NCBI GenBank assembly: GCA_045593085.1
Contig: JAZNWA010000027.1
Coordinates: forward strand, 273-64,272
From: Lachnospiraceae bacterium
Lineage (GTDB): Bacteria > Bacillota > Clostridia > Lachnospirales > Lachnospiraceae
Reading direction: 5' to 3'
DNA length: 64,000 nucleotides
A program made the position numbers and the translations under genes. How positions within the stretch are numbered: position 1 is the first letter of the stretch; each line of letters starts with the position of its first letter. Shown one piece after another: positions 1 through 64,000 of this stretch. Under the pieces are notes generated by a model. It worked only from the letters and a program-made list of their open reading frames with translations. It made no database searches and had not been told where the DNA came from.

Positions 1-30
1 ACTTGTATTATGGTTTAAAACAGGTTTTAT

Positions 31-603
31 ATGATAAAACTAAGGCGGCAATATTTTATGAATAAAAAGGTAAAAATGATGAAAATATTTGAATTGCAAA
101 CGGAATTGAAGTCATATTCCTATCCAGTGGTGAAAATAATTATGTCTGTGTTAATTATTTTGTTATATTTTTGGCGATACGATTTGTTCGGACCTTTTAA
201 TAAAGCAATGGATGTAATTATAACAATACTAGGTTTTGTTTTTATGACATTAAGCATTTTGTGTATCTATATTTCAATTGGAGAGTTGTTCTGTGTTTAT
301 GAAAATAGAGCACCTGAAAAGAAAGTCGATGAAAAAGATACAAAGCTTGTTACGATGGACTATATTCTCAAGATAGTCAATGATAATGACATTATCGAAA
401 TAGAACTGTATAGTAATGGTCATGTGATTAAGGTTGGTGCAAGTTCAAATTGTAAAAATTCAAACAATATTTTTTATGACAAATTATTTTATGTTCATAA
501 AAAGAATTATGAAACGCTAGAGTTATTTAGAGAAGCAATTAAGGTTTATGTTGATAATGGATTTTTATATGTTGTATCAATTGATGGTATGCGACTAGTG
601 TAA
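31..603 (+). CDS. Hypothetical membrane protein (two N-terminal TM segments), probable Rhs-associated immunity protein
   Basis: 190-aa ORF with two hydrophobic stretches; AT-rich; lies directly before an Rhs core fragment. Immunity role is inferred from context only. Confidence 0.55.
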   Translation: MIKLRRQYFMNKKVKMMKIFELQTELKSYSYPVVKIIMSVLIILLYFWRYDLFGPFNKAMDVIITILGFVFMTLSILCIYISIGELFCVYENRAPEKKVDEKDTKLVTMDYILKIVNDNDIIEIELYSNGHVIKVGASSNCKNSNNIFYDKLFYVHKKNYETLELFREAIKVYVDNGFLYVVSIDGMRLV

Positions 604-626
604 GAACAGATAACTGAATTACCCAA

Positions 627-1367
627 TGAAATGGCTACCACATATATCTATGATGCAAGATGGTAACCGGATATCCAGTAACGATGCAGCTGCTATAGAG
701 GCTATATCTACGACAAAGAGACACAGCTATATTACTTAAACAGCAGATACTATGTTCCGGAGACGGGAAGGTTTTTGAATGCGGATGATGTGGCTTATTT
801 AGGAGCAGATGGAACACCGATAAGCTATAACCTGTTTGCGTATTGCATGAATAATCCGGTAAATCGATATGACAATGGCGGAACATTTAGTTTTCTTCTT
901 GCTGTTGCAATAGTTGGAGCAGTTATTGGAGCAGTTTCTCAGATTGTAACAAATGTCACAACAGGTAATGAATGGTATGAAGGTGTTGCTGGAGCTGCGG
1001 TAGGAGGAGCTATATATAATTCTGTTTCTTTGGCAACTGGAGGATGTACATTTGCTGCTTCATTCGCTGCTGCAGCGTCAGAAGCTATGGAACATACCTC
1101 ACTGATGATAAAAAAATAACAAAAGAAACAGCAATTGATTCTTTAAAAACTGTTGCGAAAGATACCGTGTTGAACGGAATAACTTATACCATAGCTGGCA
1201 AAGTTGCAGATAAGCTTGTGCCTGTAAACTATAAGAGCTGGTTTCAGCCGATTAAATTTGTTTCGTGTTTTACAGGAAAATATGCACAGAAAGTAATTTT
1301 GCAAACATTAACACAATCAGGCGAGGTATTTATAGTGAATGTAACAAAGAATTTTATGTTGGATTAA
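627..1367 (+). pseudogene. Degraded orphan Rhs core plus C-terminal toxin tip (module 1)
   Basis: From 694 the frame of ORF 775..1119 reads YRGYIYDKETQLYYLNSRYYVPETGRFLNAD...YNLFAYCMNNPVNRYDNGG, the Rhs-associated core. A frameshifted YDA-DGNRIS repeat is at ~645-680. A -1 frameshift near 1088 joins ORF 775..1119 to ORF 1044..1367. Confidence 0.85.
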
Positions 1368-1380
1368 CGGGGGGGATAAA

Positions 1381-2136
1381 ATGAACCGAAATTTCCAGAA
1401 ATTAATGAAACAAAGACATAAATATGCAAAACGTTATGGGTTTCTACTTATATTTGCAATTATGATTTCATTAACAACTATTCTATTTGTTATAGAGTCA
1501 ATTGGTCTCTGGATTAGTAGAAAATCCATTGCTAACTGCGGCTTTTATTTTGATTTGGTGTTGGCAATTATTGCAATTGGTTTAGATGTTATTACTTATT
1601 ACTATTGGAAAAAGTTGAAAAAAATAGGAATCGGAGCAAGCAGAGTGCAACCATATATTATGAAGCTGCCGTTTTATGACAAAGAAGACATATATTTACA
1701 AATTCAAAAACATGTAAAAATCACATCGCTGACGACGGACGTTATGCATGGAGTTACAAAGGGTCAACGAAATGTTCGATTATTTTTGCTGGAAATGCCG
1801 GAGTATCATAAAAAAGAATATAAAAATTTGACAAGTAAAGCAGTTCGTCATGCCCAAAAAAAACATGGAATGAAAACAAAGTTAACAATGTCAGAATCTT
1901 ATAAGGCGATACGAATCAATCTTTTGTTATTAGATAATTTTACTGAAGAGGCTTATGAAAGAGTAGAAGTAAATGCAAGTTATGATCTATGTTATGCAGA
2001 AGGAAATTTAAATGTTATCGTTGATTTAAAGACAATGACACTATATTTGCCTGCCTTTTTGGGAGATTGGTATGGCGCATCGGCAAAATATTGTTATGCG
2101 GTCAAGAAGTTGCTGAAAATATTACAACTAGAATAG
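1381..2136 (+). CDS. Hypothetical membrane protein, probable cognate immunity protein of Rhs tip 1
   Basis: 251-aa ORF starting 13 nt after the tip stop; GGGGGA RBS; two N-terminal TM helices. Confidence 0.65.
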   Translation: MNRNFQKLMKQRHKYAKRYGFLLIFAIMISLTTILFVIESIGLWISRKSIANCGFYFDLVLAIIAIGLDVITYYYWKKLKKIGIGASRVQPYIMKLPFYDKEDIYLQIQKHVKITSLTTDVMHGVTKGQRNVRLFLLEMPEYHKKEYKNLTSKAVRHAQKKHGMKTKLTMSESYKAIRINLLLLDNFTEEAYERVEVNASYDLCYAEGNLNVIVDLKTMTLYLPAFLGDWYGASAKYCYAVKKLLKILQLE

Positions 2137-2213
2137 AACAAAGTTGACGCTGATGTTTGGTTGTCAAATCCGGAAACTGGTGCAGAGATTACCGGAGTGC
2201 GAAGGAAACGTAA

Positions 2214-2238
2214 TGGAGTGCGGCGAAAATGGTAGACA
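2214..2238 (+). repeat. 25-bp dispersed repeat copy 1 (TGGAGTGCGGCGAAAA..GT/TGAGACA), possible IS3-family inverted-repeat remnant
   Basis: TGGAGTGCGGCGAAAATGGTAGACA here vs TGGAGTGCGGCGAAAAAGTGAGACA at 4727-4751; first 16 nt identical. Confidence 0.6.
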
Positions 2239-2627
2239 CGGCTTGTGGACTCATATGCATAGAAAATGAGGAAAAAACAAATGAACAAATCGCTCAAGAT
2301 ACTATGGAATCGCTATTTGACAATGGAGGAAAGATTTTGGGATTAACACCATTTACTAAATCAGCAAGCGTTGGTTTTAATCATTTCCTTAACGAACAGG
2401 TTGCGGATATATTTGGTGAAACGTAGGCGTTAATTTCGTTTTGTTTGCTATTGGTAGTCGGAGTTAGGGGTGTCATTTATGAACTTATAGGTCATGTTCG
2501 ATTTGAAAGACTGTTGAAAACAATAGGTATTTCAAATTCGTTTGATAAATTTTGGATTCTTGGAGTTGTTGTTCTTTTTGTCTTGTTGATAACCTATTTT
2601 CTCAAAGCCAAAATTTTAGTTAAGTAG
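2229..2627 (+). pseudogene. Toxin-tip tail / small membrane immunity-like fragments
   Basis: ORFs 2229..2426 and 2445..2627 are in the same frame, separated only by TAG at 2424-2426; the second part is hydrophobic. Confidence 0.4.
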
Positions 2628-2650
2628 GGTGATGTCAACTAATAGAGGAG

Positions 2651-3208
2651 ATGTTTAGTTTGAAGAAAAGACAGATGACAATTGAAGAATATAATACCGC
2701 AGGCACTCACACTATAATAATCAATAATGCTCGTTATCAAAAAGGTTTTCTAAAGGCTATTGAAAAGATTATTGAAGCTTTTTTGGCTGATAAGGAAGTA
2801 TTTTTTGGATTTTATAGAACGGATGGTTTGAATTTAACGCTAGAAGAACAAAAAACACTCGAAAATGAAATACCGGCTTTTTTTCAGAAAAATGGTGATA
2901 TGCAAAACATAAGCGAGTATTTGTCAGTAGCAAGAAGCAAGTTAAATTATGATTGTTATAACTATATACCATTTATTTTTGATTATTATCTTGAAACTAT
3001 AATGTTTCCCTCAAAAGTAGATTGGGAGATTTTTAAGCAACATCATTCGAATTACCAAGAACACAGGTTTGAAGAAATCATTACTAATCATTTTTCGGAA
3101 GTACTATTTTTTTATTTTGATAGTGGAGATTTTTTGATTTGCTTTAATCCTAAAATGTATAGTCCTAGAGAGGTTAGAAATATGATTGAACTGTTTTTTG
3201 TGGTATAA
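2651..3208 (+). CDS. Hypothetical protein, probable orphan immunity protein
   Basis: 185-aa aromatic-rich AT-rich ORF with AGAGGAG RBS, within the Rhs array. Confidence 0.6.
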   Translation: MFSLKKRQMTIEEYNTAGTHTIIINNARYQKGFLKAIEKIIEAFLADKEVFFGFYRTDGLNLTLEEQKTLENEIPAFFQKNGDMQNISEYLSVARSKLNYDCYNYIPFIFDYYLETIMFPSKVDWEIFKQHHSNYQEHRFEEIITNHFSEVLFFYFDSGDFLICFNPKMYSPREVRNMIELFFVV

Positions 3209-3251
3209 TTTCTTAGGGGCGAGATGGTTCTAAATACCTATATTATTACTA

Positions 3252-4280
3252 AGTTATGACACTTACAAAGTTGGTACCTACTAGTACAACGAAAATGGTA
3301 TCCGTATCGGGAAGAAGGTTGGAAATGTACAGACCACTTATCTGGTAGATGCAGGCGGAACCGTTCTTGCATTGGAGCGAGACAATCAGAAACTGATTTT
3401 CGCATACGATTCCACCGGAAGAAGAGAAGGATTCAGCTTCTATAATGGAAATAGCCTTGTTGGACACTATTATTATTTGTATAATGCACAGGGCGATGTC
3501 ACGGGAATCCTGAACCAAAACATGTATCTCGTTGTCAGCTATACTTATGATAGCTGGGGAAAACTGATTTCCTGTACAGGAGATGCGGCAGAAGTACTTG
3601 GAACCTTAAATCCATTCCGCTACAGAGGATACATCTACGACGAAGAAACAAAGCTTTATTACTTAAACAGCAGATACTATGATCCGGAGACGGGAAGGTT
3701 TCTTAATGCGGATGTTTATATCAGTACAGGGCAAGGTGTCTTGGGACACAACATGTATGCTTATTGCAACAATAATCCTGTCAATATGCGTGATAATAGT
3801 GGAGAAAGACCTCTTGGAGTTGCTATCGATTTGTTAGCATATTGGCTTTTCGGAAGTGGAGAGAATTGTTATTACGATGATGATTCATCTGTTGCAAAGA
3901 AAATGAAAAAATCTAACACTATGAAGAAAGCAATTGAGGAGGAAATTGCAAAATATGAAAATGGTGAAGACTATGGGATTGGTACTGTAACATTTGGAAA
4001 AAGTGAGCCAGATTTGTGGTTAGGTGTTCGAAATGCAACGTATGAACTTTCGATAAAAAAAGAGACTAAAGAAAGTGGTTTTTGGTTTTTTAAGAGAACA
4101 AAGACGCGATATGTCGTGGAAGTGAAGGTCTTTGATATCTATGACTTTAACATTGGGAACGAGGAAGGAGATGGAATGGGTAGCTTATTAAATAATATGG
4201 GATACTGGGCCCAAGAAAATAATTTCGGAACAGAATATTATTGGGAGGTAAATTATGTTTATAAAACGAAATGGAAATAA
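3252..4280 (+). pseudogene. Orphan Rhs core plus C-terminal toxin tip (module 2), 5'-truncated
   Basis: In-frame GTY*YNENGIRIGKKVGNVQTTY (TAG at 3282) continues into ORF 3372..4280, which has YLYNAQGDV, YTYDSWG, NPFRYRGYIYDEETKLYYLNSRYYDPETGRFLNAD and YAYCNNNPVNMRDNSG, then a ~145-aa unique tip. Confidence 0.88.
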
Positions 4281-4710
4281 AGTAATAGTGAGTTTGTGTC
4301 TCGTTCTATTAATCACAGTACTGACAGGCTGTCCTGCTGTAGAGGACTGGAGTTATAACGAGCTGCCTAATGACTATACAATAATGAGAGTCAATAGCAC
4401 AGATGTTCAATTTGGAAAAACGGAAAATCAACAATATGAAAAAAAACTCGAACGATATGTTATAGCTTTTTCTTATGGAGAACGATACATTGGAATACAA
4501 CGTATACCAATAGAAGCACCTTATAGTGAAGTGATAAAGGTTGAGGAGTTAGATGAATCAAAAGTAGAATATTATTTGATTGATTCTGAAACAGATGTGA
4601 TATATGGACCATGGACATTAGATGAATATAATGAGGGACTTGATAGGTTTGGCGTTTTGGATATGTGTGAGTGGATTTCAACATATTCAAGACCGGACGG
4701 GGCAGAATAA
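4255..4710 (+). CDS. Lipoprotein, DUF3997-like; probable immunity protein of Rhs tip 2
   Basis: Signal peptide with lipobox LTGC; DWSYNELPNDYTIMRVNS N-terminus resembles DUF3997 proteins (recalled, not searched); overlaps the toxin stop. Confidence 0.6.
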   Translation: MFIKRNGNKVIVSLCLVLLITVLTGCPAVEDWSYNELPNDYTIMRVNSTDVQFGKTENQQYEKKLERYVIAFSYGERYIGIQRIPIEAPYSEVIKVEELDESKVEYYLIDSETDVIYGPWTLDEYNEGLDRFGVLDMCEWISTYSRPDGAE

Positions 4711-4726
4711 AAATAGAAATTAAAAG

Positions 4727-4751
4727 TGGAGTGCGGCGAAAAAGTGAGACA
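4727..4751 (+). repeat. 25-bp dispersed repeat copy 2, possible IS3-family IR remnant
   Basis: Near-identical to 2214-2238, same orientation; lies at the right edge of the Rhs array. Confidence 0.6.
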
Positions 4752-4840
4752 CAGAGACTAATTTTTTTACCGTACTCCAAATGGAGGCTACTAAAAAGTA
4801 AGATGCAGATTTATGCATAATAAATAATGAATTGAAAAAT

Positions 4841-4886
4841 GGGTACATGCTTGTACAAAATAACTGGCGAGCATGTCCCTTTTTTT
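4841..4886 (+). terminator. Rho-independent terminator closing the Rhs array
   Basis: GGGTACATGCTTG...CGAGCATGTCCC stem followed by T7. Confidence 0.7.
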
Positions 4887-4930
4887 ATAATTTCACCAAA
4901 CAAAGAGTGATTAAACTCCGTAGCCTTTTC

Positions 4931-4959
4931 TTGTATAAGTGACAAAAAGATGGTATAAT
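4931..4959 (+). promoter_or_regulatory. Sigma-A promoter of the glycan cluster
   Basis: TTGTAT-17 nt-TATAAT with extended -10 TG. Confidence 0.65.
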
Positions 4960-5012
4960 AATAAATTGGACAAGACTGAAAAACAGTTTGTCCGGAACAG
5001 GAGTGTTAATCG

Positions 5013-5879
5013 ATGAAATATACTTCAGATACCATAAAAAAATTGCAGGATGTGCAATTAGAAATATATAAAGATTTTGAAACCATTTGCCGCCAATTGG
5101 ATTTGCCGATGTTTGTTATTGGTGGTTCCGCAATAGGAGCCTTTCGCCATGATGGATTTATTCCATGGGATGATGATATCGATGTTTGTATGATCCGTGA
5201 GGATTACAATAAGTTGATGAAAGCATTAGAAGAAAATCCTCATGAGAAGTACGAGCTCATTGCTGCAGAAAACCAAGATGGATATGTGCTTAGTTTTGGA
5301 AAATTTTCCAAGAAAGGTACAGAATTTATCGAGGGAGCACATAGTTATAGGAAATATATACCGGGAATTGCGATTGATATTTTTCCATATGATGCAACAG
5401 TAGCAGATGAGAAAGCAAGAAAGAAGCAGATTAAGAAATCCTGGTTTTGGAATCGTATCATGGTGTTGGCAGAGTATCCAACGCCAACCTTGCCACCAAA
5501 TATGAATCCTGCTATAAGAGTATCTGCCTTGGCGGCGTGTCGCGTGATTCATTGGGGATTAAGACTCGTTGGAATTACAAGAGCTAGGGCGTATAAGAAA
5601 TATTTGAAATATGCCGGAATGTATAATGGAAAAACAGATGCATATTTTGCAGATTTTTCCCATCCGAATCCGGAAAGTGTACGTGTGGCAAAAGATGTAA
5701 TCTTCCCGATTCGGGAAATTAAATTTGGTGATACCACGATTCAGGTTATGAATCAGGTAGAGGTTCATTTGACTGGTGAATACGGTGACTATATGCAGTT
5801 ACCGCCGGAAGAAAAAAGATTAAATCACCCACCGAAATACGTTAACTTTGGTGATGGTGAAATCATAGGAGAAAAGTAA
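5013..5879 (+). CDS. licD: LicD family phosphotransferase
   Basis: GGSAIGAFRHDGFIPWDDDIDV motif, IDIFPYD, and C-terminal YGDYMQLPPEEKR. Confidence 0.9.
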   Translation: MKYTSDTIKKLQDVQLEIYKDFETICRQLDLPMFVIGGSAIGAFRHDGFIPWDDDIDVCMIREDYNKLMKALEENPHEKYELIAAENQDGYVLSFGKFSKKGTEFIEGAHSYRKYIPGIAIDIFPYDATVADEKARKKQIKKSWFWNRIMVLAEYPTPTLPPNMNPAIRVSALAACRVIHWGLRLVGITRARAYKKYLKYAGMYNGKTDAYFADFSHPNPESVRVAKDVIFPIREIKFGDTTIQVMNQVEVHLTGEYGDYMQLPPEEKRLNHPPKYVNFGDGEIIGEK

Positions 5880-6868
5880 TGAATATTTTATATACCGTAA
5901 ATAATGGATTTGCATCACAGCTTGCATGTGGAATCTGTTCTGTATGTGAGAATAACATAGAAGAAGCACAGATTCATTTTTACGTTTTTTCTTTGGGAAT
6001 TACAGATGAAAACAAAGAAAAATTAGAAGCACTGGCAGCAAAGTATGAAAGAGAGATTTCCATTATCGAGATTAAGGATATGAAGGAATATCTTGATTTT
6101 GAATTTGACACCTTGGGCTGGAGTCCGGTGATTTTAGCCCGTCTTTTTATGGGCAAGATCTTACCGCAAGATGTTGAGAGAATCTTATACATGGACGGTG
6201 ATACCGTAGTGGTCGGCAGCTTACATGAGTTATGGAATACCGATCTTGAAGGTAATGTTTTAGGTATGAGCGTGGAGCCTACTGCAGATAGAAAAAGAAA
6301 AGAAGACCTGGGATTAAAGGATTATTATTATCACAACTCAGGCGTTTTGTTGGTAGATGTGAAAAAATGGCGCGAGGTACAGGCAGAGCAGTTGTTGATT
6401 GATTTTTACCGTCAAAAAGAGGGAAAATTGTTCGCAGCAGATCAGGATGCTTTAAATGGTGCGCTGAAGGGGCAGATTTATCCGCTACTTCCAAAGTATA
6501 ATTTTTGCAACATTTATTATCAGTATCCATATCGCTTCCTGGCAAAATTAATTGCACCGATGCAGTATTTTTCCAAGGAAGAGTTTGAGGATTGCAAGAA
6601 ACATCCGGTGATTATTCACTTTTTGGGTGAAGAACGTCCATGGAGACGGGGAAATACCCATAAATACAGCAAGGAATTTCATAAGTATTTAAATATGACA
6701 GAATGGAAGAATCTTCCGATGGAAGAGGGCTGGAGAATGTACTTTATCTGCTGGCGGATTTTTAATTTCGTTACAAAACCGGTTCCGGCACTTCGTTATG
6801 GAATCATCAATGGGCTCATTCCATACTTTATGAAATATCGTGCAAAACAATTAAAAAAGGATAAGTAG
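5879..6868 (+). CDS. Glycosyltransferase family 8
   Basis: RILYMDGDTVV (DxD), YHNSGVLLVD, DQDALN, IIHFLGEERPW motifs. Confidence 0.9.
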   Translation: MNILYTVNNGFASQLACGICSVCENNIEEAQIHFYVFSLGITDENKEKLEALAAKYEREISIIEIKDMKEYLDFEFDTLGWSPVILARLFMGKILPQDVERILYMDGDTVVVGSLHELWNTDLEGNVLGMSVEPTADRKRKEDLGLKDYYYHNSGVLLVDVKKWREVQAEQLLIDFYRQKEGKLFAADQDALNGALKGQIYPLLPKYNFCNIYYQYPYRFLAKLIAPMQYFSKEEFEDCKKHPVIIHFLGEERPWRRGNTHKYSKEFHKYLNMTEWKNLPMEEGWRMYFICWRIFNFVTKPVPALRYGIINGLIPYFMKYRAKQLKKDK

Positions 6869-6869
6869 A

Positions 6870-8108
6870 ATGCAGGAAAAGAAACTCAGTATCAAAGAAA
6901 GCGTTCTTTGGAATACGTGGGGAAGCGTGTTGTATTTGGGTATTCAATGGGCATTGACCGTACTTGTAGCTCGTATTTTGGGTTATGAGGACGCGGGGGT
7001 ATTCAGCCTTGCCATGTCTATTGCGAATATTTTTTATGCGCTGTCCATCTACGGAATGAAAAATTTTCAAATTTCAGATTTAGAGGGGAAATATTCGCCG
7101 GGGAACTATGTGACCAGCCGTTTTGTGACGGGCGGTGGTGCGTTTGTATTGTGTATTATTTTTACGCTCATCAACGGATACGACACAAAACAGACGGCAT
7201 GTATCATTGCGTATATGTTGTTTAAGTTGTCCGAAGCCTTTTTCGATGTGTGCCTAGGCTTTTACCAGAAGAACTGGCGCATGGACTTTATGGGCAAATC
7301 CATGACATTGCGTGGCATTTTGATGGTGTGCACCTTCCCGGTGGTTATGATTCTTACGAAGAATCTGCTTTTAGCGATTGTCGTTATGGCGATTGCGGTT
7401 TATGGTGTGATTATTTTTTATGATTTCAGACGCGCTATGGCATTGGAAAAAATCAGTTTCCGATTTGAGACAGTTGCAGTAAGAAAATTGTTGGTGGAGT
7501 GTATTCCGCTTGCGATTTATCTGATTCTATCCACTTGTATCGGTTCCATCCCAAGATATTTCCTTGAGATGTTTGAAGGAAATACGATGCTTGGAATTTA
7601 TGCATCGGTTGCAACACCGACGCTTATTGTTCAGATGGCGGCCACATACATTTTTAATCCGTTGATTACGGTTTTTGCAGAAAGTTTAAATGAAAAAGAC
7701 CGCCCAAGATTTGTAAAAACGTTAAAACAGTGCTTTTTTGCACTTTTATGTATATCCGTTGTGGGGGTTGCGGGGGCCAAACTTCTTGGTAGAATCGGTC
7801 TGCGCATCCTGTACGGTGAGAGTATTTTGCCATATGAATATTTACTCTTGCCAATTATTGTTTGTACTGTGACGACAGCCTGTGCATGGCTAATGTACGA
7901 TATCTTAACCATCTTCCGGGATTTTAAAGCGTTACTTATGGGAAATGGTCTTTCTGTGGCTGTTAGTGTTGCGATGTCTCTGATATTGATTCCAAACATG
8001 GGAATGCAAGGTACAACATTTGCATTAATGATAGGAAATATTTCTGGAATTGCCGTGTGTATCGTGGCGTTAATAACAAATACAAGGAAAAGACTTGCAA
8101 AAAACTAA
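6870..8108 (+). CDS. Polysaccharide flippase (Wzx-like / MOP superfamily)
   Basis: About 12 TM segments; LARILGYEDAGVFSLA N-terminal motif; glycan-cluster context. Confidence 0.8.
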   Translation: MQEKKLSIKESVLWNTWGSVLYLGIQWALTVLVARILGYEDAGVFSLAMSIANIFYALSIYGMKNFQISDLEGKYSPGNYVTSRFVTGGGAFVLCIIFTLINGYDTKQTACIIAYMLFKLSEAFFDVCLGFYQKNWRMDFMGKSMTLRGILMVCTFPVVMILTKNLLLAIVVMAIAVYGVIIFYDFRRAMALEKISFRFETVAVRKLLVECIPLAIYLILSTCIGSIPRYFLEMFEGNTMLGIYASVATPTLIVQMAATYIFNPLITVFAESLNEKDRPRFVKTLKQCFFALLCISVVGVAGAKLLGRIGLRILYGESILPYEYLLLPIIVCTVTTACAWLMYDILTIFRDFKALLMGNGLSVAVSVAMSLILIPNMGMQGTTFALMIGNISGIAVCIVALITNTRKRLAKN

Positions 8109-8123
8109 ATGCGAGGAGAAACT

Positions 8124-8912
8124 ATGGAACTTAAAAATCATACATTTGTGATTTGTGCCTACAAGGAAAGTGAATATTTAGAAGAGTGTATTTTGTCGTT
8201 GAAACAGCAGACGGTTGCATCTCATATTCTGATGGAAACATCCACGCCAAATGACCATATCAAGGGTTTGGCCGAACAGTATGAGATACCGCTTTTTGTC
8301 AATCCAAATGGAGGTATTACCCAGGATTGGAATTTTGGATTGTCCCACGTGACTACAAAATATGCAACGGTGGCACATCAGGATGATGTTTATGAACCGG
8401 AATATGCAGAGCGTATTTTGGAAAGTTTTGAAACTGCAAAACATCCCCTCATTGCTTTTTCCGATTACTTTGAGTTACGCGACGGGAAAAAAGTACACGA
8501 TACCACGATGCTGAAGATTAAACGGTTGATGCTATCGCCGCTTAAGATAAAAGTATTTAGAAAAAGAAAATTCGTCAGAAGAAGGATTTTATCCATGGGA
8601 GATCCGATTTGCTGCCCGGCGGTGTCTTTTTGCTTAGATAATGTTGAAAGACCTATTTTCAAAGATGGATTCAGAAGCTGTGAAGATTGGGAGGCTTGGG
8701 AGATAATTTCCCGCAAAAAAGGCGAGTTTATCTATCTTGCAAAGCCGCTTATGTGCCACAGAATCCATGAGGAGTCGGCGACAACAGCAATCATTAAGGA
8801 TAATGCCAGGGTAGAAGAGAACTATGTGATGTTCTGTAAATTCTGGCCAAAACCAATTGCGAAATTTATCAACCATTTTTATACAAAATCGGAGGATTCA
8901 AATAAGCTATGA
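8124..8912 (+). CDS. Glycosyltransferase family 2
   Basis: FVICAYKE...LEECILSL, AHQDDVY, EDW and HRIH motifs; start chosen after GGAG RBS. Confidence 0.85.
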   Translation: MELKNHTFVICAYKESEYLEECILSLKQQTVASHILMETSTPNDHIKGLAEQYEIPLFVNPNGGITQDWNFGLSHVTTKYATVAHQDDVYEPEYAERILESFETAKHPLIAFSDYFELRDGKKVHDTTMLKIKRLMLSPLKIKVFRKRKFVRRRILSMGDPICCPAVSFCLDNVERPIFKDGFRSCEDWEAWEIISRKKGEFIYLAKPLMCHRIHEESATTAIIKDNARVEENYVMFCKFWPKPIAKFINHFYTKSEDSNKL

Positions 8913-9607
8913 AAAAATTAATTATTATTCCTGCTTATAATGAAAGCGAATGCATTGAGCAGACGGTGCGTGATATTATGGAAAATGCGGCGGATTTTGA
9001 TTATGTCATTATTAATGACTGCTCTACAGATAATACCAGAGAGATTTGCGAAAGCAACGGATTTAATATTGTAAATCTTCCGATTAATCTTGGAATCGGC
9101 GGAGCGGTACAGACCGGATATATGTATGCGATGGAGTATGGATATGATGTGGCTGTTCAGGTGGACGGCGATGGACAGCATGACCCGCAGTTTTTGCGTC
9201 AAATGGCTGACTACATTGAAGAACATCAGGTGGATATGGTTATCGGTTCCCGATTTATCGAGAAAAAGGGCTTTCAGTCTTCATTTTTAAGACGCGCGGG
9301 AATTAAATATTTTACCGGACTGATCCGTTTGTGTACCGGTAAAAAGATTACAGACCCAACCAGTGGACTTCGCATGGCAGGCAAAAATGTTATCCGTTTG
9401 TTTGCGCAGAATTATCCAAAAGATTATCCGGAACCGGAATCTATGGTGGCCGTTTTGAAGCGCAAATTTATTGTGCATGAAATTCCGGTTGTGATGCGGG
9501 AAAGACAGGGCGGTACGTCATCAATTACGATGAAACGTTCGATATATTATATGGTGAAAGTAACAATGGCTATTTTTATGGAAGCATTAAGAGGAGGTAA
9601 GCGCTAG
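8909..9607 (+). CDS. Glycosyltransferase family 2 (DPM-synthase/undecaprenyl-P glycosyltransferase-like)
   Basis: IIIPAYNE, INDCSTD, NLGIGGAVQTG, QVDGDGQH, DPTSGLR motifs. Confidence 0.9.
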   Translation: MKKLIIIPAYNESECIEQTVRDIMENAADFDYVIINDCSTDNTREICESNGFNIVNLPINLGIGGAVQTGYMYAMEYGYDVAVQVDGDGQHDPQFLRQMADYIEEHQVDMVIGSRFIEKKGFQSSFLRRAGIKYFTGLIRLCTGKKITDPTSGLRMAGKNVIRLFAQNYPKDYPEPESMVAVLKRKFIVHEIPVVMRERQGGTSSITMKRSIYYMVKVTMAIFMEALRGGKR

Positions 9608-9608
9608 T

Positions 9609-9956
9609 ATGATGACATGGAAAGTTCGAATTATCATTATGACAGTCCTCTTGATTGGATTGATTGTCATTGTCAATTTGATTCGGAAAAGAAGTTTGGA
9701 ATTAAAATATGCTTTAACCTGGTTGTTACTGGGAACAGGAATGTTTGTGGTTGTTTTGGTCCCGGGATTGCTGGATGTGATTGCAAATTTCTTCGGTATT
9801 TATAATCCGATGAATATGGTATTCTTTTTGGGATTTTTATTTTCAATCCTTGTCATTTTTGGGTTGACAATGTCTTTGTCCAGAAATTCAGACCGTATTC
9901 GGAAAATGGCACAAACGGTAGCACTAAATGAATATCGAATGAAGAAGATGAAATAG
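9609..9956 (+). CDS. DUF2304 family membrane protein
   Basis: Small 3-TM protein (LKYALTW, FGIYNPMN) in its usual position after a DPM-like GT2. Confidence 0.75.
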   Translation: MMTWKVRIIIMTVLLIGLIVIVNLIRKRSLELKYALTWLLLGTGMFVVVLVPGLLDVIANFFGIYNPMNMVFFLGFLFSILVIFGLTMSLSRNSDRIRKMAQTVALNEYRMKKMK

Positions 9957-9967
9957 GGGTATAACAA

Positions 9968-10867
9968 ATGATTTATTTGGCTTTAGCGATTTTGATTTCA
10001 GCAGCTTTTAATATTGGTCTTACATGGGCAAAAAAATGTGGCTGTGAAGAAAAGCATGTGACGTGGTTTAACTATCTGATGGCTAGTATCGGTGGAATTT
10101 ATATGATGATTTCCGGCAATGTATTCGGAAAACTCGGAGCCGGTATCAGTTTTAAAGATTTATTTGCGACAATGGCGGGCGCACCGGCAACAGAAGCGGG
10201 AAGTATTGCTTTTGGCGGTGTTCTTGGTGCATTTACCGGAATCTTTTACATCACAGGATTAATTGCAATGCAGAAATCCATTGAAAAAAACGGACCGAGT
10301 CCAACTGCGATTTTTGGACGTCTCGGAATATTGATTCCGATTTTATTGTCGATTGTATTGTGGAACGAAATGCCAACAATAGTTTGTTGGATTGGAATTG
10401 TCATTGCCTTTGCGGCCTTGATTGTATTTAACTACGATGGCGGATTTAAATTTAACGTGCTGCTGATTGTTGTGTGGTTTACCATGGGTATGGGTGAGTT
10501 AATGAATAAACTTTTTACCAAATGGTGTAAGGTGGAATTTGAACCGCTGTTCCTATTTGCCATTTTCTTCAGCGCTTTTGTGTTATGCACGCTTTGGATG
10601 CTTGTATCTAAGGAAAAGAAGCGTCTGACGTTGAAAGAAGGCGTGATGGGCATGGGAATCGGACTTGTAAATCTTTGCAGTTCCGTCTTTATTATTCAGG
10701 CATTAAAACATTTGCCGTCCAATATTGTTTATCCGGTTCTTTGTTCCGGGGCAATCTTGGTAGTGGCACTTGCAAGCAGAGCTTTCTTCGGGGAAAAATT
10801 GGGAAAGAAGGGTTTGATTGCGTTAGGACTTACGGTTATCAGCTTGATTTTGGTGAATTTGTCCTAG
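9968..10867 (+). CDS. DMT/EamA family transporter
   Basis: About 10 TM in two repeats; ALKHLPSNIVYP and FFGEKLGKK motifs. Confidence 0.8.
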   Translation: MIYLALAILISAAFNIGLTWAKKCGCEEKHVTWFNYLMASIGGIYMMISGNVFGKLGAGISFKDLFATMAGAPATEAGSIAFGGVLGAFTGIFYITGLIAMQKSIEKNGPSPTAIFGRLGILIPILLSIVLWNEMPTIVCWIGIVIAFAALIVFNYDGGFKFNVLLIVVWFTMGMGELMNKLFTKWCKVEFEPLFLFAIFFSAFVLCTLWMLVSKEKKRLTLKEGVMGMGIGLVNLCSSVFIIQALKHLPSNIVYPVLCSGAILVVALASRAFFGEKLGKKGLIALGLTVISLILVNLS

Positions 10868-10932
10868 TCTAGGATATGTTTTTATTTGTAACGGAAAAAC
10901 AATACATATAAAAGAGATTATTAGGGGAAAAT

Positions 10933-13323
10933 ATGAAACCAACCATTCGTGTTTCAGTCCGTACCTTTGTAGAATTTTTACTGCGTAGCGGGGATATTGA
11001 TTCCAGACGGGGAGCCGGAAGGGCAGATGCAATGCTGGAAGGAAGCCGCATTCATCGTAAAATCCAGCAGTCCAAAGGAGATGAATATCGTGCAGAAGTA
11101 CCGCTTAAGATTATTTGTGAAGCGGATGAATATAATTTTTGCCTCGAGGGGCGGGCCGATGGTGTCATAACGGAAGATAGCGGTGTAACCATAGACGAAA
11201 TCAAGGGAATCTATGGGGATCCGAACAAATTAAAAGAGCCTGTTTCAGTTCATCTGGGACAGGCTAAATGTTATGCCTATATTGTGATGATGCAACAGGA
11301 ACTGGAGCGAATCGGCGTCCAAATTACATATTGTAACTTAGATGATATGGAAATGCGCATTTTTACGAAGCATTATGAAAAAGAAGAGTTATGCGCATGG
11401 TTTGACGGGCTTTTGAAAGAGTATCAGAAGTGGATTGATATGGAGCTTGCTTGGAAAAAAGTACGAAAGGAATCCATCAAGACTTTGGCGTTTCCATATG
11501 AATACCGCCCGGGACAAAATCAGCTGGTCAAGGATGTGTATCGCTCCATTGCCCGGGGAAAAACGTTGTTTATTCAGGCACCTACCGGTGTAGGAAAAAC
11601 GATTTCCACAGTTTTTCCGGCAGTAAAAGCAGTGGGCGAAGATGTGGCAGATAAGATTTTTTACCTGACTGCAAAAAATATTACCCGAACAGCAGCGGCA
11701 GATGCTTTTTCTTTACTTTTGTCAAAGGGTTATCGGGGGAAAATCCTGACAATTACTGCAAAAGACAAGGTATGTCCGTTAGAAGAGCGCAAATGCAATC
11801 CGGAAGATTGTCCTTATGCAAAAGGATATTTTGACCGGGTTAATGATGCGGTGTATGAGTTTGTTCAAAGAGAGGGATTGTTCGACAGAGATGCACTGGT
11901 TGCGTTTGCGATGGAGAAAAATCTCTGCCCGTTTGAATTTTCTTTAGATGTATCCTTGTGGTGTGACGCAATTTTGTGTGACTATAATTACCTGTATGAT
12001 CCGAATGTTTATCTGCGCAGGTTCTTTCAGGAAGGCATAAAAGGGGAATATATCTTTTTGGTAGATGAGGCACATAATCTGGTGGAACGCGGCCGTGAGA
12101 TGTATAGCGCGGTGATATATAAAGATGATTTGTTGAGGATGAAAAATTACATTGAGCCTTTCAGTAAACGCATTGCCGGAAGCTTGAAACGCTGCAATAC
12201 ACTGATGTTGGAATATAAGCGTGAATGTATCACATATACGGTTCCGTCATCCATCGCACCGCTGATTCTGAGTTTTAACCGTTTAATGAGCGATATTGAA
12301 AACTATAATAAAGATCATCCGGAGTTTGCAGGTAGTGATGAGTGGGGGCAGTTTTATTTGGATTTGCGCCATTTTTTAAATATGTCGGAATTGATGGATG
12401 AAAGTTATACCGCCTATTTGCAACACGACGAAGAAGGACGGTTTTATGTAAAACTGTATTGCATGGACCCGGCGGGCGTTTTGACGGAAATGGCAGACCA
12501 CGGAAAAAGCGTAATTTATTTTTCGGCAACGTTGTTGCCGATTAAGTATTATCGTGAGATGTTGACAACCCACGAGGAGCATTATGCTGTATATGCGGAC
12601 TCAGCCTTTTTACCGCAGCAGAGCTTGATTGTTGCTGCGAATGATGTCAGCAGTAAATATACCAGAAGAAATCGCAGTGAATATGAGAAAATCGCAAGCT
12701 ATATTGATAAAGTTGTTGCCGCGAAAAAGGGAAATTATATGGTCTTTTTTCCGTCCTATCAGTTTATGGAAGATGTGATGGACGTGTTTGTGGATGAATC
12801 GAAGTATTTAAAAACAGAAAGTGGCGATTCGCCGTTGTTGCAATATTCTTTGGAGCATTACACATTGCTTCCGCAAACAATGAATATGACAGAACTGGAA
12901 AAAGAAGCATTTTTGGAAGAATTCAAAGAAGACAGAGCGAACTCACTGGTGGGATGTTGTGTAATGGGAGGCGCTTTTTCAGAAGGCATTGATTTGACAA
13001 ATGACCGATTAATCGGAACGATTATTGTAGGTACCGGTCTGGCGCAAATCAGCAATGAAAAAACCATTCTACAGAATTATTATGCAGAGATTGGAAAGAA
13101 CGGATTTGACTATGCATATCGTTTCCCGGGAATGAACAAGGTCCTTCAGGCCGGCGGTCGCGTGATTCGTACCGTAAACGATAAGGGAGTAATTGTTTTA
13201 CTGGATGAACGATTTAATCAGTGGGAATATAAAGATTTGTTTCCAAGAGAGTGGGCAGGACTGACAACTTGTCGTATTGATACAATTGAAGAAAAATTAA
13301 ATCAATTTTGGAAAACACCCTAG
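10933..13323 (+). CDS. DinG/Rad3(XPD)-family helicase with N-terminal PD-(D/E)XK nuclease domain
   Basis: EGRADG...IDEIK nuclease motif; APTGVGKT Walker A; Cys cluster (VCP..C.PEDCPY, NLCPF); DEAH; FSEGID; QAGGRVIR. Confidence 0.88.
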   Translation: MKPTIRVSVRTFVEFLLRSGDIDSRRGAGRADAMLEGSRIHRKIQQSKGDEYRAEVPLKIICEADEYNFCLEGRADGVITEDSGVTIDEIKGIYGDPNKLKEPVSVHLGQAKCYAYIVMMQQELERIGVQITYCNLDDMEMRIFTKHYEKEELCAWFDGLLKEYQKWIDMELAWKKVRKESIKTLAFPYEYRPGQNQLVKDVYRSIARGKTLFIQAPTGVGKTISTVFPAVKAVGEDVADKIFYLTAKNITRTAAADAFSLLLSKGYRGKILTITAKDKVCPLEERKCNPEDCPYAKGYFDRVNDAVYEFVQREGLFDRDALVAFAMEKNLCPFEFSLDVSLWCDAILCDYNYLYDPNVYLRRFFQEGIKGEYIFLVDEAHNLVERGREMYSAVIYKDDLLRMKNYIEPFSKRIAGSLKRCNTLMLEYKRECITYTVPSSIAPLILSFNRLMSDIENYNKDHPEFAGSDEWGQFYLDLRHFLNMSELMDESYTAYLQHDEEGRFYVKLYCMDPAGVLTEMADHGKSVIYFSATLLPIKYYREMLTTHEEHYAVYADSAFLPQQSLIVAANDVSSKYTRRNRSEYEKIASYIDKVVAAKKGNYMVFFPSYQFMEDVMDVFVDESKYLKTESGDSPLLQYSLEHYTLLPQTMNMTELEKEAFLEEFKEDRANSLVGCCVMGGAFSEGIDLTNDRLIGTIIVGTGLAQISNEKTILQNYYAEIGKNGFDYAYRFPGMNKVLQAGGRVIRTVNDKGVIVLLDERFNQWEYKDLFPREWAGLTTCRIDTIEEKLNQFWKTP

Positions 13324-13342
13324 AAAACTAGGGTGTTTTTTG
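13312..13342. terminator. Bidirectional terminator
   Basis: AAAACACCCTAG-AAAA-CTAGGGTGTTTT perfect stem with T-tract. Confidence 0.8.
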
Positions 13343-13364
13343 TAAAGTGATAGTGATTTTTGCA

Positions 13365-13448
13365 GTTGTGGACTGCGTACTTTATTTCCGTGGTTGTGGA
13401 CTGCATACTTTATTTCCGTGGTTGTGGATTGCATGCTTTATTTCGGCG
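13365..13448. repeat. Tandem repeat, 3 x 28 bp (GTTGTGGACTGCRTACTTTATTTCCGTG)
   Basis: Copies at 13365, 13393 and 13421; the third is diverged and overlaps the LysR stop codon. Confidence 0.9.
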
Positions 13449-14325
13449 AAGGCAGCGCATCTAAAAATGCTTTTACTACAGGCGAAGGCGGTAATAAGCT
13501 GGAGTAAACCGCTTCGATGTGACGTTTCGGAAGTTTTTCTTTTGTTTTGATTTTAAAAAGTGTAGAGTTTTTTTGTGGCACACAATAGCCCGGCACAAAA
13601 GCAATGCCCAAATCGATGCGAGCCAGGTCCAATAACAAATCGCTGCTTCCGGCCTCCAATTCCAAAGTAAGGTCTATGTGTTTTTCCATAAACAGATGGC
13701 GCAAAAATTCACCGGTGGTACTTTTCCGGTCCAATGTCATAATCGGATATTGTGGGAGTTCCACAAGAGAAATTTCCCGGTCTTTTAAATGTTGGTATGC
13801 TTTTCCGGCTATAAATTCATCTTGAAAACTTCCAATGGTTTTTAAGATGAATTCCGGACGCATATGGGAGTTTGGTGTGTTCACAATGATACAGTCAACT
13901 TCCCCCAACGAAAGAAGTTCTGCACAACGGAAAGATGTTTGGTTCGTGATTTTAACGGATACCTTAGGGTATTTTTTGTGAAAATCACTAAGGTATGGCA
14001 ATAAGAAATAACGGCAAATGGTATCCGATGCACCAATATGAATGCTGCCGCTTTCCAAAGAATTGTTATGGGTTAAACGATGTTCGCCTTGTTGAATCAG
14101 GCGAATTGCAGGCTGCACATGCTCCAGTAACGTTTCACCCGCCGGTGTCAGCGTGATTTTTTTTGTGGTTCGTATAAAAAGAGGCATCCCGAGCTTTGTC
14201 TCAAGTGTTTTTACGGCTTGACTAACTGCAGACTGGGAAACATAGAGATTTTTTGCTGCCTCGGAAAAACTGCCGTTTCTGGCAACCTGCTCAAAAATTT
14301 TATAAAGTTCAATATTGATATCCAT
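13438..14325 (-). CDS. LysR family transcriptional regulator
   Basis: MDINIELYKIF...GSFSEAAKNLYVSQSAVSQAVKTLE HTH; start at 14325 with AAAGGAG RBS. Confidence 0.92.
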   Translation of the reverse strand: MDINIELYKIFEQVARNGSFSEAAKNLYVSQSAVSQAVKTLETKLGMPLFIRTTKKITLTPAGETLLEHVQPAIRLIQQGEHRLTHNNSLESGSIHIGASDTICRYFLLPYLSDFHKKYPKVSVKITNQTSFRCAELLSLGEVDCIIVNTPNSHMRPEFILKTIGSFQDEFIAGKAYQHLKDREISLVELPQYPIMTLDRKSTTGEFLRHLFMEKHIDLTLELEAGSSDLLLDLARIDLGIAFVPGYCVPQKNSTLFKIKTKEKLPKRHIEAVYSSLLPPSPVVKAFLDALPSPK

Positions 14326-14498
14326 AAAGGCTCCTTTGTAAATTCGTGATTTGTAGATATTTTGTATTTGTTTTATAGATATTATAAAGCGAATGCCGGA
14401 TGCGGTCAACAGGAATATTAGTTGCGCTTATAAATAAAATAAGATTTATTAACTTTCCTTATTCGCATGGATGGGGTATACTTGAAATATATGTGGGC

Positions 14499-14578
14499 TT
14501 GGGCTGGAAGATAGGGTTGAAATTGGAAAAATCCAAAAAAAATGGGTTAAACAAAAAAATCAAGTGTTATAAGCCCAA
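14499..14578. repeat. Palindromic-end unit array D (2 units, TTGGGCT..ATCCAA / ATGGGTT..AGCCCAA)
   Basis: GGG 14501 to TCC 14534 and GGG 14544 to CCC 14576; same 33-34-bp span as arrays A-C. Confidence 0.55.
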
Positions 14579-14737
14579 CGCACCGGCGATGAGATAGTGG
14601 TTCGGCGAAGAAAGGGCACACCGGCGGGAATGGCTTGAACCGACGGAAATAAATCGGGCCGACAAGTACGGATATAGATAATACAGAAATATTTGTGTGA
14701 GGAAATTAATATAAAATCTTAAAAACAGGAGGTACTT

Positions 14738-17700
14738 ATGAGCAACTTACGAAGAGTGTATGTTGAAAAAAAGGCTGATTTTGCAGTGGCTGCGAAATCC
14801 TTAGCAGCAGAAATTAAAGGTTATCTAGGAATAACCGGAGTTACCAATGTGCGAGTATTGATTCGGTATGACGTGGAGAATGTTACCCCAATGACATTTG
14901 AGCGTGCTCTTAAGACCGTTTTTTCCGAGCCTCCGGTAGATGATGTTTATTTGGAAACATTTCCAAATAAAGACGGAGCTGTATTTAGTGTGGAATTTTT
15001 GCCGGGCCAGTTTGACCAGAGAGCAGATTCTGCGGAGCAGTGCATTAAGCTTTTAGAGGAGGCTGAAAATCCTGTCATTCGTTGTGCTACAACGTATGTG
15101 ATCGAAGGTCAGGTGTCTGCGGATGAATTAGCTAAAATCAAGGAGCACTGCATCAATGCGGTAGACTCCAGAGAGGCAGCAGAAGCAATTCCTGAAACTT
15201 TGGTAATGCAGTATGAAGAACCTGCAGATGTTATGATTTTTGACGGGTTTAAGGATATGGGAGCAGAAGAATTTGAAAAGTTATACAATTCTTTGGGATT
15301 GGCTATGACTTTCAAAGACTTTTTACATATCCAGAAGTACTTTAACGAGGAAGAAAAGCGCGATCCGTCCATGACAGAAATCCGCGTGCTTGATACCTAC
15401 TGGTCTGACCATTGCCGTCACACAACCTTCTCCACAGAACTTAAAAATGTGGAATTTGAAGAGGGCTATTATAATGGTTTGATTACAGATACTTATAATG
15501 ATTATTTGAACGTTCGCAAAGAGGTATTTGGCGAACGTAAAGATAAATATGTATGCTTGATGGATTTGGCGTTAATGGCGATGCGTAAGCTGAAAAAAGA
15601 CGGCAAATTGCAGGACCAGGAAGAGTCTGATGAAATCAATGCTTGTAGTATCGTAGTACCTGTGGATGTAGATGGAGTGGAAGAAGAGTGGCTTATCAGT
15701 TTTAAAAATGAAACTCATAATCATCCGACAGAAATCGAACCGTTTGGCGGAGCTGCTACCTGTCTTGGCGGAGCTATCCGTGATCCATTGTCAGGCCGCT
15801 CCTATGTATATCAGGCAATGCGTGTGACCGGTGCGGCTGACCCGACACGTCCGATGGAAGAAACCTTAGCAGGTAAGCTTCCGCAGAAGAAAATCGTTCG
15901 TGAAGCAGCAGCCGGATATTCTTCTTATGGTAACCAGATTGGTCTTGCTACCGGTTATGTTAAAGAGATTTATCATCCGAATTACGTAGCGAAACGTATG
16001 GAAGTTGGTGCGGTAATGGGTGCTTCTCCGCGTCGTTGCGTAAAAAGATTAAATTCCGACCCGGGCGATATCATCGTATTATTAGGTGGCAGAACCGGAC
16101 GTGACGGTTGTGGTGGTGCAACCGGTTCCTCTAAGAGCCATACCACAGAATCTTTAACTTCCTGCGGAGCAGAAGTTCAGAAGGGTAATGCACCGACTGA
16201 GAGAAAGATTCAGAGATTATTCAGACGAGAAGAAGTAGCTTCTTTAATTAAGAAATGTAACGACTTTGGTGCAGGCGGTGTATCTGTTGCCATCGGTGAA
16301 TTGGCAGACGGATTACGAATCCAACTTGATAAGGTTCCGAAGAAATATGCAGGTCTTGACGGTACGGAAATTGCCATTTCCGAATCCCAGGAGCGTATGG
16401 CGGTTGTTTTAGATAAAAAGGATGTTGCGGCATTTTTGGCATACGCTGCAGAAGAAAATTTAGAAGCAGTAGAAGTGGCAGAAGTAACTGCAGATCCTCG
16501 CCTTGTACTTATTTGGAGAGGAAAAGAAATCGTAAATCTTTCCAGAGCATTTTTGGATACGAACGGTGCGCATCAGGAAACCAATGTATATGTGGAAATG
16601 CCGAAGGCAGAAGATAATTTCTTTAAGACTTGCTGCTGTGGTGGTCATGGACATGACTGCGGATGCGACGATCATCATCACGAAGAGCGCGGATGCGGTT
16701 GTGGCAAACACGAGCAGAAGCACGAAGAACATGGTTGCTGCTGTGGCGGTCAAGACGGAAAAGAATTTGATGTTAAGAAGACATGGCTTAATACATTAGG
16801 TGACTTAAATGTATGTTCCCAGAAGGGATTGGTAGAACGCTTTGACTCCTCTATCGGAGCGGGTACGGTACTTATGCCATATGGCGGACGTTATCAGTTG
16901 ACAGAAACTCAGGCAATGGTTGCTAAGGTTCCTGTATTGAATGGAAAAACAGAAACCGTTACTATGATGAGTTATGGATTTTCACCGGATTTATCCAGTT
17001 GGAGTCCGTATCACGGAGCATATTATGCAGTGCTTGATTCGATCAGCCGTATTGTTGCGACCGGTGGTGATTATAAGAAGATTCGTTTTTCCTTCCAGGA
17101 ATACTTCCGTCGTATGGGTGGAGAAGCTAGCAGATACAGTCAGCCGGTAGCGGCGTTATTGGGTGCTTACAGAGCCCAAATGGATTTTGGTTTGCCAAGC
17201 ATCGGTGGTAAAGACTCTATGTCCGGAACTTTCCAGGATATAGATGTTCCGCCAACCTTGATTTCTTTTGCGGTAGATGTGGCAAAAGTGGGCGATATCA
17301 TTTCTCCGGAATTAAAGAAGGCCGGAAATAAATTAGTGATGTTTAAGATGGACAAGGATGAATTTGATATGCCGGTAGCAGAATCTGCGAAGGCAGTATA
17401 TGAATTGATTCGTTCCTTGATTCAGAAGAAAGCAATCGTTTCCTGTTATGCTCTTGATGCGTACGGATTATGTGCGGCATTAAGCAAGATGGCTTTCGGT
17501 AATAAATTAGGTGTTACTTTAGAGAAAGTGTGCAAATCTGACGTGTTTGGCGTAGGATTTGGCAAATTTGTTGCAGAAGTTCCGGCAGATATGATGGCAG
17601 AAGTAGAAGCAGCTGTTGCACAGTTGGGCGCAGCTTCTGACAAGATGTTTAAGGTAATCGGTCATATAAATGATACTCAGACCTTTGAATACAAGGGTGC

Positions 17701-18643
17701 AGTGATCACTATGGATGAGGCACTTAAAGCATGGGATGCAACCTTAGAACCGATTTTCCCAAGCAGAGCAACTACAGACAAGACCTTGGTCAACAGCTCG
17801 GTATATGATACAAAGGACATCTATGTGTGCAAGAACAAAGTAGCGGTTCCAAAGGTATTTATCCCGGTATTTCCTGGAACCAACTGTGAATTCGACTCTA
17901 TGAAAGCATTCAAGGCAGCAGGAGCAGATACCAGCATTCAGGTATTGAGAAATGCATCTGCATCTGACATTCGCGAATCAGTAGAGTTATTTAGAAAAGA
18001 AATTGCACAGGCACAGATTGTAATGCTTCCGGGCGGATTTAGTGCCGGCGATGAACCGGACGGAAGTGCAAAATTCTTTGCAACCGCATTCCGCAACGAA
18101 GTATTGAAAGAAGAAATGCATAAATTGTTAAACGAACGTGACGGTTTAGTACTTGGTATCTGTAATGGTTTCCAGGCGTTAATTAAGTTGGGCTTGGTTC
18201 CATACGGACAGATTCACACACAGGAATCCGATTCTCCAACCTTAACTTACAACACCATCGGGCGCCACGTATCCAAGGTCGTTTATACAAAAGTTGTTTC
18301 CAACAAGTCTCCATGGCTTGCTTGTGCAGAACTTGGAAAGACATACGCAATTCCTGCATCCCACGGTGAAGGACGTTTTGTTGCAAATGATGAATGGTTA
18401 CAGAAACTTTTTTCAAACGGACAGGTAGCTACCCAGTACGTAGACGAAGCAGGAAACCCAACCATGGATGAAGAATGGAATGTAAACGGTTCTTATATGG
18501 CAATTGAAGGTATTACCAGCCCGGACGGAAGAGTTTTCGGAAAGATGGCCCATGCAGAACGTCGTGGCGATGGCATCGCAATGAACATTGTTGGCGATCA
18601 GGATATGCACATCTTTGAAGCCGGTGTGAAATACTTTAAGTAA
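14738..18643 (+). CDS. purL: Phosphoribosylformylglycinamidine synthase (large single-chain PurL)
   Basis: WSDHCRH, ETHNHPT, GGAIRD, DFGAGG and SESQERM motifs; C-terminal glutaminase (GGFSAGD, GICNGFQ, HGEG, HAER). Confidence 0.96.
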   Translation: MSNLRRVYVEKKADFAVAAKSLAAEIKGYLGITGVTNVRVLIRYDVENVTPMTFERALKTVFSEPPVDDVYLETFPNKDGAVFSVEFLPGQFDQRADSAEQCIKLLEEAENPVIRCATTYVIEGQVSADELAKIKEHCINAVDSREAAEAIPETLVMQYEEPADVMIFDGFKDMGAEEFEKLYNSLGLAMTFKDFLHIQKYFNEEEKRDPSMTEIRVLDTYWSDHCRHTTFSTELKNVEFEEGYYNGLITDTYNDYLNVRKEVFGERKDKYVCLMDLALMAMRKLKKDGKLQDQEESDEINACSIVVPVDVDGVEEEWLISFKNETHNHPTEIEPFGGAATCLGGAIRDPLSGRSYVYQAMRVTGAADPTRPMEETLAGKLPQKKIVREAAAGYSSYGNQIGLATGYVKEIYHPNYVAKRMEVGAVMGASPRRCVKRLNSDPGDIIVLLGGRTGRDGCGGATGSSKSHTTESLTSCGAEVQKGNAPTERKIQRLFRREEVASLIKKCNDFGAGGVSVAIGELADGLRIQLDKVPKKYAGLDGTEIAISESQERMAVVLDKKDVAAFLAYAAEENLEAVEVAEVTADPRLVLIWRGKEIVNLSRAFLDTNGAHQETNVYVEMPKAEDNFFKTCCCGGHGHDCGCDDHHHEERGCGCGKHEQKHEEHGCCCGGQDGKEFDVKKTWLNTLGDLNVCSQKGLVERFDSSIGAGTVLMPYGGRYQLTETQAMVAKVPVLNGKTETVTMMSYGFSPDLSSWSPYHGAYYAVLDSISRIVATGGDYKKIRFSFQEYFRRMGGEASRYSQPVAALLGAYRAQMDFGLPSIGGKDSMSGTFQDIDVPPTLISFAVDVAKVGDIISPELKKAGNKLVMFKMDKDEFDMPVAESAKAVYELIRSLIQKKAIVSCYALDAYGLCAALSKMAFGNKLGVTLEKVCKSDVFGVGFGKFVAEVPADMMAEVEAAVAQLGAASDKMFKVIGHINDTQTFEYKGAVITMDEALKAWDATLEPIFPSRATTDKTLVNSSVYDTKDIYVCKNKVAVPKVFIPVFPGTNCEFDSMKAFKAAGADTSIQVLRNASASDIRESVELFRKEIAQAQIVMLPGGFSAGDEPDGSAKFFATAFRNEVLKEEMHKLLNERDGLVLGICNGFQALIKLGLVPYGQIHTQESDSPTLTYNTIGRHVSKVVYTKVVSNKSPWLACAELGKTYAIPASHGEGRFVANDEWLQKLFSNGQVATQYVDEAGNPTMDEEWNVNGSYMAIEGITSPDGRVFGKMAHAERRGDGIAMNIVGDQDMHIFEAGVKYFK

Positions 18644-18654
18644 AAAGATGAAAT

Positions 18655-18693
18655 ATCACCTGTGCCCTGTAATTGGTGCAGGTGATTTTTTTT
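18655..18693 (+). terminator. Rho-independent terminator after purL
   Basis: ATCACCTG...CAGGTGAT stem plus T-tract. Confidence 0.7.
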
Positions 18694-18772
18694 GGAAAAG
18701 AGCTTATAGTGGCAGCGGATGTGGCTCAAATCTATGCAGAAAAAAGAATGTTAAAATTTTTAAAAAAGATAC

Positions 18773-18801
18773 TTGACGAATATAAAATCTGATAGTATAA
18801 T
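18773..18801 (+). promoter_or_regulatory. Sigma-A promoter of tRNA-Val/tRNA-Met
   Basis: TTGACG-17 nt-TATAAT. Confidence 0.8.
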
Positions 18802-18836
18802 AGACAAGTCAGTTGCGGAAAGCAACTTGTCAAAAT

Positions 18837-18909
18837 GGGATCATAGCTCAGCTGGGAGAGCATCTGCCTTACAAGCAGAGGGTCATAGGTTCGAGCCCTA
18901 TTGGTCCCA
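18837..18909 (+). tRNA. tRNA-Val(TAC)
   Basis: GGGATCA acceptor/TGGTCCC; D arm AGCTCAGCTGGGAGAGC; anticodon loop TTACAA; GGTTCGAG T loop. Confidence 0.96.
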
Positions 18910-18934
18910 TTACCCGAGAGGGACAACTGAATAT

Positions 18935-19008
18935 GGCGGAATAGCTCAGTTGGCTAGAGCACACGGTTCATACCCGTGGTGTCGGCGGTTCAAATCCGTC
19001 TTCCGCTA
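18935..19008 (+). tRNA. tRNA-Met(CAT), elongator-type
   Basis: Cloverleaf with CACGG-TTCATAC-CCGTG anticodon arm; GGTTCAAATCC T arm. Confidence 0.93.
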
Positions 19009-19016
19009 CTAAAAAG

Positions 19017-19046
19017 AGTCTGTAAGCATTTGTTTACAGACTTTTT
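19017..19046 (+). terminator. Terminator after the tRNA pair
   Basis: AGTCTGTAA...TTACAGACT plus T-tract. Confidence 0.7.
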
Positions 19047-19075
19047 AATTTTACTATTGGCAAACAGACTTTAAT

Positions 19076-19918
19076 GTGTTTAAATTCTATTTATCTAAGG
19101 TCATTCGACTAAATTTTCCATTTTTACGTTTATCAATTATTATAAGGGAGGGAAGAGTTACGAAAAAAGAGGAAATTATTGCGATTGAAAAACAACTTCA
19201 GGAAATTAATACAATGTTAGAAAATTTGCCTGTTGGTAAATTACTATGTGCAAAAAACGGCAAATACTTCAAATGGTTCGTCGTAAGTAACAAGAAGAAA
19301 GTTTATATACCCAAAGAGGAACGACAATTTGCAGAAGAGCTTGCGTATAGGAGATATTTAGAGGAATTGCAGCTGGATTTGAAAGACGATTTAAAGTTGA
19401 TGAAATTAACAGAGAAGAGTACGGAAAGAAAATATCGTCATATTAAATTATTGGAAAAGCCGGGATTCATGGATTTGCTGCAAGAAAAAATAGGACTTGA
19501 CAGTGAACTGAAACAATGGCAAGAAGCGGATTATAATAGTAATCCTTATTATAGTGAGGAATTGAAGATAAAAGTTCATGAAGGACTTTATGTGCGATCG
19601 AAATCCGAATCAATGATTGCAATGATGTTAATACGTTACCAAATTCCTTTTCGATATGAATGCGAACTAAGAATAGCGAATAAAGTCTTATACCCTGATT
19701 TTACAATTTTACATCCGAAAACAAAGAAAATCGTTTATTGGGAGCATCTAGGTATGACGGATAATTATAAATACTGTCGGGATAATTATGGTAAACTGTT
19801 GGATTATTTTGCGGAAGATATTTGGTTTGGAGATAACCTCATTTTAACGAGTGAAACGCGGAGGAATCCGTTAGATTACGAAACAATTGAGCATCGTATT
19901 AAGGAATTTTTTCTATGA
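19076..19918 (+). CDS. Uncharacterised coiled-coil + PD-(D/E)XK/Vsr(DUF559)-like nuclease, paralog 1
   Basis: C-terminal VRSKSE...IPFRYE...YPDFTILHP...YWEHLGM; clear paralog of 26393..27157. The true start is uncertain (RBS GGGAGG precedes an in-frame ACG at 19160). Confidence 0.75.
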   Translation: MFKFYLSKVIRLNFPFLRLSIIIREGRVTKKEEIIAIEKQLQEINTMLENLPVGKLLCAKNGKYFKWFVVSNKKKVYIPKEERQFAEELAYRRYLEELQLDLKDDLKLMKLTEKSTERKYRHIKLLEKPGFMDLLQEKIGLDSELKQWQEADYNSNPYYSEELKIKVHEGLYVRSKSESMIAMMLIRYQIPFRYECELRIANKVLYPDFTILHPKTKKIVYWEHLGMTDNYKYCRDNYGKLLDYFAEDIWFGDNLILTSETRRNPLDYETIEHRIKEFFL

Positions 19919-19960
19919 ACTCGTGAAAAGTGGATGATAGGAAGTCGTATCTTAGACGCT

Positions 19961-20254
19961 TGGGCATATAGAAGTGAAAAAAATCGGTTGGCTGGGCATA
20001 TAGAAGTGAAAAGGATTTCGGGTGGCTGGGCATATAGAAGTGAAAAAAATTATATGCCCAATTTATGCTCGAAAATAAGCAAAAATATTGTGAAATTGGG
20101 CCTATAGAGAAGGCATTTTACATATGCCCGGGTTTTCAGGTGAAAGTGAGGGCATATACAAAATTCAAAGTGTATGTGCCCAAATTCACAGGAAATAGGA
20201 CTGAAATTCTCGTGAATTCGGGCTTTTTCCAAGCCATGCGTTCTATGTGCCCAA
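19961..20254. repeat. Palindromic-end unit array A (GGGCATAT / ATRTGCCC)
   Basis: TGGGCATATAGAAGTGAAAA x3 (GGG at 19962, 19994, 20028); units GGG..CCC at 20028-59, 20098-129, 20150-81 and 20220-52. Confidence 0.88.
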
Positions 20255-20483
20255 TGAAAGGGGCGCATGTGGGTTCGTTTAAGAACAAGGGATGTTTGAA
20301 ATCCAAGTAAGAGTACAGTTTTGACGAGTATTAAAGGCCGGGCAAACATATGGAGCAATCTTGTAATTCGGGGATAATTTAAACTAAAACGTCTTCCATT
20401 TTTGTTGTATCAGTGCTATAATGTGGTGTATATGTGAAAGATTGGGTTTTTGTGCCCTTTTTTAGAAAAATGGAGGATTTTAT

Positions 20484-21026
20484 ATGCGAATCGGAACCGG
20501 ATATGATGTACATCGCTTAGTGCCGGAGCGCCCATTGATCTTAGGAGGAGTGAATATTCCCCATACGTTGGGATTGCTTGGTCATTCGGATGCAGATGTG
20601 TTGCTTCACGCGATTATGGATGCCATGCTTGGGGCTGCAGGACTTGGTGATATAGGAAAACATTTCCCGGATACAGATGAAAAATATAAAGGAGCTTCCA
20701 GCTTAAAACTGTTGGAAGAAGTTGGAAAGAAACTGCAGGAAAAAGGCTATGTGGTAGAAAACATTGATTCTACGATTATTGCCCAAAAACCAAAGCTTCG
20801 TCCGTACATTGACGAGATGGAGAAAAATATTGCTGAGACATTGGGCATTGATGTTGACCGTATTAATGTGAAGGCAACCACAGAAGAGCGTTTGGGCTTT
20901 ACCGGAAATGAAGAAGGTATTTCCAGTCAGGCAGTGTGTTGTATTTCTTCTTTCTACGAAGCAAGCGTTGTGGCGTATGACAGTGAAGATAAATGTAGTC
21001 GCTGTAGCGGATGTCATAAAGAATAG
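20484..21026 (+). CDS. ispF: 2-C-methyl-D-erythritol 2,4-cyclodiphosphate synthase
   Basis: [32 protein letters not shown] motifs. Confidence 0.96.
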
Positions 21027-21074
21027 TTTTTTATGACACTATTAGGAAAATGAAACAAAATCTAGGAGAACATC

Positions 21075-22514
21075 ATGGAAAACAAATTTCGATTTTATAA
21101 TACATTATCAAGAGAAGTAGAAACTTTCGTGCCGAATGTGGAAGGCAAGGTAAGTATGTATACCTGCGGACCAACCGTTTATCATTTTGCACACATTGGA
21201 AATCTTCGTACCTATATTATGGAAGATATTTTGGAAAAAGCATTACGCTATGTAGGCTATGACGTGACACGTGTTATGAACATCACTGACGTTGGTCATT
21301 TGGCATCGGATGCAGATACCGGCGAAGACAAGATGCTAAAAGGTGCAAAAAGAGAAAACAAAACCGTTATGGAAATTGCACAGTACTATACAGATGCATT
21401 TTTTGCAGATTGTGTGAAGTTAAATATCAAGCGCCCGGAAATCGTTGAACCTGCAACAAACTGTATCGACGAATTTATCCATATGGTTTCTGTACTTTTG
21501 GAAAAAGATTATGCATATGTAGCCGGTGGAAATGTATATTTTGACACCAGTAAATTGGATGATTATTATGTATTTTCTTCCGGTATTGAAAAAGAACAGC
21601 TTCAGACCGGTGTTCGCGAGGACGTAACCGAAGATACAAATAAGAAGAATAAAAATGACTTTGTTTTATGGTTTACGAAGTCAAAATTTGAAGATCAGGC
21701 ATTAAAATGGGATAGTCCATGGGGTGTGGGATATCCGGGATGGCATATTGAGTGCTCCTGCATCAGTATGAAGCACCTTGGTGAATATATGGATATTCAT
21801 TGCGGTGGTGTAGATAACATCTTCCCGCATCACACAAATGAAATCGCACAGTCAGAAGCGTATGTGGGTCATAAATGGTGTAATTATTGGTTCCACAGCA
21901 ACCACTTAAATGACCAGTCCGGAAAAATGAGCAAGTCCAAGGGCGAATTTTTGACCGTTTCCCTTATTGAATCCAAGGGATATAATCCGCTTGCATACCG
22001 CTTGTTCTGCTTACAGTCTCATTACAGAAAACCATTGGTATTTTCTTATGAAAACTTAGATAACGCCACCGTTGCTTACAATAAATTGGTAAAGAGAATT
22101 TCTGAATTAAAAGCAGAAGGTGAAGCAGATGGTATTGCATTTGCTCAGTACAGAGAAAAATTTGCAGATGCCATTTCCAACGATGTAAATACGTCCATGG
22201 CAATCACTGTTGTTTACGATATGCTGAAAGCAGATATTAGTGATGCAACAAAACTTGCCTTGGTTGCAGACTATGATACGGTATTATCTTTGGGATTGAT
22301 AGAAGCAGCACAGAAATTGCGTGACGAAGCGGGAACAGCCAATGCGACAGTTGATGCAGAGTTAGAAGCGTTCATCCTTGCAAAAATCGAGGAACGTAAA
22401 GAAGCAAAGAAGGCAAAAGATTTTGCAAAAGCAGATGCAATTCGTGAAGAATTGTTGGCAAAGGGCGTTGCAATCAAAGATACCCGTGAAGGCGTGGTTT
22501 GGGAATTGGTGTAA
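21075..22514 (+). CDS. cysS: Cysteinyl-tRNA synthetase
   Basis: CGPTVY, HIGN, PGWHIECS, DIHCGG and KMSKS motifs. Confidence 0.97.
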   Translation: MENKFRFYNTLSREVETFVPNVEGKVSMYTCGPTVYHFAHIGNLRTYIMEDILEKALRYVGYDVTRVMNITDVGHLASDADTGEDKMLKGAKRENKTVMEIAQYYTDAFFADCVKLNIKRPEIVEPATNCIDEFIHMVSVLLEKDYAYVAGGNVYFDTSKLDDYYVFSSGIEKEQLQTGVREDVTEDTNKKNKNDFVLWFTKSKFEDQALKWDSPWGVGYPGWHIECSCISMKHLGEYMDIHCGGVDNIFPHHTNEIAQSEAYVGHKWCNYWFHSNHLNDQSGKMSKSKGEFLTVSLIESKGYNPLAYRLFCLQSHYRKPLVFSYENLDNATVAYNKLVKRISELKAEGEADGIAFAQYREKFADAISNDVNTSMAITVVYDMLKADISDATKLALVADYDTVLSLGLIEAAQKLRDEAGTANATVDAELEAFILAKIEERKEAKKAKDFAKADAIREELLAKGVAIKDTREGVVWELV

Positions 22515-22553
22515 AACCAAGAGTTTGATGCGTAAAAGCGCAGGAGTGTATAC

Positions 22554-22976
22554 ATGGAAAAAGGTATCAACCAGTATATTTTAGAGCATTTTCAAATACA
22601 GGAACAAGACATCAAAAGCTATTCTCCCTTAACATTAGCGTTTATTGGAGATGGTGCATTTGACTTGATTATTCGTTCCATCGTTGTGGGAAAGGGTAAC
22701 ACCAGTGCGAATCAATTACATCGACAGACCAGTAGGATAGTAAAGGCAGCAGCCCAGTCAGAGATGATTGAAAAAATCCTGCCGTATCTTACAGCGGACG
22801 AAGAAGCCGTATATAAGCGCGGACGCAATGCAAAGTCCGGTACGATGGCAAAAAATGCGACAATGGTAGAATATCGCAGGGCAACAGGATTTGAAGCCTT
22901 GATGGGATATTTGTATTTGAAAAATGAGTTTTCCCGTATGATAGAGCTTATCAAAATCGGGATGGAGGAGCAGTAA
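22554..22976 (+). CDS. mrnC: Mini-ribonuclease III
   Basis: LAFIGDG, KRGRNAK, YRRATGFEALMGYL; cysS-mrnC-rlmB synteny. Confidence 0.93.
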   Translation: MEKGINQYILEHFQIQEQDIKSYSPLTLAFIGDGAFDLIIRSIVVGKGNTSANQLHRQTSRIVKAAAQSEMIEKILPYLTADEEAVYKRGRNAKSGTMAKNATMVEYRRATGFEALMGYLYLKNEFSRMIELIKIGMEEQ

Positions 22977-23723
22977 ATGAAACAAAATGAACAATATATT
23001 GAAGGAAGAAATGCCGTAATTGAAGCAATTCGTGCAGGAAAAACCATTGACAAGCTCTATGTATTAGATGGTTGTCCGGACGGACCGGTGCGAACCATTG
23101 TCAGAGAAGCAAGAAAAACCGATGCAATTATTAATTTCGTAGAAAAAGACCGTTTGGACCAGCTTTCCCAGACCGGACATCATCAGGGTGTGATTGCTGT
23201 TAGTGCGGCGTATGATTATGCAGAATTGGATGACATTTTTGCATTGGCAGAGAAAAAAGGCGAACCGCCATTTATTTTCCTTTTGGACGAAATCGAAGAT
23301 CCGCATAACTTGGGTGCAATTATCCGTACGGCAAATCAGGCAGGTGCTCACGGAGTAATCATTCCAAAGCGCAGAGCCGTAGGACTTACTGCAACAGTAG
23401 CAAGAACCAGTGCCGGTGCGATTAATTATACTCCTGTAGTAAAAGTTACCAACTTAACCAAGACTATTCAGGAATTAAAAGAACGCGGAATCTGGTTTGT
23501 TTGTGCAGATATGGACGGACAGTGCATGTATGATTTAAATTTAACAGGCCCGATTGGTATGGTTATCGGAAATGAAGGGGAAGGTGTATCGAAATTGGTT
23601 AAGGAAAATTGTGATTTCGTGGCATCTATTCCGATGAAAGGTGATATTGATTCCTTGAATGCATCTGTTGCGACAGGCGTTTTGGCATATGAAATTGTAC
23701 GTCAGCGTATGCAGAAGAAATAG
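22977..23723 (+). CDS. rlmB: 23S rRNA (G2251-2'-O)-methyltransferase, TrmH family
   Basis: IEGRNAV, DPHNLGAIIRTA, GNEGEG, SLNASVA SPOUT motifs. Confidence 0.93.
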   Translation: MKQNEQYIEGRNAVIEAIRAGKTIDKLYVLDGCPDGPVRTIVREARKTDAIINFVEKDRLDQLSQTGHHQGVIAVSAAYDYAELDDIFALAEKKGEPPFIFLLDEIEDPHNLGAIIRTANQAGAHGVIIPKRRAVGLTATVARTSAGAINYTPVVKVTNLTKTIQELKERGIWFVCADMDGQCMYDLNLTGPIGMVIGNEGEGVSKLVKENCDFVASIPMKGDIDSLNASVATGVLAYEIVRQRMQKK

Positions 23724-23731
23724 ATCTTAGA

Positions 23732-24388
23732 TTGCCTAAGTATTTGACGCAAGCAGAAATAAGAGCAAAAAGGAAGGAATATATGAAAGATTTTTCAACC
23801 TATACAGATGAGCAACTTGTGCTTTTAGGGCGCGAGGGCAATCATCAGGCAATGGATGAGGTTATTAACCGTTACAAATCCATCGTAAGAAAAAAGGCAA
23901 ACACGCTTTTTTTAGCCGGAGCAGATTCAGATGATTTGCTGCAGGAAGGTATGATCGGGCTGTATCAGGCATACAGAGATTTCGATCCTGAGAAAAAAGC
24001 GGCGTTTAAGACGTTTGCGGGTATTTGTATTTCCGGACAAATGCATAAGGCAATTGAAGCTGCAGGAAGGGACAAGCACCTTCCGTTAAATAAATATGTT
24101 TCCCTTTTTTCAGAGGAAGCTGAAGGTAGCGAAGAAAATATGGCGGCCCGGTTTGATGCAGAAAATGGTAACGATCCGGAAGAACTGTACATTGATAGGG
24201 AAAATGTAAAAGCTTTGGTTGAACGTATTAAGAAAATTTTGAGTCCGCTGGAATGGGAAGTGTTTTTTCGCTATGTAAACGGTTTGACCATTCGTCAGAT
24301 TGCAGAGGAATTAGGAAAAAATGAGAAGGCAATAGGAAATGCCAGGGACCGTATCCGGACAAAGATTACCAAGGAAATCAACGGATAG
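23732..24388 (+). CDS. sigH: RNA polymerase sigma factor, SigH-like
   Basis: DDLLQEGMIGLY, FKTFA, LSPLEW..F...NARDRIR; canonical position after rlmB. The start may be the ATG at 23783. Confidence 0.8.
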   Translation: MPKYLTQAEIRAKRKEYMKDFSTYTDEQLVLLGREGNHQAMDEVINRYKSIVRKKANTLFLAGADSDDLLQEGMIGLYQAYRDFDPEKKAAFKTFAGICISGQMHKAIEAAGRDKHLPLNKYVSLFSEEAEGSEENMAARFDAENGNDPEELYIDRENVKALVERIKKILSPLEWEVFFRYVNGLTIRQIAEELGKNEKAIGNARDRIRTKITKEING

Positions 24389-24512
24389 AATAAAGGATAT
24401 AACTTGAAAAATGCTAAGCGTTTTTGGGTTAATCATATATGACCGGAATTTCGAAAGGAATTTTGGTTATCCAGTATAAACAAAATATGTTTCAATAAAA
24501 AGGAGAAAAATT

Positions 24513-25703
24513 ATGCAGATTTTAGTAATCAACTGTGGTAGCTCTTCATTAAAATTCCAGTTAATTAATGCAGAGACAGAAAACGTAAAAGCATCCGGTT
24601 TATGCGAAAGAATCGGCATTGACGGAAGATTGGTATATCAGCCGGCAGGATGCGACAAGATTAGCACAGATGTTGCTATGCCTGACCACAAGGCAGCAAT
24701 CAAATTAGTTATCGATGCTTTGACAAATCCGGAAAACGGAGTTGTGAAGTCTTTATCCGAAATTGATGCAGTAGGCCATCGTGTGGTTCACGGCGGAGAA
24801 AAGTTCGCAGGTTCTGTTGTAATCACAGACGAAGTAATCAAAGTATTAGAAGAGTGTACAGATTTGGCACCACTTCACAATCCTGCAAACATTACAGGTA
24901 TTTTAGCAGCTCAGGAATTAATGCCGGGCGTACCAATGGTTGGTGTATTTGATACCGCTTTCCATCAGACCATGCCTGCAAAAGCTTTCACATACGGTGT
25001 TCCTCATGAGTACTATGACAAATATGCAGTAAGAAGATACGGTTTCCACGGAACTTCTCACGCATATGTTTCAGCAAGAGCAGCAGAATTGGCAGGTAAG
25101 CCATATGATCAGTGTAAGACAATCGTTTGCCACTTAGGTAACGGAAGCTCTATCTGTGCAGTTGAAAACGGAAAATCTGTTGATACATCCATGGGACTTA
25201 CTCCATTGGAAGGTTTATTAATGGGAACACGTTCCGGTGATATCGATGCAGGTGCTTTAGAGTACATCATGAAAAAAGAAGGCATCGAATTCAAAGAAAT
25301 GATGAACATCTTAAACAAGAAATCCGGTTTACTTGGTGTATCCGGCGTTTCTTCTGACTCCAGAGACGTTATGGCAGCAGCGGCTGAAGGAAACAAAAAT
25401 GCAGCATTAGCAATTGAAAACTTCAACTACCGCGTTGCTAAATATGTTGGTGCTTACGCAGCAGCTATGAATGGTGTTGATGTTATTGCATTTACCGCAG
25501 GTATCGGCGAAAACGCTATCGACACAAGAGTAGACATCTGCAAATACTTTGAATACCTTGGAATTAAGATTGACTTAGAAAAGAATAACGTTCGTGGTAA
25601 AGAAGTAGAAATCTCTACTCCGGATTCCAAAGTTAAAGTATTTATCATTCCAACAAACGAAGAATTAAAGATTGCAAGAGAAACTGTTGCTTTAGTTAAA
25701 TAA
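24513..25703 (+). CDS. ackA: Acetate kinase
   Basis: INCGSSSLK, GHRVVHGG, APLHN, FDTAFH, YGFHGTSH, PTNEE. Confidence 0.97.
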   Translation: MQILVINCGSSSLKFQLINAETENVKASGLCERIGIDGRLVYQPAGCDKISTDVAMPDHKAAIKLVIDALTNPENGVVKSLSEIDAVGHRVVHGGEKFAGSVVITDEVIKVLEECTDLAPLHNPANITGILAAQELMPGVPMVGVFDTAFHQTMPAKAFTYGVPHEYYDKYAVRRYGFHGTSHAYVSARAAELAGKPYDQCKTIVCHLGNGSSICAVENGKSVDTSMGLTPLEGLLMGTRSGDIDAGALEYIMKKEGIEFKEMMNILNKKSGLLGVSGVSSDSRDVMAAAAEGNKNAALAIENFNYRVAKYVGAYAAAMNGVDVIAFTAGIGENAIDTRVDICKYFEYLGIKIDLEKNNVRGKEVEISTPDSKVKVFIIPTNEELKIARETVALVK

Positions 25704-25720
25704 TTTATCAGATGAAATCG

Positions 25721-25751
25721 GGGCATGCATTTGTGCATGCCCTGTTTTTTT
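25721..25751 (+). terminator. Terminator after ackA
   Basis: GGGCATGCA-TTTG-TGCATGCCC plus T-tract. Confidence 0.85.
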
Positions 25752-25787
25752 ATGCCCTGCCATCGTTTAATATGTCCGGCCCATGGG

Positions 25788-26089
25788 TTGGGTCAAGGCT
25801 AATGCGTTGTGTGTTACAGACCCAATCGGCGAGCATATGTTAAGATGCAGGTGGTGTGGTTGGGGCATAGTAAAAAAGGCTTCTGCCGAGACCCGAAAAA
25901 AACTCTTTTTAGTATGGAATTTGTGGAGATTGGGTCTTGGCAGAAGAGAGTTATAGTGCAGACCCGGAGTTTCGACGGATTGGTGGGTCTTGGGCGATTT
26001 TCGAGACGCATAGACCCGAAGTGACGAAAAAAGACGGAAGAATGCTTGTTTTTTGGGTCTGCGATGAGACAAGTTGGCTATAGACCCAA
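25788..26089. repeat. Palindromic-end unit array B (TTGGGTCT / AGACCCRA), 5 units
   Basis: GGG at 25790, 25862, 25932, 25985, 26055; paired CCC ends at 25823, 25894, 25965, 26017, 26087; cores all different. Confidence 0.85.
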
Positions 26090-26392
26090 CCACGGAAATT
26101 AATAAAGCCTGAAGGATAAAGAGACTAGGAAAATCAACAAAAACGCGGATGTTAAAGGAATCACGGAAACCAATAGAAGCTTGGAAATTAGAATAACAGC
26201 CGCTGCTGAAGATGTCTACCAAGGAAACATTCGCATTATATGGTCACACGAGTGAAGCAAAAAGAGAGAAAATCTTAAAAGTTTATAAAGTGCTGATGAT
26301 GACTTTACTTAAAAAGAAAATTATGATTCAATTAATATATCATTCAAATGGGATATCCAAAATGGATTCAAATTTAATAGGGGGAGAGTTAT

Positions 26393-27157
26393 ATGTATGA
26401 AAAAATGGTGCAAGAAAGACAACGAATCGCACGGAAAATTGAAGAGTTGCAGCGTAAAATTCGTTCATACCCGGAAGGCAAATTGATTTGTGCCGGAAAT
26501 GGCAAGTATGTAAAATGGTATATTAGCTACGGAAACAATCGCACATACATCAAGAAAAAGGACCGAACCCTGGCAGAGAAAATGGCTGCTAAAAAATATT
26601 TAACAGCAGTGTTGATAGAATTAGATGCAGAAAAAAAGGCGATTGAGAGTTATCTTAAACATCACAGGACGGAAACAAGTCATTTGTTGGAGACGCCGGG
26701 ATACCAGGAATTGCTTGTACCATTTTTTAAAAGCTTTGAGCAAAGCGCATGGGAGTGGATGAATGAACCGTATGAGAAAAATGAAGCTTTTCCGACAGCA
26801 CTTATTCACCAGACAGTTGTTGGAATTAAAGTAAGATCCAAGTCAGAGTCGATGATTGTTAAAGTGTTGGCTGAACATGGAATAGCATTTCGCTATGAAT
26901 GGCGATTGGATTTTGGCGAAGGATTGGCCTATCCTGATTTTACGATTATGCATCCGGTAACAGGGAAGCTTTATTATTGGGAACATTTTGGGATGATGAA
27001 CAAACGTGAATATAGGAATCGGGCAGTAAATAAGATTCAAAATTATTCTTACAACGGAATTATTCCCGGCATACAGCTCATCATGACTTTTGAAACGGAG
27101 GATGACCCTTTGACATATGAAAAGATTGAATGGATTATAAAAATGTATTTTGAGTAA
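26393..27157 (+). CDS. Uncharacterised coiled-coil + PD-(D/E)XK/Vsr(DUF559)-like nuclease, paralog 2
   Basis: PEGKLICAGNGKY.KW, VRSKSE, AFRYE, YPDFTIMHP, YWEHFGM; GGGGGAG RBS. Confidence 0.8.
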   Translation: MYEKMVQERQRIARKIEELQRKIRSYPEGKLICAGNGKYVKWYISYGNNRTYIKKKDRTLAEKMAAKKYLTAVLIELDAEKKAIESYLKHHRTETSHLLETPGYQELLVPFFKSFEQSAWEWMNEPYEKNEAFPTALIHQTVVGIKVRSKSESMIVKVLAEHGIAFRYEWRLDFGEGLAYPDFTIMHPVTGKLYYWEHFGMMNKREYRNRAVNKIQNYSYNGIIPGIQLIMTFETEDDPLTYEKIEWIIKMYFE

Positions 27158-27198
27158 GCATTGAAAAAAGCGTTAGAAATCTTATGAAAGGAAATCTT

Positions 27199-28776
27199 AT
27201 GAAAAAGATACTTATTACTGTGGCATTATTAATGCTCGCATCAACATTATTTGGGTGTAAAAAAGATAAAAACTATGAATTAAATGTAGAGTACACAAAA
27301 GGGCCGGTTTCCTTTAAAGAAGTTTATGGAATCGGCAGATACAACAACTCCAAAGATTTGGGGACGATTGCTAATGCAGAGCATATTACATACTATTTTG
27401 CATCTGAATTGACCGATGCACAGATAGAAGAATACGTAAAAGAGACGAATCAGCTAATCCATCAGATGGAAGAGGAATTGGAAATAAAGGGGAAGAAATA
27501 CGACATTTATGTATGTAATGTTGACTACGTAACAACAGTAGATGAAAAAACGCTATATACAACATATTCCGACTTTGGAACCGTAGAACATGTTCGAGGA
27601 ATCGCACAATTACTTTGCGGAAACGAAGTGAATTATGGTTTGCTGTATGGGTATGCAGCCTCTTTTGCAAAAGAATATGATTTTAATATAAAAACAGACG
27701 GGTTGGCGGAGGCACTTAAACTTCGCGAAACCAATCCTGAGTACCTGGATATGAATTATGCCTGCTTTAATGAGCACTATGCGGAGCCGGAAAATATTGA
27801 AAAATTACAGGTCATCGCCGCAAATTATTATGCATATTTACAGGCGAATAAGAAGACAGAAATTGTAAAAGACTTTTCGGATGAGAAGCATAGGGAATAC
27901 TTCAATCAGTTCCTGGCAGCCAATGGCAAGGAGGCATATGACAACTCCGATATGGAGGGAATCGCCATCTACGCCGGAGGAAACGGTGCGGAACTTATTT
28001 GGAAAGACAATGTGGGCTTGTATTATTTAGAAGAGGGATTTGAACCGAATTATTTACATGGTTATTTTGAAGAAGACCCGTTTAATAGTGGGTATGAAAA
28101 TTTTCGTAAGTTAATACTGGATTATCAGGTGCAGCGACAATTTTTGAAGGACGAATTTGCAGAGTATAATGTTAATATTGAACCGGTAAAAATAATCTTC
28201 ACAAAGGGTGGTAATTATGCTATAGGGGGCTCCGGGAAGGCTGATACATATGATGATACCATTTTGGTGCATACGCCAATGAATGTTCAACAGCACTATG
28301 TCAATAAAATGCTTTTCCAAGAGGGAAAAAGTGCGGGTTGGGTATTGAGCGCGGTACGAACATATTATGTATACTATCCGGGGGCTGAGGATGCCAACTT
28401 TTTTGTGAAATGGTTTCAGGAGTCCGTACAAGAAGTGAGAGAAAATCCGGAAGTTGATATAGTAGAGTATGAATTGATAACACAAATAGAAGAACAGCTT
28501 GGACATCCGTTAGATCTTTCCGTGCGTAATGATTGTATTTATTACTATGGAGCCTTGGCGGTACAGGGAGGATTAGCATACATGCCAATTAACGGAGAAG
28601 CTTCTTTTGAACAGGTTTCTTTCGTGAGTTACCTGATGTTTCTTGTGGGAGAAGAAAATGCAATATCTGCAATCTTAAAAGACGATGCAGAAGATACCTT
28701 TGGAAAAAGTTGGGAAGAATTGCAAGATGATTGGCTGAATTATATCGAAACCACTTTTTCGTGGATGATAGAATAA
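27199..28776 (+). CDS. Hypothetical lipoprotein
   Basis: MKKILITVALLMLASTLFGC lipobox; acidic 525-aa body; no family recognised. Confidence 0.75.
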   Translation: MKKILITVALLMLASTLFGCKKDKNYELNVEYTKGPVSFKEVYGIGRYNNSKDLGTIANAEHITYYFASELTDAQIEEYVKETNQLIHQMEEELEIKGKKYDIYVCNVDYVTTVDEKTLYTTYSDFGTVEHVRGIAQLLCGNEVNYGLLYGYAASFAKEYDFNIKTDGLAEALKLRETNPEYLDMNYACFNEHYAEPENIEKLQVIAANYYAYLQANKKTEIVKDFSDEKHREYFNQFLAANGKEAYDNSDMEGIAIYAGGNGAELIWKDNVGLYYLEEGFEPNYLHGYFEEDPFNSGYENFRKLILDYQVQRQFLKDEFAEYNVNIEPVKIIFTKGGNYAIGGSGKADTYDDTILVHTPMNVQQHYVNKMLFQEGKSAGWVLSAVRTYYVYYPGAEDANFFVKWFQESVQEVRENPEVDIVEYELITQIEEQLGHPLDLSVRNDCIYYYGALAVQGGLAYMPINGEASFEQVSFVSYLMFLVGEENAISAILKDDAEDTFGKSWEELQDDWLNYIETTFSWMIE

Positions 28777-28812
28777 GAGCAGAATAAGAACGAAATAAAA
28801 AGAAAAAGCAAA

Positions 28813-28859
28813 AACTGCCTTTCGTTTGGACTTGATGAAAGTTAAAACGTCAGGCAGTT
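28813..28859. terminator. Hairpin / bidirectional terminator between convergent genes
   Basis: AACTGCCT...AGGCAGTT outer stem with inner CGTTT/AAACG and ACTT/AAGT pairs. Confidence 0.55.
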
Positions 28860-28913
28860 ATTTGTTTTGTGAAAAATAAGCAAATAAATCATAACCATAA
28901 TTAAGAAACGATA

Positions 28914-30017
28914 TTACTTGGCAGGGACAGATTCCGCATCCGCCAGGGTTTTTCGCAACTGTCTTCGAACGCGATTAATATGTCGTTCAAAATCACCGTT
29001 ATTGATGAGCTCTGCCAGTACGTATTGCATAAAAGTCGGAACGGTACAGGAGTAAAAGCCCAGTTTATCTTCAAAAAATCCGATGAGAGATTTTGGAAGA
29101 ACCATGTATGCGATTCGTAAGGAAGGCGAAATGGTTTGGGAAAATGAGTTCAAATAAATAACATTTTCCGGAGAGAGTGAAAAAAGTGTTTCCGCAGGTT
29201 TGGTGGAAACGGAAAACTCGGACTCAAAATCATCTTCGATGATATAGCGGTTATTTTGAGAGGCCCAACGGATATACTCGTGGCGCTTGGAAGCGGATGC
29301 GGTAACGCCGCTGGGATAACTGCGGAAAGGCGTTGTATGCAAAATATCGGCTTTTGTTTTTTCTAAAGCGTTGCTGTCTATGCCGGTGTTAACTAAAGGA
29401 AGTGATTCAAAAGTAACATCCGCTGACTCGTACACTTGTTGGATTTTTTTGTACGAAGGCGATTCGATGGCATAAATATGTTGTCTTCCGAACAATTCTA
29501 CAATTAAAGTATATAGGTATTCTGAACCGGAGCCGATAACAATCTGGTTGCTGTCCACCTGAATGCCGCGGTTTCTTGCAAGATACTGACGTATGGCCAA
29601 TATCAGATGCTGACATCCCGAATTTGGTGAGCGCTCAAAAAGAGAGTCGCCATTTTCTGCCAGGACCTTGCGCATCGTTCTGCTAAGTACCGAAAGAGGA
29701 AAGTCAAGATGGTTATGTGTAGAGGAACTCAAAGGTAAAGCGTGGGCAATAGGAGTAGCCACGGAGGCAAACCCATCACTGTTTTGAAAAACAACAATGT
29801 AGCCAACGCGCTCTTTGGATTCGACGTATCCCTCGTCACAAAGGAGAGCATAAGCGTGCTCAATGGTAATGACACTAACGCCTGTTTCTTCTGCAAGATG
29901 ACGCTTGGAAGGGAGTTTTGCGCCAAAAGGATAATTCCCGGCAACGATATCATCCCTGATTTGTGTGTAAATTTGTAGGTAAACGGGTCTTTGTTCCGGA
30001 TTGATTACATACTTCAT
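28914..30017 (-). CDS. MocR/PdxR-type GntR regulator with PLP-aminotransferase domain (short form)
   Basis: N-terminal GntR HTH (KLPSKRHLA, VSVITIEHAY..L.DEGY); IIEDDFESEF and SFSQTISPSLRIAYM motifs. Confidence 0.88.
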   Translation of the reverse strand: MKYVINPEQRPVYLQIYTQIRDDIVAGNYPFGAKLPSKRHLAEETGVSVITIEHAYALLCDEGYVESKERVGYIVVFQNSDGFASVATPIAHALPLSSSTHNHLDFPLSVLSRTMRKVLAENGDSLFERSPNSGCQHLILAIRQYLARNRGIQVDSNQIVIGSGSEYLYTLIVELFGRQHIYAIESPSYKKIQQVYESADVTFESLPLVNTGIDSNALEKTKADILHTTPFRSYPSGVTASASKRHEYIRWASQNNRYIIEDDFESEFSVSTKPAETLFSLSPENVIYLNSFSQTISPSLRIAYMVLPKSLIGFFEDKLGFYSCTVPTFMQYVLAELINNGDFERHINRVRRQLRKTLADAESVPAK

Positions 30018-30108
30018 CTGGTTATATAAAATTCTCCTTAATTGGTAGTTGTTGTATGTTCAGAATAATCATATACTTTTTTTATGCGAAAGTAAAGGAG
30101 AAAAAATT

Positions 30109-30612
30109 ATGCAAAAGAGAACGAAAAAAGTGGTTATGGGGGCATTGTTTGCGGCGCTTGTCTGTGTGGCAACAATGATTATCAAAATTCCGTCACCATT
30201 GAAAGGATATATGAATTTAGGAGACTGTGTTGTGCTGATTGCAGGCTGGATGCTTTCGCCAATGTATGGTTTTTTTGCGGCAGGCATTGGCTCGGCCTTG
30301 GCAGATGTTTTTTCGGGTTACGTTTTTTATGCACCTGTAACTTTTCTAGTGAAAGGTTTGATGGCTTTGGTAGCATATGGCTTATACATGGTGTTGCATA
30401 AAGGATTAAAAAATCTGCCGTCCAGGATTATCAGCGGATTCGTGGCTGAAGTGTTTATGGTGGGAGGATATTACTTGTTTGAGGGCTTCTTATATGGATT
30501 TGTACCGGCATTGGTAAACATTCCGACCAATGCAGTTCAAGGGATTGCAGGTCTCATCCTTGGGGTGGCACTGATGAAGGTCTTTGAAAAGAGCAAGATC
30601 GGTTTCGAATAA
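30109..30612 (+). CDS. ECF transporter S component (probably vitamin B6-related)
   Basis: GYMNLGD, GIGSALAD, TFLVKG, NAVQG; divergent from a PdxR-like regulator. Substrate is inferred. Confidence 0.85.
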   Translation: MQKRTKKVVMGALFAALVCVATMIIKIPSPLKGYMNLGDCVVLIAGWMLSPMYGFFAAGIGSALADVFSGYVFYAPVTFLVKGLMALVAYGLYMVLHKGLKNLPSRIISGFVAEVFMVGGYYLFEGFLYGFVPALVNIPTNAVQGIAGLILGVALMKVFEKSKIGFE

Positions 30613-30784
30613 GGGGAGTTTCGTGAGGACAGCCAATTTAAGAAAACGGATAACCTGAAAGAATGGATAATTCAGGAGAATAGCTGATAAAAATAAAATT
30701 TATGAAATAGAGGAAAATAAAAAGGCCGAAAAGCATAGGTTTATAAAAACCAGTGTTTTTCGGCTGTTTTTTGCAAAAAAATAA

Positions 30785-30857
30785 AGCTGCTAACGGGAAT
30801 CGGACCCGTGACCTCCGCACTACCAATGCGACGCTCTACCGACTGAGCCATAGCAGC
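30785..30857 (-). tRNA. tRNA-Thr(GGT)
   Basis: Reverse complement GCTGCTA...TCGCA-TTGGTAG-TGCGG...GGTCCGATTCCCGTTAGCAGCT. Confidence 0.93.
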
Positions 30858-30879
30858 TTGTTGATGATGTCAACGTGAA

Positions 30880-30908
30880 TAATATACTATAAACAAGGAT
30901 TATTGTCA
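30880..30908 (-). promoter_or_regulatory. Sigma-A promoter of tRNA-Thr
   Basis: Minus strand TTGACA-17 nt-TATATT. Confidence 0.7.
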
Positions 30909-31002
30909 AGAAAATTGTCTTTTTTTTATAAAATTAAAAAAAGGCTTTTCTTTCGGGGAAAACTCGGTTATATTCATTATAGGAGATTTTGTCGAAAGAT
31001 AG

Positions 31003-31866
31003 GTGAATGCGATGAAATATGTATTATTTAACCCACTTGCGAATAATAAAAAGGGAGAACTGGGCGCCAGAGCATTGGAGACGCAGATTCCAGCAGAGGA
31101 ATTAAGCTATGTTGATATCACTACTTTAGATAGTGTGCGTGAATTTGTTTCCGGTTTAAAAGAGTGCGATGATGTTATTCTGGCGGGAGGCGATGGAACG
31201 ATCAACCAGTTTGCTAATGAATTGAATAATATTGATGCGAAATGTGGTATCTATTTTTTCCCTTGTGGAAGCGGAAATGATTTCGTGCGTGACATCAAAG
31301 GACGTGCATCCACAGAAGTTGTTGATATTAGAGCATACATTCAGAATTTGCCGGTTGCACACATTAAAGGGAAAGAATATCATTTTTTAAACAATGTGGC
31401 TTTTGGCCTCGATGGATATTGTTGCGAAAAGGCAGATGAACATCGATTGAAATCGGATAAAAAAGTGAACTATACTGCGATTGCGTTAAAGGGTGTAGCT
31501 TATGACTATAAACCGAAAAAGGGCCGCATAATTGTGGATGGTGTGGTGAAGGAATATAAAAAAATCTGGATGGCACCAACGATGAAGGGCCGTTTTATGG
31601 GCGGCGGTATGCAGATTGCACCGATGCAGGACCGTAATAACCAAGACAAATCACTGACCTTGTGTGTGTTGCATGATTGTACCCGTTTACAGATTTTAAT
31701 TGTTTTCTTAAATGTATTTAAGGGGACTCATACCAAATTTACGAAGATGATAGATTTCATCACAGTGCATGATGAAGTGACTGTAGAGTATGAGACGAAT
31801 GATGCTGTTCAGATTGATGGGGAAACAATCAAAGATGTAAAAAGCTATACGGTAAAAGTTCAGTAA
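31003..31866 (+). CDS. Diacylglycerol kinase family (YegS/BmrU-like) lipid kinase
   Basis: LFNPLA, GGDGT, PCGSGNDF, QIDGE motifs. Confidence 0.88.
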   Translation: MNAMKYVLFNPLANNKKGELGARALETQIPAEELSYVDITTLDSVREFVSGLKECDDVILAGGDGTINQFANELNNIDAKCGIYFFPCGSGNDFVRDIKGRASTEVVDIRAYIQNLPVAHIKGKEYHFLNNVAFGLDGYCCEKADEHRLKSDKKVNYTAIALKGVAYDYKPKKGRIIVDGVVKEYKKIWMAPTMKGRFMGGGMQIAPMQDRNNQDKSLTLCVLHDCTRLQILIVFLNVFKGTHTKFTKMIDFITVHDEVTVEYETNDAVQIDGETIKDVKSYTVKVQ

Positions 31867-31929
31867 AAAAGTGCTTGCATTTTTTTTCTGAATCAGTTAT
31901 ACTTTTCAAGTACGCTAGTTGTACGAAAT

Positions 31930-32012
31930 GCCGGCGTGTCGGAATGGCAGACGAGGCAGACTCAAAATCTGTTGTTGGCAACAACGTGCGGGTTCAAGTC
32001 CCGCTGCCGGCA
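31930..32012 (+). tRNA. tRNA-Leu(CAA)
   Basis: GCCGGCG/TGCCGGC acceptor; GCAGA-CTCAAAA-TCTGT anticodon arm; long variable arm; GGTTCAAGTCC. Confidence 0.95.
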
Positions 32013-32014
32013 GT

Positions 32015-32045
32015 AACTCCCTTGAGAAATCAAGGGAGTTTTTTT
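32015..32045 (+). terminator. Terminator after tRNA-Leu
   Basis: AACTCCCTTGA-GAAA-TCAAGGGAGTT plus T-tract. Confidence 0.85.
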
Positions 32046-32102
32046 GTTGCGCGGTTACACAAAAAGAATGCGATAAGGGTTTTAAGAAAACCTCTATCGC
32101 AT

Positions 32103-32327
32103 TTATTTTTTTGGATATTCATTTTTTATATCACTTGCTCCAGTTATATAGTCCATAGATACATCATAGAATTTGGCAAGTTTCATAATATTATCTATTG
32201 GAATACGCGTTTTTCCACTTTCATAATCGGCATAGGTACGTTGTCCTATATTCAGTAAGTCAGCAATTTTTTGCTGCGTCAATTGACTATCTTCTCTTAT
32301 TTCTCGTATACGTTCATTGTAAATCAT
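32103..32327 (-). CDS. XRE-family HTH regulator
   Basis: RIREIRE..QLTQQKIADLLNIGQRTYADYESGKTRIP. Confidence 0.9.
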   Translation of the reverse strand: MIYNERIREIREDSQLTQQKIADLLNIGQRTYADYESGKTRIPIDNIMKLAKFYDVSMDYITGASDIKNEYPKK

Positions 32328-32413
32328 ACATGCACCTCTTAAAATAGTATAAATAAAGTTTATAGAAATATTGACTTTTAGAGTTATAAACTCTAAAATA
32401 TGATTAACAACAA

Positions 32414-32602
32414 ATGAGAAAGGAGATAAGAAGTATGGAGTTTATGGGGACTAAACAAGCTGCTGAAAAGTGGGGGTATTCACAAAGCATTATTTCTAAT
32501 TGGTGCAGGAATGGAAAAATCAAGAATGCTGAGCAAGATAAAAAAGGTAGCCCGTGGAGAATTCCTATAAATGCAGAGTGTCCTAGAAAAATTAAAAAAT
32601 AA
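32414..32602 (+). CDS. Small HTH DNA-binding protein (excisionase/HTH_17-like)
   Basis: MGTKQAAEKWGYSQSIISNWCRNGKI...WRIP; divergent from the XRE gene. Confidence 0.75.
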   Translation: MRKEIRSMEFMGTKQAAEKWGYSQSIISNWCRNGKIKNAEQDKKGSPWRIPINAECPRKIKK

Positions 32603-32621
32603 TTAAATATGAGGTGAAAAA

Positions 32622-33131
32622 ATGAAAAAAAGATTAACTAAACTATTATTAGTTTTTTTCTGTATGTGTTTTTGGTTATGTGGAGGATGTAATAATATAT
32701 CTAATAATGAGACTGATAACACTCCTATAGAGTTAACGGTTGATAATATTGAAGAGTATGTTATCATTGAGTTTACATTACGAGATTTTAATGAAAGCAA
32801 AACTCAAAGGTATAGCAATGCTTACTATTATCATTATGAGTATGATATTGAAGTTGTTGTGCGTCCACGACAGGGATATTATTTTGAGAACGTTGACCTT
32901 GAGATTGATTTTGAAACAATAGGAAAGGATTATGATACAAGCTCTTTCGGTTTTCAACGTAAGCCTGGACCATATGTAGTTAGTCTAGATTATAATGGAA
33001 ATGGTAGTTACGTGGGAATGCATTCTTATAATTATTCAGAAAGAAGGCATGACAGATCCTTCTTTTATGTTGAGGAATTCACTGTCAAGAGTGTTACTGG
33101 AAGTGTATACAAATCTAATCCAAATAATTGA
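32622..33131 (+). CDS. Hypothetical lipoprotein
   Basis: Signal peptide ending LCGGC; GAGGTG RBS; AT-rich. Confidence 0.7.
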   Translation: MKKRLTKLLLVFFCMCFWLCGGCNNISNNETDNTPIELTVDNIEEYVIIEFTLRDFNESKTQRYSNAYYYHYEYDIEVVVRPRQGYYFENVDLEIDFETIGKDYDTSSFGFQRKPGPYVVSLDYNGNGSYVGMHSYNYSERRHDRSFFYVEEFTVKSVTGSVYKSNPNN

Positions 33132-33498
33132 GAATCAGGGAAACCAGAATAAAGTCTTTACTAGAATATGTAGGAGAAAATGTTGTTGCGATAAATGTGA
33201 GATAAAAAATTCTTTCCTTCCTAGATATACAGGAAGGGGTCTTTTATTGTATATCTATATATAAAGCCACTTGCTATACGGGGCGTAGTGGTCTATTCTA
33301 TGCAGAAGGTGATGCACAGCCCTAAAATGAGCGAGTTAACAGAGGACTAGGAAATTGATATAACAGAATAAATGATTTTGGAAAAGAGATAAGAAAATAA
33401 GTAACTTCACATACAGTGGGATTAGATGTTGAGCTTGGTCACACGACAAGTAAAAAATCGAACAAATTCTTAAATAATTATAAATTCAACTAGATATG

Positions 33499-33527
33499 TT
33501 GACTTTCATTTTGTTCCTACATATACT
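33499..33527 (+). promoter_or_regulatory. Sigma-A promoter upstream of the candidate ncRNA and DUF3800 gene
   Basis: TTGACT-17 nt-TATACT. Confidence 0.75.
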
Positions 33528-33530
33528 GAG

Positions 33531-33672
33531 AATGAGCAAAGGCTCATTAAGTGCTTCACTACTTTGGAAGTGAACCTTAATTCAGACATTGCTTTGTACG
33601 AACAATGTTAATATTTGGGCTGACCGAAAGGTCCTGGTCCACCGTCGGGCGGGGATTTACCCCGCCATTTTT
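33531..33672 (+). ncRNA. Candidate structured RNA (DUF3800-associated RNA motif-like)
   Basis: Five consecutive hairpins: 33531-48, 33555-74, 33586-608, GACC-GAAA-GGTC 33622-33, and GGCGGGG/CCCCGCC 33648-66 followed by T-tract. Confidence 0.55.
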
Positions 33673-33694
33673 ATACAAAAGTATAGGGAGAGTT

Positions 33695-34372
33695 ATGAAA
33701 GAAAAAATATTGAGTATATTTGTGGATGAGTCCGGTGATTTTGGACAATATCATCCATTCTCGCCAAATTATTATGTGGTAATGGTTTTGCATAGACAGG
33801 CAGTTAATATATCAAAGAATATAAATGCTTTAGAAACACAAGTTGCTAATTGGGGATATCCGAAGCATGCCATACACACAGGACCTTTAATAAGACGTGA
33901 AGGTATATATAAAAATGATTTGCGAAAGAATCGAAAAGCGCTTTTTAATGCATTGTATCATTTTGTTCGATTGCTTGATATACATTATATTTGTCCGATG
34001 ATTAATCAAGGTGATTGCGAAGAGAAAACGAAACTTGCATACACAGACAAGCTTACGAAGGAGATTGCCAATCAGTTACAAGATAATTATGAATATTTCC
34101 ACGGATTTGATAAGATTATTGTGTATTACGATTATGGCCAGATAGAACTTGCAAAGATATTGATTTCTGTATTTAACACAAGATTTTCGAATGTGGAATT
34201 TAGGAAGATTGAAACTAATCAGTATAAATTATCTCAGGCGGCAGATTTGATTTGCACAGTTGAAGCAATTGCACATAAAACTGTTTTATCTAAATCAGAA
34301 ACGGAGTTTTTTCATTCCAAGAATGCTTTTGAAAAGAATATTTATAAGAATATTGGTAAGAAGAAATTTTAG
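33695..34372 (+). CDS. DUF3800 family protein
   Basis: N-terminal SIFVDESGDFG and C-terminal SQAADLI motifs; start at ATG 33695 after GGGAG. Confidence 0.8.
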   Translation: MKEKILSIFVDESGDFGQYHPFSPNYYVVMVLHRQAVNISKNINALETQVANWGYPKHAIHTGPLIRREGIYKNDLRKNRKALFNALYHFVRLLDIHYICPMINQGDCEEKTKLAYTDKLTKEIANQLQDNYEYFHGFDKIIVYYDYGQIELAKILISVFNTRFSNVEFRKIETNQYKLSQAADLICTVEAIAHKTVLSKSETEFFHSKNAFEKNIYKNIGKKKF

Positions 34373-34458
34373 TCCATCCCTCACTACTTTCCGCGCTAAT
34401 CATAGAGATAAAATCTGCATATAGATTAAAAGAATACCACAGAAAGCGAATACAATAT

Positions 34459-35901
34459 ATGAAACAAAAATTATTAAAGCTAATACCAACCCTATGGATT
34501 CCAATGGTTTTTGTCGTGATGACGTTCTATATGGATAATGCATACTTTAATTTATTAGGTTCAAAAGCATATATTTTCTATTGGATGGCAATTCTCTATG
34601 CGATTTTTATGCTGTTTTGGGAAAGGTCACGCCTTGATGGGAATTATGGAAATGATTCTTCCGGCAGAAATAAAAAAATCACGTTGCTTGATGGTGCAGT
34701 AATTGCTTTTACGTTGGTAGCTTTGGTATCTACGCTTTTTAGCAATTACAAGGCAGATGCACTATGGGGCCACTACGGCTGGGCGGTCGGAAGCCTGTAT
34801 CTTTTGGCTAATGCAGCGATATATTTCTGGACTTCCCGTCGTATGAGGTGGAAAGCCTGGATGCACACGGTGATTACGATATCTGCATCGATTGTTTTTT
34901 TGTGGGCATTAACGGATGAATGTTATTTGGATATCTTTAAAATGCATGACCCAATCGAAGCGGAAACAGCATACAATTATTTGGCGTCTATCGGAAATAA
35001 CAACTGGTTTTCCGGTTATTGGGCGTTAGTAGTGCCATTTTTTCTGTTTGGAATTAAAAAAGGATCATTTCGGAAAAATGTACTGCTTTTGGCAGGCCTG
35101 TTTTTGAGTGTTTTTGTCGGTGTAAGTTCCAGAGCGGACAGTATTTATCTTGGCTTCGGTGTTATTCTTGCAATAAGTTTACTGCGGGCAATCGGATGCG
35201 GACAACAGAGTCTATACACCGGTATTTCCTGGATGGTGATGGGGCTTGCCATGTTGAGCGCAAAAGGCGTAAGAAGAATTATCCCAATGATTGAACTGGA
35301 TGAGATTGCTTTAAAAATGATAGAAAGTAAAATGTGGCTTGTGCTTTTTGCGGTTGGAGTTTTACTTGTGGCTTTCCCGAAGGTAAAGGCCGCGCGATAT
35401 GTAAAATTAGCCTTGATAGTTCTTGGAATTTGCGGTCTCGGAATAGGAATTTATACACAGGCAGGCCGTTTTGGAGACAATTGGGGAACCGGACGCGGGG
35501 CAACCTGGATCCTTGCTTGGAAGGCATTTGCAGAAGGCGGAATTATAGATAAAATATTCGGAATCGGTCCGGATTGTTTTGGGCATGCTTACAGAACTTT
35601 GACCGGAAGTTCTCTGTTCAGAAATGCACACAATGAGTACTTACAGTATCTGGTAACAATGGGTGTGACGGGCCTGATTTCTTATATGGCTATTTATGTT
35701 GGCGCACTTTTGCAGACTTTTGGAAAGAAGGCAGAAGAACATCCGGTAAAAATCATGTGCATTACATCGGTCTTGGCCTATGCAGCACAAGCGGTAGTGA
35801 ACAATCCGCAGGCTTTAAATGGGGCAATCTTCTTTACGGTGCTTGCAATCTTAAGGGGAGTTGATTATACTAATGATAATGAGTGTGCTTTACAAAAATA
35901 A
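34459..35901 (+). CDS. O-antigen ligase (Wzy_C) family membrane protein
   Basis: Multi-TM; SIGNNNWF, WGTGRG.TW, FGIGPDCF, NAHNEYLQYLVTMG. Confidence 0.85.
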   Translation: MKQKLLKLIPTLWIPMVFVVMTFYMDNAYFNLLGSKAYIFYWMAILYAIFMLFWERSRLDGNYGNDSSGRNKKITLLDGAVIAFTLVALVSTLFSNYKADALWGHYGWAVGSLYLLANAAIYFWTSRRMRWKAWMHTVITISASIVFLWALTDECYLDIFKMHDPIEAETAYNYLASIGNNNWFSGYWALVVPFFLFGIKKGSFRKNVLLLAGLFLSVFVGVSSRADSIYLGFGVILAISLLRAIGCGQQSLYTGISWMVMGLAMLSAKGVRRIIPMIELDEIALKMIESKMWLVLFAVGVLLVAFPKVKAARYVKLALIVLGICGLGIGIYTQAGRFGDNWGTGRGATWILAWKAFAEGGIIDKIFGIGPDCFGHAYRTLTGSSLFRNAHNEYLQYLVTMGVTGLISYMAIYVGALLQTFGKKAEEHPVKIMCITSVLAYAAQAVVNNPQALNGAIFFTVLAILRGVDYTNDNECALQK

Positions 35902-35951
35902 TAGCAAAGCAGGCAGGCATTTTAACAAATAACATAATGGAGGAAGAAACA

Positions 35952-36986
35952 ATGGCAAAGAATTATGGAGATTTTATCTTAAAGAAAGCTGTGGAAGTAT
36001 TGGCAGTAGACAGCCCAACCGGTTATACTCATCATGGTGCAGCTTGGGTAATGAACGCTTTTAAAGAATTGGGATATGAACCACAGATGACAGTTAAGGG
36101 CGGTGTCATTGTTGATTTGGGCGGAAAAAACAAGGACAACGGTATTCTTTTAGAAGCGCATCTTGATACCCTTGGCGGTATGGTTGCAGAGGTAAAAGGA
36201 AACGGAAGACTTCGTATCGTAAATCTTGGTGGTATGAACGCGAACAATGCGGAAGCAGAAAACGTACGCGTTGTTACCAAGGCTGACGGAATTTATGAAG
36301 GAACCTTGCAGTTGGTAGATGCGTCTGTTCATGTAAACGGCGATTACAGCGATACCAAACGTGCTTGGGATAAGATGGAAGTTGTTTTGGATGAATTAGT
36401 AAAAACAAAGGAAGATGTAACCAAACTTGGTATCCAAGTTGGTGATATCGTTTGTTTTGACCCAAGAACAAAGGTTACAAAGAGCGGATTTATTAAGAGC
36501 CGTTTCTTAGATGATAAATTGAGCGTAGCGATTTTACTTGGTTATGCAAAATATTTGAAAGACGAAAAAGTTACTCCGGAACGCAGAGTGTATGTTCATG
36601 TGACCGTATACGAAGAAGTTGGTCACGGCGGATGCTCATCCGTGCCGGAAGGAGTAACAGAAGCGATTTCCGTTGATATGGGATGTGTTGGTAACGGATT
36701 AAACTGCGATGAAACACAGGTTTCTATCTGTGCAAAAGACTCCGGCGGTCCTTACAGCTATGATGTTGTTAGCGGACTAATCGAGGCTGCTAAGAAGATG
36801 AAAGCAGATTACGCAGTTGATATTTATCCATATTACGGTTCTGACGTAGAAGCAACTTTAAGAGCCGGACATGACATTAAACATGGCCTTATCGGTGCCG
36901 GTGTATATGCTTCCCATGGATATGAAAGAAGCCATAAAAAAGGTGCAGTAAATACATTAAAATTGTTACAGGGATATATTGGATAA
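35952..36986 (+). CDS. M42 family metallopeptidase
   Basis: AHLDTLG, SRFLDDK, YEEVGHG, SVDMG, YASHGYER. Confidence 0.9.
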   Translation: MAKNYGDFILKKAVEVLAVDSPTGYTHHGAAWVMNAFKELGYEPQMTVKGGVIVDLGGKNKDNGILLEAHLDTLGGMVAEVKGNGRLRIVNLGGMNANNAEAENVRVVTKADGIYEGTLQLVDASVHVNGDYSDTKRAWDKMEVVLDELVKTKEDVTKLGIQVGDIVCFDPRTKVTKSGFIKSRFLDDKLSVAILLGYAKYLKDEKVTPERRVYVHVTVYEEVGHGGCSSVPEGVTEAISVDMGCVGNGLNCDETQVSICAKDSGGPYSYDVVSGLIEAAKKMKADYAVDIYPYYGSDVEATLRAGHDIKHGLIGAGVYASHGYERSHKKGAVNTLKLLQGYIG

Positions 36987-37004
36987 TATTGGTGAAAATA
37001 AAAG

Positions 37005-37045
37005 TAGGAGTGCTTGCCAAAAAGGGTAAGTACTCCTTATTTTTT
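37005..37045 (+). terminator. Terminator after the M42 peptidase
   Basis: GGAGTGCTTGCC / GGTAAGTACTCC stem plus T-tract. Confidence 0.75.
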
Positions 37046-37107
37046 ATCTTTTCATTGCTCCAAAAGTGGTGTAAAATGATTCTATGAGAACAAAACGAGG
37101 TGAAACC

Positions 37108-39774
37108 ATGAACGGAAAAATCGTATTAATTGATGGACACAGTATCTTAAACAGAGCCTTTTTCGGATTACCGGATTTGACCAATTCGGAGGGCCTTCAT
37201 ACCAATGCCATTTATGGATTTTTGAATATTTTATTCCGTATTTTAGAGGAGGAAAAACCGCAGCATTTGGCGGTTGCTTTTGATGTGAACAAACCTACCT
37301 TCCGCCATGAAATGTTTACGGAGTATAAGGGTACAAGAAAGGGAATGGCAGATGAACTTCGTCAGCAGATTCCGGTGATGAAAGAAATGCTTCATGCCAT
37401 GGGCGTTTGTGTATATGAAATGCCGGGCTTTGAGGCAGATGATGTACTTGGAACCGTCGCTAAGCGTGCAGAAGAAAACGGATTGGGCGTATCCATTATT
37501 TCCGGCGACCGAGATTTACTGCAACTTGCAACCGATACGATTTTAGTCCGTATTCCAAAGACAAAAAAAGGCGGAACCGAGATTGAGAATTATTATGCGG
37601 CTGATGTATTAGCACGTTACGAGGTGACACCAAAGCAATTTATTGATGTGAAAGCTTTAATGGGAGATGCCTCCGATAACATTCCGGGTATTCCGGGCGT
37701 TGGAGAAAAGACCGCAACAAAGATTATTGCAGAATATGATACCATCGAGAATGCATATGCACACATTGATGAGATTAAACCGAATAAAGCACAGGAATCC
37801 CTGCGTGAAAATTATGAGTTGGCACAGCTTAGCAAGACATTGGCGACCATTATTACCGATGCACCGGTGGAGATTGATTTTGAAAAGACCAGGCTTCATA
37901 ATCTTTTTACGAAAGAGGCTTATTTGCTGTGCAGACGTTTAGAGTTTAAGAATCTTTTAAAACGTTTCGAAAATGTGGATTTGCAGGATCGGGAAGGCTG
38001 CGAAGAAACTGCGGCAGAAGAGAACGGCTCAACTTTTGAACGGATTTTTGACAAGGAAGGTGCACAGACATTTTTAGAAAAACTTGTCGGCAAGAAGGTG
38101 GGAATCACTGTCTGCGGTACAAAGACAGAATTGTTTGGCTTTGCGGTCGCAACAAATAATGAGGCAGCAGTGATTGTGCTTGCAGAGCAGGAAAACAGAA
38201 ACCTCTTACAAGATATTTGTAAAGGGGCAGAAAAGATATATACTCTTGATGCGAAGAAGGTTTTAAAATTTATTCAGGAGCTGGAACTTACATGCTATAT
38301 GGATGAGGCTCACCTTATCGATGTTGCAGTGGGAGCATATTTGTTAAATCCATTGAAAAATGCCTACCCATATGACGAAATCAGCTCTGAATTCTGTGGA
38401 CGTATGGTTAAGACAGCAGAGGAACTTCTGGGGAAATTGACAGTGGAAGACGGCGTGAAAAATAAAGACGAAAATGCTTTTATATGCGCTTTTAATGAGG
38501 CAAAAACAGCACTTGATGCATGGGATGGCGTAGAGGAAGAGTTGCGTAGTCAGGAAATGGCGGATTTATATTACACCATGGAACTTCCTTTGGTTTATGT
38601 GCTGGATGAGATGGAGAAAAATGGTATCCGCATCAGTGCTGAGGATTTAAAGGAATACGGAGAAAGACTCTCCGTTGGCATTGATGAACGTATGAAGTCT
38701 ATCTTTGCCCAGGCAGATGAAGAGTTCAACATCAATTCTCCAAAGCAGCTTGGCGTGATTTTATTTGAAAAATTACAATTGCCATATGGAAAGAAGACAA
38801 AGACCGGTTATTCTACGGCTGCAGATGTGCTTGAAAAGCTGGCACCGGAATATCCGATTGTTTCTGAAATATTAGAATACAGACAACTTACAAAATTAAA
38901 ATCTACCTATGCAGACGGTTTGGCAACTTTTATTAGGGAAGACGGCAGAATCCATGGCACTTTCAATCAGACAATTACTGCTACGGGTAGAATCAGCAGC
39001 ACGGAACCGAATCTGCAAAACATTCCTGTGCGAATGGAATTGGGCAGACAAATCCGAAAAGTCTTTATCCCGAAAGAAGGCTATTGTTTTGTGGATGCGG
39101 ACTATTCCCAGATTGAGCTTCGTTTATTGGCACATATGTCCGGTGATGAGACTTTGATTGAAGCCTACAGAAGCGACAAGGATATTCACAGAATTACCGC
39201 TTCACAGGTGTTTAATATTCCGTTTGAAGAAGTGACTGAGCAGGAAAGAAGAAATGCAAAGGCAGTAAATTTCGGTATTGTCTACGGAATCAGTTCCTTT
39301 GGGCTTAGTCAGGATTTAAGCATTTCCGTTAAAGAAGCGGCAAATTATATGGAACATTATTTTAAGACTTACCCAAGGATCAAGACTTATCTTGATAATC
39401 TGGTTGAGGCAGCAAAAGACCAGGGATATGCAAAAACCATGTATGCCCGTCGCCGCCCGATGCCGGAATTATCTTCCGGGAACTTTATGCAGCGAGCCTT
39501 TGGTGAACGCGTTGCTATGAATGCACCGATTCAGGGCTCCGCGGCAGATATTATGAAATTGGCGATGATTGGCGTATATAGGCGGTTAAAAAAAGAAGGC
39601 TGTGCATCCAAACTGCTTGTTCAGGTTCACGACGAATTGTTAATCGAAACGAAAATGGATGAAGTAGATTTAGTGAAACGTATTTTACAGGAAGAAATGA
39701 CCGGTGCAGCAACATTAAAAGTAGCATTGGAAGTAGATATTCATGCAGGAGAGAACTGGTATGAAGCAAAGTAA
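37108..39774 (+). CDS. polA: DNA polymerase I
   Basis: 5'-3' exonuclease (IDGHS, EADD, GDRD, GDASDNIPG); polymerase motifs DYSQIELR, AKAVNFGIVYG, QVHDEL. Confidence 0.97.
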   Translation: MNGKIVLIDGHSILNRAFFGLPDLTNSEGLHTNAIYGFLNILFRILEEEKPQHLAVAFDVNKPTFRHEMFTEYKGTRKGMADELRQQIPVMKEMLHAMGVCVYEMPGFEADDVLGTVAKRAEENGLGVSIISGDRDLLQLATDTILVRIPKTKKGGTEIENYYAADVLARYEVTPKQFIDVKALMGDASDNIPGIPGVGEKTATKIIAEYDTIENAYAHIDEIKPNKAQESLRENYELAQLSKTLATIITDAPVEIDFEKTRLHNLFTKEAYLLCRRLEFKNLLKRFENVDLQDREGCEETAAEENGSTFERIFDKEGAQTFLEKLVGKKVGITVCGTKTELFGFAVATNNEAAVIVLAEQENRNLLQDICKGAEKIYTLDAKKVLKFIQELELTCYMDEAHLIDVAVGAYLLNPLKNAYPYDEISSEFCGRMVKTAEELLGKLTVEDGVKNKDENAFICAFNEAKTALDAWDGVEEELRSQEMADLYYTMELPLVYVLDEMEKNGIRISAEDLKEYGERLSVGIDERMKSIFAQADEEFNINSPKQLGVILFEKLQLPYGKKTKTGYSTAADVLEKLAPEYPIVSEILEYRQLTKLKSTYADGLATFIREDGRIHGTFNQTITATGRISSTEPNLQNIPVRMELGRQIRKVFIPKEGYCFVDADYSQIELRLLAHMSGDETLIEAYRSDKDIHRITASQVFNIPFEEVTEQERRNAKAVNFGIVYGISSFGLSQDLSISVKEAANYMEHYFKTYPRIKTYLDNLVEAAKDQGYAKTMYARRRPMPELSSGNFMQRAFGERVAMNAPIQGSAADIMKLAMIGVYRRLKKEGCASKLLVQVHDELLIETKMDEVDLVKRILQEEMTGAATLKVALEVDIHAGENWYEAK

Positions 39775-40399
39775 CAGACCGGAAGGAACCGGAAAATATG
39801 GTCAATTGAAAGTAATCGGGATTACCGGAGGCGTTGGGGCCGGAAAATCTACGGTTTTAAACTATCTGAAAGAAAAGTACCATGCGAAAATCTATCTTGC
39901 GGATGAAGTGGCTAAAATGTTGCTTAAGCCCGGACAAGAGTGCTTTGAAAAGGTACGTGCGATTTTTCCCCAGCATGTTTTTACAAAAGAAGGAGAGATC
40001 GACCGTATCAAAATGGCGGAGTTGATTTTTGCACATCCGGAATATAGGATTCGTCAAAATGAAATCGTTTTTCCTGCGGTAAAAGATTATTTTAGGACGC
40101 AGATTCAAAAAGAAAAAGAAGCCGGCACAAAACTTATGATTATTGAAGCCGCACTTTTAATCGAAGAACACTATGAAGAACTGTGTGACAGTTTATGGTA
40201 TGTGTTTACGGATGAATTTACCAGAAGAGAGCGATTAACGTCGGATAGAGGCTATTCTCAGGAAAAAATTACTAATATTATGAATAGTCAGTTGACTGAA
40301 GAGGAATTTCGCAGACACACAGATGTCCTTATCGACAATTCGAAAAGTGTAGAGAATACCCGAGAAAGCATTGACCGAATTATGGGTGATTGGGTATAA
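39761..40399 (+). CDS. coaE: Dephospho-CoA kinase
   Basis: IGITGGVGAGKST, IDR, IEAALL; polA-coaE synteny. Confidence 0.93.
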   Translation: MKQSNRPEGTGKYGQLKVIGITGGVGAGKSTVLNYLKEKYHAKIYLADEVAKMLLKPGQECFEKVRAIFPQHVFTKEGEIDRIKMAELIFAHPEYRIRQNEIVFPAVKDYFRTQIQKEKEAGTKLMIIEAALLIEEHYEELCDSLWYVFTDEFTRRERLTSDRGYSQEKITNIMNSQLTEEEFRRHTDVLIDNSKSVENTRESIDRIMGDWV

Positions 40400-40444
40400 T
40401 TATAACAGAACTGTTTTTAGATAAATGTACAAGGAGAAGAAAAC

Positions 40445-42538
40445 ATGTACGAGAACAACAACCATGACGGTGAATTAGTATTTGGTCTGGATATTGGGAC
40501 AAGAAATGTAGTAGGAACCGTAGGCTATCGTAAAGATGGTGATTTTTATGTGGTTGCCCAGAAGGTAAAAGAGCATGAGACCCGTTCCATGCTGGATGGA
40601 CAGATTCATGATATCGGACGCGTTGGCAGAACCATTCGTTCTTTAAAAGAAGAGTTGGAGGCAATGGTTGAACAGCCACTGACGGAAGTATGTATTGCTG
40701 CAGCTGGTCGTGTATTAAAGACGGTTGAGGTAATGGTTGAATATGAATTTCCGGAAGAAACCGTGATTGATGCAGAACACATTCATACTTTGGATTTGTT
40801 GGGTGTGGAAGAAGCACAAAAGCATTTAAATAAGATTAACGATACCAAGTTTAAATTTTATTGCGTGGGATATTCCGTAGTGCGTTACTTTATTGATGGC
40901 GATCCGATTTCAAATTTGGAAGGCCATAAGGCAATGCGCATCTCAGAAGATGTTATTGTAACATTTTTGCCGGAAGATGTTGTGGATGGATTGTATTCTG
41001 CAGTAAATGCAGCCGGTCTTGAAGTTGCTAACCTGACTTTGGAGCCGATTGCCGCAATTAATGTGGCGATTCCGGAGGCTTTTCGTTTGTTAAATATTGC
41101 ATTAATCGACGTTGGGGCAGGAACCTCTGATATTTCCATAACCAGAGACGGAAGCATTATTGCTTATGGTATGATTCCTCATGCAGGAGATGAAATCACG
41201 GAAATTATTGTGCAGCATTATTTGGTTGATTTTAAGACGGCGGAAGAGATTAAGTTGGCCTCTACTTTTGAAGATACCATTAAGTTTAAAGATATTATGA
41301 TGCTTGAACATGAGATTCCTTCAAGTGAAGTATGGGATTTGGTAGAATCGGCGGTGGAGAGCATTACAACAGAAATTGTAAATAAGATTACCGAATTAAA
41401 TGGCGGAAAGTCTGTTAGTGCAACCTTTGTGGTGGGCGGTGGAGGAAAGATCCATGGCTTTACACAGAAGATTGCTGAAAAAATGGGAATTCCGCAAGAG
41501 AGAGTGGCACTTCGTGGAGAGGAAGTGCTTCAAAAGGTTCATTTTGAACAGGAAGATGTGAAAAAGGATCCGCTCATTGTTACACCGGTGGGAATTTGCT
41601 TGAACTATTTTGACCAAAAGAATAATTTCATCTTTGTTCGTTTTAACGGAGAGAGAATCAAGTTGTATGATAACAATAAATTAACGGTTATGGATGCGGC
41701 TTTAGTGGCAGATTTTCCAAATGAACAGCTTTTCCCAAGAAGAGGTAAAGAGATTCATTTTACTGTTAATGGTAAGAATCGTATTGCACGCGGAGAGGCA
41801 GGCGAGTCTGCGATTGTAAGATTAAACGGAGCAAATGTGAGTTTGTCTACGCCGATTATGTCAAATGCAGAGATTGAAATTATCCCGTCTACCAGCGGAA
41901 GCGGTGCAAATATTACCATTGCCGATTTAGATGAGTACACCAGTGAGGACATCTCATTTGTAGTTAACGGAAAGAATGTCATTTGTCCGAAGTTTGTAGA
42001 AGTAAACGGAAGCTTAGAACCGGCCAATTATGAAATCGCGGAAGGAGATCGTATCGAGTTACGAAACTTCTATACGGTAGAGCAACTTCGTCAGTTTATG
42101 GATGTTGAAATCGATATGGACAGGGAAATTTTAGTAAATAACAGAAGTGAGTCTTTAGAGGCTTTGGTTTATGAGAATTTCTCCGTAAACTGGACGGTTA
42201 TTAACAGCACATCACCGATGGCGACTTACGGCGCAGAGGAAGCATTTGAACGCGGCTTGTCTGAAGAGGAGCAAGAGATATCTCAGGCGGATGAAAAAAT
42301 AACTGCAACAGAAATCAAAGATAATGGTGGAGTGATGGATATCGTTGTATACATAAATGGTAAACCGGTAACCTTAAGCGGCAAGTCCGAGTATATTTTT
42401 GTAGATATCTTTGAATTCTTCGATTTTGACTTAAGTGATTCCCGAGGAAGAAGCATCGTGACCAAATTAAACGGTGTTGATGCGGCGCATACAAAAGTGC
42501 TTTTTGCGGGAGATGATATTGAAGTTTATTGGGATTAA
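40445..42538 (+). CDS. FtsA/PilM-like actin-fold ATPase with C-terminal beta-grasp-like repeats
   Basis: GLDIGT, LTLEPIAA, LIDVGAGTSD, AEEIK, VGGG; C-terminal NG-rich repeats ending GDDIEVYWD. Confidence 0.8.
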   Translation: MYENNNHDGELVFGLDIGTRNVVGTVGYRKDGDFYVVAQKVKEHETRSMLDGQIHDIGRVGRTIRSLKEELEAMVEQPLTEVCIAAAGRVLKTVEVMVEYEFPEETVIDAEHIHTLDLLGVEEAQKHLNKINDTKFKFYCVGYSVVRYFIDGDPISNLEGHKAMRISEDVIVTFLPEDVVDGLYSAVNAAGLEVANLTLEPIAAINVAIPEAFRLLNIALIDVGAGTSDISITRDGSIIAYGMIPHAGDEITEIIVQHYLVDFKTAEEIKLASTFEDTIKFKDIMMLEHEIPSSEVWDLVESAVESITTEIVNKITELNGGKSVSATFVVGGGGKIHGFTQKIAEKMGIPQERVALRGEEVLQKVHFEQEDVKKDPLIVTPVGICLNYFDQKNNFIFVRFNGERIKLYDNNKLTVMDAALVADFPNEQLFPRRGKEIHFTVNGKNRIARGEAGESAIVRLNGANVSLSTPIMSNAEIEIIPSTSGSGANITIADLDEYTSEDISFVVNGKNVICPKFVEVNGSLEPANYEIAEGDRIELRNFYTVEQLRQFMDVEIDMDREILVNNRSESLEALVYENFSVNWTVINSTSPMATYGAEEAFERGLSEEEQEISQADEKITATEIKDNGGVMDIVVYINGKPVTLSGKSEYIFVDIFEFFDFDLSDSRGRSIVTKLNGVDAAHTKVLFAGDDIEVYWD

Positions 42539-42546
42539 TATTTCAT

Positions 42547-42578
42547 TTGGTGGAGGCTTTCAAGCCTCCACAATTTTT
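42547..42578 (+). terminator. Terminator-like hairpin
   Basis: TGGAGGCTT-TC-AAGCCTCCA plus T-rich tail. Confidence 0.6.
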
Positions 42579-42595
42579 GAGAAAGAGTAGAAAAT

Positions 42596-43393
42596 ATGCG
42601 ATTATGTAGTATAGCCAGCGGAAGCAGCGGCAATTGTATTTATGTAGGAAGTGACAATACGCATCTGTTAGTTGATACGGGAATCAGTGCAAAAAGAGTG
42701 ATTGCCGGAGTGCAGGAATTGGGCGTAAAGCCGGAAGAACTGTCCGGGATTTTGATTACACATGAACATTCCGATCATATTCAGGGATTGGGTGTTTTTT
42801 CCAGAAAATATGGTATCCCCATTTATGGAACAGCCGGAACGATAGAAGCGATTGTAAACACCACAACTCTTGGAGCATACGATAAGAGCCTGCATCGTGT
42901 AATAAGTACGGATGAAGCATTTGAAATTTCAGACTTAAGTATTATGCCGTTTCGAATTTCCCATGACGCAGCACAACCGTGCGGTTATGTTGTGAACCAC
43001 GGGAAAAAGAAAGTTGCTGTAGCAACGGACATGGGTACATATGATGAGTATACGATATCACATTTGCAAAAGTTGGATGCGTTGTTATTGGAATCTAATC
43101 ATGATGTGAATATGCTCCAAGTAGGAACCTATCCGTATTATTTGAAACAACGAATCTTAAGCAATGTAGGACATTTATCCAATGAAAATGCGGGACGGTT
43201 ATTGTGTCGTTTGTTGCATGACGGAATGAAAGAGATTCATCTGGGCCATTTGTCGAAAGAAAACAATTATGAACAATTGGCCTATGAGACTGTAAACATG
43301 GAAATTACGTTGGGCGATTGCAATTATAAAGGCAGTGATTTCCCAATCCATGTGGCAAAACGGGATATGGTGTCAGATATTATCTATGTATAA
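42596..43393 (+). CDS. MBL-fold metallo-hydrolase (YycJ/WalJ-like)
   Basis: ASGSSGN, THEHSDH, HDAA, ATDMG, ESNHD, GHLSN, HLSKENN. Confidence 0.9.
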   Translation: MRLCSIASGSSGNCIYVGSDNTHLLVDTGISAKRVIAGVQELGVKPEELSGILITHEHSDHIQGLGVFSRKYGIPIYGTAGTIEAIVNTTTLGAYDKSLHRVISTDEAFEISDLSIMPFRISHDAAQPCGYVVNHGKKKVAVATDMGTYDEYTISHLQKLDALLLESNHDVNMLQVGTYPYYLKQRILSNVGHLSNENAGRLLCRLLHDGMKEIHLGHLSKENNYEQLAYETVNMEITLGDCNYKGSDFPIHVAKRDMVSDIIYV

Positions 43394-43440
43394 AAAAAGG
43401 ACATACGCTGAGAAATTATAACGGCGGATGTCCCTTTTTT
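43392..43440. terminator. Bidirectional terminator
   Basis: AAAAAAAGGACAT...ATGTCCCTTTTT between convergent genes. Confidence 0.7.
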
Positions 43441-43448
43441 AATAAGGA

Positions 43449-44651
43449 TTATTTTTGATCTTCTTTTTTCGGCAAAAAGCACGCGCGCATAATAGACTCA
43501 TCACCATAACGGTTTCGAACCTTATCGATTGCAGAGTCCAGCTTTTGCAGACGTTCATATTTTTGCCCGTCAAAAAGATTGTACTGCAGGTTGTCATCTT
43601 CCGTGATTTTGGAACAAGATACCCCAAGTAAGCGAATCGGCGAACCATCCCAGAGCTTGGTAAACAACTGACAACAACGGGTATAGATTTCTTGTGTCAC
43701 ATCAGTAGCAGAAGGCAAAGTGATTTGATGCCGGGTCTGCTCAAAATCAGAGTTAGTCAGATATACACTCACAACGCGGACTTTCATTTTATCCGCACGA
43801 AGTCGGGCAGAAACAGTTTCACACAAGGATAGCAATACGTGTTTTGCAATGTCCGGTGATGTGACATCGTGGGAAAGCGTGGTTTCATTGCTATACGAAC
43901 GGTTGGATTCATCGTGGTCTGCAACCATTGCCAGGTCATGCCCGTTGGCATATTCCCAAAGGGTTGTCCCAAATTTTTTTAAGTGATATTGAATAACGGA
44001 AACATCGGTTTGGGCAAGGTCGCCGATGGAACGGATACCAAGGGCGTTTAGTTTTTTCTTGGTATTTTTTCCTACAAAAAATAATTCCCCCACATCCAAA
44101 GGCCACATTTTTTCCGGAATCTCTTCCGGGAAAAGTGTATGGACTTTATTGGGCTTTTCGAAGTCGGAGGCCATTTTTGCCAAAAGCTTATTAGACGAAA
44201 TTCCGATGTTCACGGTAAAGCCGAAGGTGTGAAATATTTCATCTTTTAATTTATGGGCAAACGTAACCGGGTCGCCATATAAACGACCGGTTCCGGTAAA
44301 ATCACAAAATGCTTCATCGATGGAAAATTGTTCCACCACAGGAGCATATTTTTTTAATAACCTCATCAATTCACCGGAGGCAGCAACATAGTCATCATAA
44401 TTTGGAGATACACATAAAAGATTTGGGCATTTTTGACGGGCACTTGCCAGTGGTTCCCCTGTTTGAATGCCGTATTTTTTTGCCGGTACGGACTTTGCCA
44501 ATACGATTCCGTGGCGCCTGGTCTCGTCGCCGCCGATAATGGAAGGGACGGTACGAATATCCACTGCATCCGGGGTTTCTTTTAACATTTTTACAGCTGT
44601 CCAACTTAAAAAAGCAGAATTGACATCAATATGAAAAATCACGTTACCCAT
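43449..44651 (-). CDS. dinB: DNA polymerase IV (Y family)
   Basis: FHIDVNSAF, SIDEAF, NKLLAKMASDFEKP, IRLLGV. Confidence 0.93.
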   Translation of the reverse strand: MGNVIFHIDVNSAFLSWTAVKMLKETPDAVDIRTVPSIIGGDETRRHGIVLAKSVPAKKYGIQTGEPLASARQKCPNLLCVSPNYDDYVAASGELMRLLKKYAPVVEQFSIDEAFCDFTGTGRLYGDPVTFAHKLKDEIFHTFGFTVNIGISSNKLLAKMASDFEKPNKVHTLFPEEIPEKMWPLDVGELFFVGKNTKKKLNALGIRSIGDLAQTDVSVIQYHLKKFGTTLWEYANGHDLAMVADHDESNRSYSNETTLSHDVTSPDIAKHVLLSLCETVSARLRADKMKVRVVSVYLTNSDFEQTRHQITLPSATDVTQEIYTRCCQLFTKLWDGSPIRLLGVSCSKITEDDNLQYNLFDGQKYERLQKLDSAIDKVRNRYGDESIMRACFLPKKEDQK

Positions 44652-44777
44652 AGTATTTCCTCCTAAGGAAATTATAGCGTATTTTGTCTAAAATTCATAG
44701 AAAAAACATTGTATTTGAAAGGAAAAATAGGTATAGTTAAATTGGTGTTTTTTATAAAAAAAAATGGAGGGTTATTC

Positions 44778-46796
44778 ATGAGCACACAAACACTGAAGAA
44801 AAGAAAAGGTAGTATTAGAACAAAACTTATGTTATCAGTATTACCGATGGTGGTAGTAGCACTTATGGTTGTAATTACCATATTAGTATCAACTTCAAGA
44901 AATATTATTAGAGAGCGTTCCTATGCGCTGATTTCAGATCAGAGTGAGAAGTATAATCACGAGGTTCATGCAGTTCTTGCGGAAATTATGGGAAAACTTA
45001 ATGTAATGCATGGATCATTGGAAGCAATGAATGGAACGAACGAAGAGATTTATGCATATCTGGAATATACTATGACAGTCGACGAACGAATTCCGTATGG
45101 TATCTATATGGCAGATAAATACAATACATACCTGGATGCCGGTTGGGTTCCGGATGAAGGTTGGGTGCCGACATCACGTGACTGGTATATTGAAGGTGTA
45201 AAGCATACTGTTTTAACATTGGGAGAAGCTTATGTTGACGCACAGTCCGGCGAGTTGTGCGTAAGTGCCGCTTGTAAGCTGTCATGCAGAGGCGATGACA
45301 ATATGGTTATCTCTTCCGACATCATGCTTGCAGAAATTTCCGCAGCTGTTAGCGAATATAAGGTATTGGAAAATGGTTATGCATATTTGGTAAGTGTTTC
45401 TGATTCAGGAGCAACTGTTCTTGCTCATAGTAATCCGGAATTATTGGGAACAACAGCAGATGAGAATTCCGCGGATGCTGTAGTTGCTGTAAGTTCTGCT
45501 TTTTACGGCAAATGTGACGGAACCATTCAGCAGACAGCGGTTAATGGAGAAGATTATTTTTTTAGTTTAACGAAGGTGGAAGGAACCAACTGGGTATTGG
45601 TATGTTGTGCACCGGATAAGGATATTTCCACAGTTGTGGGAACCATGACAACATTGGCAACAATTATTGCAACGATTACCATTGCATTTATAGCGATTGC
45701 GATTATTGTGGTAGTCCGTTCTACTATGAAGCCACTTCTTGACCTTACAAAGAATATTGACAGTATGAGCCAGGGTGACTTTACCGTGGATATTAAATCC
45801 AAGGGTAATGATGAAATTGCCATGATGTGCGGACAGTTGGGAGATTTTGTTACAACGATGCGAAATGTTATCGGTGAAATCACCGGCGTATCCCAGAAAC
45901 TTGCGGGTCAGGCTGACAACAGCAGCAATGTTTCCGGTGTATTATATCGTTCAGCAGAAAGCCAGTCACAGGCAATGCGTGAATTAAATGATACCGTAGA
46001 AGAATTATCCGTTTCTATCGGTGAAATTGCATCGAATGCAACATCTTTAGCAATGATTGTAAATGAAGCAGGCGAACGTGGTGTGGAAGCAAATGAAAAA
46101 ATGCAGCAGACCGTAGCCGTTACAAAAGAAGGCCGTGCGGATATGGATAAGATTAAGGTAGCAATGGAAGAAATTGCAGAATCCGTACAGCAGTTAGAAG
46201 AAGCCGTTACAAGAGTAGGTAACTCCACCGGTGAAATTACAAAATTCGTTGAAACAATCGGTGAGATTGCGTCTCAGACAAACCTTTTATCCTTAAATGC
46301 ATCTATCGAAGCTGCCAGAGCAGGGGAAGCAGGTAGAGGATTTGCGGTAGTTGCTGATGAAATCAGACAGCTTGCAGATACCAGTACGGAGGCAGTTACT
46401 GAGATTACAGCTATTACAAACGGCATTAATCGTTTGGTTACAGATACCATTGATAAGACAAAAGAAAGCGTGGAAGGTATCCGTGAAAGCGTACAGTTAG
46501 TTGACGGTGCTTGCACAACATTTGAAGAAATCTTTGCAAACATTGATGCAACCAGCGTTCTTGTAAGTACGATGGTAGAAAATGTACGTACCGTTGATGA
46601 AGTTGCAACATCTGTAGCAGCCATCACAGAAGAACAGTCTGCAAGTACAGAAGAGATTTTAGCAACAGCAGAAAACCTTTCTACTTTAGCCTTAAATGTA
46701 TCCGATAACAGCCAGGCGGTTGCCGGTGAAGCAGAAAGCATTGCAACAACTGCAGACTTGTTATCCGAACGTATGAAGAAGTTCAAAGTTGAATAA
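44778..46796 (+). CDS. Methyl-accepting chemotaxis protein (Cache + HAMP + MA)
   Basis: Two TMs, dCache-like [46 protein letters not shown]. Confidence 0.95.
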
Positions 46797-46812
46797 TACA
46801 TAAAGGAGAATT

Positions 46813-47529
46813 GTGATGAAAAAACGATCTATTGCAGAAGAACTGCGCACAAACTCTTATCCGGGAAGGGGAATTATCCTTGGAAAAACTCCGGATGGGG
46901 AACATGCTGTGGCTGCCTACTTTATTATGGGTAGAAGCGAAAACAGTAGAAACAGAGTGTTTATTGAGGACGGAAAAGGAATTCGTACCCAGGCATTTGA
47001 TCCGGCGAAATTGAGTGACCCAAGCCTCATTATTTATTCACCGGTACGAGTGCTTGGAAACAAGACTATTGTTACGAATGGTGACCAGACGGATACCATC
47101 TACGAACTAATGGATCGTCAGATGACGTTTGAACAGTCCTTAAGAACCAGAGAATTTGAGCCGGATGCGCCGAATTATACCCCAAGAATTTCAGGCATCA
47201 TGCGTATCGAAAATGGAACTTACAACTATGCGCTTTCTATTTTAAAGAGCAACTGCGGCAGACCGGATGGTTGTTTGCGTTATAACTTCGCATACGAGAA
47301 TCCAATAGCAGGAGAAGGTCATTTTATCCATACCTATATGGAAGATGGCAATCCGTTGCCGAGTTTTGAAGGTGAACCAAAGATGGTAGATACCGTTAAT
47401 TGTATTGACGAGTACACCGAGCTTTTGTGGAATAACTTAAATGAAGACAACAAGGTTTCTTTGTTTGTCCGTTATATTAACATTAAAACCGGAGAAGTAG
47501 TCTCCAGAATCGTAAATAAAAACAAATAA
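46813..47529 (+). CDS. IMP cyclohydrolase (stand-alone, PurO-like)
   Basis: YPGRGI, GRSENSRNR, VTNGDQTD, EPDAPNYTPRISG; directly upstream of the AICAR transformylase. Confidence 0.88.
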   Translation: MMKKRSIAEELRTNSYPGRGIILGKTPDGEHAVAAYFIMGRSENSRNRVFIEDGKGIRTQAFDPAKLSDPSLIIYSPVRVLGNKTIVTNGDQTDTIYELMDRQMTFEQSLRTREFEPDAPNYTPRISGIMRIENGTYNYALSILKSNCGRPDGCLRYNFAYENPIAGEGHFIHTYMEDGNPLPSFEGEPKMVDTVNCIDEYTELLWNNLNEDNKVSLFVRYINIKTGEVVSRIVNKNK

Positions 47530-47586
47530 AAACATTATGAAACGATGGTTCCCAAGTTTATACGAGGGAACCACACGTTATAGAAA

Positions 47587-48774
47587 GTGGAAAATATGAT
47601 GAAAGAATTAGAATTAAAATATGGTTGTAATCCAAACCAGAAACCTGCAAAGGTTTATATGAAAAATAAGGAACTTCCTTTTGAAGTGTTAAACGGAAAA
47701 CCTGGTTTTATTAACTTGTTAGATGCTTTTAATGGTTGGCAGTTAGTAAAGGAATTAAAAGAAGCAACCGGTATGCCTGCAGCGACCAGCTTTAAACATG
47801 TGTCTCCGGCAGGAGCAGCAATTGGCCGTCCGTTATCAGAAATTGAGAGAAAGATTTATTGGGTAGAAGAATTCCCGAATTTAAGCCCAATCGCATCTGC
47901 ATATGCAAGAGCAAGAGGCGCAGACAGAATGTCTTCCTTTGGTGATTTTATTTCTTTATCGGATGTGTGCGATGTAGATACTGCTAAATTGATTAAAAGA
48001 GAAGTTTCTGATGGAATTATAGCTCCGGGCTATGAACCGGAAGCTTTGGAACTATTAAAAGCGAAAAAAGGCGGTAACTACTGCGTAATTCAGATCGATC
48101 CGAACTATGTGCCGGAAGAAGTAGAAGAAAAGCAGGTATTCGGCATTACTTTCTCACAGGGCAGAAACAACCTTGCAATTAACGAAGAATTGTTATCCAA
48201 TATGGTTACAGAGAACAAAGAGATTCCGGAACCTGCAAAACAGGATTTATTAATTGCATTAATTACATTAAAGTATACGCAGTCCAATTCCGTATGCTAT
48301 GCAAAAGACGGACAGGCGATTGGTATCGGAGCAGGACAGCAGTCCAGAATCCACTGTACACGTCTTGCCGGACAGAAGGCAGATAACTGGTATTTAAGAC
48401 AGGCGCCTCAGGTATTAAATCTTCCGTTTGTTGATAAACTGGGACGGGCAGAGCGTGACAATGCAATTGATGTTTACATTGGAGATACACCGGAAGATGT
48501 ATTGGCAGATGGTGTTTGGGAACAGACATTCAAGGTAAAACCTGCAGTCTTTACCCGTGAAGAAAAAGCAGCGTGGTTAAAAGGCATGAAAGGTGTTGCT
48601 CTTGGATCGGACGCATTCTTCCCATTTGGGGATAATGTAGAACGTGCTCATAGAAGCGGTGTAGAATATATTGCTCAGCCGGGTGGTTCAGTAAGAGATG
48701 ATAACGTTATTGATACCTGTAACAAGTACAATATTGCTATGTGTTTTACCGGAATCCGTCTATTCCATCATTAA
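47587..48774 (+). CDS. purH: AICAR formyltransferase (PurH transformylase domain only)
   Basis: [49 protein letters not shown]; lacks the N-terminal IMPCH domain. Confidence 0.92.
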
Positions 48775-48789
48775 AATGAATAAAAACGA

Positions 48790-49320
48790 GGGCCGTCGTA
48801 AGACGGCCTTTTTTTGTTTTTCTTATTAAAAAAGCGGAAGAGTCTTTTTCTTTTCATTTTTTTTGATTTCGAAAAAAGCCGGTATTTCCTTAGTCTTTCG
48901 CCCGGACTATAATTTTATGTTTTTCCACCAATTACACAAGCTCGTCCGATTTGTCCGCGGGTGGAAAACACTTATTGTCAGCACCTAACTTCCTCTAGGC
49001 GGATACGCTCGTATGTCTATTACATGCGGCGAAAAAACTCGGCCGAAGAAAAAGCATTTCGGCCTCAGACAGTTTTCGCCTGCATGAACATTTACTCGCC
49101 GCATCCGCCAAGAGGAACTAAGATGCTTCCCAAGGTGTTTTTGCGCTCCGCGAACAAATGCGGTCGAGCTTGTGTAATTTTGGAAAAATATAAAACATCA
49201 AAATGTTCGGGCGAAAGGACTTAGGAAATCCCAGGCTTTTTCGACGAAAAGAAAATGGAAAGCAAAAAGATTCTTTTGCATTTTTATATACAAAAAGAAA
49301 AAGCCGTCTTGCGACGGCCC
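48790..49320. repeat. 531-bp imperfect palindrome with terminator hairpins at both ends
   Basis: Arms align in inverted orientation from GGGCCGTCGTAAGACGGCC / GCCGTCTTGCGACGGCCC inward to the apical GGCCGAA(49041-47)-10 nt-TTCGGCC(49058-64). Confidence 0.9.
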
Positions 49321-49343
49321 TTATTTTTATTGATTTTAATGAT

Positions 49344-50594
49344 TTATAGCATTACCGGGAAAATATAATCATTTTTACCGGCAACTTTGGTTAAATATAA
49401 TTCCCGCGCAAACAAGTCCTTTTTTAATAGGGAAAGCGCATCATCATCCAACAGGCTTTGTGCTTTTTTTACATTGGACAAAAGCGGTGCAAGCTGAAGA
49501 GACGAGACGTAGGACAGTAGGTCGGTCCGGCATTTTTTGAAACCAAGGATACGAATATACGGAACCGGAGATTCTTTTAAAAGGCACATGTCACTTTCTG
49601 TTATGTTTAATATGATGTGCAATAAAAAGCGGCTAACCCGCGCGTAGGTAATATCCTTTGTTTGCAGAGTTTTGCAGAAATCGGAAAAGGAGGTATAGGT
49701 TGATAATTGATTCAAGATACGATTGGACAATTCTTCGTTTCCGTCTGCGTAATCCGAAAAGCCGTGGGCTTTTTGGGATAAAATGCAATAGTTTAACTCG
49801 TTAGAAAAATCATTTTCCGTTACCGGAGTGTGATGTTCAAAATAGGATTGTAATAAGGCTACATCATGCGTCGGGACATAACTTTGCCATCCGTTCAGCG
49901 TATTTTTGGCAAATAAGTCACGAAGTGCAGTTGCGGAGCAGATATTTTCACTGGTAGATAAAGAGTGATAGTCTGTTCCAATACGTTGAATCGGGCATAG
50001 TTCAACCGGTTTATGCAACTTATGGCTTTTTTCTAAGCGTTTTAAGGCCTTGAGATATTCAATGGCCAAAATATTATTCGGTTGTTTCAGAAACTGTTCT
50101 AATTCTTCTTTTGAACAATCGCAACCTTCAGCAAAAGACGATGAAAAATGTTCTATCGTTGCCTGACAGCGGGCGGTTGGAAAGGACAGCCCGTCCTTTA
50201 AGTAAGCTTGTAAAGTCTTTTTATAAGTGTCCGGTTCTTCTATATATAATGTGGCCAGTTTTTGTAAGAGAGGGATGGAAGGGGTTTCGCATCCAAACAC
50301 AAGAACATCGATGCCGGAGGCAACCAATAAGGATATACTTCCAAAGGCAAAGGCTTCCGCACTGGCAGTAGAGTAAGGAACCGGAATTTGAAGAACCATA
50401 TCGGCACCGGAATGAAGGGCAGAAATAGTTCGCAGCTCTTTGTCTATGACAGCGGGAGTACCCCGTTGAACAAAATCACCGCTCATAGCAACAATGAGGG
50501 AATCGCAACCGGTTATAGAACGCGCCTTTTGGATTTGATAAGCATGGCCGTTATGAAATGGATTGTATTCAGCAACAATGCCTGCGATTTTCAT
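49344..50594 (-). CDS. tmcAL: tRNA(Met) cytidine acetate ligase / HIGH nucleotidyltransferase (YlbM family)
   Basis: GIVAEYNPFHNGH, MSGDFVQRG, PNNILAIEY, SATALR. Confidence 0.88.
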   Translation of the reverse strand: MKIAGIVAEYNPFHNGHAYQIQKARSITGCDSLIVAMSGDFVQRGTPAVIDKELRTISALHSGADMVLQIPVPYSTASAEAFAFGSISLLVASGIDVLVFGCETPSIPLLQKLATLYIEEPDTYKKTLQAYLKDGLSFPTARCQATIEHFSSSFAEGCDCSKEELEQFLKQPNNILAIEYLKALKRLEKSHKLHKPVELCPIQRIGTDYHSLSTSENICSATALRDLFAKNTLNGWQSYVPTHDVALLQSYFEHHTPVTENDFSNELNYCILSQKAHGFSDYADGNEELSNRILNQLSTYTSFSDFCKTLQTKDITYARVSRFLLHIILNITESDMCLLKESPVPYIRILGFKKCRTDLLSYVSSLQLAPLLSNVKKAQSLLDDDALSLLKKDLFARELYLTKVAGKNDYIFPVML

Positions 50595-50666
50595 AGGGAG
50601 TCTCCTTTTGTATAAGATAGTATAGTTATGGCGGTACCCATTTGTCTGATGGTTACCGCCTTGGAG

Positions 50667-51617
50667 TTACTTGCCGATGGACCAGGTTCTGCGGATGTCA
50701 TCTTTAATCTGGTCAAAGGTCCAGGTTAAAGTGCTACGATAAGCACATTTTGGATCGTTTATTTTGAAACCGTTTTCATCGTATCCGTAAATTACGATGA
50801 AATGTCCACCGTATGTAAAATCACCCGGACGGACGGAACAAATTAAAACATTGCCTTTGTCTAATTCGGCTTTCAAATAGTTTTCATTTAGGTATACATG
50901 AGATACGTTTAAGTCATAAAGCGTTGGGTAATGGTCTAAGAAAGACCAGGCCGTGCCCACATCTTTTACATAGTAATTATGCTCCAAACTGTATTTGGCA
51001 ACCACATCCGGAGTTACGTCAGGATTTTTGGTCAGGTAAAAGACAGCCATGGCCAGGCAGGTAGGTCCGCAACCGGAGGTGCCCATAGTACCTTCTGAGC
51101 CGTATTGCATATAGCCCCACCGATAATCCCATTGTAACAAAAGTGGAAAATCACTGTTTAATTCTGCCTCAGTATAAAAACCATAAATATCTTGAACCGG
51201 GTTTAAGTAATTTAAAGTAAAATCAAGCATTTCCGGGTTATTTGCCAATGCAATGATGATGTTGTCGGCATACAGAGCTTCGTTATTGTAAACCTGCATC
51301 ATTTTAGGATAGGTTTCGGAAAGCGTTTTGATTCGTACCAGTGCCTCAGCACGATTTAAAATGATTGGGGCATCCACGTGGCCAAGAATACTGCTGGTTG
51401 AGGAGCTTTCATATGGTGCCGCATAGTCATGAAACTTATCACGGGAAATCCCGGTAACCTGCTGAGGGACTTGTTCGGACGGAGTTTCTGCGACAACGCC
51501 AATCGGTTTGCTTAAGGCATCCAGGTTCAGAGGATTCACAACCATAAACAACAAAAGCAGAAACAACGTTATACATATGAAAATTAAAATAAAAAATAAA
51601 AATTTATTTTTTTTCAT
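50667..51617 (-). CDS. C39-like peptidase family membrane-anchored protein
   Basis: N-terminal TM; LLQWDYRW, SGCGPTCLAM, GGHFIV, INDP catalytic motifs. Confidence 0.85.
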   Translation of the reverse strand: MKKNKFLFFILIFICITLFLLLLFMVVNPLNLDALSKPIGVVAETPSEQVPQQVTGISRDKFHDYAAPYESSSTSSILGHVDAPIILNRAEALVRIKTLSETYPKMMQVYNNEALYADNIIIALANNPEMLDFTLNYLNPVQDIYGFYTEAELNSDFPLLLQWDYRWGYMQYGSEGTMGTSGCGPTCLAMAVFYLTKNPDVTPDVVAKYSLEHNYYVKDVGTAWSFLDHYPTLYDLNVSHVYLNENYLKAELDKGNVLICSVRPGDFTYGGHFIVIYGYDENGFKINDPKCAYRSTLTWTFDQIKDDIRRTWSIGK

Positions 51618-51734
51618 AATAACTCCTTGCAATTGCATAATCTTCTCATTATTATATCATTAAATAGAAAAAAGTTCACGAAAAATAAGAAAAAACCACT
51701 ATTTTTTTTCTGAAACGAAGGTTGTAAATTTTTG

Positions 51735-51763
51735 TTGACAAACTGATGTCGGCTAGGTATAAT
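51735..51763 (+). promoter_or_regulatory. Sigma-A promoter of yceD-rpmF
   Basis: Consensus TTGACA-17 nt-TATAAT. Confidence 0.85.
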
Positions 51764-51789
51764 TGATTGAGTGCGAGTAGGAGTAGGTT

Positions 51790-52314
51790 ATGCAGATTGA
51801 ATTATTAGAGTTAATCTCCCGAAATAATAAGGAGATTCAGACGGAAGTTCATATTGAAACAGATCACTTCCGGATTAATTCCGATAGCCTGCCTATTACG
51901 AAAAAGAGTTCATTGGGATTGCACATCCAGAATACGGACGGTCATAAGTTGTTGATTGAAGCAAAGGGTCAGGTAACCATTGTTGCCAATTGCGACCGTT
52001 GTTTGACAGAGGTTCCGGTGGAAATTGATTTGGATTTCTCTAAGGAATTTGTCATTGAAGACCAGAAACTGGTTTTTGAAGACTTGGATGCTGCAGAATA
52101 CATTGAAGGACAGATATTGGATACAGACAGACTTGTCTATGATGAAATTTTGGTTAACTGGCCTATGAAGGTTCTGTGCAAGGACGATTGCAAAGGCATT
52201 TGCAATAAGTGCGGCATTAATCTGAATTTGCAAGACTGTACTTGCGACAGGACAGTAGTAGATCCAAGGATGGCTGCTATACAAGACATATTTAACAAAT
52301 TTAAGGAGGTGTAA
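51790..52314 (+). CDS. yceD: DUF177 (YceD) family protein
   Basis: CDRCL and LCKDDCKGICNKCGINLN...CTC...DPR; precedes rpmF. Confidence 0.9.
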   Translation: MQIELLELISRNNKEIQTEVHIETDHFRINSDSLPITKKSSLGLHIQNTDGHKLLIEAKGQVTIVANCDRCLTEVPVEIDLDFSKEFVIEDQKLVFEDLDAAEYIEGQILDTDRLVYDEILVNWPMKVLCKDDCKGICNKCGINLNLQDCTCDRTVVDPRMAAIQDIFNKFKEV

Positions 52315-52317
52315 CTG

Positions 52318-52497
52318 ATGTCAATTTGTCCAAAGAATAAATCTTCTAAAGGTAGAAGAGATCAGAGAAGAGCTAACTGGAAGATGAGCGCTCCAAACTT
52401 AGTTAAATGTAGCAAATGTGGAGCATTAATGATGCCTCACAGAGTATGTAAGGCTTGTGGATCTTACAATAAGAAAGAAATCATTCCTCAGGAGTAA
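52318..52497 (+). CDS. rpmF: 50S ribosomal protein L32 (not in the ORF track)
   Basis: Manual translation MSICPKNKSSKGRRDQRRANWKMSAPNLVKCSKCGALMMPHRVCKACGSYNKKEIIPQE; AAGGAGG RBS. Confidence 0.96.
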   Translation: MSICPKNKSSKGRRDQRRANWKMSAPNLVKCSKCGALMMPHRVCKACGSYNKKEIIPQE

Positions 52498-52522
52498 TTT
52501 CTGAAGTGTAAATGAAAGAATC

Positions 52523-52558
52523 AAGGACCGGAAGCAAAGGCTTTCCGGTTCTTTTTTT
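52523..52558 (+). terminator. Terminator after rpmF
   Basis: AAGGACCGGAA / TTCCGGTTCTT plus T-tract. Confidence 0.8.
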
Positions 52559-52676
52559 CTTGTGACAAAAGCAAAGTATTTTTTGTATTTGCATTGAGAC
52601 AAAAAAGTACATCTTTTTTTGTTGAAATTTAAAAAAGGATATAGTATATTTTTTTTATACGTGATGGAGGTAGAAT

Positions 52677-53723
52677 ATGGAACAGATTACGAGAGTAGTA
52701 TTAGATGCTATGGGTGGCGATAACGCTCCGGCTTCTATTATTAGGGGCGCAATCGATGCTGTAAACAGTCGCAAAGACATTGTGGTTATTTTGACCGGAC
52801 AGCAGGAAGTCATTGAAAAAGAACTTGCACAATATTCTTATCCTAAGAATCAGATTGAAATTGTCGATGCGAGAGAGATTATAGAAACGGCGGAGTCACC
52901 GGTTGTGGCAATCCGTAAAAAGAGAGACTCGTCGATTGTAGTAGGTTTAAATTTGGTGAAAAAGGGAGAGGCAGCCGCTTTTGTTTCTGCAGGAAGCTCC
53001 GGGGCTATTTTGGCCGGCGGACAGCTTTTAGTCGGCAGAATGAAAGGTGTGGAACGTCCACCACTTGCACCGCTGATTCCTACGGAAAAAGGAGTATCTT
53101 TATTAATCGACTGCGGAGCAAACGTGGATGCAAGAGCATCTCATCTGGTTCAGTTTGCCAAGATGGGTTCTGTTTATATGGAAAATATCATTGGTATAAA
53201 AAATCCGCGCGTAGCCATAGTAAATATTGGCGCAGAAGAAGAAAAAGGAAATCAGCTTGTAAAAGAGACATTTCCATTGTTGAAGGCTTGTGAAGATATT
53301 AACTTTATTGGAAGTATCGAAGCCAGAGAGATTCCGCATGGCGGCGCTGATGTTATTGTGTGTGAAGCCTTTGTGGGAAATGTAATTTTGAAGCTCTATG
53401 AAGGCGTAGGTGCAACGATGATTTCTATTATTAAAGGCGGTCTTATGACCACTTTAAGAAGTAAAATCGGTGCATTACTTGTGAAACCTGCGTTGAAAGA
53501 AACCATGAAAGCATTTGATGCCAGTCAGTATGGCGGGGCACCGCTTTTAGGATGTAAGGGATTAGTGGTTAAGACCCACGGAAATGCAACAGAGAAGGAA
53601 GTTATGAATTCCATCTTACAGTGCGTAACATTTAAAGAGCAGAGAATCAATGAGAAAATTATGGAACATTTAATTGTTCCGGAAGAAGAAACAAAAGAAA
53701 TAAAAGAAACAGAAGGGAATTAA
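52677..53723 (+). CDS. plsX: Phosphate acyltransferase
   Basis: [34 protein letters not shown]. Confidence 0.96.
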
Positions 53724-53728
53724 AGATT

Positions 53729-53959
53729 ATGGAATTTGAAAAGATCAAAGAGATTATTGCAGAAGTATTAAATGTTGATGTTAACGAAATCACCATGGAA
53801 ACCACATTTGTGGATGACCTTGGAGCAGATTCATTGGATGTATATCAGATCATCATGGGAATTGAATCTGAATTTGATATTGAAATTGATAATGATGAAG
53901 CAGAAAACATTGTAACTGTTGGTGACGCAGTAGACCAGATTAAGAACGCTATGAACTAA
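53729..53959 (+). CDS. acpP: Acyl carrier protein
   Basis: DLGADSLD phosphopantetheine motif. Confidence 0.96.
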
Positions 53960-53963
53960 TAGT

Positions 53964-53993
53964 AAAAAGGACTGTCTTACGGCAGTCCTTTTT
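53964..53993 (+). terminator. Terminator after acpP
   Basis: AAAAAGGACTGTC-TTAC-GGCAGTCCTTTTT. Confidence 0.8.
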
Positions 53994-54026
53994 GAGCATA
54001 TGATTTGCATATAAAAAGGAAAAAAG

Positions 54027-54713
54027 ATGAACGGATTAAAGTTGTTTCAAGGAAAAATTGGGTACAATTTCGAGAATGAAGACCTGTTGATACAGGCGTT
54101 GACCCATAGTTCTTATGCCAATGAAAAAAGACTTCCAAAACTTTCCGACAATGAACGTTTGGAATTTTTAGGAGATGCGGTTTTAGAACTGGTAACCAGT
54201 GAATTTTTATATCAGAAATACAATCAGATTCCGGAAGGAGATTTGACAAAAAAACGCGCAAGTATTGTCTGTGAGCAGACCTTGGCACTGTGCGCGAAAG
54301 AAATCGACTTGGGAGCACATATCTTACTGGGAAAAGGTGAAGATATAACCGGGGGAAGAGAAAGAAAGTCTATTGTATCCGATGCGATGGAAGCCGTTAT
54401 CGGGGCAATTTTTTTGGATGGCGGTCTTACTAATGCAAAAGAGTTTATTCTTCGATATGTACTGACGGACATCGAGAGTAAGGAACTTTTTTACGATAGC
54501 AAGACGATTTTGCAGGAATTGGTTCAGGGCTCTTATGAGGAGGAACTACGATATATCATTGTGAAAGAGGAAGGGCCGGATCACGCAAAAAAATTCTATG
54601 TAGAAGTTCGAATCGGACAGCAGCTTATTGCCACCGGTGAGGGCTCTTCAAAGAAGATGGCTGAGCAGGAGGGCGCATATAAAGCACTTCTGTCACTGAA
54701 GAAGAAAGGTTAG
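54027..54713 (+). CDS. rnc: Ribonuclease III
   Basis: NERLEFLGDAVL, SDAMEAVIGA, dsRBD (GPDH, GSSKKMAEQ). Confidence 0.96.
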   Translation: MNGLKLFQGKIGYNFENEDLLIQALTHSSYANEKRLPKLSDNERLEFLGDAVLELVTSEFLYQKYNQIPEGDLTKKRASIVCEQTLALCAKEIDLGAHILLGKGEDITGGRERKSIVSDAMEAVIGAIFLDGGLTNAKEFILRYVLTDIESKELFYDSKTILQELVQGSYEEELRYIIVKEEGPDHAKKFYVEVRIGQQLIATGEGSSKKMAEQEGAYKALLSLKKKG

Positions 54714-54719
54714 TAATTT

Positions 54720-57700
54720 ATGTATTTGAAAAGTTTGGAGGTGCAGGGCTTTAAGGCGTTTGCACACAAGATTAATTTTGAATTTCATAACGGTATCACC
54801 GGAATCGTAGGTCCAAACGGTAGTGGTAAGAGTAACGTAGCCGATGCGGTGCGTTGGGTACTTGGTGAACAGAGAGCGCGTCAGCTTCGTGGAGCAAACA
54901 TGCAGGACGTTATCTTTGCAGGTACAGAGAGCAGAAAACCATTAAGTTCTGCATCTGTATCCATTACTCTTGATAACTCTGACCGTCAGTTGGCGATTGA
55001 TTTTTCCGAAGTGACTGTTACAAGAAGAGTTTACCGTTCCGGCGAGAGTGAGTACTTAATCAATGGTACGCCTTGTCGTTTAAAAGATGTAAACGAATTG
55101 TTTTATGATACCGGTATTGGTAAGGATGGTTATTCCATTATCGGACAGGGCCAGATTGACCGAATCTTAAGCGGTCGTCCGGAGGAAAGACGAGAACTGT
55201 TTGATGAAGCGGCAGGTATCGTAAAATTTAAACGTCGTAAGGCAGAAGCGCAGAGAAAGCTTGAAAATGAACGAAACAATCTGGTTCGTTTGAATGATAT
55301 TTTAGGTGAAATCGAAAAGCAGCTTGGTCCATTGGAAAGACAGTCTGATGTGGCGAAGACTTTTTTGCGTAAGAGAAGTCAGTTAGAAACTTATGAAGTG
55401 AATATGTTCTTAATGGAAGTGGAGCGTATTAATGAACAATTGGATTCCATTGAGAAAAAGGCAAAAATCACAAAAGATGAACTTGATGATACAAACAAAG
55501 CAGTAGATGACATCAAGGCAGAATATGAAAAAATGGAAAGAGAATTGGAAGCGGTTGATGAACGAATCAATCAGACAAGAGATGAACTTTCCAATACAAG
55601 CTTAATTAAAGGCAATTTGCAAGGTCAGATTAACGTTTTGGAGGCAGAGATTAAGGCGGCTGAAAACAGTGATGAGCAGTTCAAGAGCCGTGTAGACAGT
55701 ATCGATGCCAATATTTCTGACCGTCGTTTGCAGAAAGACAATTATGACAATCAACAGGCACAGTTGCAGGAAACAGTTAATGCTACAACCGCTAAATTAA
55801 GCGTAGCAAGAGAAGAACTGGCGCGTATTCAGAACGAGATTTCCCATTGTAATACCGGTATCGAAGCCGGAAAAAATGAAATTATCGAATTGTTAAATGC
55901 AAAGGCTACCATTAAAGCAAAACAGCAGAAATTCGATACCATGTTAGAACAGATAAATATCCGTAAAGCCCAGTTGAACCAGAGACTTTTACAGAAAAAA
56001 TCCGATGAAGCAGGAATGCTTGCGGATTTGAAAGTTTTTGAGGATGAATATCAGGAAATTACGGAAAATATCCGTAAAAAGACAGAAGAAGTAGGTGCTC
56101 TTGAAGGAAAGAAACAGCAATGGGCACAAAAGCGCCTGGAAGCAGGTAAGAAGTTGGAAGAGATTTCCATCCGCTATCATAAAGAGCAGTCCCGCTTAGA
56201 GTCTTTAAGAAATCTGGCAGAACGTTATGACGGATATGGAAACAGCATTAAAAAGGTAATGGAAAGAAAAGACACTGACAAAGGTATTGTGGGTGTTATT
56301 TCTGATATCATTCAGGTTGATAAGAAATATGAAATTGCAATTGAAACAGCACTAGGCGGAAACATCCAGAATATCGTAACCAAGGATGAAGAAGCAGCAA
56401 AGAGACAGGTTGCATTTTTGAAAGAAAATAAGCTGGGACGAGCAACCTTTTTACCACTTACCAGTGTAAAAGGCTGGGAAGATGATAAGACCCAGAGTGC
56501 CTTAAAAGAAAAGGATATGGGTGTCATCGGAAGAGCCGATGATCTTGTAAAAACAGATTCCATGTTTAAGGACATCATGGAATATTTGTTGTGCCGTGTG
56601 ATTGTGGTAGATACCATTGAAAATGGTTTGAAACTGGCAAAGAAATATCAGTATCAGTTAAGAATTGTTACGCTGGAAGGAGAACATTTAAATACCGGTG
56701 GTTCTATTACGGGCGGTGCTTATAAAAATAATAGTAATCTTTTGGGCAGAGGCAGAGAAATCGAGGAAATTGAACGTTCCATCAAGGCATTGGAAGAAGA
56801 ACAAAAACAGTTGAAAAACCGTTTGGAAGAGATTGCCGTTGCGGAAGATTTTGCCGTGGCAGATATTGCAACAGCCAAAGAAGCATTGGGCAAATTGCAG
56901 ATAGAAGCCAACACTGCAGAAATGAAAGTGGAAGCAGCCAGAAAGCAGAAAGAAGAAAGTGACCGCTTGTATGATGGTCTTCAGATGGAAACGGTTGAAA
57001 TTGAAGGGGAATTAAGCGAGATTACATTAGGTAAGAACAAAGCGTTAGAAGACCTGAACCGTTCCGATTTACGCACCAAAGAAATTGAAGCATTAAACAA
57101 AACACTTCAAGAATCCTTGGAGCAGAATATTTATATGGAAGAAGAGCAGTTAAAGCTTGTTTCTACCTTACAGATGGAAGAGGCCGGTGTTGCTCAGAGA
57201 AATGATTTCGTATTAGAAAATATTCGTCGAGTAGAAGAGGAAATCCGTCGTTTGGAAGAGGAAAAAGCGCAGGTTGTTGCGGCTGCCGGTGCTTCCAAAG
57301 AGGAAATTGAAACCAAAAAGAAGAATATTGAGCAAATCAAGCAGACAATCGCTGCCGGTGATGAAACCTATGCGAAATTGGATGAACAGTTAACGGCGTT
57401 ACAGAAGCAGAAAGAAGATATGAACTTAAGTCATAAAGGCTTCTTTGAAAAACGTGAAGAGTTGACAAATAAGCAGAGTGATTTGGATAAAGAATTATTC
57501 CGCTTAAATACACAGAAGGACAAGTTAAGTGAAAGTCTTGAAATGCAGAGTAACCATATGTGGGATGAATATGAATTGACCTTACATTCCGCTATGAAAC
57601 TTCGCAATCCGGAATATAACAATGCTGCAGAAATGAAGAGAAGCATTGCGACATTAAAGGATGAAATTAAGAAACTCGGTGACGTTAATGTTGGCGCTAT

Positions 57701-58286
57701 TGAGGAATTTAAAACCTTGTCTGAACGATATGAATTTATGTCCGGCCAGAGAGATGATTTGGTTGAAGCAGAGGCAAATCTTGTTGAAGTTATCGCGGAT
57801 TTGGATGAAGGCATGCGTAAGCAGTTTTTAGAGAAATTCGCTGAAATCCAGAAAGAATTTGATAAGGCGTTTAAAGAATTATTCGGTGGCGGCAAGGGCA
57901 CTTTGGAATTGCAGACAGATGAGGATGTATTAGAGTGCGGTATTATTATTACTGCACAACCGCCTGGAAAGAAATTGCAGAACATGATGCAACTTTCCGG
58001 TGGTGAAAAAGCTTTAACTGCCATTGCACTTTTATTTGCCATTCAGAATTTAAAACCGTCTCCGTTCTGTCTTTTAGACGAAATTGAGGCAGCACTTGAT
58101 GATTCCAACGTTGGACGTTTTGCAAAATATTTACATAAATTGACCAAGAATACACAGTTTATCATCATCACTCACAGAAGAGGTACGATGGCAGCGGCAG
58201 ACCGTTTGTATGGTATTACTATGCAGGAAAAAGGCGTATCTGCGTTGGTTAGCGTCAACCTAATCGAAGATGAGTTGGACGAGTAG
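54720..58286 (+). CDS. smc: Chromosome segregation protein SMC
   Basis: GPNGSGKSN, coiled coils, hinge (GRATFLPL), LSGGE, LLDEIEAALD. Confidence 0.97.
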   Translation: MYLKSLEVQGFKAFAHKINFEFHNGITGIVGPNGSGKSNVADAVRWVLGEQRARQLRGANMQDVIFAGTESRKPLSSASVSITLDNSDRQLAIDFSEVTVTRRVYRSGESEYLINGTPCRLKDVNELFYDTGIGKDGYSIIGQGQIDRILSGRPEERRELFDEAAGIVKFKRRKAEAQRKLENERNNLVRLNDILGEIEKQLGPLERQSDVAKTFLRKRSQLETYEVNMFLMEVERINEQLDSIEKKAKITKDELDDTNKAVDDIKAEYEKMERELEAVDERINQTRDELSNTSLIKGNLQGQINVLEAEIKAAENSDEQFKSRVDSIDANISDRRLQKDNYDNQQAQLQETVNATTAKLSVAREELARIQNEISHCNTGIEAGKNEIIELLNAKATIKAKQQKFDTMLEQINIRKAQLNQRLLQKKSDEAGMLADLKVFEDEYQEITENIRKKTEEVGALEGKKQQWAQKRLEAGKKLEEISIRYHKEQSRLESLRNLAERYDGYGNSIKKVMERKDTDKGIVGVISDIIQVDKKYEIAIETALGGNIQNIVTKDEEAAKRQVAFLKENKLGRATFLPLTSVKGWEDDKTQSALKEKDMGVIGRADDLVKTDSMFKDIMEYLLCRVIVVDTIENGLKLAKKYQYQLRIVTLEGEHLNTGGSITGGAYKNNSNLLGRGREIEEIERSIKALEEEQKQLKNRLEEIAVAEDFAVADIATAKEALGKLQIEANTAEMKVEAARKQKEESDRLYDGLQMETVEIEGELSEITLGKNKALEDLNRSDLRTKEIEALNKTLQESLEQNIYMEEEQLKLVSTLQMEEAGVAQRNDFVLENIRRVEEEIRRLEEEKAQVVAAAGASKEEIETKKKNIEQIKQTIAAGDETYAKLDEQLTALQKQKEDMNLSHKGFFEKREELTNKQSDLDKELFRLNTQKDKLSESLEMQSNHMWDEYELTLHSAMKLRNPEYNNAAEMKRSIATLKDEIKKLGDVNVGAIEEFKTLSERYEFMSGQRDDLVEAEANLVEVIADLDEGMRKQFLEKFAEIQKEFDKAFKELFGGGKGTLELQTDEDVLECGIIITAQPPGKKLQNMMQLSGGEKALTAIALLFAIQNLKPSPFCLLDEIEAALDDSNVGRFAKYLHKLTKNTQFIIITHRRGTMAAADRLYGITMQEKGVSALVSVNLIEDELDE

Positions 58287-58375
58287 ATAACAGATCGGAC
58301 AGTTCAAAGCGTAAATAAGGATAGCACGGAAACTTCGATGGTAAGATGGTCATATGTCAGAAAGGGTATGAACGG

Positions 58376-59299
58376 ATGAGTAAAGAAAAGACAGGCTTTT
58401 TTGGAAGACTTGTAAAAGGTCTTTCCAAGACGAGAGAAAGTATTGCCAATGGTATTGATGGGATTTTCCACGGCTTTTCCAATATTGACGAGGATTTTTA
58501 CGAAGAATTGGAAGAAGTGCTGGTTATGGCTGACTTGGGCATTCATACCACGCAGAGCATTATTGAAACGTTACGAAAAAAAGTAAAAGAGCAAGGCATC
58601 AAAGAGCCGCAGGATTGTAAGGAATTGCTGATGAGCAGTATCCGGGAGCAGATGGCGGTTCCGGAAGATGCATATAAATTTGAAGAGGTTCCGTCTGTTG
58701 TACTGATGGTTGGAGTGAACGGTGTTGGAAAAACAACTACCGTCGGAAAACTGGCAGGAAAGTATAAACAGGCAGGGAAAAAGGTTGTTTTAGCAGCTGC
58801 AGATACGTTCCGTGCAGCAGCCGGCAATCAGCTGGCAGAATGGGCAAAAAGAGCCGATGTAGAGATGATTGGCGGAACAGAAGGCGCAGATCCTTCTTCT
58901 GTTTTATATGACGCAGTATCCTCTGCAAAAGCAAAAAAAGCAGACATTCTTTTGTGCGACACCGCCGGAAGACTTCATAATAAGAAGAACCTGATGGAAG
59001 AACTTCGTAAGATGAATCGTGTGTTAGAACGTGAATACCCGGATGCGTACAGAGAAACGTTGGTTGTAGTGGATGCAACGACGGGACAAAATGCCCTTGC
59101 CCAAGCAAAACAGTTTAATGAAGTTGCTGAAATTTCCGGTGTTATTTTAACCAAAATGGATGGCTCGGCGAAAGGTGGTATTGCAGTTGCAATCCAGGCA
59201 GAATTGGGCGTTCCGGTAAAATATATCGGCGTTGGCGAAACCATTGAGGATTTGGAAAAATTCAATCCGGACGAATTTGTCGAAGCTTTGTTTGCATAG
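58376..59299 (+). CDS. ftsY: SRP receptor FtsY
   Basis: GVNGVGKTTT, DTFRAAA, DTAGR, TKMDGSAKGG. Confidence 0.96.
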   Translation: MSKEKTGFFGRLVKGLSKTRESIANGIDGIFHGFSNIDEDFYEELEEVLVMADLGIHTTQSIIETLRKKVKEQGIKEPQDCKELLMSSIREQMAVPEDAYKFEEVPSVVLMVGVNGVGKTTTVGKLAGKYKQAGKKVVLAAADTFRAAAGNQLAEWAKRADVEMIGGTEGADPSSVLYDAVSSAKAKKADILLCDTAGRLHNKKNLMEELRKMNRVLEREYPDAYRETLVVVDATTGQNALAQAKQFNEVAEISGVILTKMDGSAKGGIAVAIQAELGVPVKYIGVGETIEDLEKFNPDEFVEALFA

Positions 59300-59332
59300 T
59301 TTTACAAAAGAAGACATTTTTAAATAGGAGTT

Positions 59333-59662
59333 TTGGTAATGATTTTTTTCTGCATTGGTGGTTTGATAGCAGGAATTTTATCAAAAAAATTATCACCGAG
59401 AATTTTGCTGATTTTAACAGGAATTATGTTTGGAATCGGATTCTTTTTATCCGCGCAGGCAAATTCTTTGTTATTACTTTATATCGGATATGGTGTTTTT
59501 GCAGGACTGGCTTCCGGTTTTGCATATAATGTAATCTTAGGCATGAGTAACAGATGGTTTGCAGATATGCCTGGTCTGATTTCCGGAATTGTACTGATGG
59601 GATTTGTTGTGGCAGGTGTAATTAGTACACTGTTGATTCGCAGACCAAAAGCTGAAATGTAG
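59333..59662 (+). pseudogene. Internally deleted MFS transporter (OFA-like) remnant
   Basis: 109 aa of TM segments (LYIGYGVFAGLASGFAY..NRWF.D..GLISGI) fused directly to a terminal TM (LLIRRPKAEM); no clear RBS or start. Confidence 0.65.
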
Positions 59663-59733
59663 TTACTTATTGTGGCTACTTGTGATAGTAATTTATTATG
59701 GAAATGAGTCGGATTAAGAAAGAGGTGTCAGTT

Positions 59734-60258
59734 ATGAGCAATGCAATGGAAAACATGTTAACAAGAAGAAGTATCCGTAAGTTCAAATCGGATATGGTGC
59801 CACGGGAAATCTTAGAACAGATTGCGAAGGCAGGAACCTACGCTCCTACCGGAATGAATCGTCAGGCACCGATTATTATTACCGTCACAAATAAGGAATT
59901 GAGAGACAGGCTTTCCAAAATGAACGCGGCAATTATGGGACGCGAAGGTACGGATCCATTCTATGGTGCGCCCGTAGTAATGATTGTATTGGCAGATAAA
60001 AATGTTCCGACATATGTTTATGACGGAAGCTTAGTGATGGGAAATCTTATGCTTGCAGCTCATGAACTTGGCATCGGAAGCTGCTGGATTCACCGTGCAA
60101 AGCAGGAATTTGAAACCGAAGAAGGTAAGGCAATCTTACAATCTCTCGGAATCGAAGGAGATTACGAAGGAATCGGACATTGCGTCTTAGGATATGCGGA
60201 TTGTCCGCAGCCGGAAGCTTCTGAGAGGAAAGAAAATTATAGCTATTTTGTAGAGTAA
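59734..60258 (+). CDS. Nitroreductase family protein
   Basis: TRRSIRKF, YAPTGMNRQ, GNLMLAAHELGIGSCWI, LGY. Confidence 0.9.
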   Translation: MSNAMENMLTRRSIRKFKSDMVPREILEQIAKAGTYAPTGMNRQAPIIITVTNKELRDRLSKMNAAIMGREGTDPFYGAPVVMIVLADKNVPTYVYDGSLVMGNLMLAAHELGIGSCWIHRAKQEFETEEGKAILQSLGIEGDYEGIGHCVLGYADCPQPEASERKENYSYFVE

Positions 60259-60281
60259 AAGAAAATAAAGACACATTAAGG

Positions 60282-60310
60282 AAAAACACATCGGCTTTCG
60301 GTGTGTTTTT
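60282..60310 (+). terminator. Terminator after the nitroreductase
   Basis: AAAAACACATCG-GCTTT-CGGTGTGTTTTT. Confidence 0.75.
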
Positions 60311-60380
60311 TACTATTTGGCGGAATCTCTTTTCTTTTTATGATGAGGAAAGTGATATTTCAACAGAGGTTTCACTTATA

Positions 60381-60640
60381 TTGGGCTAGAAATCGGCCTT
60401 GGTGTAAAAAAATCCAATTTTTCAAGTGACGTGGGCTGAGGTGGCATGTGATTTCTCTTCAGTCCAAAAAACAGGGGCTTTTTGGACTGAAGCGTATTAC
60501 AGGGGTACCAGAGCCCAATTTTTGTGAAAAAATGCGAAAAACGGTTATTTTTTTGGGCTTTTTGTTTTTTTTAGATGGGCATCAGCCCAACGAGAAAGGA
60601 ATTGTGGGCTACGCTTCGATTTATAGCCATCATGGCCCAA
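60381..60640. repeat. Palindromic-end unit array C (TTGGGCT / AGYCCAA), 5 units
   Basis: GG(G/A) at 60383, 60433, 60484, 60555, 60606; partner (T/C)CC ending 60415, 60465, 60516, 60588, 60638. Confidence 0.75.
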
Positions 60641-60697
60641 TGGAATTCCATTAGATGTAGAAATAAGGGAAAATCACAAACTGTCAAGAAAAAATGC

Positions 60698-60726
60698 TTG
60701 ACACCAGTTCCTTTATGTAGTATCAT
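60698..60726 (+). promoter_or_regulatory. Sigma-A promoter of ylxM-ffh
   Basis: TTGACA-17 nt-TATCAT. Confidence 0.75.
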
Positions 60727-60817
60727 AGCCAAGGGTGCGTAAAGGAGAATTCCTTGACAGATGCAAAAAATGGTTTAAAATACCGGAAAAAGTAGCAAAT
60801 TCAACGGCGGTGAAACG

Positions 60818-61177
60818 ATGAAGGAAAACAGCATTGAAAAAATCGTAGAGCAGAGCTTGTTATATGATTTTTATGGCGAGATGTTAAATGATCACCAAAG
60901 AAGAGTATATGAAGCGGCCGTATTTGAGGATTATTCCTTGTCTGAGATTGCAGCAGAGGCAGGCATCAGCCGTCAGGGCGTGCACGATATGTTAAAGCGT
61001 TGCAACAAGGCTTTGGAAGATTATGAAGAGAAGCTTCATTTGGTGGAAAAATTTCAAAAGGCAAAGAGCAAGGTTGAGCAAATTCACCGACTTGCCCGGG
61101 AATTTGAAGATAGTAAAGATGGAAGCATTGTAAAGAAGATTGAAGAAATCTCCAATGATATTATAGAAGAATTCTAA
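60818..61177 (+). CDS. ylxM: YlxM family SRP-associated DNA-binding protein
   Basis: LLYDFYGEML...EDYSLSEIA...SRQGVHD..KR...LEDYEEKL; upstream of ffh. Confidence 0.93.
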   Translation: MKENSIEKIVEQSLLYDFYGEMLNDHQRRVYEAAVFEDYSLSEIAAEAGISRQGVHDMLKRCNKALEDYEEKLHLVEKFQKAKSKVEQIHRLAREFEDSKDGSIVKKIEEISNDIIEEF

Positions 61178-61204
61178 ATGAAATAGGATAGTAGGAGTTC
61201 AGAG

Positions 61205-62557
61205 ATGGCATTTGATAGTTTAACCGAGAAACTTCAAAATGTGTTCAAAGCGTTGCGAAGCAAAGGCCTTTTAACAGAAGCAGATGTTAAGGCAGCACTT
61301 CGCGAGGTAAAAATGGCATTGCTTGAAGCGGACGTTAACTTTAAAGTAGTAAAACAATTTGTAAATGATGTTACCGAGCGTGCGGTTGGTCAGGATGTTA
61401 TGACAGGTCTTAACCCGGGCCAGATGGTTGTTAAGATTGTAAATGAAGAAATGGTAAAGCTTATGGGAAGCGAAACCACAGAAATTCAGTTACAGCCTGG
61501 TAAGTCCATTACAGTCATTATGATGACCGGTCTTCAGGGTGCAGGTAAAACAACCACTTGTGCAAAACTTGCCGGTAAAATCAAATTAAAAGGTAAAAAA
61601 CCACTTTTGGTAGCCTGTGACATTTACCGTCCGGCAGCGATTGAACAGTTAAAGATTAACGGACAAAAGCAGGGCGTTGACGTTTTTGAGATGGGTACAG
61701 ACCATAAGCCGACAGAGATTGCGAAAGCAGCGATTGAGTTTGCGGAAAAAAATGGTCACAATGTAGTATATTTGGATACTGCAGGTCGTCTTCAGGTAGA
61801 TGAAGATATGATGCAGGAACTCATAAATATAAAAGAAGTCGTTGATGTTCATCAGACTGTGTTGGTAGTAGATGCCATGACCGGTCAGGAAGCTGTTAAT
61901 GTGGCTTCTACCTTCGACGAGAAGGTTGGCATTGACGGCGTGGTGCTTACCAAGTTAGACGGCGATACCAGAGGCGGTGCAGCATTATCTATCCGTGCCG
62001 TAACAGGAAAACCGATTTTCTACATTGGTATGGGAGAAAAACTTTCCGATTTGGAACAGTTCTATCCGGACCGTATGGCTTCCAGAATCTTAGGAATGGG
62101 TGATATCCTTTCTTTGATTGAAAAGGCAGAAGCAGAGATTGACGAAGAAGCAGCCAAAAGACTGGAAAGTAAGGTCCGCAAAAATGGATTTGACTTCGAA
62201 GATTACTTAGAATCTATGAAGCAGATGAAAAAAATGGGCGGCTTTGCAAGTGTTCTTTCCATGATGCCGGGTATCGGCGGTGCGCAAAAAGCACAGATGG
62301 AAGCTGCGGTAGATGATAAAAAGCTTGCTAGAATCGAAGCAATCATCTATTCCATGACCGTTAAGGAAAGAAGAAATCCAAAGCTTTTGAATCCAAGCAG
62401 AAAGCACAGAATTGCAAAAGGTGCAGGCGTAGACATCGCAGAAGTAAACCGTCTTGTGAAACAGTTTGAACAGGCCGGCAAGATGATGAAACAGATGGGC
62501 GGCTTTGGTGGCAAAAAGGGAAGACATGGAAGAATGAATTTCCCATTTGGTATGTGA
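61205..62557 (+). CDS. ffh: Signal recognition particle protein
   Basis: GLQGAGKTTT, DTAGR, TKLDGDTRGG, M-domain (SRKHRIAKGAG). Confidence 0.97.
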   Translation: MAFDSLTEKLQNVFKALRSKGLLTEADVKAALREVKMALLEADVNFKVVKQFVNDVTERAVGQDVMTGLNPGQMVVKIVNEEMVKLMGSETTEIQLQPGKSITVIMMTGLQGAGKTTTCAKLAGKIKLKGKKPLLVACDIYRPAAIEQLKINGQKQGVDVFEMGTDHKPTEIAKAAIEFAEKNGHNVVYLDTAGRLQVDEDMMQELINIKEVVDVHQTVLVVDAMTGQEAVNVASTFDEKVGIDGVVLTKLDGDTRGGAALSIRAVTGKPIFYIGMGEKLSDLEQFYPDRMASRILGMGDILSLIEKAEAEIDEEAAKRLESKVRKNGFDFEDYLESMKQMKKMGGFASVLSMMPGIGGAQKAQMEAAVDDKKLARIEAIIYSMTVKERRNPKLLNPSRKHRIAKGAGVDIAEVNRLVKQFEQAGKMMKQMGGFGGKKGRHGRMNFPFGM

Positions 62558-62663
62558 TAACAAAAAACATAACTCGTATTTGTTGAAGACAATTAACAAA
62601 CAAACGAAATGTGTTTTGTTAAATAAATAAAAGAACAGCATTTTATGCAGGAGGTGAAAGGAT

Positions 62664-62906
62664 ATGTTAAAAATCAGATTAAGAAGAATGGGTCAGAAGA
62701 AAGCTCCTTTCTATAGAATCGTAGTTGCAGATGCAAGATCTCCAAGAGATGGTAGATTCGTAGCAGAAATCGGAACTTATGATCCAACAAAGAACCCAAG
62801 CGAATTCCACGTTAATGAGGAAGAAGCTAAAAAATGGTTAGCAAACGGAGCTCAGCCTACAGAACAGGTTAGCAAGATTTTCAAAGTTGCTGGTATTGTA
62901 AAATAA
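62664..62906 (+). CDS. rpsP: 30S ribosomal protein S16
   Basis: [28 protein letters not shown]. Confidence 0.98.
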
Positions 62907-62924
62907 GAACGGGGGGCGGACTAA

Positions 62925-63152
62925 GTGAAAGAACTTGTAGAAGTAATTGCAAAATCACTTGTCGATTACCCGGATGAAGTAGTTGTAACTGAAAAAAGCA
63001 ACGAAAAAGCAGTGATTATCGAGTTGCATGTAGCACAGTCTGATATGGGTAAGGTAATCGGCAAACAAGGTCGAATCGCTAAAGCTATTCGTTCCGTAGT
63101 GAAAGCAGCAGCAGCGAAAGAAGAAAGAAAAGTTATTGTTGATATTATCTAG
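62925..63152 (+). CDS. khpA: KH-domain RNA-binding protein KhpA
   Basis: DMGKVIGKQGRIAKAIRSV; rpsP-khpA-rimM synteny. Confidence 0.93.
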   Translation: MKELVEVIAKSLVDYPDEVVVTEKSNEKAVIIELHVAQSDMGKVIGKQGRIAKAIRSVVKAAAAKEERKVIVDII

Positions 63153-63159
63153 TAGCTAA

Positions 63160-63190
63160 AGACTGCCGCTTATGCGGTAGTCTTGTTTTC
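63160..63190 (+). terminator. Terminator-like hairpin after khpA
   Basis: AGACTGCCGC-TTAT-GCGGTAGTCT plus T-rich tail. Confidence 0.7.
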
Positions 63191-63212
63191 TTTTTGGGAA
63201 AAAGGAGAAAGT

Positions 63213-63725
63213 ATGGAACAGAAATTTCAGGTGGGTATTTTTTCCAGTACTCATGGTGTACATGGAGAATTTAAGGTGTTTCCCACAACTGACGATGTAA
63301 AAAGATTTAAACAGTTGAAGAAGGTTATTATGGACACCGGAAAAACATCCTTTGTGGCAGAAGTGGAAAACGTAAAGTTTTTCAAACAATTTGCGATTTT
63401 GAAAATAAAAGGTTATGATACCTTAAACGATATAGAACCATTAAAGGGAAGCACTCTATGGGTAAACAGGGAAGATGCTGTGAAACTTCAAAAAGATGAG
63501 TACTTCGTGGCAGATTTGGAAGGGCTGACAGTCGTAACAGATGAAGGAAAGACGCTAGGAGTGTTAGAGGAAGTTCTTCCGACAGGGGCAAATGACGTGT
63601 ATGTCGTAAAGAACGACGAAGGAAGAGAATACTATCTGCCTGCGATCAAAGAATGCATTTTGAAAGTAGATATGAAGGCAGAAGTCATCACAGTGCATAT
63701 GATGCCTGGCTTAGAGGAGTTATAA
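63213..63725 (+). CDS. rimM: Ribosome maturation factor RimM
   Basis: [36 protein letters not shown]. Confidence 0.95.
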
Positions 63726-63726
63726 A

Positions 63727-64000
63727 ATGACGACTTTTTATGTGTTAACGCTTTTTCCGGAGATGATTCTGGACGGAATGAATACGAGTATCATCGGTCG
63801 TGCGATGGAAGCGGGTTTGTTACAAATAAAGGCAATCAACATTAGGGATTTTACTCAGTCAAAACACAAAAAAGTGGATGACTATCCGTACGGTGGCGGA
63901 GCCGGCATGGTTATGCAGGCACAGCCAATTTATGATGCTTATATGTCTGTCGTAGAGGAATTGGGTTATCGCCCACGTACGATTTATTTGACACCGCAGG
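63727..64000 (+). CDS. trmD: tRNA (guanine37-N1)-methyltransferase, 5' part (runs off the window)
   Basis: Manual translation [13 protein letters not shown]...INIRDF...[18 protein letters not shown]...LTPQ. Confidence 0.96.

What the first reader, a model, noticed from the sequence alone, without database searches (positions are those of the whole stretch)
19076..27157. Candidate undescribed nuclease-plus-palindromic-array system (REP/RAYT-like logic, but with a PD-(D/E)XK-type nuclease)
Seen in sequence: two paralogous uncharacterised genes (19076..19918 and 26393..27157) share an N-terminal coiled coil, a P.GKL.CA.NGKY.KW motif and a C-terminal RSKSE-FRYE-YPDFTI.HP-YWEH.GM domain. Each lies next to an intergenic array of ~37-bp units with inverted ends (YTGGG...CCCAA; GGG-to-CCC span 32-34 bp) and non-repeating cores. 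The unit-to-unit spacing is almost identical in both arrays (A: 70/52/70; B: 72/70/53/70) even though the sequences have diverged. Each array has its own end flavour (A GGGCATAT/ATRTGCCC; B GGGTCT/AGACCC). Two further arrays without an adjacent nuclease occur at 14.5 and 60.4 kb (GGGCT/AGYCC type). Established knowledge: REP/BIME repeats are dispersed, alternately oriented, come in sequence classes, and are linked to cognate HUH RAYT transposases. The SE...PDF...E-H pattern here resembles Vsr/DUF559-type PD-(D/E)XK nucleases, not HUH. Inference: a nuclease family that recognises, generates or spreads its cognate array class, or uses array-derived hairpin RNAs as guides.
Basis: partly seen in the sequence, partly recalled or inferred. 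Interest (0 to 1): 0.85.

Follow-up and report, generated by a model that had tools for sequence, protein, structure and literature searches.

The report
Nuclease paralogs with private palindrome arrays
All four full-length copies of an unnamed nuclease-like gene in this gut Lachnospiraceae genome (two in the window, two on another contig) sit beside arrays of short palindrome-ended DNA units with a copy-specific end sequence; this gene-plus-repeat pairing works like the REP/RAYT system of Proteobacteria but uses an unrelated enzyme, and I found no description of it.

Summary
The two genes are paralogs (37% identity). The genome holds two more full copies on another contig. All four lie within 300 bp of arrays of 32-38-bp units with inverted ends, phased 52/70 bp, in four end "flavours": GGGCATAT, GGGTCT, GGGCT and GGACAT. 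About 25-30 further arrays elsewhere in the genome use only these four flavours.

The protein has a fast-evolving N-terminal coiled-coil/beta-hairpin half and a C-terminal restriction-endonuclease-like (PD-(D/E)XK) domain. Thirteen residues of that domain are invariant in 99 of 99 homologs. No Pfam or NCBIfam model covers it.

Near 96 homolog genes from other Lachnospiraceae, strictly defined arrays reach 149/Mb within 500 bp, against 7.6/Mb further away (p = 6e-9). Each paralog carries its own flavour. The genome has no RAYT/Y1 transposase, and the arrays match no Rfam family.

Most likely this is a selfish or domesticated nuclease-repeat pair, in which the dimeric nuclease recognises and cuts its own array and recombinational repair spreads and reshapes the arrays.

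Weak points:
- Flavour does not track the protein tree significantly (p about 0.2).
- Orphan arrays are rare in a sister genome with 11 copies.
- No biochemical or transcript data exist.
- The guide-RNA idea is not supported.

The parts
19076..19918 (+). Nuclease paralog A (P0001). It has an N-terminal coiled-coil/beta-hairpin module and a C-terminal PD-(D/E)XK-like domain. The true start is probably near 19160-19190, but no canonical start codon lies there.
   Evidence: alignment, invariant RSKSE/FRYE/PDF/WEH.G; PDC-S68 C-terminal domain, E 1e-23; tblastn.
19960..20259 (.). Array A, flavour TTGGGCATAT/ATATGCCCAA. Three tandem left half-sites are followed by four palindrome-ended units of 32-36 bp, with GGG starts spaced 70/52/72. 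The long linkers carry a second inverted motif, AATTCACAGG..CGTGAATT.
25788..26089 (.). Array B, flavour TTGGGTCT/AGACCCAA. Five units spaced 72/70/53/70. Neighbouring units share extended 15-nt inverted arms.
   Evidence: (I1, I5).
26393..27157 (+). Nuclease paralog B (P0002, 254 aa). AF2 model with mean pLDDT 89.5.
60381..60640 (.). Array of the GGGCT flavour with no adjacent nuclease gene. Its flavour matches the arrays that flank paralog C on contig C22. It sits upstream of the conserved ylxM promoter element, and four congeners lack it at that position.
14492..14578 (.). Weak remnant of about two units of the GGGCT flavour (TTGGGCTGG... and ...TAAGCCCAA).
   Evidence: The array detectors did not pick it up.

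Best explanation
This is a gene-plus-repeat partnership: a modular nuclease together with arrays of its own recognition sites.

Shown:
- The family is specific to Lachnospiraceae and has 0-13 copies per genome.
- Each copy is a solitary gene that lies next to, and often between, arrays of palindrome-ended units with a copy-specific end sequence.
- The C-terminal half has a restriction-endonuclease-like fold with a strictly invariant polar cluster.
- The N-terminal half evolves faster than the C-terminal half.

Inferred:
1. A dimer, joined through the coiled coil, reads the two inverted 7-10-bp half-sites of a unit, which lie about 22-24 bp apart centre to centre, using its variable N-terminal module.
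2. The PD-(D/E)XK domain nicks or cuts in or near the unconserved core or linker.
3. The break is repaired by recombination with another array. This keeps the ends uniform while the cores drift, adds or removes 52/70-bp units, copies blocks of several units into other intergenic gaps (the orphan arrays), and can carry the gene along as an array-gene-array cassette.

The logic is that of REP/BIME elements with their RAYT, or of a homing endonuclease whose target is its own repeat. The enzyme, however, is unrelated to HUH transposases.

My estimates: about 0.85 that gene and arrays form a cognate pair, about 0.85 that the protein has a nuclease fold, and about 0.4 that nuclease cutting drives array spread.
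For: This genome:
- All four full copies are within 300 bp of arrays. Arrays plus a 300-bp margin cover roughly 1.5% of the genome, so four out of four by chance is about 5e-8 (my estimate).
- There are four flavours for four paralogs, and the roughly 25-30 other arrays use only these flavours.
- The TTGGG..CCCAA flavours are specific to this genome: 46 hits here against 0-12 in 16 relatives.

Other genomes:
- The family-based detector finds 43 arrays against 1 in shuffled sequence, and 30 of the 43 lie within 300 bp of the gene.
- The strict detector gives 149/Mb near the gene against 7.6/Mb elsewhere, p = 6e-9.
- The 11 paralogs of G012 each have a private flavour.
- In the nuclease-free genome G006 there are 0 arrays in 639 kb.
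- The gene lies between arrays in L019, L035, L066, L067 and L071 (direct repeats of 250-390 bp, 91-97% identical) and in L015, L017 and L074 (inverted repeats).
- Whole array blocks are copied into four successive intergenic gaps in L035.
- Close relatives differ by one 72-bp unit.

Protein:
- R148, S149, K150, E152, Y168, E169, P181, D182, E197, H198, G200, Y207 and E234 are invariant in 99 of 99 homologs.
- In close pairs the substitutions concentrate in residues 1-145. L028 and L069 are 80% identical, come from the same MAG, and have different flavours. L012 and L023 show the same pattern.

Exclusions: there is no RAYT in the genome and no Rfam match.
Against:
- Flavour does not track the protein tree significantly (p about 0.2). 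Only very close pairs agree, and they may simply share ancestry.
- Array detection is incomplete. Between 12 of 96 and about 42 of 84 homolog loci show arrays, depending on stringency. Some loci (L007, L008, L022) show other repeats or none.
- Orphan arrays are rare in G012 despite its 11 copies: 0 strict arrays in 400 kb and 2 extra units of one flavour. REP-like dispersal is therefore not general.
- The G006 negative is weak. About 2.7 arrays were expected at the G000 density, so P is about 0.07.
- The canonical lysine of (D/E)xK is absent: the motif reads WEHFG. Catalysis is therefore inferred from invariance only.
- The paralogs within a genome are old (35-48% identity), unlike an actively transposing element.
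Confidence: 0.5

Rival explanations
1. The arrays are docking sites only. The protein is a sequence-specific DNA-binding factor, for example in autoregulation, nucleoid structuring or roadblocking, and its nuclease fold is not used for cutting. The arrays grow by replication slippage and ordinary recombination.
For: The unit spacing is phased and conserved (52/70, 61, 71-72 bp) across flavours and genomes, as expected for a nucleoprotein array. Arrays lie directly up- or downstream of the gene itself. The canonical (D/E)xK lysine is missing.
Against: Thirteen polar and aromatic residues of the nuclease core are invariant in 99 of 99 divergent homologs. That pattern is typical of a preserved active site. 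The same domain is the C-terminal module of helicase/ATPase-type proteins and of PADLOC candidate PDC-S68. The patchy count of 0-13 copies per genome within one genus does not fit a housekeeping architectural protein.
Confidence: 0.17
2. This is a free-standing homing-type nuclease gene that merely lands in pre-existing arrays. Another process makes and spreads the arrays. The nuclease gene is a parasite of the arrays, and the flavour is its target preference.
For: Foldseek neighbours include phage homing endonucleases of the PD-(D/E)XK/Vsr type. The gene lies between near-identical direct array copies, as after recombination into an array. Flavour changes between close paralogs (L028/L069). 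Copy number is patchy.
Against: Arrays are concentrated at the genes and rare elsewhere: 7.6/Mb in the loci, 0 in 400 kb of G012 and 0 in 639 kb of the gene-free G006. No other candidate enzyme was found, and the genome has no Y1 transposase. There are no near-identical gene copies within a genome.
Confidence: 0.15
3. The system acts at the RNA level. The arrays are transcribed, their hairpins are processed or bound by the protein, and the products serve as guides, decoys or mRNA stabilisers.
For: Each unit can form an 8-10-bp stem with a 12-16-nt loop. No terminator lies between the stop codon of paralog A and array A. The layout looks like repeat and spacer.
Against: Young arrays have near-identical cores and linkers, so they are tandem duplicates and not acquired spacers. 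The units are symmetric on both strands, and arrays occur on either side of the gene in direct or inverted orientation. There is no Rfam match. The nuclease domain's relatives are DNA enzymes. There are no cas-like neighbours; only the nuclease gene itself is shared between loci.
Confidence: 0.06
4. It is an anti-phage defence gene, and the arrays are incidental. The small protein is a stand-alone version of the PDC-S68 effector domain.
For: The PADLOC PDC-S68 models match residues 129-252 at E down to 6e-29. Copy number and sequence are hypervariable.
Against: Only the last ~130 of ~1200 profile positions match, so it is not the system itself. The genes sit among housekeeping genes (tRNA genes and ispF; ackA), not in defence islands. 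This reading does not explain the flavour-matched arrays.
Confidence: 0.05

Closest known systems
REP/BIME elements and REPINs with their RAYT (REP-associated tyrosine transposase), i.e. REPtrons, in Proteobacteria (PMC3337134, PMC3116915, PMC3733652)
   Same: Both have short palindromic intergenic repeats in alternating orientation, with linkers of fixed size classes. Both have several sequence classes per genome, each tied to one enzyme gene. In both, the enzyme gene is flanked by its own repeat class, and further copies are scattered in intergenic gaps. Paralogs within a genome are old and few rather than identical IS-like copies.
   Different: The enzyme here has a PD-(D/E)XK-like fold and is not an HUH/Y1 transposase. 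The units carry no GTAG/CGTC tag. Only the 7-10-bp ends and the spacing are conserved, not the whole palindrome. Copy numbers are tens of arrays, not hundreds of REPs. The host is Lachnospiraceae (Bacillota). In some genomes almost all arrays sit at the gene.
I-Bth0305I and the EDxHD family of homing endonucleases (PMC3239194)
   Same: Both are multidomain homodimeric proteins with an N-terminal DNA-recognition part and a C-terminal Vsr-like PD-(D/E)XK nuclease domain. Both have a long pseudopalindromic footprint. Both are selfish genes that persist beside or within their own target. Phage homing endonucleases are among the best Foldseek matches.
   Different: There is no EDxHD motif and no HMM-level similarity. 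The gene is not inside an intron or intein. The presumed target is an array of repeated sites in intergenic DNA, not a single site in a conserved gene.
PADLOC candidate PDC-S68 and plasmid-borne 'AAA ATPase / RecD-like helicase' proteins of ~1100-1280 aa
   Same: The C-terminal ~125 residues are homologous (E 1e-23 to 6e-29). This is the source of the misleading 'ATPase' name that some database entries give the small proteins.
   Different: The small proteins have no ATPase or helicase part. They carry the coiled-coil/beta-hairpin N-terminal half instead. I did not examine the large proteins for flanking arrays.
CRISPR arrays
   Same: Both are regularly spaced, partly palindromic repeats with unlike sequence in between, next to a nuclease gene.
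   Different: Here the conserved parts are only short inverted ends. The cores and linkers are duplicated with the unit and then drift. There are no cas genes and no leader, arrays can lie on both sides of the gene, and many arrays are dispersed.

Membership tests
REP/RAYT (REPtron, REPIN-RAYT) | The enzyme is an HUH/Y1 transposase of the IS200/IS605 type (Pfam Y1_Tnp, PF01797). | tested here: not met
   There is no Pfam hit for either protein, and PF01797 has no match anywhere in the 94%-complete genome while the control genomes ring.
REP/RAYT (REPtron, REPIN-RAYT) | The enzyme gene is flanked by its own class of palindromic repeats. | tested here: met
REP/RAYT (REPtron, REPIN-RAYT) | The same repeat class is dispersed in many intergenic regions of the genome. 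| tested here: inconclusive
   G000 has about 25-30 orphan arrays in the four flavours. G012, with 11 genes, has almost none.
REP/RAYT (REPtron, REPIN-RAYT) | A conserved GTAG or CGTC tetranucleotide lies at one end of the palindrome (PMC3733652). | tested here: not met
   The unit ends read (T)TGGGCATAT, TTGGGTCT, TTGGGCT and TTGGACAT. No such tag is seen in the printed arrays.
PD-(D/E)XK (restriction-endonuclease-like) superfamily | An alpha-beta-beta-beta-alpha-beta core fold. | tested here: met
   In the AF2 model (pLDDT 89.5), residues ~145-254 match phage endonucleases, DUF2726, TnsA-N, Vsr, DUF559 and Holliday-junction resolvases at E 9e-5 to 5e-2 with probability up to 1.0. They also match the R2 RLE domain, Card1/Can2, AF1548, XisH and BamHI in the PDB at weak E values of 0.02-0.3.
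PD-(D/E)XK (restriction-endonuclease-like) superfamily | The catalytic signature E ... PD ... (D/E)xK. | tested here: inconclusive
   E152, P181-D182 and E197 are invariant, but the third motif reads W-E197-H198-F with no lysine. K150 of RSKSE is invariant and could substitute. Activity has not been tested.
Vsr / DUF559 families | A match to the family HMMs (PF03852, PF04480). | tested here: not met
   There are no Pfam matches at E <= 1 for the two proteins or for 16 relatives. Only distant fold-level neighbours appear (ranks 33, 37 and 46).
EDxHD homing endonucleases (I-Bth0305I) | An EDxHD motif and residence in a group I intron or intein. | tested here: not met
   The motif is absent from the alignment. 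The genes are free-standing in intergenic DNA.
CRISPR-Cas | Identical direct repeats separated by unique acquired spacers, with cas genes adjacent. | tested here: not met
   Only the inverted ends are conserved. The cores are duplicated together with the units. No partner gene is conserved next to the nuclease gene.
PADLOC PDC-S68 | A full-length ~1200-aa protein matching the profile end to end. | tested here: not met
   Only profile positions ~1080-1250 match.

The most novel reading that the evidence does not exclude
A previously unrecognised class of nuclease-repeat symbiont exists in Bacillota. It is a family of modular PD-(D/E)XK nucleases in which each member has evolved to read a private bipartite site of two ~10-bp half-sites about 12-16 bp apart. 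Each member creates, homogenises and disperses arrays of that site by cut-and-repair. This would be a non-HUH counterpart of REPIN-RAYT systems, and with more than 2000 sequence clusters it would be a natural library of long-site, reprogrammable DNA-recognition modules.
Probability: 0.35. Interest if true: 0.85.

Novelty: new variant of a known kind. Interest (0 to 1): 0.74.

Why it matters
REP/RAYT is so far the textbook case of a bacterial repeat family maintained by a dedicated, vertically kept enzyme, and it is known mainly from Proteobacteria. A second, mechanistically unrelated system with the same logic in a dominant family of gut and rumen bacteria would show that this kind of partnership evolved more than once. 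It would also explain part of the long, repeat-rich intergenic gaps and the assembly breaks seen in Lachnospiraceae genomes.

The system offers many natural enzyme/site pairs. More than 2000 protein clusters exist, and each paralog's presumed site is written next to its gene. Such pairs could be used to learn how a modular PD-(D/E)XK nuclease reads long bipartite sites. Cultured carriers exist (Hominiventricola filiformis CLA-AA-H276 and Lachnoclostridium sp. An138), so the question can be tested at the bench.

Tried and rejected
1. Flavour against phylogeny: 31 labelled tips in 5 classes on a tree of 84 proteins gave 15 changes against a shuffled range of 12-19 (p about 0.2). The tree is star-like, so the test has little power.
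2. K-mer half-site counting with one mismatch was swamped by A/T-rich words and abandoned.
3. The density of any 7-nt inverted pair was uninformative, at about 8/kb everywhere. ORF masking also hid arrays, because arrays contain spurious open frames.
4. Sequence searches of the PDB, with a single sequence and with a profile, found nothing useful. Pfam, NCBIfam and PHROGs gave no meaningful family.
5. Rfam: the arrays match no family.
6. Strain-level comparison through an exact-protein look-up gave only one 1.8-kb contig, which ends inside array B.
7. No orthologs are found at the same loci in congeners. Homologs in the same genus are only 32-45% identical to the four copies here and are not next to ackA or ispF.
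9. A D-flavour 'array' called at window 49474-49840 is a false positive in coding sequence.
10. Full-text searches for DUF6788, for REP/RAYT in Firmicutes, and for DUF559 with palindromic repeats found no description of this system.


Full report
**What is in the window**

Their products, P0001 and P0002, are paralogs: 37% identical over 244 residues, E 1e-51.

Downstream of the first gene, 19960-20259 holds three tandem copies of TGGGCATATAGAAGTGAAAA. Four units with inverted ends of the type TTGGGCATAT...ATATGCCCAA follow. Upstream of the second gene, 25788-26089 holds five units of the type TTGGGTCT...AGACCCAA. A scan for GGG-led 7-mers with an inverted partner 28-40 bp away recovers both arrays, with unit starts spaced 70/52 and 53/70.

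**The whole genome changes the picture**

The window is C27:273-64272 of a 2.12-Mb assembly of 31 contigs, 94% complete. A tblastn search finds four full copies of the gene plus one 86-aa fragment.

The two copies outside the window lie on contig C22, and each is flanked on both sides by arrays.
- C22:141850-142632 is flanked by TTGGGCT...AGCCCAA units. This is the flavour of the "orphan" arrays at 14.5 and 60.4 kb of the window.
- C22:117361-118095 is flanked by a fourth flavour, TTGGACAT...ATGTCCAA.

There are therefore four paralogs and four flavours, with each gene next to its own.

Flavour-specific scans find about 9 A arrays, 8 B arrays, 4 C arrays and 10-16 D arrays, against 0-5 in shuffled sequence. 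An unbiased listing of GGG- and GGAC-led units finds multi-unit clusters only in these flavours. The spacing classes of about 52, about 70 and their sum of 122 bp recur in all flavours.

Exact TTGGG-N24-30-CCCAA occurs 46 times here, against 5 for the reversed-pattern control and 0-12 in 16 related genomes. The flavours are therefore specific to this genome.

Within A-type arrays the long linker carries a second inverted motif, AATTCACAGG...TGTGAATT. The real repeat is thus an 18-20-nt word laid down in alternating orientation with fixed gaps, as in BIMEs.

**The protein**

No Pfam, NCBIfam or PHROG family covers it. The large protein collection holds more than 2000 clusters at 90% identity. 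A few are named "ATPase".

PADLOC's candidate PDC-S68 matches residues ~129-252 through its last ~130 profile positions, at E down to 6e-29. The same domain ends 1100-1280-aa proteins in other Lachnospiraceae, and it ends plasmid proteins annotated as AAA ATPase or RecD-like helicase. That explains the misleading name.

An AlphaFold2 model (mean pLDDT 89.5) shows four parts in order:
- an N-terminal helix;
- a three-stranded sheet carrying the GKL.C..NGKY.KW motif;
- a long return helix;
- a C-terminal alpha/beta domain.

Foldseek places the C-terminal domain in the restriction-endonuclease-like fold. PDB matches are weak: the R2 RLE domain, Card1/Can2/Cdn1, AF1548, XisH and BamHI, at E 0.02-0.3. 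BFVD matches are clear: phage endonucleases, DUF2726, homing endonucleases, endonuclease I, TnsA-N, Vsr and DUF559, at E 9e-5 to 5e-2.

In 99 homologs, R148, S149, K150, E152, Y168, E169, P181, D182, E197, H198, G200, Y207 and E234 never vary. The canonical lysine of (D/E)xK is missing, since the motif reads WEHFG. Activity is therefore likely but not shown.

In two closely related pairs the substitutions pile up in residues 1-145, while the nuclease half is almost unchanged. One of these pairs, L028 and L069, comes from the same MAG, is 80% identical, and is flanked by different flavours: TTAGGCATA against TTGGGTAT. This fits a modular enzyme whose N-terminal half reads DNA.

**Other genomes**

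Eighty homolog loci from Lachnospiraceae MAGs and isolates were fetched.
- A detector that requires at least three units sharing a 7-nt arm finds 43 arrays, against 1 in shuffled loci. Thirty of the 43 lie within 300 bp of the gene, and 27 of the 80 loci are positive.
- A generic YKGGR-N22-30-YCCMR unit occurs at 2.3/kb within 250 bp of the gene, 0.64/kb beyond 2 kb, and 0.24/kb in shuffled sequence.
- A stricter detector (8-nt arms) gives 149 arrays/Mb within 500 bp of 96 genes against 7.6/Mb in the rest of the loci, p = 6e-9. The same detector gives 10 arrays in this genome, 9 of them true, and 0 in shuffled sequence.

The flavours are diverse. They include GGGCATA, GGGGCAT, GGGTATA, GGGTAC, GGGTCT, GGACAT, GGACCT, GGGCAGA, CCGGGCA, AGGCATA and AGTATCT, plus a GTATCTTGATAC type.

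In the sister genome G012, which has 11 copies, most paralogs have a private flavour: TGGGTAAA, TGGCGCC, TGGGCATAA, TACCTAC, AGCCAAA and TTAGCCT.

The gene often lies between arrays.
- In L019, L035, L066, L067 and L071 the two flanks are direct repeats of 250-390 bp at 91-97% identity.
- In L015, L017 and L074 the flanks are inverted.
- In the cultured Hominiventricola filiformis (L035) the same 255-bp array block sits in four successive intergenic gaps.
- Close relatives differ by exactly one 72-bp unit.
- The array DNA is unalignable between genomes whose flanking genes are 82-87% identical.

**Distribution**

The family is present in 75 of 251 Lachnospiraceae genera sampled, and in none of 12 other families of the order. 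Within the window's genus, copy number runs from 0 to 13.

Homologs in congeners are only 32-45% identical to the four copies here and are not at the same loci. The gene is solitary: between loci only the gene itself is shared. The gap upstream of ylxM carries no array in four congeners.

**What argues for caution**

- Flavour does not cluster significantly on the protein tree (p about 0.2). The tree is nearly a star, and close pairs that agree may simply share ancestry.
- Many homolog loci show no array with my detectors. A few show other repeats (L007, L022).
- In G012, regions away from the genes held no strict array in 400 kb, and one flavour had only two extra units. The wide dispersal seen in this genome is therefore not general.
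- The gene-free genome G006 had none in 639 kb, but only about 2.7 were expected at this genome's density.

**Interpretation**

The association of gene and array, and the one-flavour-per-paralog rule, are well supported. The most economical mechanism is a dimeric, modular nuclease that reads the two inverted half-sites of its own units and cuts there. Recombinational repair between arrays would then keep the ends uniform, change unit numbers, copy array blocks into new gaps, and sometimes move the gene as an array-gene-array cassette. This part is inference.

The rivals are as follows.
- A non-cutting docking protein.
- A homing-type gene that parasitises arrays made by something else.
- RNA hairpins as substrates or guides. 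This is disfavoured because young arrays have duplicated cores, not acquired ones.
- A defence gene.

**Comparison with known systems**

The system works like REP/BIME-RAYT (PMC3337134, PMC3116915). It fails that family's defining tests: there is no Y1 transposase in the protein or the genome, and there is no GTAG/CGTC tag (PMC3733652).

The protein's build recalls I-Bth0305I, a homodimeric multidomain homing endonuclease with a Vsr-like C-terminal domain and a ~60-bp footprint (PMC3239194). It lacks that family's motif and its intron setting.

Full-text searches found no description of this protein family or of these arrays. Earlier notes of this scan report the same pairing in other Lachnospiraceae genomes. 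Those are unchecked AI notes and do not count as independent evidence, but they agree with what I found here.

Noticed in passing
window 19076-19200: Paralog A has no ATG/GTG/TTG near the N-terminus that aligns with its relatives. The only in-frame start (GTG at 19076) adds 27 residues and overlaps promoter-like sequence. A strong AGGGAGGG ribosome-binding site at about 19147-19154 is followed by GTT ACG. The gene either uses an unusual start codon or is decaying.
   Followed up: partly
G000 contig C1:101523-101783 (outside the window): An 86-aa open frame matches only the last third of the nuclease domain (E 1e-18). It is a remnant of a fifth copy. I did not examine its surroundings for arrays.
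   Followed up: no
window 18837-19046: Paralog A sits directly downstream of two tRNA genes and their terminator. In genome G012 an array of another paralog (L081) also starts right after a tRNA 3' end and terminator hairpin. This may reflect a preference for gaps next to tRNA genes.
   Followed up: no
window 33616-33663: There is an Rfam DUF3800-XI RNA match (59.8 bits against a gathering score of 37.8). It confirms another first-stage note on this window and is unrelated to the arrays.
   Followed up: no
L022:4748-5413: One homolog gene is followed by quite different tandem repeats: six 31-bp units that begin inside its 3' end, and ten 20-21-bp units (CAAGYCCCAAAAAGCTGTTG). They are not palindrome-ended units.
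   Followed up: no
table; L100: Many contigs that carry homologs are only 1-3 kb long. The one contig with a 99%-identical copy of paralog B ends inside array B. The arrays seem to break metagenome assemblies, so the family and its arrays are probably under-represented in MAGs.
   Followed up: partly
G116:C13, G185:C1, G125:C6, G064:C1, G230:C6; plasmid hits H4-H13: The nuclease domain also forms the C-terminus of ~1100-1280-aa proteins annotated as AAA ATPase or RecD-like helicase (PADLOC PDC-S68 type). The NCBI name 'ATPase' on some of the small proteins is probably a transferred misannotation.
   Followed up: partly
L012 vs L023: At one orthologous locus of two Faecalimonas MAGs, the nuclease gene is 78% identical while the flanking genes are 82-87% identical, and the arrays are unalignable. 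One genome also has about 1.2 kb of extra sequence between the upstream gene and the nuclease gene.
   Followed up: partly

What the first reader, a model, noticed from the sequence alone, without database searches (positions are those of the whole stretch)
25788..26108. Array B: five units with conserved TTGGGTCT/AGACCC ends and unique ~22-nt cores upstream of nuclease paralog 2
The units are TTGGGTC..GACCCAA, TTGGGGC..GACCCGA, TTGGGTCT..AGACCCGG, GTGGGTCT..AGACCCGA and TTGGGTCT..AGACCCAA, all with different cores, giving a repeat-spacer-like layout. Pairing also works across units: TTCTGCCGAGACCCGA (25881-96) is the near-perfect inverse of TTGGGTCTTGGCAGAA (25930-45), so core sequence was copied in inverted orientation between neighbours. 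The array ends in CCCAACCACGGAAAT, and CAACCACGGAAAT matches the reverse complement of the 28-bp tandem repeat at 13365.
Basis: seen in the sequence. Interest (0 to 1): 0.7.

Follow-up and report, generated by a model that had tools for sequence, protein, structure and literature searches.

The report
Palindrome array paired with nuclease gene
Array B is real, but it is not a CRISPR-like guide array: it is one copy of an apparently undescribed family of evenly spaced palindromic DNA sites, scattered through gut and rumen Lachnospiraceae genomes, that travels with an uncharacterised nuclease-like gene much as REP elements travel with their RAYT transposase.

Summary
The five units exist as described, and both the end motif and the tail match are far beyond chance.

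Array B is one of about 30 intergenic arrays in this 2.1-Mb genome. They share one plan: (TT)GGG-N26-29-CCC(AA) units spaced about 52 and 71 bp apart. There are four arm types: GGGTCT, GGGCATAT, GGGCTN and TGGACAT. Each of the four full-length paralogs of the 254-aa nuclease-like protein is flanked by its own arm type.

In 80 loci from other Lachnospiraceae, such units are 8-18 times denser within 1.2 kb of the homologous gene than further away. The three same-genus genomes without the gene show no excess of units.

The nearest sister species has an empty site. There, ackA is followed directly by the GntR gene, so array B, the nuclease gene and a lipoprotein gene together form a 3.1-kb indel. 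Three orphan GGGTCT arrays are also missing at the sister's orthologous sites.

The cores have no matches in phages, plasmids, IMG/VR or the genome itself. In close relatives, related arrays align position by position. Arms are conserved, but changes within an arm family are almost never compensated. This favours protein-recognised double-stranded half-sites over RNA or ssDNA hairpins.

Best reading: these are docking or cleavage sites for the adjacent PD-(D/E)xK-like nuclease, a REP/RAYT-like pairing that I could not find described. Transcription could not be tested.

The parts
24513..25703 (+). ackA (acetate kinase), the conserved left neighbour
   Evidence: Pfam PF00871, E 5.5e-158
25719..25751 (+). 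ackA intrinsic terminator; homology to the sister species G002 ends about 20 nt after it, near 25771/25772
25772..28861 (.). 3.1-kb segment absent from sister species G002, where the ackA terminator is followed directly by the GntR gene. It holds array B, the nuclease gene and a lipoprotein gene.
25788..25825 (.). unit 1, TTGGGTC-N24-GACCCAA
25860..25896 (.). unit 2, TTGGGGC-N23-GACCCGA (degenerate left arm)
25930..25967 (.). unit 3, TTGGGTCT-N22-AGACCCGG. Its left arm extends to a 15-nt inverted match with the right arm of unit 2.
25983..26019 (.). unit 4, GTGGGTCT-N21-AGACCCGA
26053..26089 (.). unit 5, TTGGGTCT-N21-AGACCCAA
   Evidence: identical in the near-identical strain L108
26085..26099 (+). 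tail CCCAACCACGGAAAT. The same ACCCAACCACG end closes the GGGTCT arrays on contigs C8 and C11.
26159..26175 (+). decayed second copy of the tail (AATCACGGAAACCAATA), 71 nt after the first
   Evidence: D4
26299..26327 (+). promoter-like site ahead of the nuclease gene (consensus match only)
26393..27157 (+). nuclease-like paralog 2 (P0001, 254 aa): N-terminal coiled coil and small beta-sheet, C-terminal PD-(D/E)xK-like domain with VRSKSE..FRYE..YPDFTI.HP..YWEHFG
27184..28776 (+). 530-aa predicted lipoprotein (P0002) with no family match; part of the same indel
28914..30017 (-). GntR-family regulator, the conserved right neighbour
19076..19918 (+). nuclease-like paralog 1 (37% identical to paralog 2)
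19961..20254 (.). array A: same plan, arm type GGGCATAT/ATATGCCC, directly downstream of paralog 1
60381..60640 (.). array C: orphan array of arm type GGGCTN/NAGCCC, unit spacing 51/71/51
13365..13444 (-). 28-bp x 2.9 tandem repeat. Each copy carries a tail-like half-unit (GTCCACAACCACGGAAAT on the minus strand).

Best explanation
Array B is a module of five regularly spaced palindromic DNA sites. Each site has two inverted half-sites (TTGGGTCT / AGACCCAA) held 21-22 bp apart. These are most likely the cognate docking, and probably cleavage, sites of the PD-(D/E)xK-like protein encoded 285 bp downstream (paralog 2). I infer that this protein acts as a coiled-coil dimer that reads the two half-sites on double-stranded DNA and ignores the core. 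The gene and its array form one accessory cassette. Further arrays with the same arms lie gene-less in at least five other intergenic regions. The system therefore behaves like a REP/BIME-RAYT pair, either selfish or domesticated, but with a different enzyme class. Shown: the repeat family, its geometry, one private arm type per paralog, the association with the gene across genomes, conservation of arms over cores, presence/absence against the sister species, and the lack of guide-like features. Inferred: binding, dimerisation, cleavage, and how arrays spread.
For: 1. Family and geometry. TGGG-N27/28-CCCA occurs 70 times in the genome against 9 in the reversed control. About 30 arrays fall into four arm types, with a recurring unit spacing of about 71/52/70.
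2. Private arms. Each of the four full-length paralogs is flanked by its own arm type: GGGCATAT, GGGTCT, GGGCTN and TGGACAT.
3. Association. In 80 loci from other Lachnospiraceae, unit density is 1.25/kb downstream and 0.56/kb upstream of the gene, 0.07/kb further away and 0 inside it. 38 of 80 loci have at least 2 units, with at least 8 different palindromic arm types.
4. Presence/absence. The three same-genus genomes without the gene show no excess of units; most genomes with it do.
5. Sister species G002. It lacks paralog 2, has no GGGTCT unit, and has empty sites at ackA and at three orphan-array positions. It has its own CGGGTA-N23-TACCCG family beside its single nuclease gene.
6. Selection. 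In three close relatives, 2 of 45 arm columns vary against 44 of 214 others (p = 0.009).
7. Half-sites, not stems. Within arm families, 129 deviations are one-sided and unpaired, 37 are wobble and only 3 are compensated.
8. Protein. The AF2 model has pLDDT 87. The C-terminal domain matches the C-terminus of PADLOC PDC-S68 (E 6e-29), a PD-DEXK model (1.6e-3) and a PHROG endonuclease (7e-3). Foldseek gives weak hits to restriction-endonuclease-fold domains.
Against: The nuclease assignment rests on a motif, one strong domain match to an uncharacterised defence candidate, and weak structural hits (best Foldseek E 0.01). Arm type does not track the nuclease tree: 24 changes against 24.8 for shuffled labels. 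42 of 80 loci lack at least 2 GGG..CCC units; several of these visibly carry other arm types, but this was not quantified. Genome G011 has 6 gene copies and no TGGG..CCCA excess. Orphan arrays outnumber gene-linked ones, so a host factor could be the real reader. The polarity of the indel against G002 (gain or loss) cannot be set from two genomes. Arrays of one family share no core or linker similarity, so direct copying is not shown. This is compatible with old copies, since neutral DNA between G000 and G002 is already unalignable.
Confidence: 0.55

Rival explanations
1. The units act as hairpins in single-stranded DNA, on the lagging strand or during transcription or repair. They are cut and mobilised by the nuclease, which would be a mechanistic analogue of REP/REPIN-RAYT or IS200/IS605.
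For: Every arm family in every genome is an inverted repeat. Both strands of array B fold better than shuffles, with z = -5.4 and -3.8. Arrays are absent from the sister species at orthologous sites, which suggests mobility.
Against: Stems are only 5-8 bp with 21-24-nt loops. Within families, 129 one-sided disruptions stand against 3 compensated pairs. There is no strand bias between G-T and A-C mismatches. The good folding energy is a trivial result of repeated inverted arms. No HUH/Y1 enzyme is present.
Confidence: 0.2
2. The arrays are generic intergenic repeats read by a host factor (nucleoid protein, terminator or insulator, topoisomerase). The nuclease gene is only a frequent neighbour, for example because both prefer the same insertion-tolerant intergenic sites.
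For: About 24 of about 31 arrays in this genome have no nuclease gene beside them. Arm type does not follow the nuclease phylogeny.
Against: Units are enriched 8-18 fold next to the gene in 80 independent loci. There is one private arm type per paralog. Same-genus genomes without the gene show no excess. The sister species lacks both paralog 2 and all GGGTCT units.
Confidence: 0.1
3. Array B is transcribed into a multi-hairpin RNA that controls or neutralises the nuclease, like a type III toxin-antitoxin repeat RNA or a cis-regulatory leader.
For: Five repeated units lie upstream of, and on the same strand side as, a nuclease gene and begin just after a terminator.
Against: In other loci the arrays lie twice as often downstream of the gene. 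Most arrays are orphans. Units are not near-identical direct repeats. No terminator lies between the array and the gene. No Rfam family matches. There is no compensatory change. There is no ToxN-like domain.
Confidence: 0.07
4. This is a CRISPR-like adaptive array: the cores are acquired guides against mobile DNA.
For: The cores are unique and of nearly constant length between conserved ends, next to a nuclease gene.
Against: There are no core matches in phages, plasmids, IMG/VR or this genome. The conserved ends are inverted 6-10-mers, not direct repeats. No cas genes are nearby. A related array in close relatives aligns position by position, with point changes and whole-unit indels only.
Confidence: 0.02

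Closest known systems
REP/BIME elements and REPINs with their RAYT (REP-associated tyrosine transposase) in Proteobacteria
   Same: Both are short imperfect palindromes dispersed in intergenic DNA. Both form clusters of alternately oriented copies with a few fixed linker classes, as in BIMEs. In both, each repeat family flanks its own cognate gene, several divergent gene/repeat pairs occur per genome, and the distribution is patchy and lineage-specific.
   Different: The enzyme is a PD-(D/E)xK-like protein with a coiled-coil N-terminus, not an HUH/Y1 transposase. Only the 6-10-bp ends and the spacing are conserved, while cores are unrelated. There is no GTAG/CGTC tag and no sign of selection for hairpin pairing. 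The host is Lachnospiraceae (Bacillota).
CRISPR arrays
   Same: Constant and unique segments of fixed length alternate beside a nuclease gene.
   Different: The constant parts are inverted rather than direct. There are no cas genes, no protospacer matches and no core turnover in relatives.
Type III toxin-antitoxin loci (ToxIN, CptIN, TenpIN)
   Same: A short repeat array lies immediately upstream of a nuclease gene.
   Different: The repeats here are not near-identical direct repeats. There is no intervening terminator, the toxin fold differs, and most arrays are orphans or lie downstream of the gene.
Rpn/YhgA-like PD-(D/E)xK 'transposase_31' paralog families of enterobacteria (from my own knowledge)
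   Same: Several divergent PD-(D/E)xK paralogs per genome, thought to derive from mobile-element enzymes.
   Different: There is no detectable sequence relationship (no Pfam hit), and I know of no cognate repeat arrays for Rpn proteins.
PADLOC candidate defence protein PDC-S68 (about 1,200 aa)
   Same: Its C-terminal 125 residues are homologous to the nuclease domain here (E 6e-29).
   Different: Only that domain is shared. The protein here is 254 aa with its own N-terminal domain, and its full-length relatives were not found in viral contigs.

Membership tests
CRISPR array | Near-identical direct repeats of 23-55 bp | tested here: not met
   Only 6-10-nt arms recur, and they are inverted; no direct-repeat family spans the units
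CRISPR array | Spacers derived from mobile DNA | tested here: not met
   No significant hit in phages or plasmids; 0 exact hits for all five cores in IMG/VR
CRISPR array | Adjacent cas genes | tested here: not met
   The neighbours are SpoU methylase, a sigma factor, ackA, the nuclease-like gene, a lipoprotein and GntR. PADLOC gives no Cas hit for the nuclease or the lipoprotein
CRISPR array | Gain or replacement of spacers between close relatives | tested here: not met
   The arrays of L047, L063 and L070 align position by position; the only differences are point changes and one 81-nt unit indel. Unit 5 of array B is identical in strain L108
REP/BIME-RAYT system | Many short imperfect palindromes dispersed in intergenic regions | tested here: met
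   70 against 9 in the control; about 30 arrays, all intergenic
REP/BIME-RAYT system | Each repeat family flanks its own cognate gene | tested here: met
   Four paralogs with four arm types; enrichment next to the gene in 80 loci
REP/BIME-RAYT system | The cognate gene is an HUH/Y1 (IS200/IS605-type) transposase | tested here: not met
   No Pfam or NCBIfam hit at E up to 10; the domain is PD-(D/E)xK-like
REP/BIME-RAYT system | The whole repeat is conserved in sequence within a family, with a 5' tetranucleotide tag | tested here: not met
   Cores and linkers are unique; the ends read TTGG(G/A)
REP/BIME-RAYT system | Hairpin structure of the repeat in single-stranded DNA is the recognised form | tested here: inconclusive
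Type III toxin-antitoxin (ToxIN-like) | Near-identical tandem direct repeats, then a terminator, then a ToxN/AbiQ-type toxin | tested here: not met
   Tandem Repeats Finder reports nothing in 25788-26108; there is no terminator between the array and the gene; there is no ToxN domain
PD-(D/E)xK nuclease superfamily (the protein) | Restriction-endonuclease-like fold | tested here: inconclusive
   The AF2 model is confident (pLDDT 87). Foldseek hits to the R2 RLE domain, Can2/Card1/Cdn1, OkrAI, BamHI, Hjc and AF1548 are all weak (E 0.01-1)
PD-(D/E)xK nuclease superfamily (the protein) | Conserved acidic catalytic motif | tested here: inconclusive
   E152, D182 (PDF) and E197-H198 (WEH) are invariant in 14 sequences. 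The usual lysine is not obvious. I assigned these residues by eye
PD-(D/E)xK nuclease superfamily (the protein) | Profile match to a curated PD-(D/E)xK model | tested here: met
   PADLOC HEAT_CxxC_PD-DEXK E 1.6e-3; PDC-S68 C-terminus E 5.7e-29; PHROG endonuclease E 7e-3. There is no Pfam hit
Rpn/YhgA-like transposase_31 | Match to Pfam PF04754 / PF12784 | tested here: not met
   No Pfam family at E up to 10
Any Rfam RNA family | Covariance-model match | tested here: not met
   Nothing at gathering score on arrays A, B or C; only chance-level hits at E up to 10

The most novel reading that the evidence does not exclude
The 254-aa protein family (about 6,000 clusters at 50% identity, with no Pfam or NCBIfam model) defines a new class of bacterial genome-resident element. 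In this reading, a coiled-coil 'ruler' nuclease recognises two short inverted half-sites at a fixed distance. It actively seeds, maintains or homogenises phased arrays of such sites across the chromosome, and its specificity switches rapidly, giving one private arm type per paralog. Its mechanism would be unrelated to HUH transposition or CRISPR adaptation.
Probability: 0.2. Interest if true: 0.85.

Novelty: new variant of a known kind. Interest (0 to 1): 0.68.

Why it matters
If the pairing is functional, Lachnospiraceae, a dominant gut and rumen family, carry a widespread nuclease-plus-repeat system with no entry in Pfam, NCBIfam or Rfam, and I found no paper describing it. It was present in 21 of 61 sampled genera, with up to 13 copies per genome. 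It would be a second, independently evolved solution to the REP/RAYT problem of how a genome keeps a population of short palindromes with one dedicated enzyme. It would also supply a set of natural nucleases with short, rapidly changing, spacing-dependent specificities. In practice these arrays can be mistaken for CRISPR-like arrays or structured RNAs, and they mark sites of recent intergenic gain or loss between sister species.

Tried and rejected
- Rfam at gathering score and at E up to 10 gave nothing relevant.
- Pfam and NCBIfam on the nuclease and the lipoprotein gave no family. The PF20586 tag on a few homologues was not reproduced.
- Sequence search against the PDB found nothing.
- The spacer hypothesis found no support in phages, plasmids, IMG/VR or the genome itself.
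- The tail motif CC(C/T)AACCAC is not a family-wide feature. It is only 2.4 times enriched near the gene in 80 loci, and most of that comes from one locus. It seems specific to the GGGTCT family here and to a few other loci (L015, G002:C17).
- A tree test found no co-phylogeny of arm type and nuclease.
- An unfiltered pairing-frequency test near against far from the gene was too noisy to use, because of off-register G-runs. A generic hairpin census was swamped by A/T-rich hairpins.
- The one metagenome scan, using the ackA terminator, returned a single unrelated contig.
- One pattern search was mis-specified and found nothing; the corrected search is.
- The exact protein is not on record, and the 99% relative sits on a 1.8-kb contig that covers only unit 5.
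- I considered integron attC: the ends fit GTTRRRY/RYYYAAC in two units. I dropped it because there is no integrase, the order is wrong and the units are too short.

Full report
**1. The observation.**
The region between the ackA terminator (25719-25744 plus a T-run) and the next gene (26393) holds five units, as described. They lie at 25788-25825, 25860-25896, 25930-25967, 25983-26019 and 26053-26089. GGGTC-N15-35-GACCC occurs four times in the 64-kb window, all here, against 0.15 expected. Unit 2 has a degenerate left arm (GGGGC). The cores are 21-24 nt and unrelated to one another. The inverted match between the right arm of unit 2 and the left arm of unit 3 is real: 15 nt, 93%. CAACCACGGAAAT occurs three times in the window, once at the end of array B and twice on the minus strand of the 28-bp tandem repeat at 13365-13444, against 0.08 expected.

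**2. Array B is one member of a genome-wide family.**
The window is C27:273-64272 of a 2.1-Mb, 39% G+C assembly.
- Units of the same GGGTC..GACCC kind cluster in five further intergenic regions, on contigs C8, C11, C21, C24 and C27 near 119.5 kb.
- A looser pattern shows a general plan. TGGG-N27/28-CCCA occurs 70 times against 9 in the reversed-sequence control.
- The units fall into arm types GGGTCT/AGACCC, GGGCATAT/ATATGCCC and GGGCTN/NAGCCC, plus a fourth type, TGGACAT/ATGTCCA.
- About 30 arrays of 2-5 units result. Their start-to-start spacing recurs as roughly 71/52/70, with sums such as 122 where a decayed unit lies between.
- Arrays A (19961-20254) and C (60381-60640) of the first-stage notes are members.
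- Three GGGTCT arrays end in the same ACCCAACCACG tail, and some tails are tandemly repeated half-units.

**3. Link to the nuclease-like gene.**
P0001 (26393-27157, 254 aa) has four more relatives in the genome.
- Each of the four full-length paralogs is flanked by its own arm type:
  - paralog 1, GGGCATAT (array A);
  - paralog 2, GGGTCT (array B);
  - C22:141853-142620, GGGCTN on both sides;
  - C22:117361-118083, TGGACAT on both sides.
- In 80 loci from other Lachnospiraceae species that encode a homologue, GGG-N26-29-CCC units with at least 5 paired ends reach 1.25 per kb in the 1.2 kb downstream and 0.56 per kb upstream. Further away the density is 0.07 per kb, and inside the gene it is zero. 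38 of 80 loci have at least two units.
- Arms differ from locus to locus (GGGCAT, GGGTAT, GGGTCT, GGGTAC, GGGCAG, GGGCGT, GGGCAAAA, GGACAT and others) but are always inverted. Some loci without GGG..CCC units visibly carry arrays with other arms, such as TTGGACCT and TTGTTCGT.
- Among 12 other species of the genus, the gene is present in 0-13 copies. The three genomes without it show no excess of TGGG..CCCA units (6, 8 and 8 against 23, 17 and 6 in controls). Most genomes with it do show an excess. G011, with six copies and no excess, is an exception.
- In a sample of one genome per genus of the family, 21 of 61 carry the gene.
- The protein family is large. 6,016 clusters at 50% identity match at E up to 1e-3, and nearly all are about 255-260 aa. 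More than 2,000 close homologues exist, some named 'ATPase' by NCBI.
- In IMG/VR, only the C-terminal domain has relatives.

**4. The protein.**
There is no Pfam or NCBIfam family. Fourteen homologues share an invariant VRSKSE..FRYE..YPDFTI.HP..YWEHFG block. The AF2 model is confident (pLDDT 87). It shows two long N-terminal helices, a three-stranded sheet and a C-terminal alpha/beta domain. Foldseek returns only weak hits (E 0.01-1), but they are dominated by restriction-endonuclease-fold domains (R2 RLE, Can2/Card1/Cdn1, OkrAI, BamHI, MunI, Hjc, AF1548) and by prefoldin-like coiled coils. The C-terminal domain matches the C-terminus of the PADLOC candidate PDC-S68 at E 6e-29. It also matches a PD-DEXK model at 1.6e-3 and a PHROG endonuclease at 7e-3. 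I therefore call it PD-(D/E)xK-like, with moderate confidence.

**5. Evolutionary behaviour.**
The closest relative, G002, has ackA and GntR proteins 95% identical to those here.
- In G002 the ackA terminator is followed directly by the GntR gene. Homology to the window stops at about 25771 and resumes at about 28862. Array B, the nuclease gene and a 530-aa lipoprotein gene therefore form one 3.1-kb indel, with the array at its left edge.
- G002 has no GGGTCT unit at all.
- At the three orphan GGGTCT arrays whose flanks are syntenic, G002 has about 10, 218 and 81 nt where this genome has 459, 583 and 698 nt.
- G002 has its own CGGGTA-N23-TACCCG family: two units beside its single nuclease gene and two at an orphan site.
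- In another same-genus species, G012, a divergent homologue also sits just downstream of ackA, flanked on both sides by a roughly 400-bp array with yet other arms.
- In three closely related genomes (L047, L063, L070) the downstream arrays align position by position. Differences are point substitutions, one 81-nt unit-plus-linker indel and one 21-nt duplication. 2 of 45 arm columns vary against 44 of 214 core and linker columns (Fisher p = 0.009). The arm columns were defined by a pattern, so this test is slightly circular.
- A near-identical strain (L108) has the same unit 5 and one change in the tail.
- Arrays of one arm family share no core or linker similarity. This needs no special mechanism, because neutral DNA between this genome and G002 is already unalignable. 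Old copies would have lost all similarity except where selection acts.

**6. Hairpin or half-sites?**
Between families the two arms always change together. This could mean selection for pairing, or recognition of two identical half-sites by a symmetric protein. Within families the two readings predict different patterns. I took units lying in arrays of three families and counted the pairs that depart from the family consensus. 129 are one-sided and unpaired, 37 are G-T wobbles and 7 are changed on both sides but unpaired. Only 3 are compensated Watson-Crick pairs. The two transition classes, G-T and A-C on a given strand, are about equally common. Stems in array B are only 5-8 bp with 21-24-nt loops. 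Both strands fold better than shuffles (z = -5.4 and -3.8), but that follows trivially from repeated inverted arms. The evidence therefore favours independent half-sites at a fixed distance on duplex DNA. It does not exclude a single-stranded form.

**7. Guide or spacer reading.**
The five cores have no significant match in phage or plasmid collections (best E about 4). They have no exact match in IMG/VR and none elsewhere in the genome. There are no cas genes. The constant parts are inverted, not direct. Relatives show no core turnover. This reading is not supported.

**8. Mechanism proposed.**
Shown:
- a repeat family defined by short inverted ends and strict geometry;
- one arm type per paralog;
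- tight physical linkage with the gene across many genomes;
- conservation of arms over cores;
- lineage-specific presence.

Inferred: the protein dimerises through its long helices and reads two half-sites about three helical turns apart, which would explain the fixed gap and the free core. It then cuts at or near them. Array-plus-gene cassettes and gene-less arrays are gained and lost as units, through cleavage-stimulated recombination or tandem duplication. Whether the system is selfish, domesticated or defensive is open.

**9. Comparison with known systems.**
The logic is closest to REP/BIME-RAYT. The enzyme class, the repeat anatomy and the host differ, so it is not a member of that family. 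It fails the defining tests for CRISPR, type III toxin-antitoxin loci, Rfam families and Rpn/YhgA proteins. Literature searches for REP-like elements in Lachnospiraceae found nothing relevant. Earlier notes of this scan describe the same kind of array-nuclease pairing in other genomes. I treated them as leads. The association tests reported here were run independently.

**10. Limits.**
The single metagenome scan was uninformative. The polarity of the indels rests on one sister genome that is 63% complete.

Noticed in passing
L109 (G012:C18:21900-27000), about 1240-1720 and 2700-3150: In another species of the genus, a divergent homologue of the nuclease gene also sits immediately downstream of ackA, on the minus strand. 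It is flanked on both sides by near-identical arrays of about 400 bp with different arms. The ackA 3' flank therefore looks like a recurrent landing site.
   Followed up: partly
L021 785-1200 and 2076-2440; L038 2534-2800 and 3983-4250: The same multi-unit array, including its cores, is repeated in direct orientation on both sides of the nuclease gene. This suggests tandem duplication of an array-gene module, or a cassette bounded by direct repeats.
   Followed up: no
window 27184-28776: A 530-aa predicted lipoprotein (signal peptide plus Cys) has no Pfam, NCBIfam, PHROG or PADLOC family. It belongs to the same 3.1-kb indel as array B and the nuclease gene, and it also follows the gene in strain L108.
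   Followed up: partly
genome C27:119763-119880 (outside the window), C11:58246-58330, C24:20960-21010: Some arrays end in tandem repeats of a half-unit, with one arm plus 10-20 nt repeated 3-6 times (for example GGGAAACCCAACGGGAGA x6). Array A likewise begins with three left-arm-only copies (19961-20050). No explanation was tested.
   Followed up: no
window 33616-33663: An Rfam DUF3800-XI RNA match (59.8 bits, gathering score 37.8) overlaps the start of the ORF 33605-34372.
   Followed up: no
window 31930-32012: A tRNA match lies inside the mechanical ORF 31875-32258, so that ORF is probably spurious.
   Followed up: no
genome C1:101532-101768 and C1:100298-100510: A fragment of a fifth nuclease paralog (C-terminal 80 residues only) lies about 1 kb from a GGGCTN-type array near a contig end. 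It may be a decayed gene-array pair.
   Followed up: no
window 25767-26222 (-): A 151-aa mechanical ORF spans array B. Because the same array plan recurs at about 30 sites with unrelated cores, I treated it as non-coding, but I ran no homology search on it.
   Followed up: no

Follow-up and report, generated by a model that had tools for sequence, protein, structure and literature searches.

A dispersed, non-coding palindromic repeat at convergent gene junctions of a Lachnospiraceae bacterium, probably of foldback type

Bacterial MITEs and palindromic intergenic repeats, such as Correia/NEMIS, ERIC/IRU, RUP, BOX and RPE, are non-coding, dispersed, intergenic and foldable into hairpins; their presence varies between genomes, deletion derivatives occur and each family has a lineage-specific range (PMC3184786). 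The REP/BIME sequences of Proteobacteria, which together with RAYT constitute REPtrons, are extragenic palindromes found at gene 3' ends or between convergent genes and are also confined to lineages; their units of 20-40 nt form arrays and are associated with a gene for a Y1 HUH transposase, for which hairpin DNA is the likely substrate. The invertons of gut bacteria are segments that occur in either orientation between short inverted repeats; they carry a promoter or part of a coding sequence and have a dedicated invertase. Examples of fold-back or palindrome formation are Tetrahymena rDNA and Streptomyces ends. In fold-back priming in yeast, a 3' end folds onto its own strand at a short inverted repeat and primes synthesis, which gives an inverted copy of the adjacent DNA and yields large chromosomal palindromes (PMC10622511, PMC7467729). 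A related process is template switching at inverted repeats, by which arms are homogenised, the spacer is inverted and arm identity is extended; the quasipalindrome cases are single events at inverted repeats that are short, with lengths of tens of nt (PMC8604942, PMC7202029, PMC3820800).

Here, we have analyzed a palindrome in a window of 64,000 nucleotides (the whole stretch of DNA examined) from a Lachnospiraceae bacterium, together with the repeat family to which it belongs. This family shares the above properties of MITE-type repeats, but it is three to five times longer than they are (PMC3184786), with arms of at least 250 bp that are paired throughout; it has no direct target-site duplication, no related IS or transposase could be found, and it is distinguished by a terminator hairpin at each end, near-exclusive placement between convergent genes and mirrored flanks. 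It resembles REP/BIME in its extragenic position and lineage-confined range, whereas its units of approximately 550 bp occur singly in a genome without PF01797. Unlike in invertons, the segment that flips is nearly palindromic and without a detectable promoter-like site, and flips were only observed between species. All three footprints of template switching are present, although in a 0.55-kb dispersed family in which 25-45 nt of flank, including coding tails, have been overwritten, and we infer rather than observe the connection. Compared with fold-back priming in yeast, the copied tract is short and was rejoined beside the neighbouring gene. Literature searches returned no description of an equivalent family. 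The family is apparently undescribed: it behaves like a foldback MITE or a REP sequence, yet it fails the defining tests of both and is far larger.

The palindrome between purH and tmcAL and its dispersed copies

Self-reverse-complement BLAST revealed one continuous inverted repeat of 577 bp at positions 48767-49343 of the window (contig C27:49039-49615), with a self-alignment of 602 columns, 74% identity and an E value of 1e-82. An earlier note had described a 531-bp palindrome capped by terminators at this place. The palindrome is indeed present but larger than was thought, and hairpins do occur at both ends, although pairing continues for 25 nt beyond each of them. Nested inverted arms detected by a repeat search (I1-I4) span the entire purH/tmcAL gap, and the outer limits are the purH stop codon, with the last 8 nt of purH included, and the base adjoining the tmcAL stop codon. 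ORFs and Pfam domains agreed with the previous assignment of purH (+) and tmcAL (-) as convergent genes around the palindrome, and the apex was correctly described as GGCCGAA (49041-49047), a 10-nt loop and TTCGGCC (49058-49064). As a single strand, the palindrome has a predicted folding energy of -275 kcal/mol, compared with -137.5 +/- 6.5 kcal/mol in 100 shuffled sequences (z = -21). Its parts and neighbours are as follows.

47587-48774, plus strand: purH, transformylase-only (AICARFT-only), from ORF and PF01808; its last 8 nt, ATCATTAA (48767-48774), lie within the palindrome
48767-48791, plus strand: left mirror flank 'a', ATCATTAAAATGAATAAAAACGAGG, comprising the native end and 3' UTR of purH; pairs with 49319-49343 (I2)
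48788-48821, unstranded: left terminal hairpin GCCGTCGTAAGACGGC (48792-48807) and T tract, from a terminator scan of both strands
48809-48861, unstranded: left spacer X, approximately 50 nt and A/T-rich, from alignments; length conserved, sequence subfamily-specific
48862-49040, plus strand: left core arm with blocks TTTGATT, ATTTCC, TTTATGTTTTTCC, CTCTAAGCGGA and GCGAAAAAACTC, from the nhmmer core model and alignments
49041-49064, plus strand: apical hairpin GGCCGAA-N10-TTCGGCC, whose stem covaries between copies
49065-49256, plus strand: right core arm with blocks TCAAACAGTTTTCGCC, TCCGCTAAGAG, TTGGAAAAATATAAAT, GGAAAT and GAAAAGAAAAT, from alignments
49257-49302, unstranded: right spacer X', the mirror of X, from the repeat search (I1) and alignments
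49299-49322, unstranded: right terminal hairpin GCCGTCTTGCGACGGC (49303-49318), terminator-like on both strands
49319-49343, minus strand: right mirror flank a', CCTTATTTTTATTGATTTTAATGAT, which repeats 48767-48791 in inverted form, the final 8 nt of purH among them
49344-50594, minus strand: tmcAL (HIGH_NTase1), from ORF, with PF05636 in orthologues

The left terminal hairpin provides terminator stems at 48788-48811 on the plus strand and at 48808-48791 on the minus strand, and its outer edge is the limit of the unit common to a young subfamily of copies. The right terminal hairpin is an inverted copy of the left, with the loop GCAA versus GTAA on the left. Both have a G+C-rich stem and a T tract just after a stop codon and are predicted to be intrinsic bidirectional terminators; judging from these motifs, transcription from either neighbour should stop at the edge of the element. 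The right core arm is approximately 75% complementary to the left one, and the differences between the arms are conserved between copies. Next to the apical hairpin lies a conserved asymmetric internal loop, formed by AACTC and, opposite it, TCAAACAG. As stated previously, there is no credible ORF inside: the small ORFs vary in frame, length and sequence across 19 copies.

Dispersed copies, for which a BLAST search had been recommended, were found at approximately 25 loci in the window's own genome (G000), a MAG of 2.1 Mb in 31 contigs; the palindrome is clearly not a single-copy sequence. Using BLAST and an nhmmer core model, we identified 16 complete copies, another 6 truncated at contig ends and several fragments or internal-deletion forms, as well as about 10 loci with the same architecture in one congeneric species (G002, the Lachnospiraceae MAG SGB_5078). 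The family is the only sizeable non-coding repeat of G000; its other repeats, examined as possible related elements, were coding (YD/RHS-like) and unrelated. Each complete copy is a palindrome of 500-690 bp whose arms are just 71-77% complementary, whereas identity between copies reaches 92% when they are aligned in the same orientation. Thus, the differences between left and right are inherited and the element has a polarity.

The order of parts is constant. From the outside inward, it includes the stop codon of the neighbouring gene, a flank of 10-45 nt, the terminator hairpin with its T tract, a spacer of about 50 nt and a core of about 400 bp, followed by the mirror image. The unit measures approximately 540-560 bp, and pairwise comparison placed the limits of core homology near +/-200 nt from the centre. 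The hairpin GCCGTCG.AAGACGGC is shared by the window copy and at least three other copies, and other subfamilies have GGGAGCGC..., GGACCGC..., GAGGCTGT... and further hairpins; within one copy, the two hairpins are inverted copies of each other. Internal-deletion derivatives, in which the centre is gone and both core ends are kept, occur in both G000 and G002. In addition, the starts of two contigs of G000 (C14 and C15) have a common arm that is identical at 261 of 263 positions, both of the left type; they are either both arms of a palindrome that was symmetrised recently or two fresh copies.

Placement of the copies is far from random. Convergent ORF pairs flanked 13 of the 16 complete copies, which fill the entire gap, while convergent junctions account for 8.2% of all gene junctions in G000 (binomial P = 3e-12). 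Roughly one in ten convergent junctions of this genome is occupied by the family. The neighbouring genes, inspected by translation, were unrelated and housekeeping-like (for example, guaB, valS, folC and a NUDIX hydrolase), and no gene was found to adjoin the copies consistently.

Distribution, gain and inversion of the family

The occurrence of the family is very restricted. Of the 13 genus genomes searched, G000 and G002 alone were carriers and the other 11 lacked the family. A GTDB pattern scan matched only the species of G002, and no real matches were obtained with a sequence model in 400 other Lachnospiraceae genera (one genome each); two weak model matches in other genera were rejected, being neither palindromes nor matched by the core model. 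No BLAST match could be observed in phage and plasmid collections, and all 27 matches of a pattern scan of IMG/VR viral contigs were due to chance. A similar scan of metagenomes returned 10 matches, of which nine were due to chance and one was real (contig L036).

The purH/tmcAL locus was then compared among relatives, using a homologue search that succeeded where an exact-protein look-up matched nothing. Synteny of purH and tmcAL was conserved. In six genus genomes, the gap between the two genes measured 85-165 nt and contained a single ordinary bidirectional terminator. The site was also empty, with the native terminator in place, in three closer relatives, L100, L101 and L102 (PurH 90-94% identical), and in G002 (PurH 93-94% identical) there was a gap of 365 nt without the family. 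Filled sites were seen in G000, L099 (PurH 97%) and the metagenome contig L036, and in these alleles the native terminator of the nearest empty sites (GGCAGAGAGG...CCTTTCTGCC in G002 and L100) had been replaced. Three further sites of G000 copies (C18, C5:20013 and C28) were empty in G002, and three others (C27:111041, C29 and C27:128947) were filled in both genomes. Thus, the empty sites that the earlier note proposed to look for exist at four loci (purH, C18, C5 and C28), and the family is present in relatives (G002, L036 and L099) rather than absent from all of them. The empty sites in close relatives indicate that the element was gained, at different sites and at different times. It should be noted that it is solely this presence or absence between species which suggests that the element may be mobile.

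Comparison of filled sites revealed that the interior can be inverted. At the purH locus, the interior of L036 was 89.8% identical to that of G000 in minus orientation and 74.8% in plus orientation, and the flanks were the same. Flank SNPs and the loop bases of the hairpins (GTAA, GCAA) were unflipped, whereas the spacers directly inside them were flipped; in this pair, the only one to be mapped, the inversion thus breaks within both terminal hairpins. At all three sites filled in both species (C27:111041, C29 and C27:128947), the core lay on opposite strands in G000 and G002 relative to the flanking genes, and the purH copy of L099 had the same orientation as that of G000. Flips were therefore found in four of five orthologous comparisons, all of them between lineages.

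Arm pairing is kept by compensatory changes and flanks are mirrored

Absence of compensatory mutations in the arms had been named as a sign of a neutral inverted duplication, and such mutations are abundant. Across 19 copies, 83 of 135 arm-arm pairs had changed on both sides, compared with 50 +/- 3.5 in column shuffles and 36-47 in slid controls; 79% of the arm-arm pairs were Watson-Crick, compared with 64% in shuffles. In the inner 160 nt, RNAalifold detected compensatory changes in 21 of 35 pairs. Arm pairing is thus kept by compensatory changes, with which the earlier proposal of a cruciform or ssDNA-structure site is compatible; such structure also enters into the explanation proposed below. 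Several mismatches had been described as G:U-compatible, a detail that did not hold in that no enrichment of such pairs could be observed in the cores of 16 copies (82 G:T versus 68 A:C and 326 other mismatches).

On the other hand, certain departures from symmetry are conserved between the two species and extend to the most diverged copies. They include an A.A mismatch in CTAAG/CTAAG, the internal loop beside the apex and a larger asymmetric loop. Pure homogenisation by template switching should erase conserved mismatches and loops, so some sequence-specific constraint exists, and the conserved loops speak for recognition of the folded form by some factor. We also considered loss of SbcCD as a permissive cause of palindrome survival. 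G000 and G002 lack the canonical SbcD, but so do six genus genomes that are free of the family, and its absence is at most permissive.

The flanks provide a further kind of evidence. Copies of the young subfamily are homologous up to the outer edge of the hairpins and abruptly no further. The 25-45 nt beyond this edge are locus-specific, yet the two sides are inverted copies of each other, and such a mirror flank is present in all four young copies. In the window, the left flank is native: purH ends with TTC CAT CAT TAA or a synonymous version (F-H-H-stop) in 11 of 11 relatives inspected, empty sites included, and a comparable purH 3' UTR was found at empty sites (GAATAAAAAC.AGG in G009 and AAGACGAGG in G002). 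The right flank (49319-49343), which directly adjoins the tmcAL stop codon, is complementary to flank 'a' at 22 of 25 positions and was found in no empty-site relative, where the native terminator and tmcAL 3' UTR are present instead. The C-terminus of TmcAL differs accordingly, reading ...FPVML* in the window and VML* in filled alleles, compared with ...FPIM* in the empty-site L100.

Similar observations were made at other loci. Beside the C10 copy, the right-hand gene ends in eight residues (VEKKERR; AGNIKQR in G002) whose codons are a mirror of the left gene's tail, and the two TAA stops occupy mirror positions in four loci. The mirror at C27:111041 comprises 32 nt in G000, including the codons ACAGAAGAATAA, and is detectable over approximately 12 nt in G002, where weak similarity may extend further. 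The direct target duplications anticipated in the earlier note did not appear, all four young copies having inverted flanks and hairpin loops that are reverse complements of each other. This relationship of the loops also led us to reject a direct duplication of a palindromic hairpin, and, because complete hairpins are present at both ends, we likewise rejected a simple insertion of the element into the native terminator loop.

Candidate explanations and significance

On the basis of these results, we propose that the family is a lineage-specific, non-coding, non-autonomous and selfish foldback-type repeat, which replaces the shared terminator of convergent genes and is shaped by replication template switching. 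We estimate the probability of this reading at roughly 55%. Of the options raised previously, a foldback or MITE-like element fits best: the family has the dispersed non-coding copies with terminal inverted repeats and the empty sites in relatives by which MITEs are recognised, as well as deletion derivatives, although neither a direct target duplication nor an autonomous partner could be found. With regard to the latter, no larger element with the core ends and no multi-copy IS was detected in the G000 assembly, a MAG from which IS copies may be missing.

Arm compensation, interior inversion and mirrored flanks would all be marks left by template switching of the DNA polymerase between inverted repeats. 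If a nascent strand changed template inside one terminal hairpin and returned inside the other, the interior would be left inverted. If the return were late, the opposite flank would be copied in inverted form and resident sequence deleted, and the palindrome would grow outward until halted by sequence protected by selection, that is, by the two coding regions. Since only outcomes that spare both genes would survive, palindromes would be expected to stop at the boundaries of both coding regions or a few codons inside them. Persistence almost only at convergent junctions would have a similar basis, because a mirrored 3' UTR and terminator would be harmless there, whereas promoters would be destroyed elsewhere. 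Two routes of spread may be envisaged. A stalled nascent strand might pass by copy-choice from a terminator hairpin into a donor copy, with subsequent fold-back priming, or a putative structure-specific enzyme might read the conserved loops of the hairpin form. A bolder version of these ideas is offered only tentatively, as we consider it rather unlikely. The family might be transposase-independent mobile DNA that moves by copy-choice from terminator to terminator, enlarges its flanks by fold-back, captures layers of hairpins and rewrites gene 3' ends, or else its conserved loops might be the substrate of an undescribed structure-specific recombinase.

Several other explanations have to be considered. 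First, the single-stranded hairpin could be the substrate of a putative structure-specific recombinase or nuclease encoded elsewhere, which would insert the element at terminator hairpins and invert it. The persistence of the asymmetric loops and of the CTAAG/CTAAG mismatch despite homogenisation of the arms would be accounted for, as would the inversion breakpoints inside the terminal hairpins (in one mapped pair), the end of young-copy homology at their outer edge and the retention of core ends in deletion derivatives. For the flips in four of five comparisons, an enzymatic invertase acting on the terminal inverted repeats could also be responsible. However, no link to IS200/RAYT, an association suggested earlier, was found, PF01797 (Y1 transposase) being absent from G000; an IS110 partner transposase, for which G000 contains only an 88-aa fragment, was unsupported; and the housekeeping-like neighbours include no gene that is consistently adjacent to the copies. 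An enzyme-driven element therefore appears unlikely.

Second, the element might have been domesticated at the DNA level, that is, kept by the host as a binding or structural site (for example as a double terminator or insulator or, in the way suggested for REP/BIME, as the target of a protein that organises topology or the chromosome) and spread because of its usefulness. Such a role would agree with the strict placement at convergent junctions, the hairpins that are terminator-like on both strands at both ends, and the blocks and asymmetric loops conserved across two species in very diverged copies. Nevertheless, 11 of 13 genus genomes and 400 other genera manage without the family, one ordinary terminator serving at the same junctions, and deletion derivatives are tolerated. 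Orthologous interiors have also diverged further than the genes around them (approximately 70% identity or below BLAST detection, compared with approximately 80-87% for flanking genes), and no candidate binding protein could be identified. We thus regard domestication as quite improbable.

Third, the copies could be genes for a long-hairpin ncRNA, one of the options of the earlier note, or for convergent sense and antisense RNAs, with transcription that starts inside the core and processing by RNase III. The very stable predicted fold, the strong covariation and a perfect TATAAT in the left arm of most G000 copies (48908-48913 in the window) are what such genes would show. However, this motif is not accompanied by a -35 element and is conserved neither in diverged copies nor in G002. 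A sigma-70 promoter scan revealed no site inside the window copy, and no conserved promoter-like site was seen by eye in the aligned copies. An Rfam search of positions 48000-50000 at E <= 10 returned only sub-threshold hits, the best with 24 bits compared with a gathering threshold of 60. Moreover, the balance of G:T and A:C mismatches, without a wobble bias, is unlike that of RNA helices, the orientation relative to the neighbours flips, and the inward-facing terminators at both ends would shield the interior from incoming transcription. The ncRNA explanation is therefore unsupported and very doubtful. Finally, an assembly artefact or a neutral one-off inverted duplication, which might be suspected because several copies lie at contig ends and break the assembly, can be practically dismissed given the approximately 25 loci, the 25% divergence and compensatory signal of the arms, the position of the window locus inside a 222-kb contig and the agreement of three independent assemblies at purH (G000, L036 and L099).

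The proposed foldback-type repeat is of interest in several respects. In a bacterial chromosome, a long palindrome is expected to be a rare and unstable structure, and here approximately 25 of them, each longer than 0.5 kb, persist in 2.1 Mb. The dynamics of palindromes in vivo have so far been addressed mainly with engineered short quasipalindromes; the family represents a natural series of copies, from young to old, flipped and unflipped, with short and long flanks, in which the maintenance, inversion and extension of palindromes can be studied in vivo. It also illustrates that non-coding repeats can replace terminators and overwrite the last codons of genes, as in the tmcAL tail and the eight-residue tail beside the C10 copy. 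In practical terms, the family breaks short-read assemblies of the gut bacteria that carry it and may cause chimeric joins. If its spread is independent of a transposase, or depends on a new hairpin-specific enzyme, the family would represent a new mode of DNA mobility.

SbcD in the palindrome-carrying genomes

Canonical SbcD (TIGR00619 above cut-off) was identified in 5 of the 13 genus genomes and was absent from both carriers of the palindrome family, namely the window's own genome (G000) and the congeneric metagenome-assembled genome G002. Both carriers have only a 373-aa metallophosphoesterase, which matches the first ~100 positions. The matches found in the genus-wide search were as follows:

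G000 C14:3690-4010, metallophosphoesterase match
G002 C10:12176-12493, metallophosphoesterase match

Six genus genomes without the palindrome family also lack canonical SbcD.

The purH/tmcAL junction in relatives

The division of the final purine-synthesis steps between separate cyclohydrolase and transformylase genes is a known non-canonical arrangement. It is present at window 46813-48774, which encodes a PurO-type IMP cyclohydrolase, whose orthologues have PF07826, together with a PurH (PF01808) of the transformylase-only type. In the sister species G002, the purH/tmcAL junction (G002 C25:30750-31120) holds a different insert of 365 nt; this insert contains a 29-nt hairpin (GGTACTGACAGACATTGTCAGTACC) and showed no match to the palindrome family. 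A palindrome element follows purH in L099, a metagenome contig of a relative (purH protein 97% identical):

L099 (ERZ28436057 NODE_28252) 2359-3585, compared with G000 contig C15:1-1238

Beyond the element, L099 carries a RelA_SpoT-family gene instead of tmcAL, and this gene is a homologue of that adjoining the partial element copy at the start of C15. Either the chromosome was rearranged by recombination between element copies, or L099, with a coverage of 3.5x, is a chimeric contig joined through the repeat.

Paired copies and contig starts in G000

Two palindrome-family copies, one old and diverged and the other young, were observed at C1:38589-39143 and C1:41591-42182, and they flank on both sides a 2.4-kb segment containing guaB and a MerR-like gene. 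A separate 372-bp repeat with 85% identity (C27:3547-3918, window 3275-3646, and C3:70150-70521) lies within coding sequence with YD/RHS-like repeats and is not related to the palindrome family.

Outside the window, C14:1-263 and C15:1-263 are identical at 261 of 263 bases and have the same arm type. Both contigs start at the palindrome centre, and their divergence begins 9 nt beyond the hairpin GCTGTCTTGCGACAGC. This hairpin type matches that of the G002 copy at the locus orthologous to C27:111041, which is filled in both genomes. The two contig starts may represent a near-perfect palindrome that caused the assembly to break.
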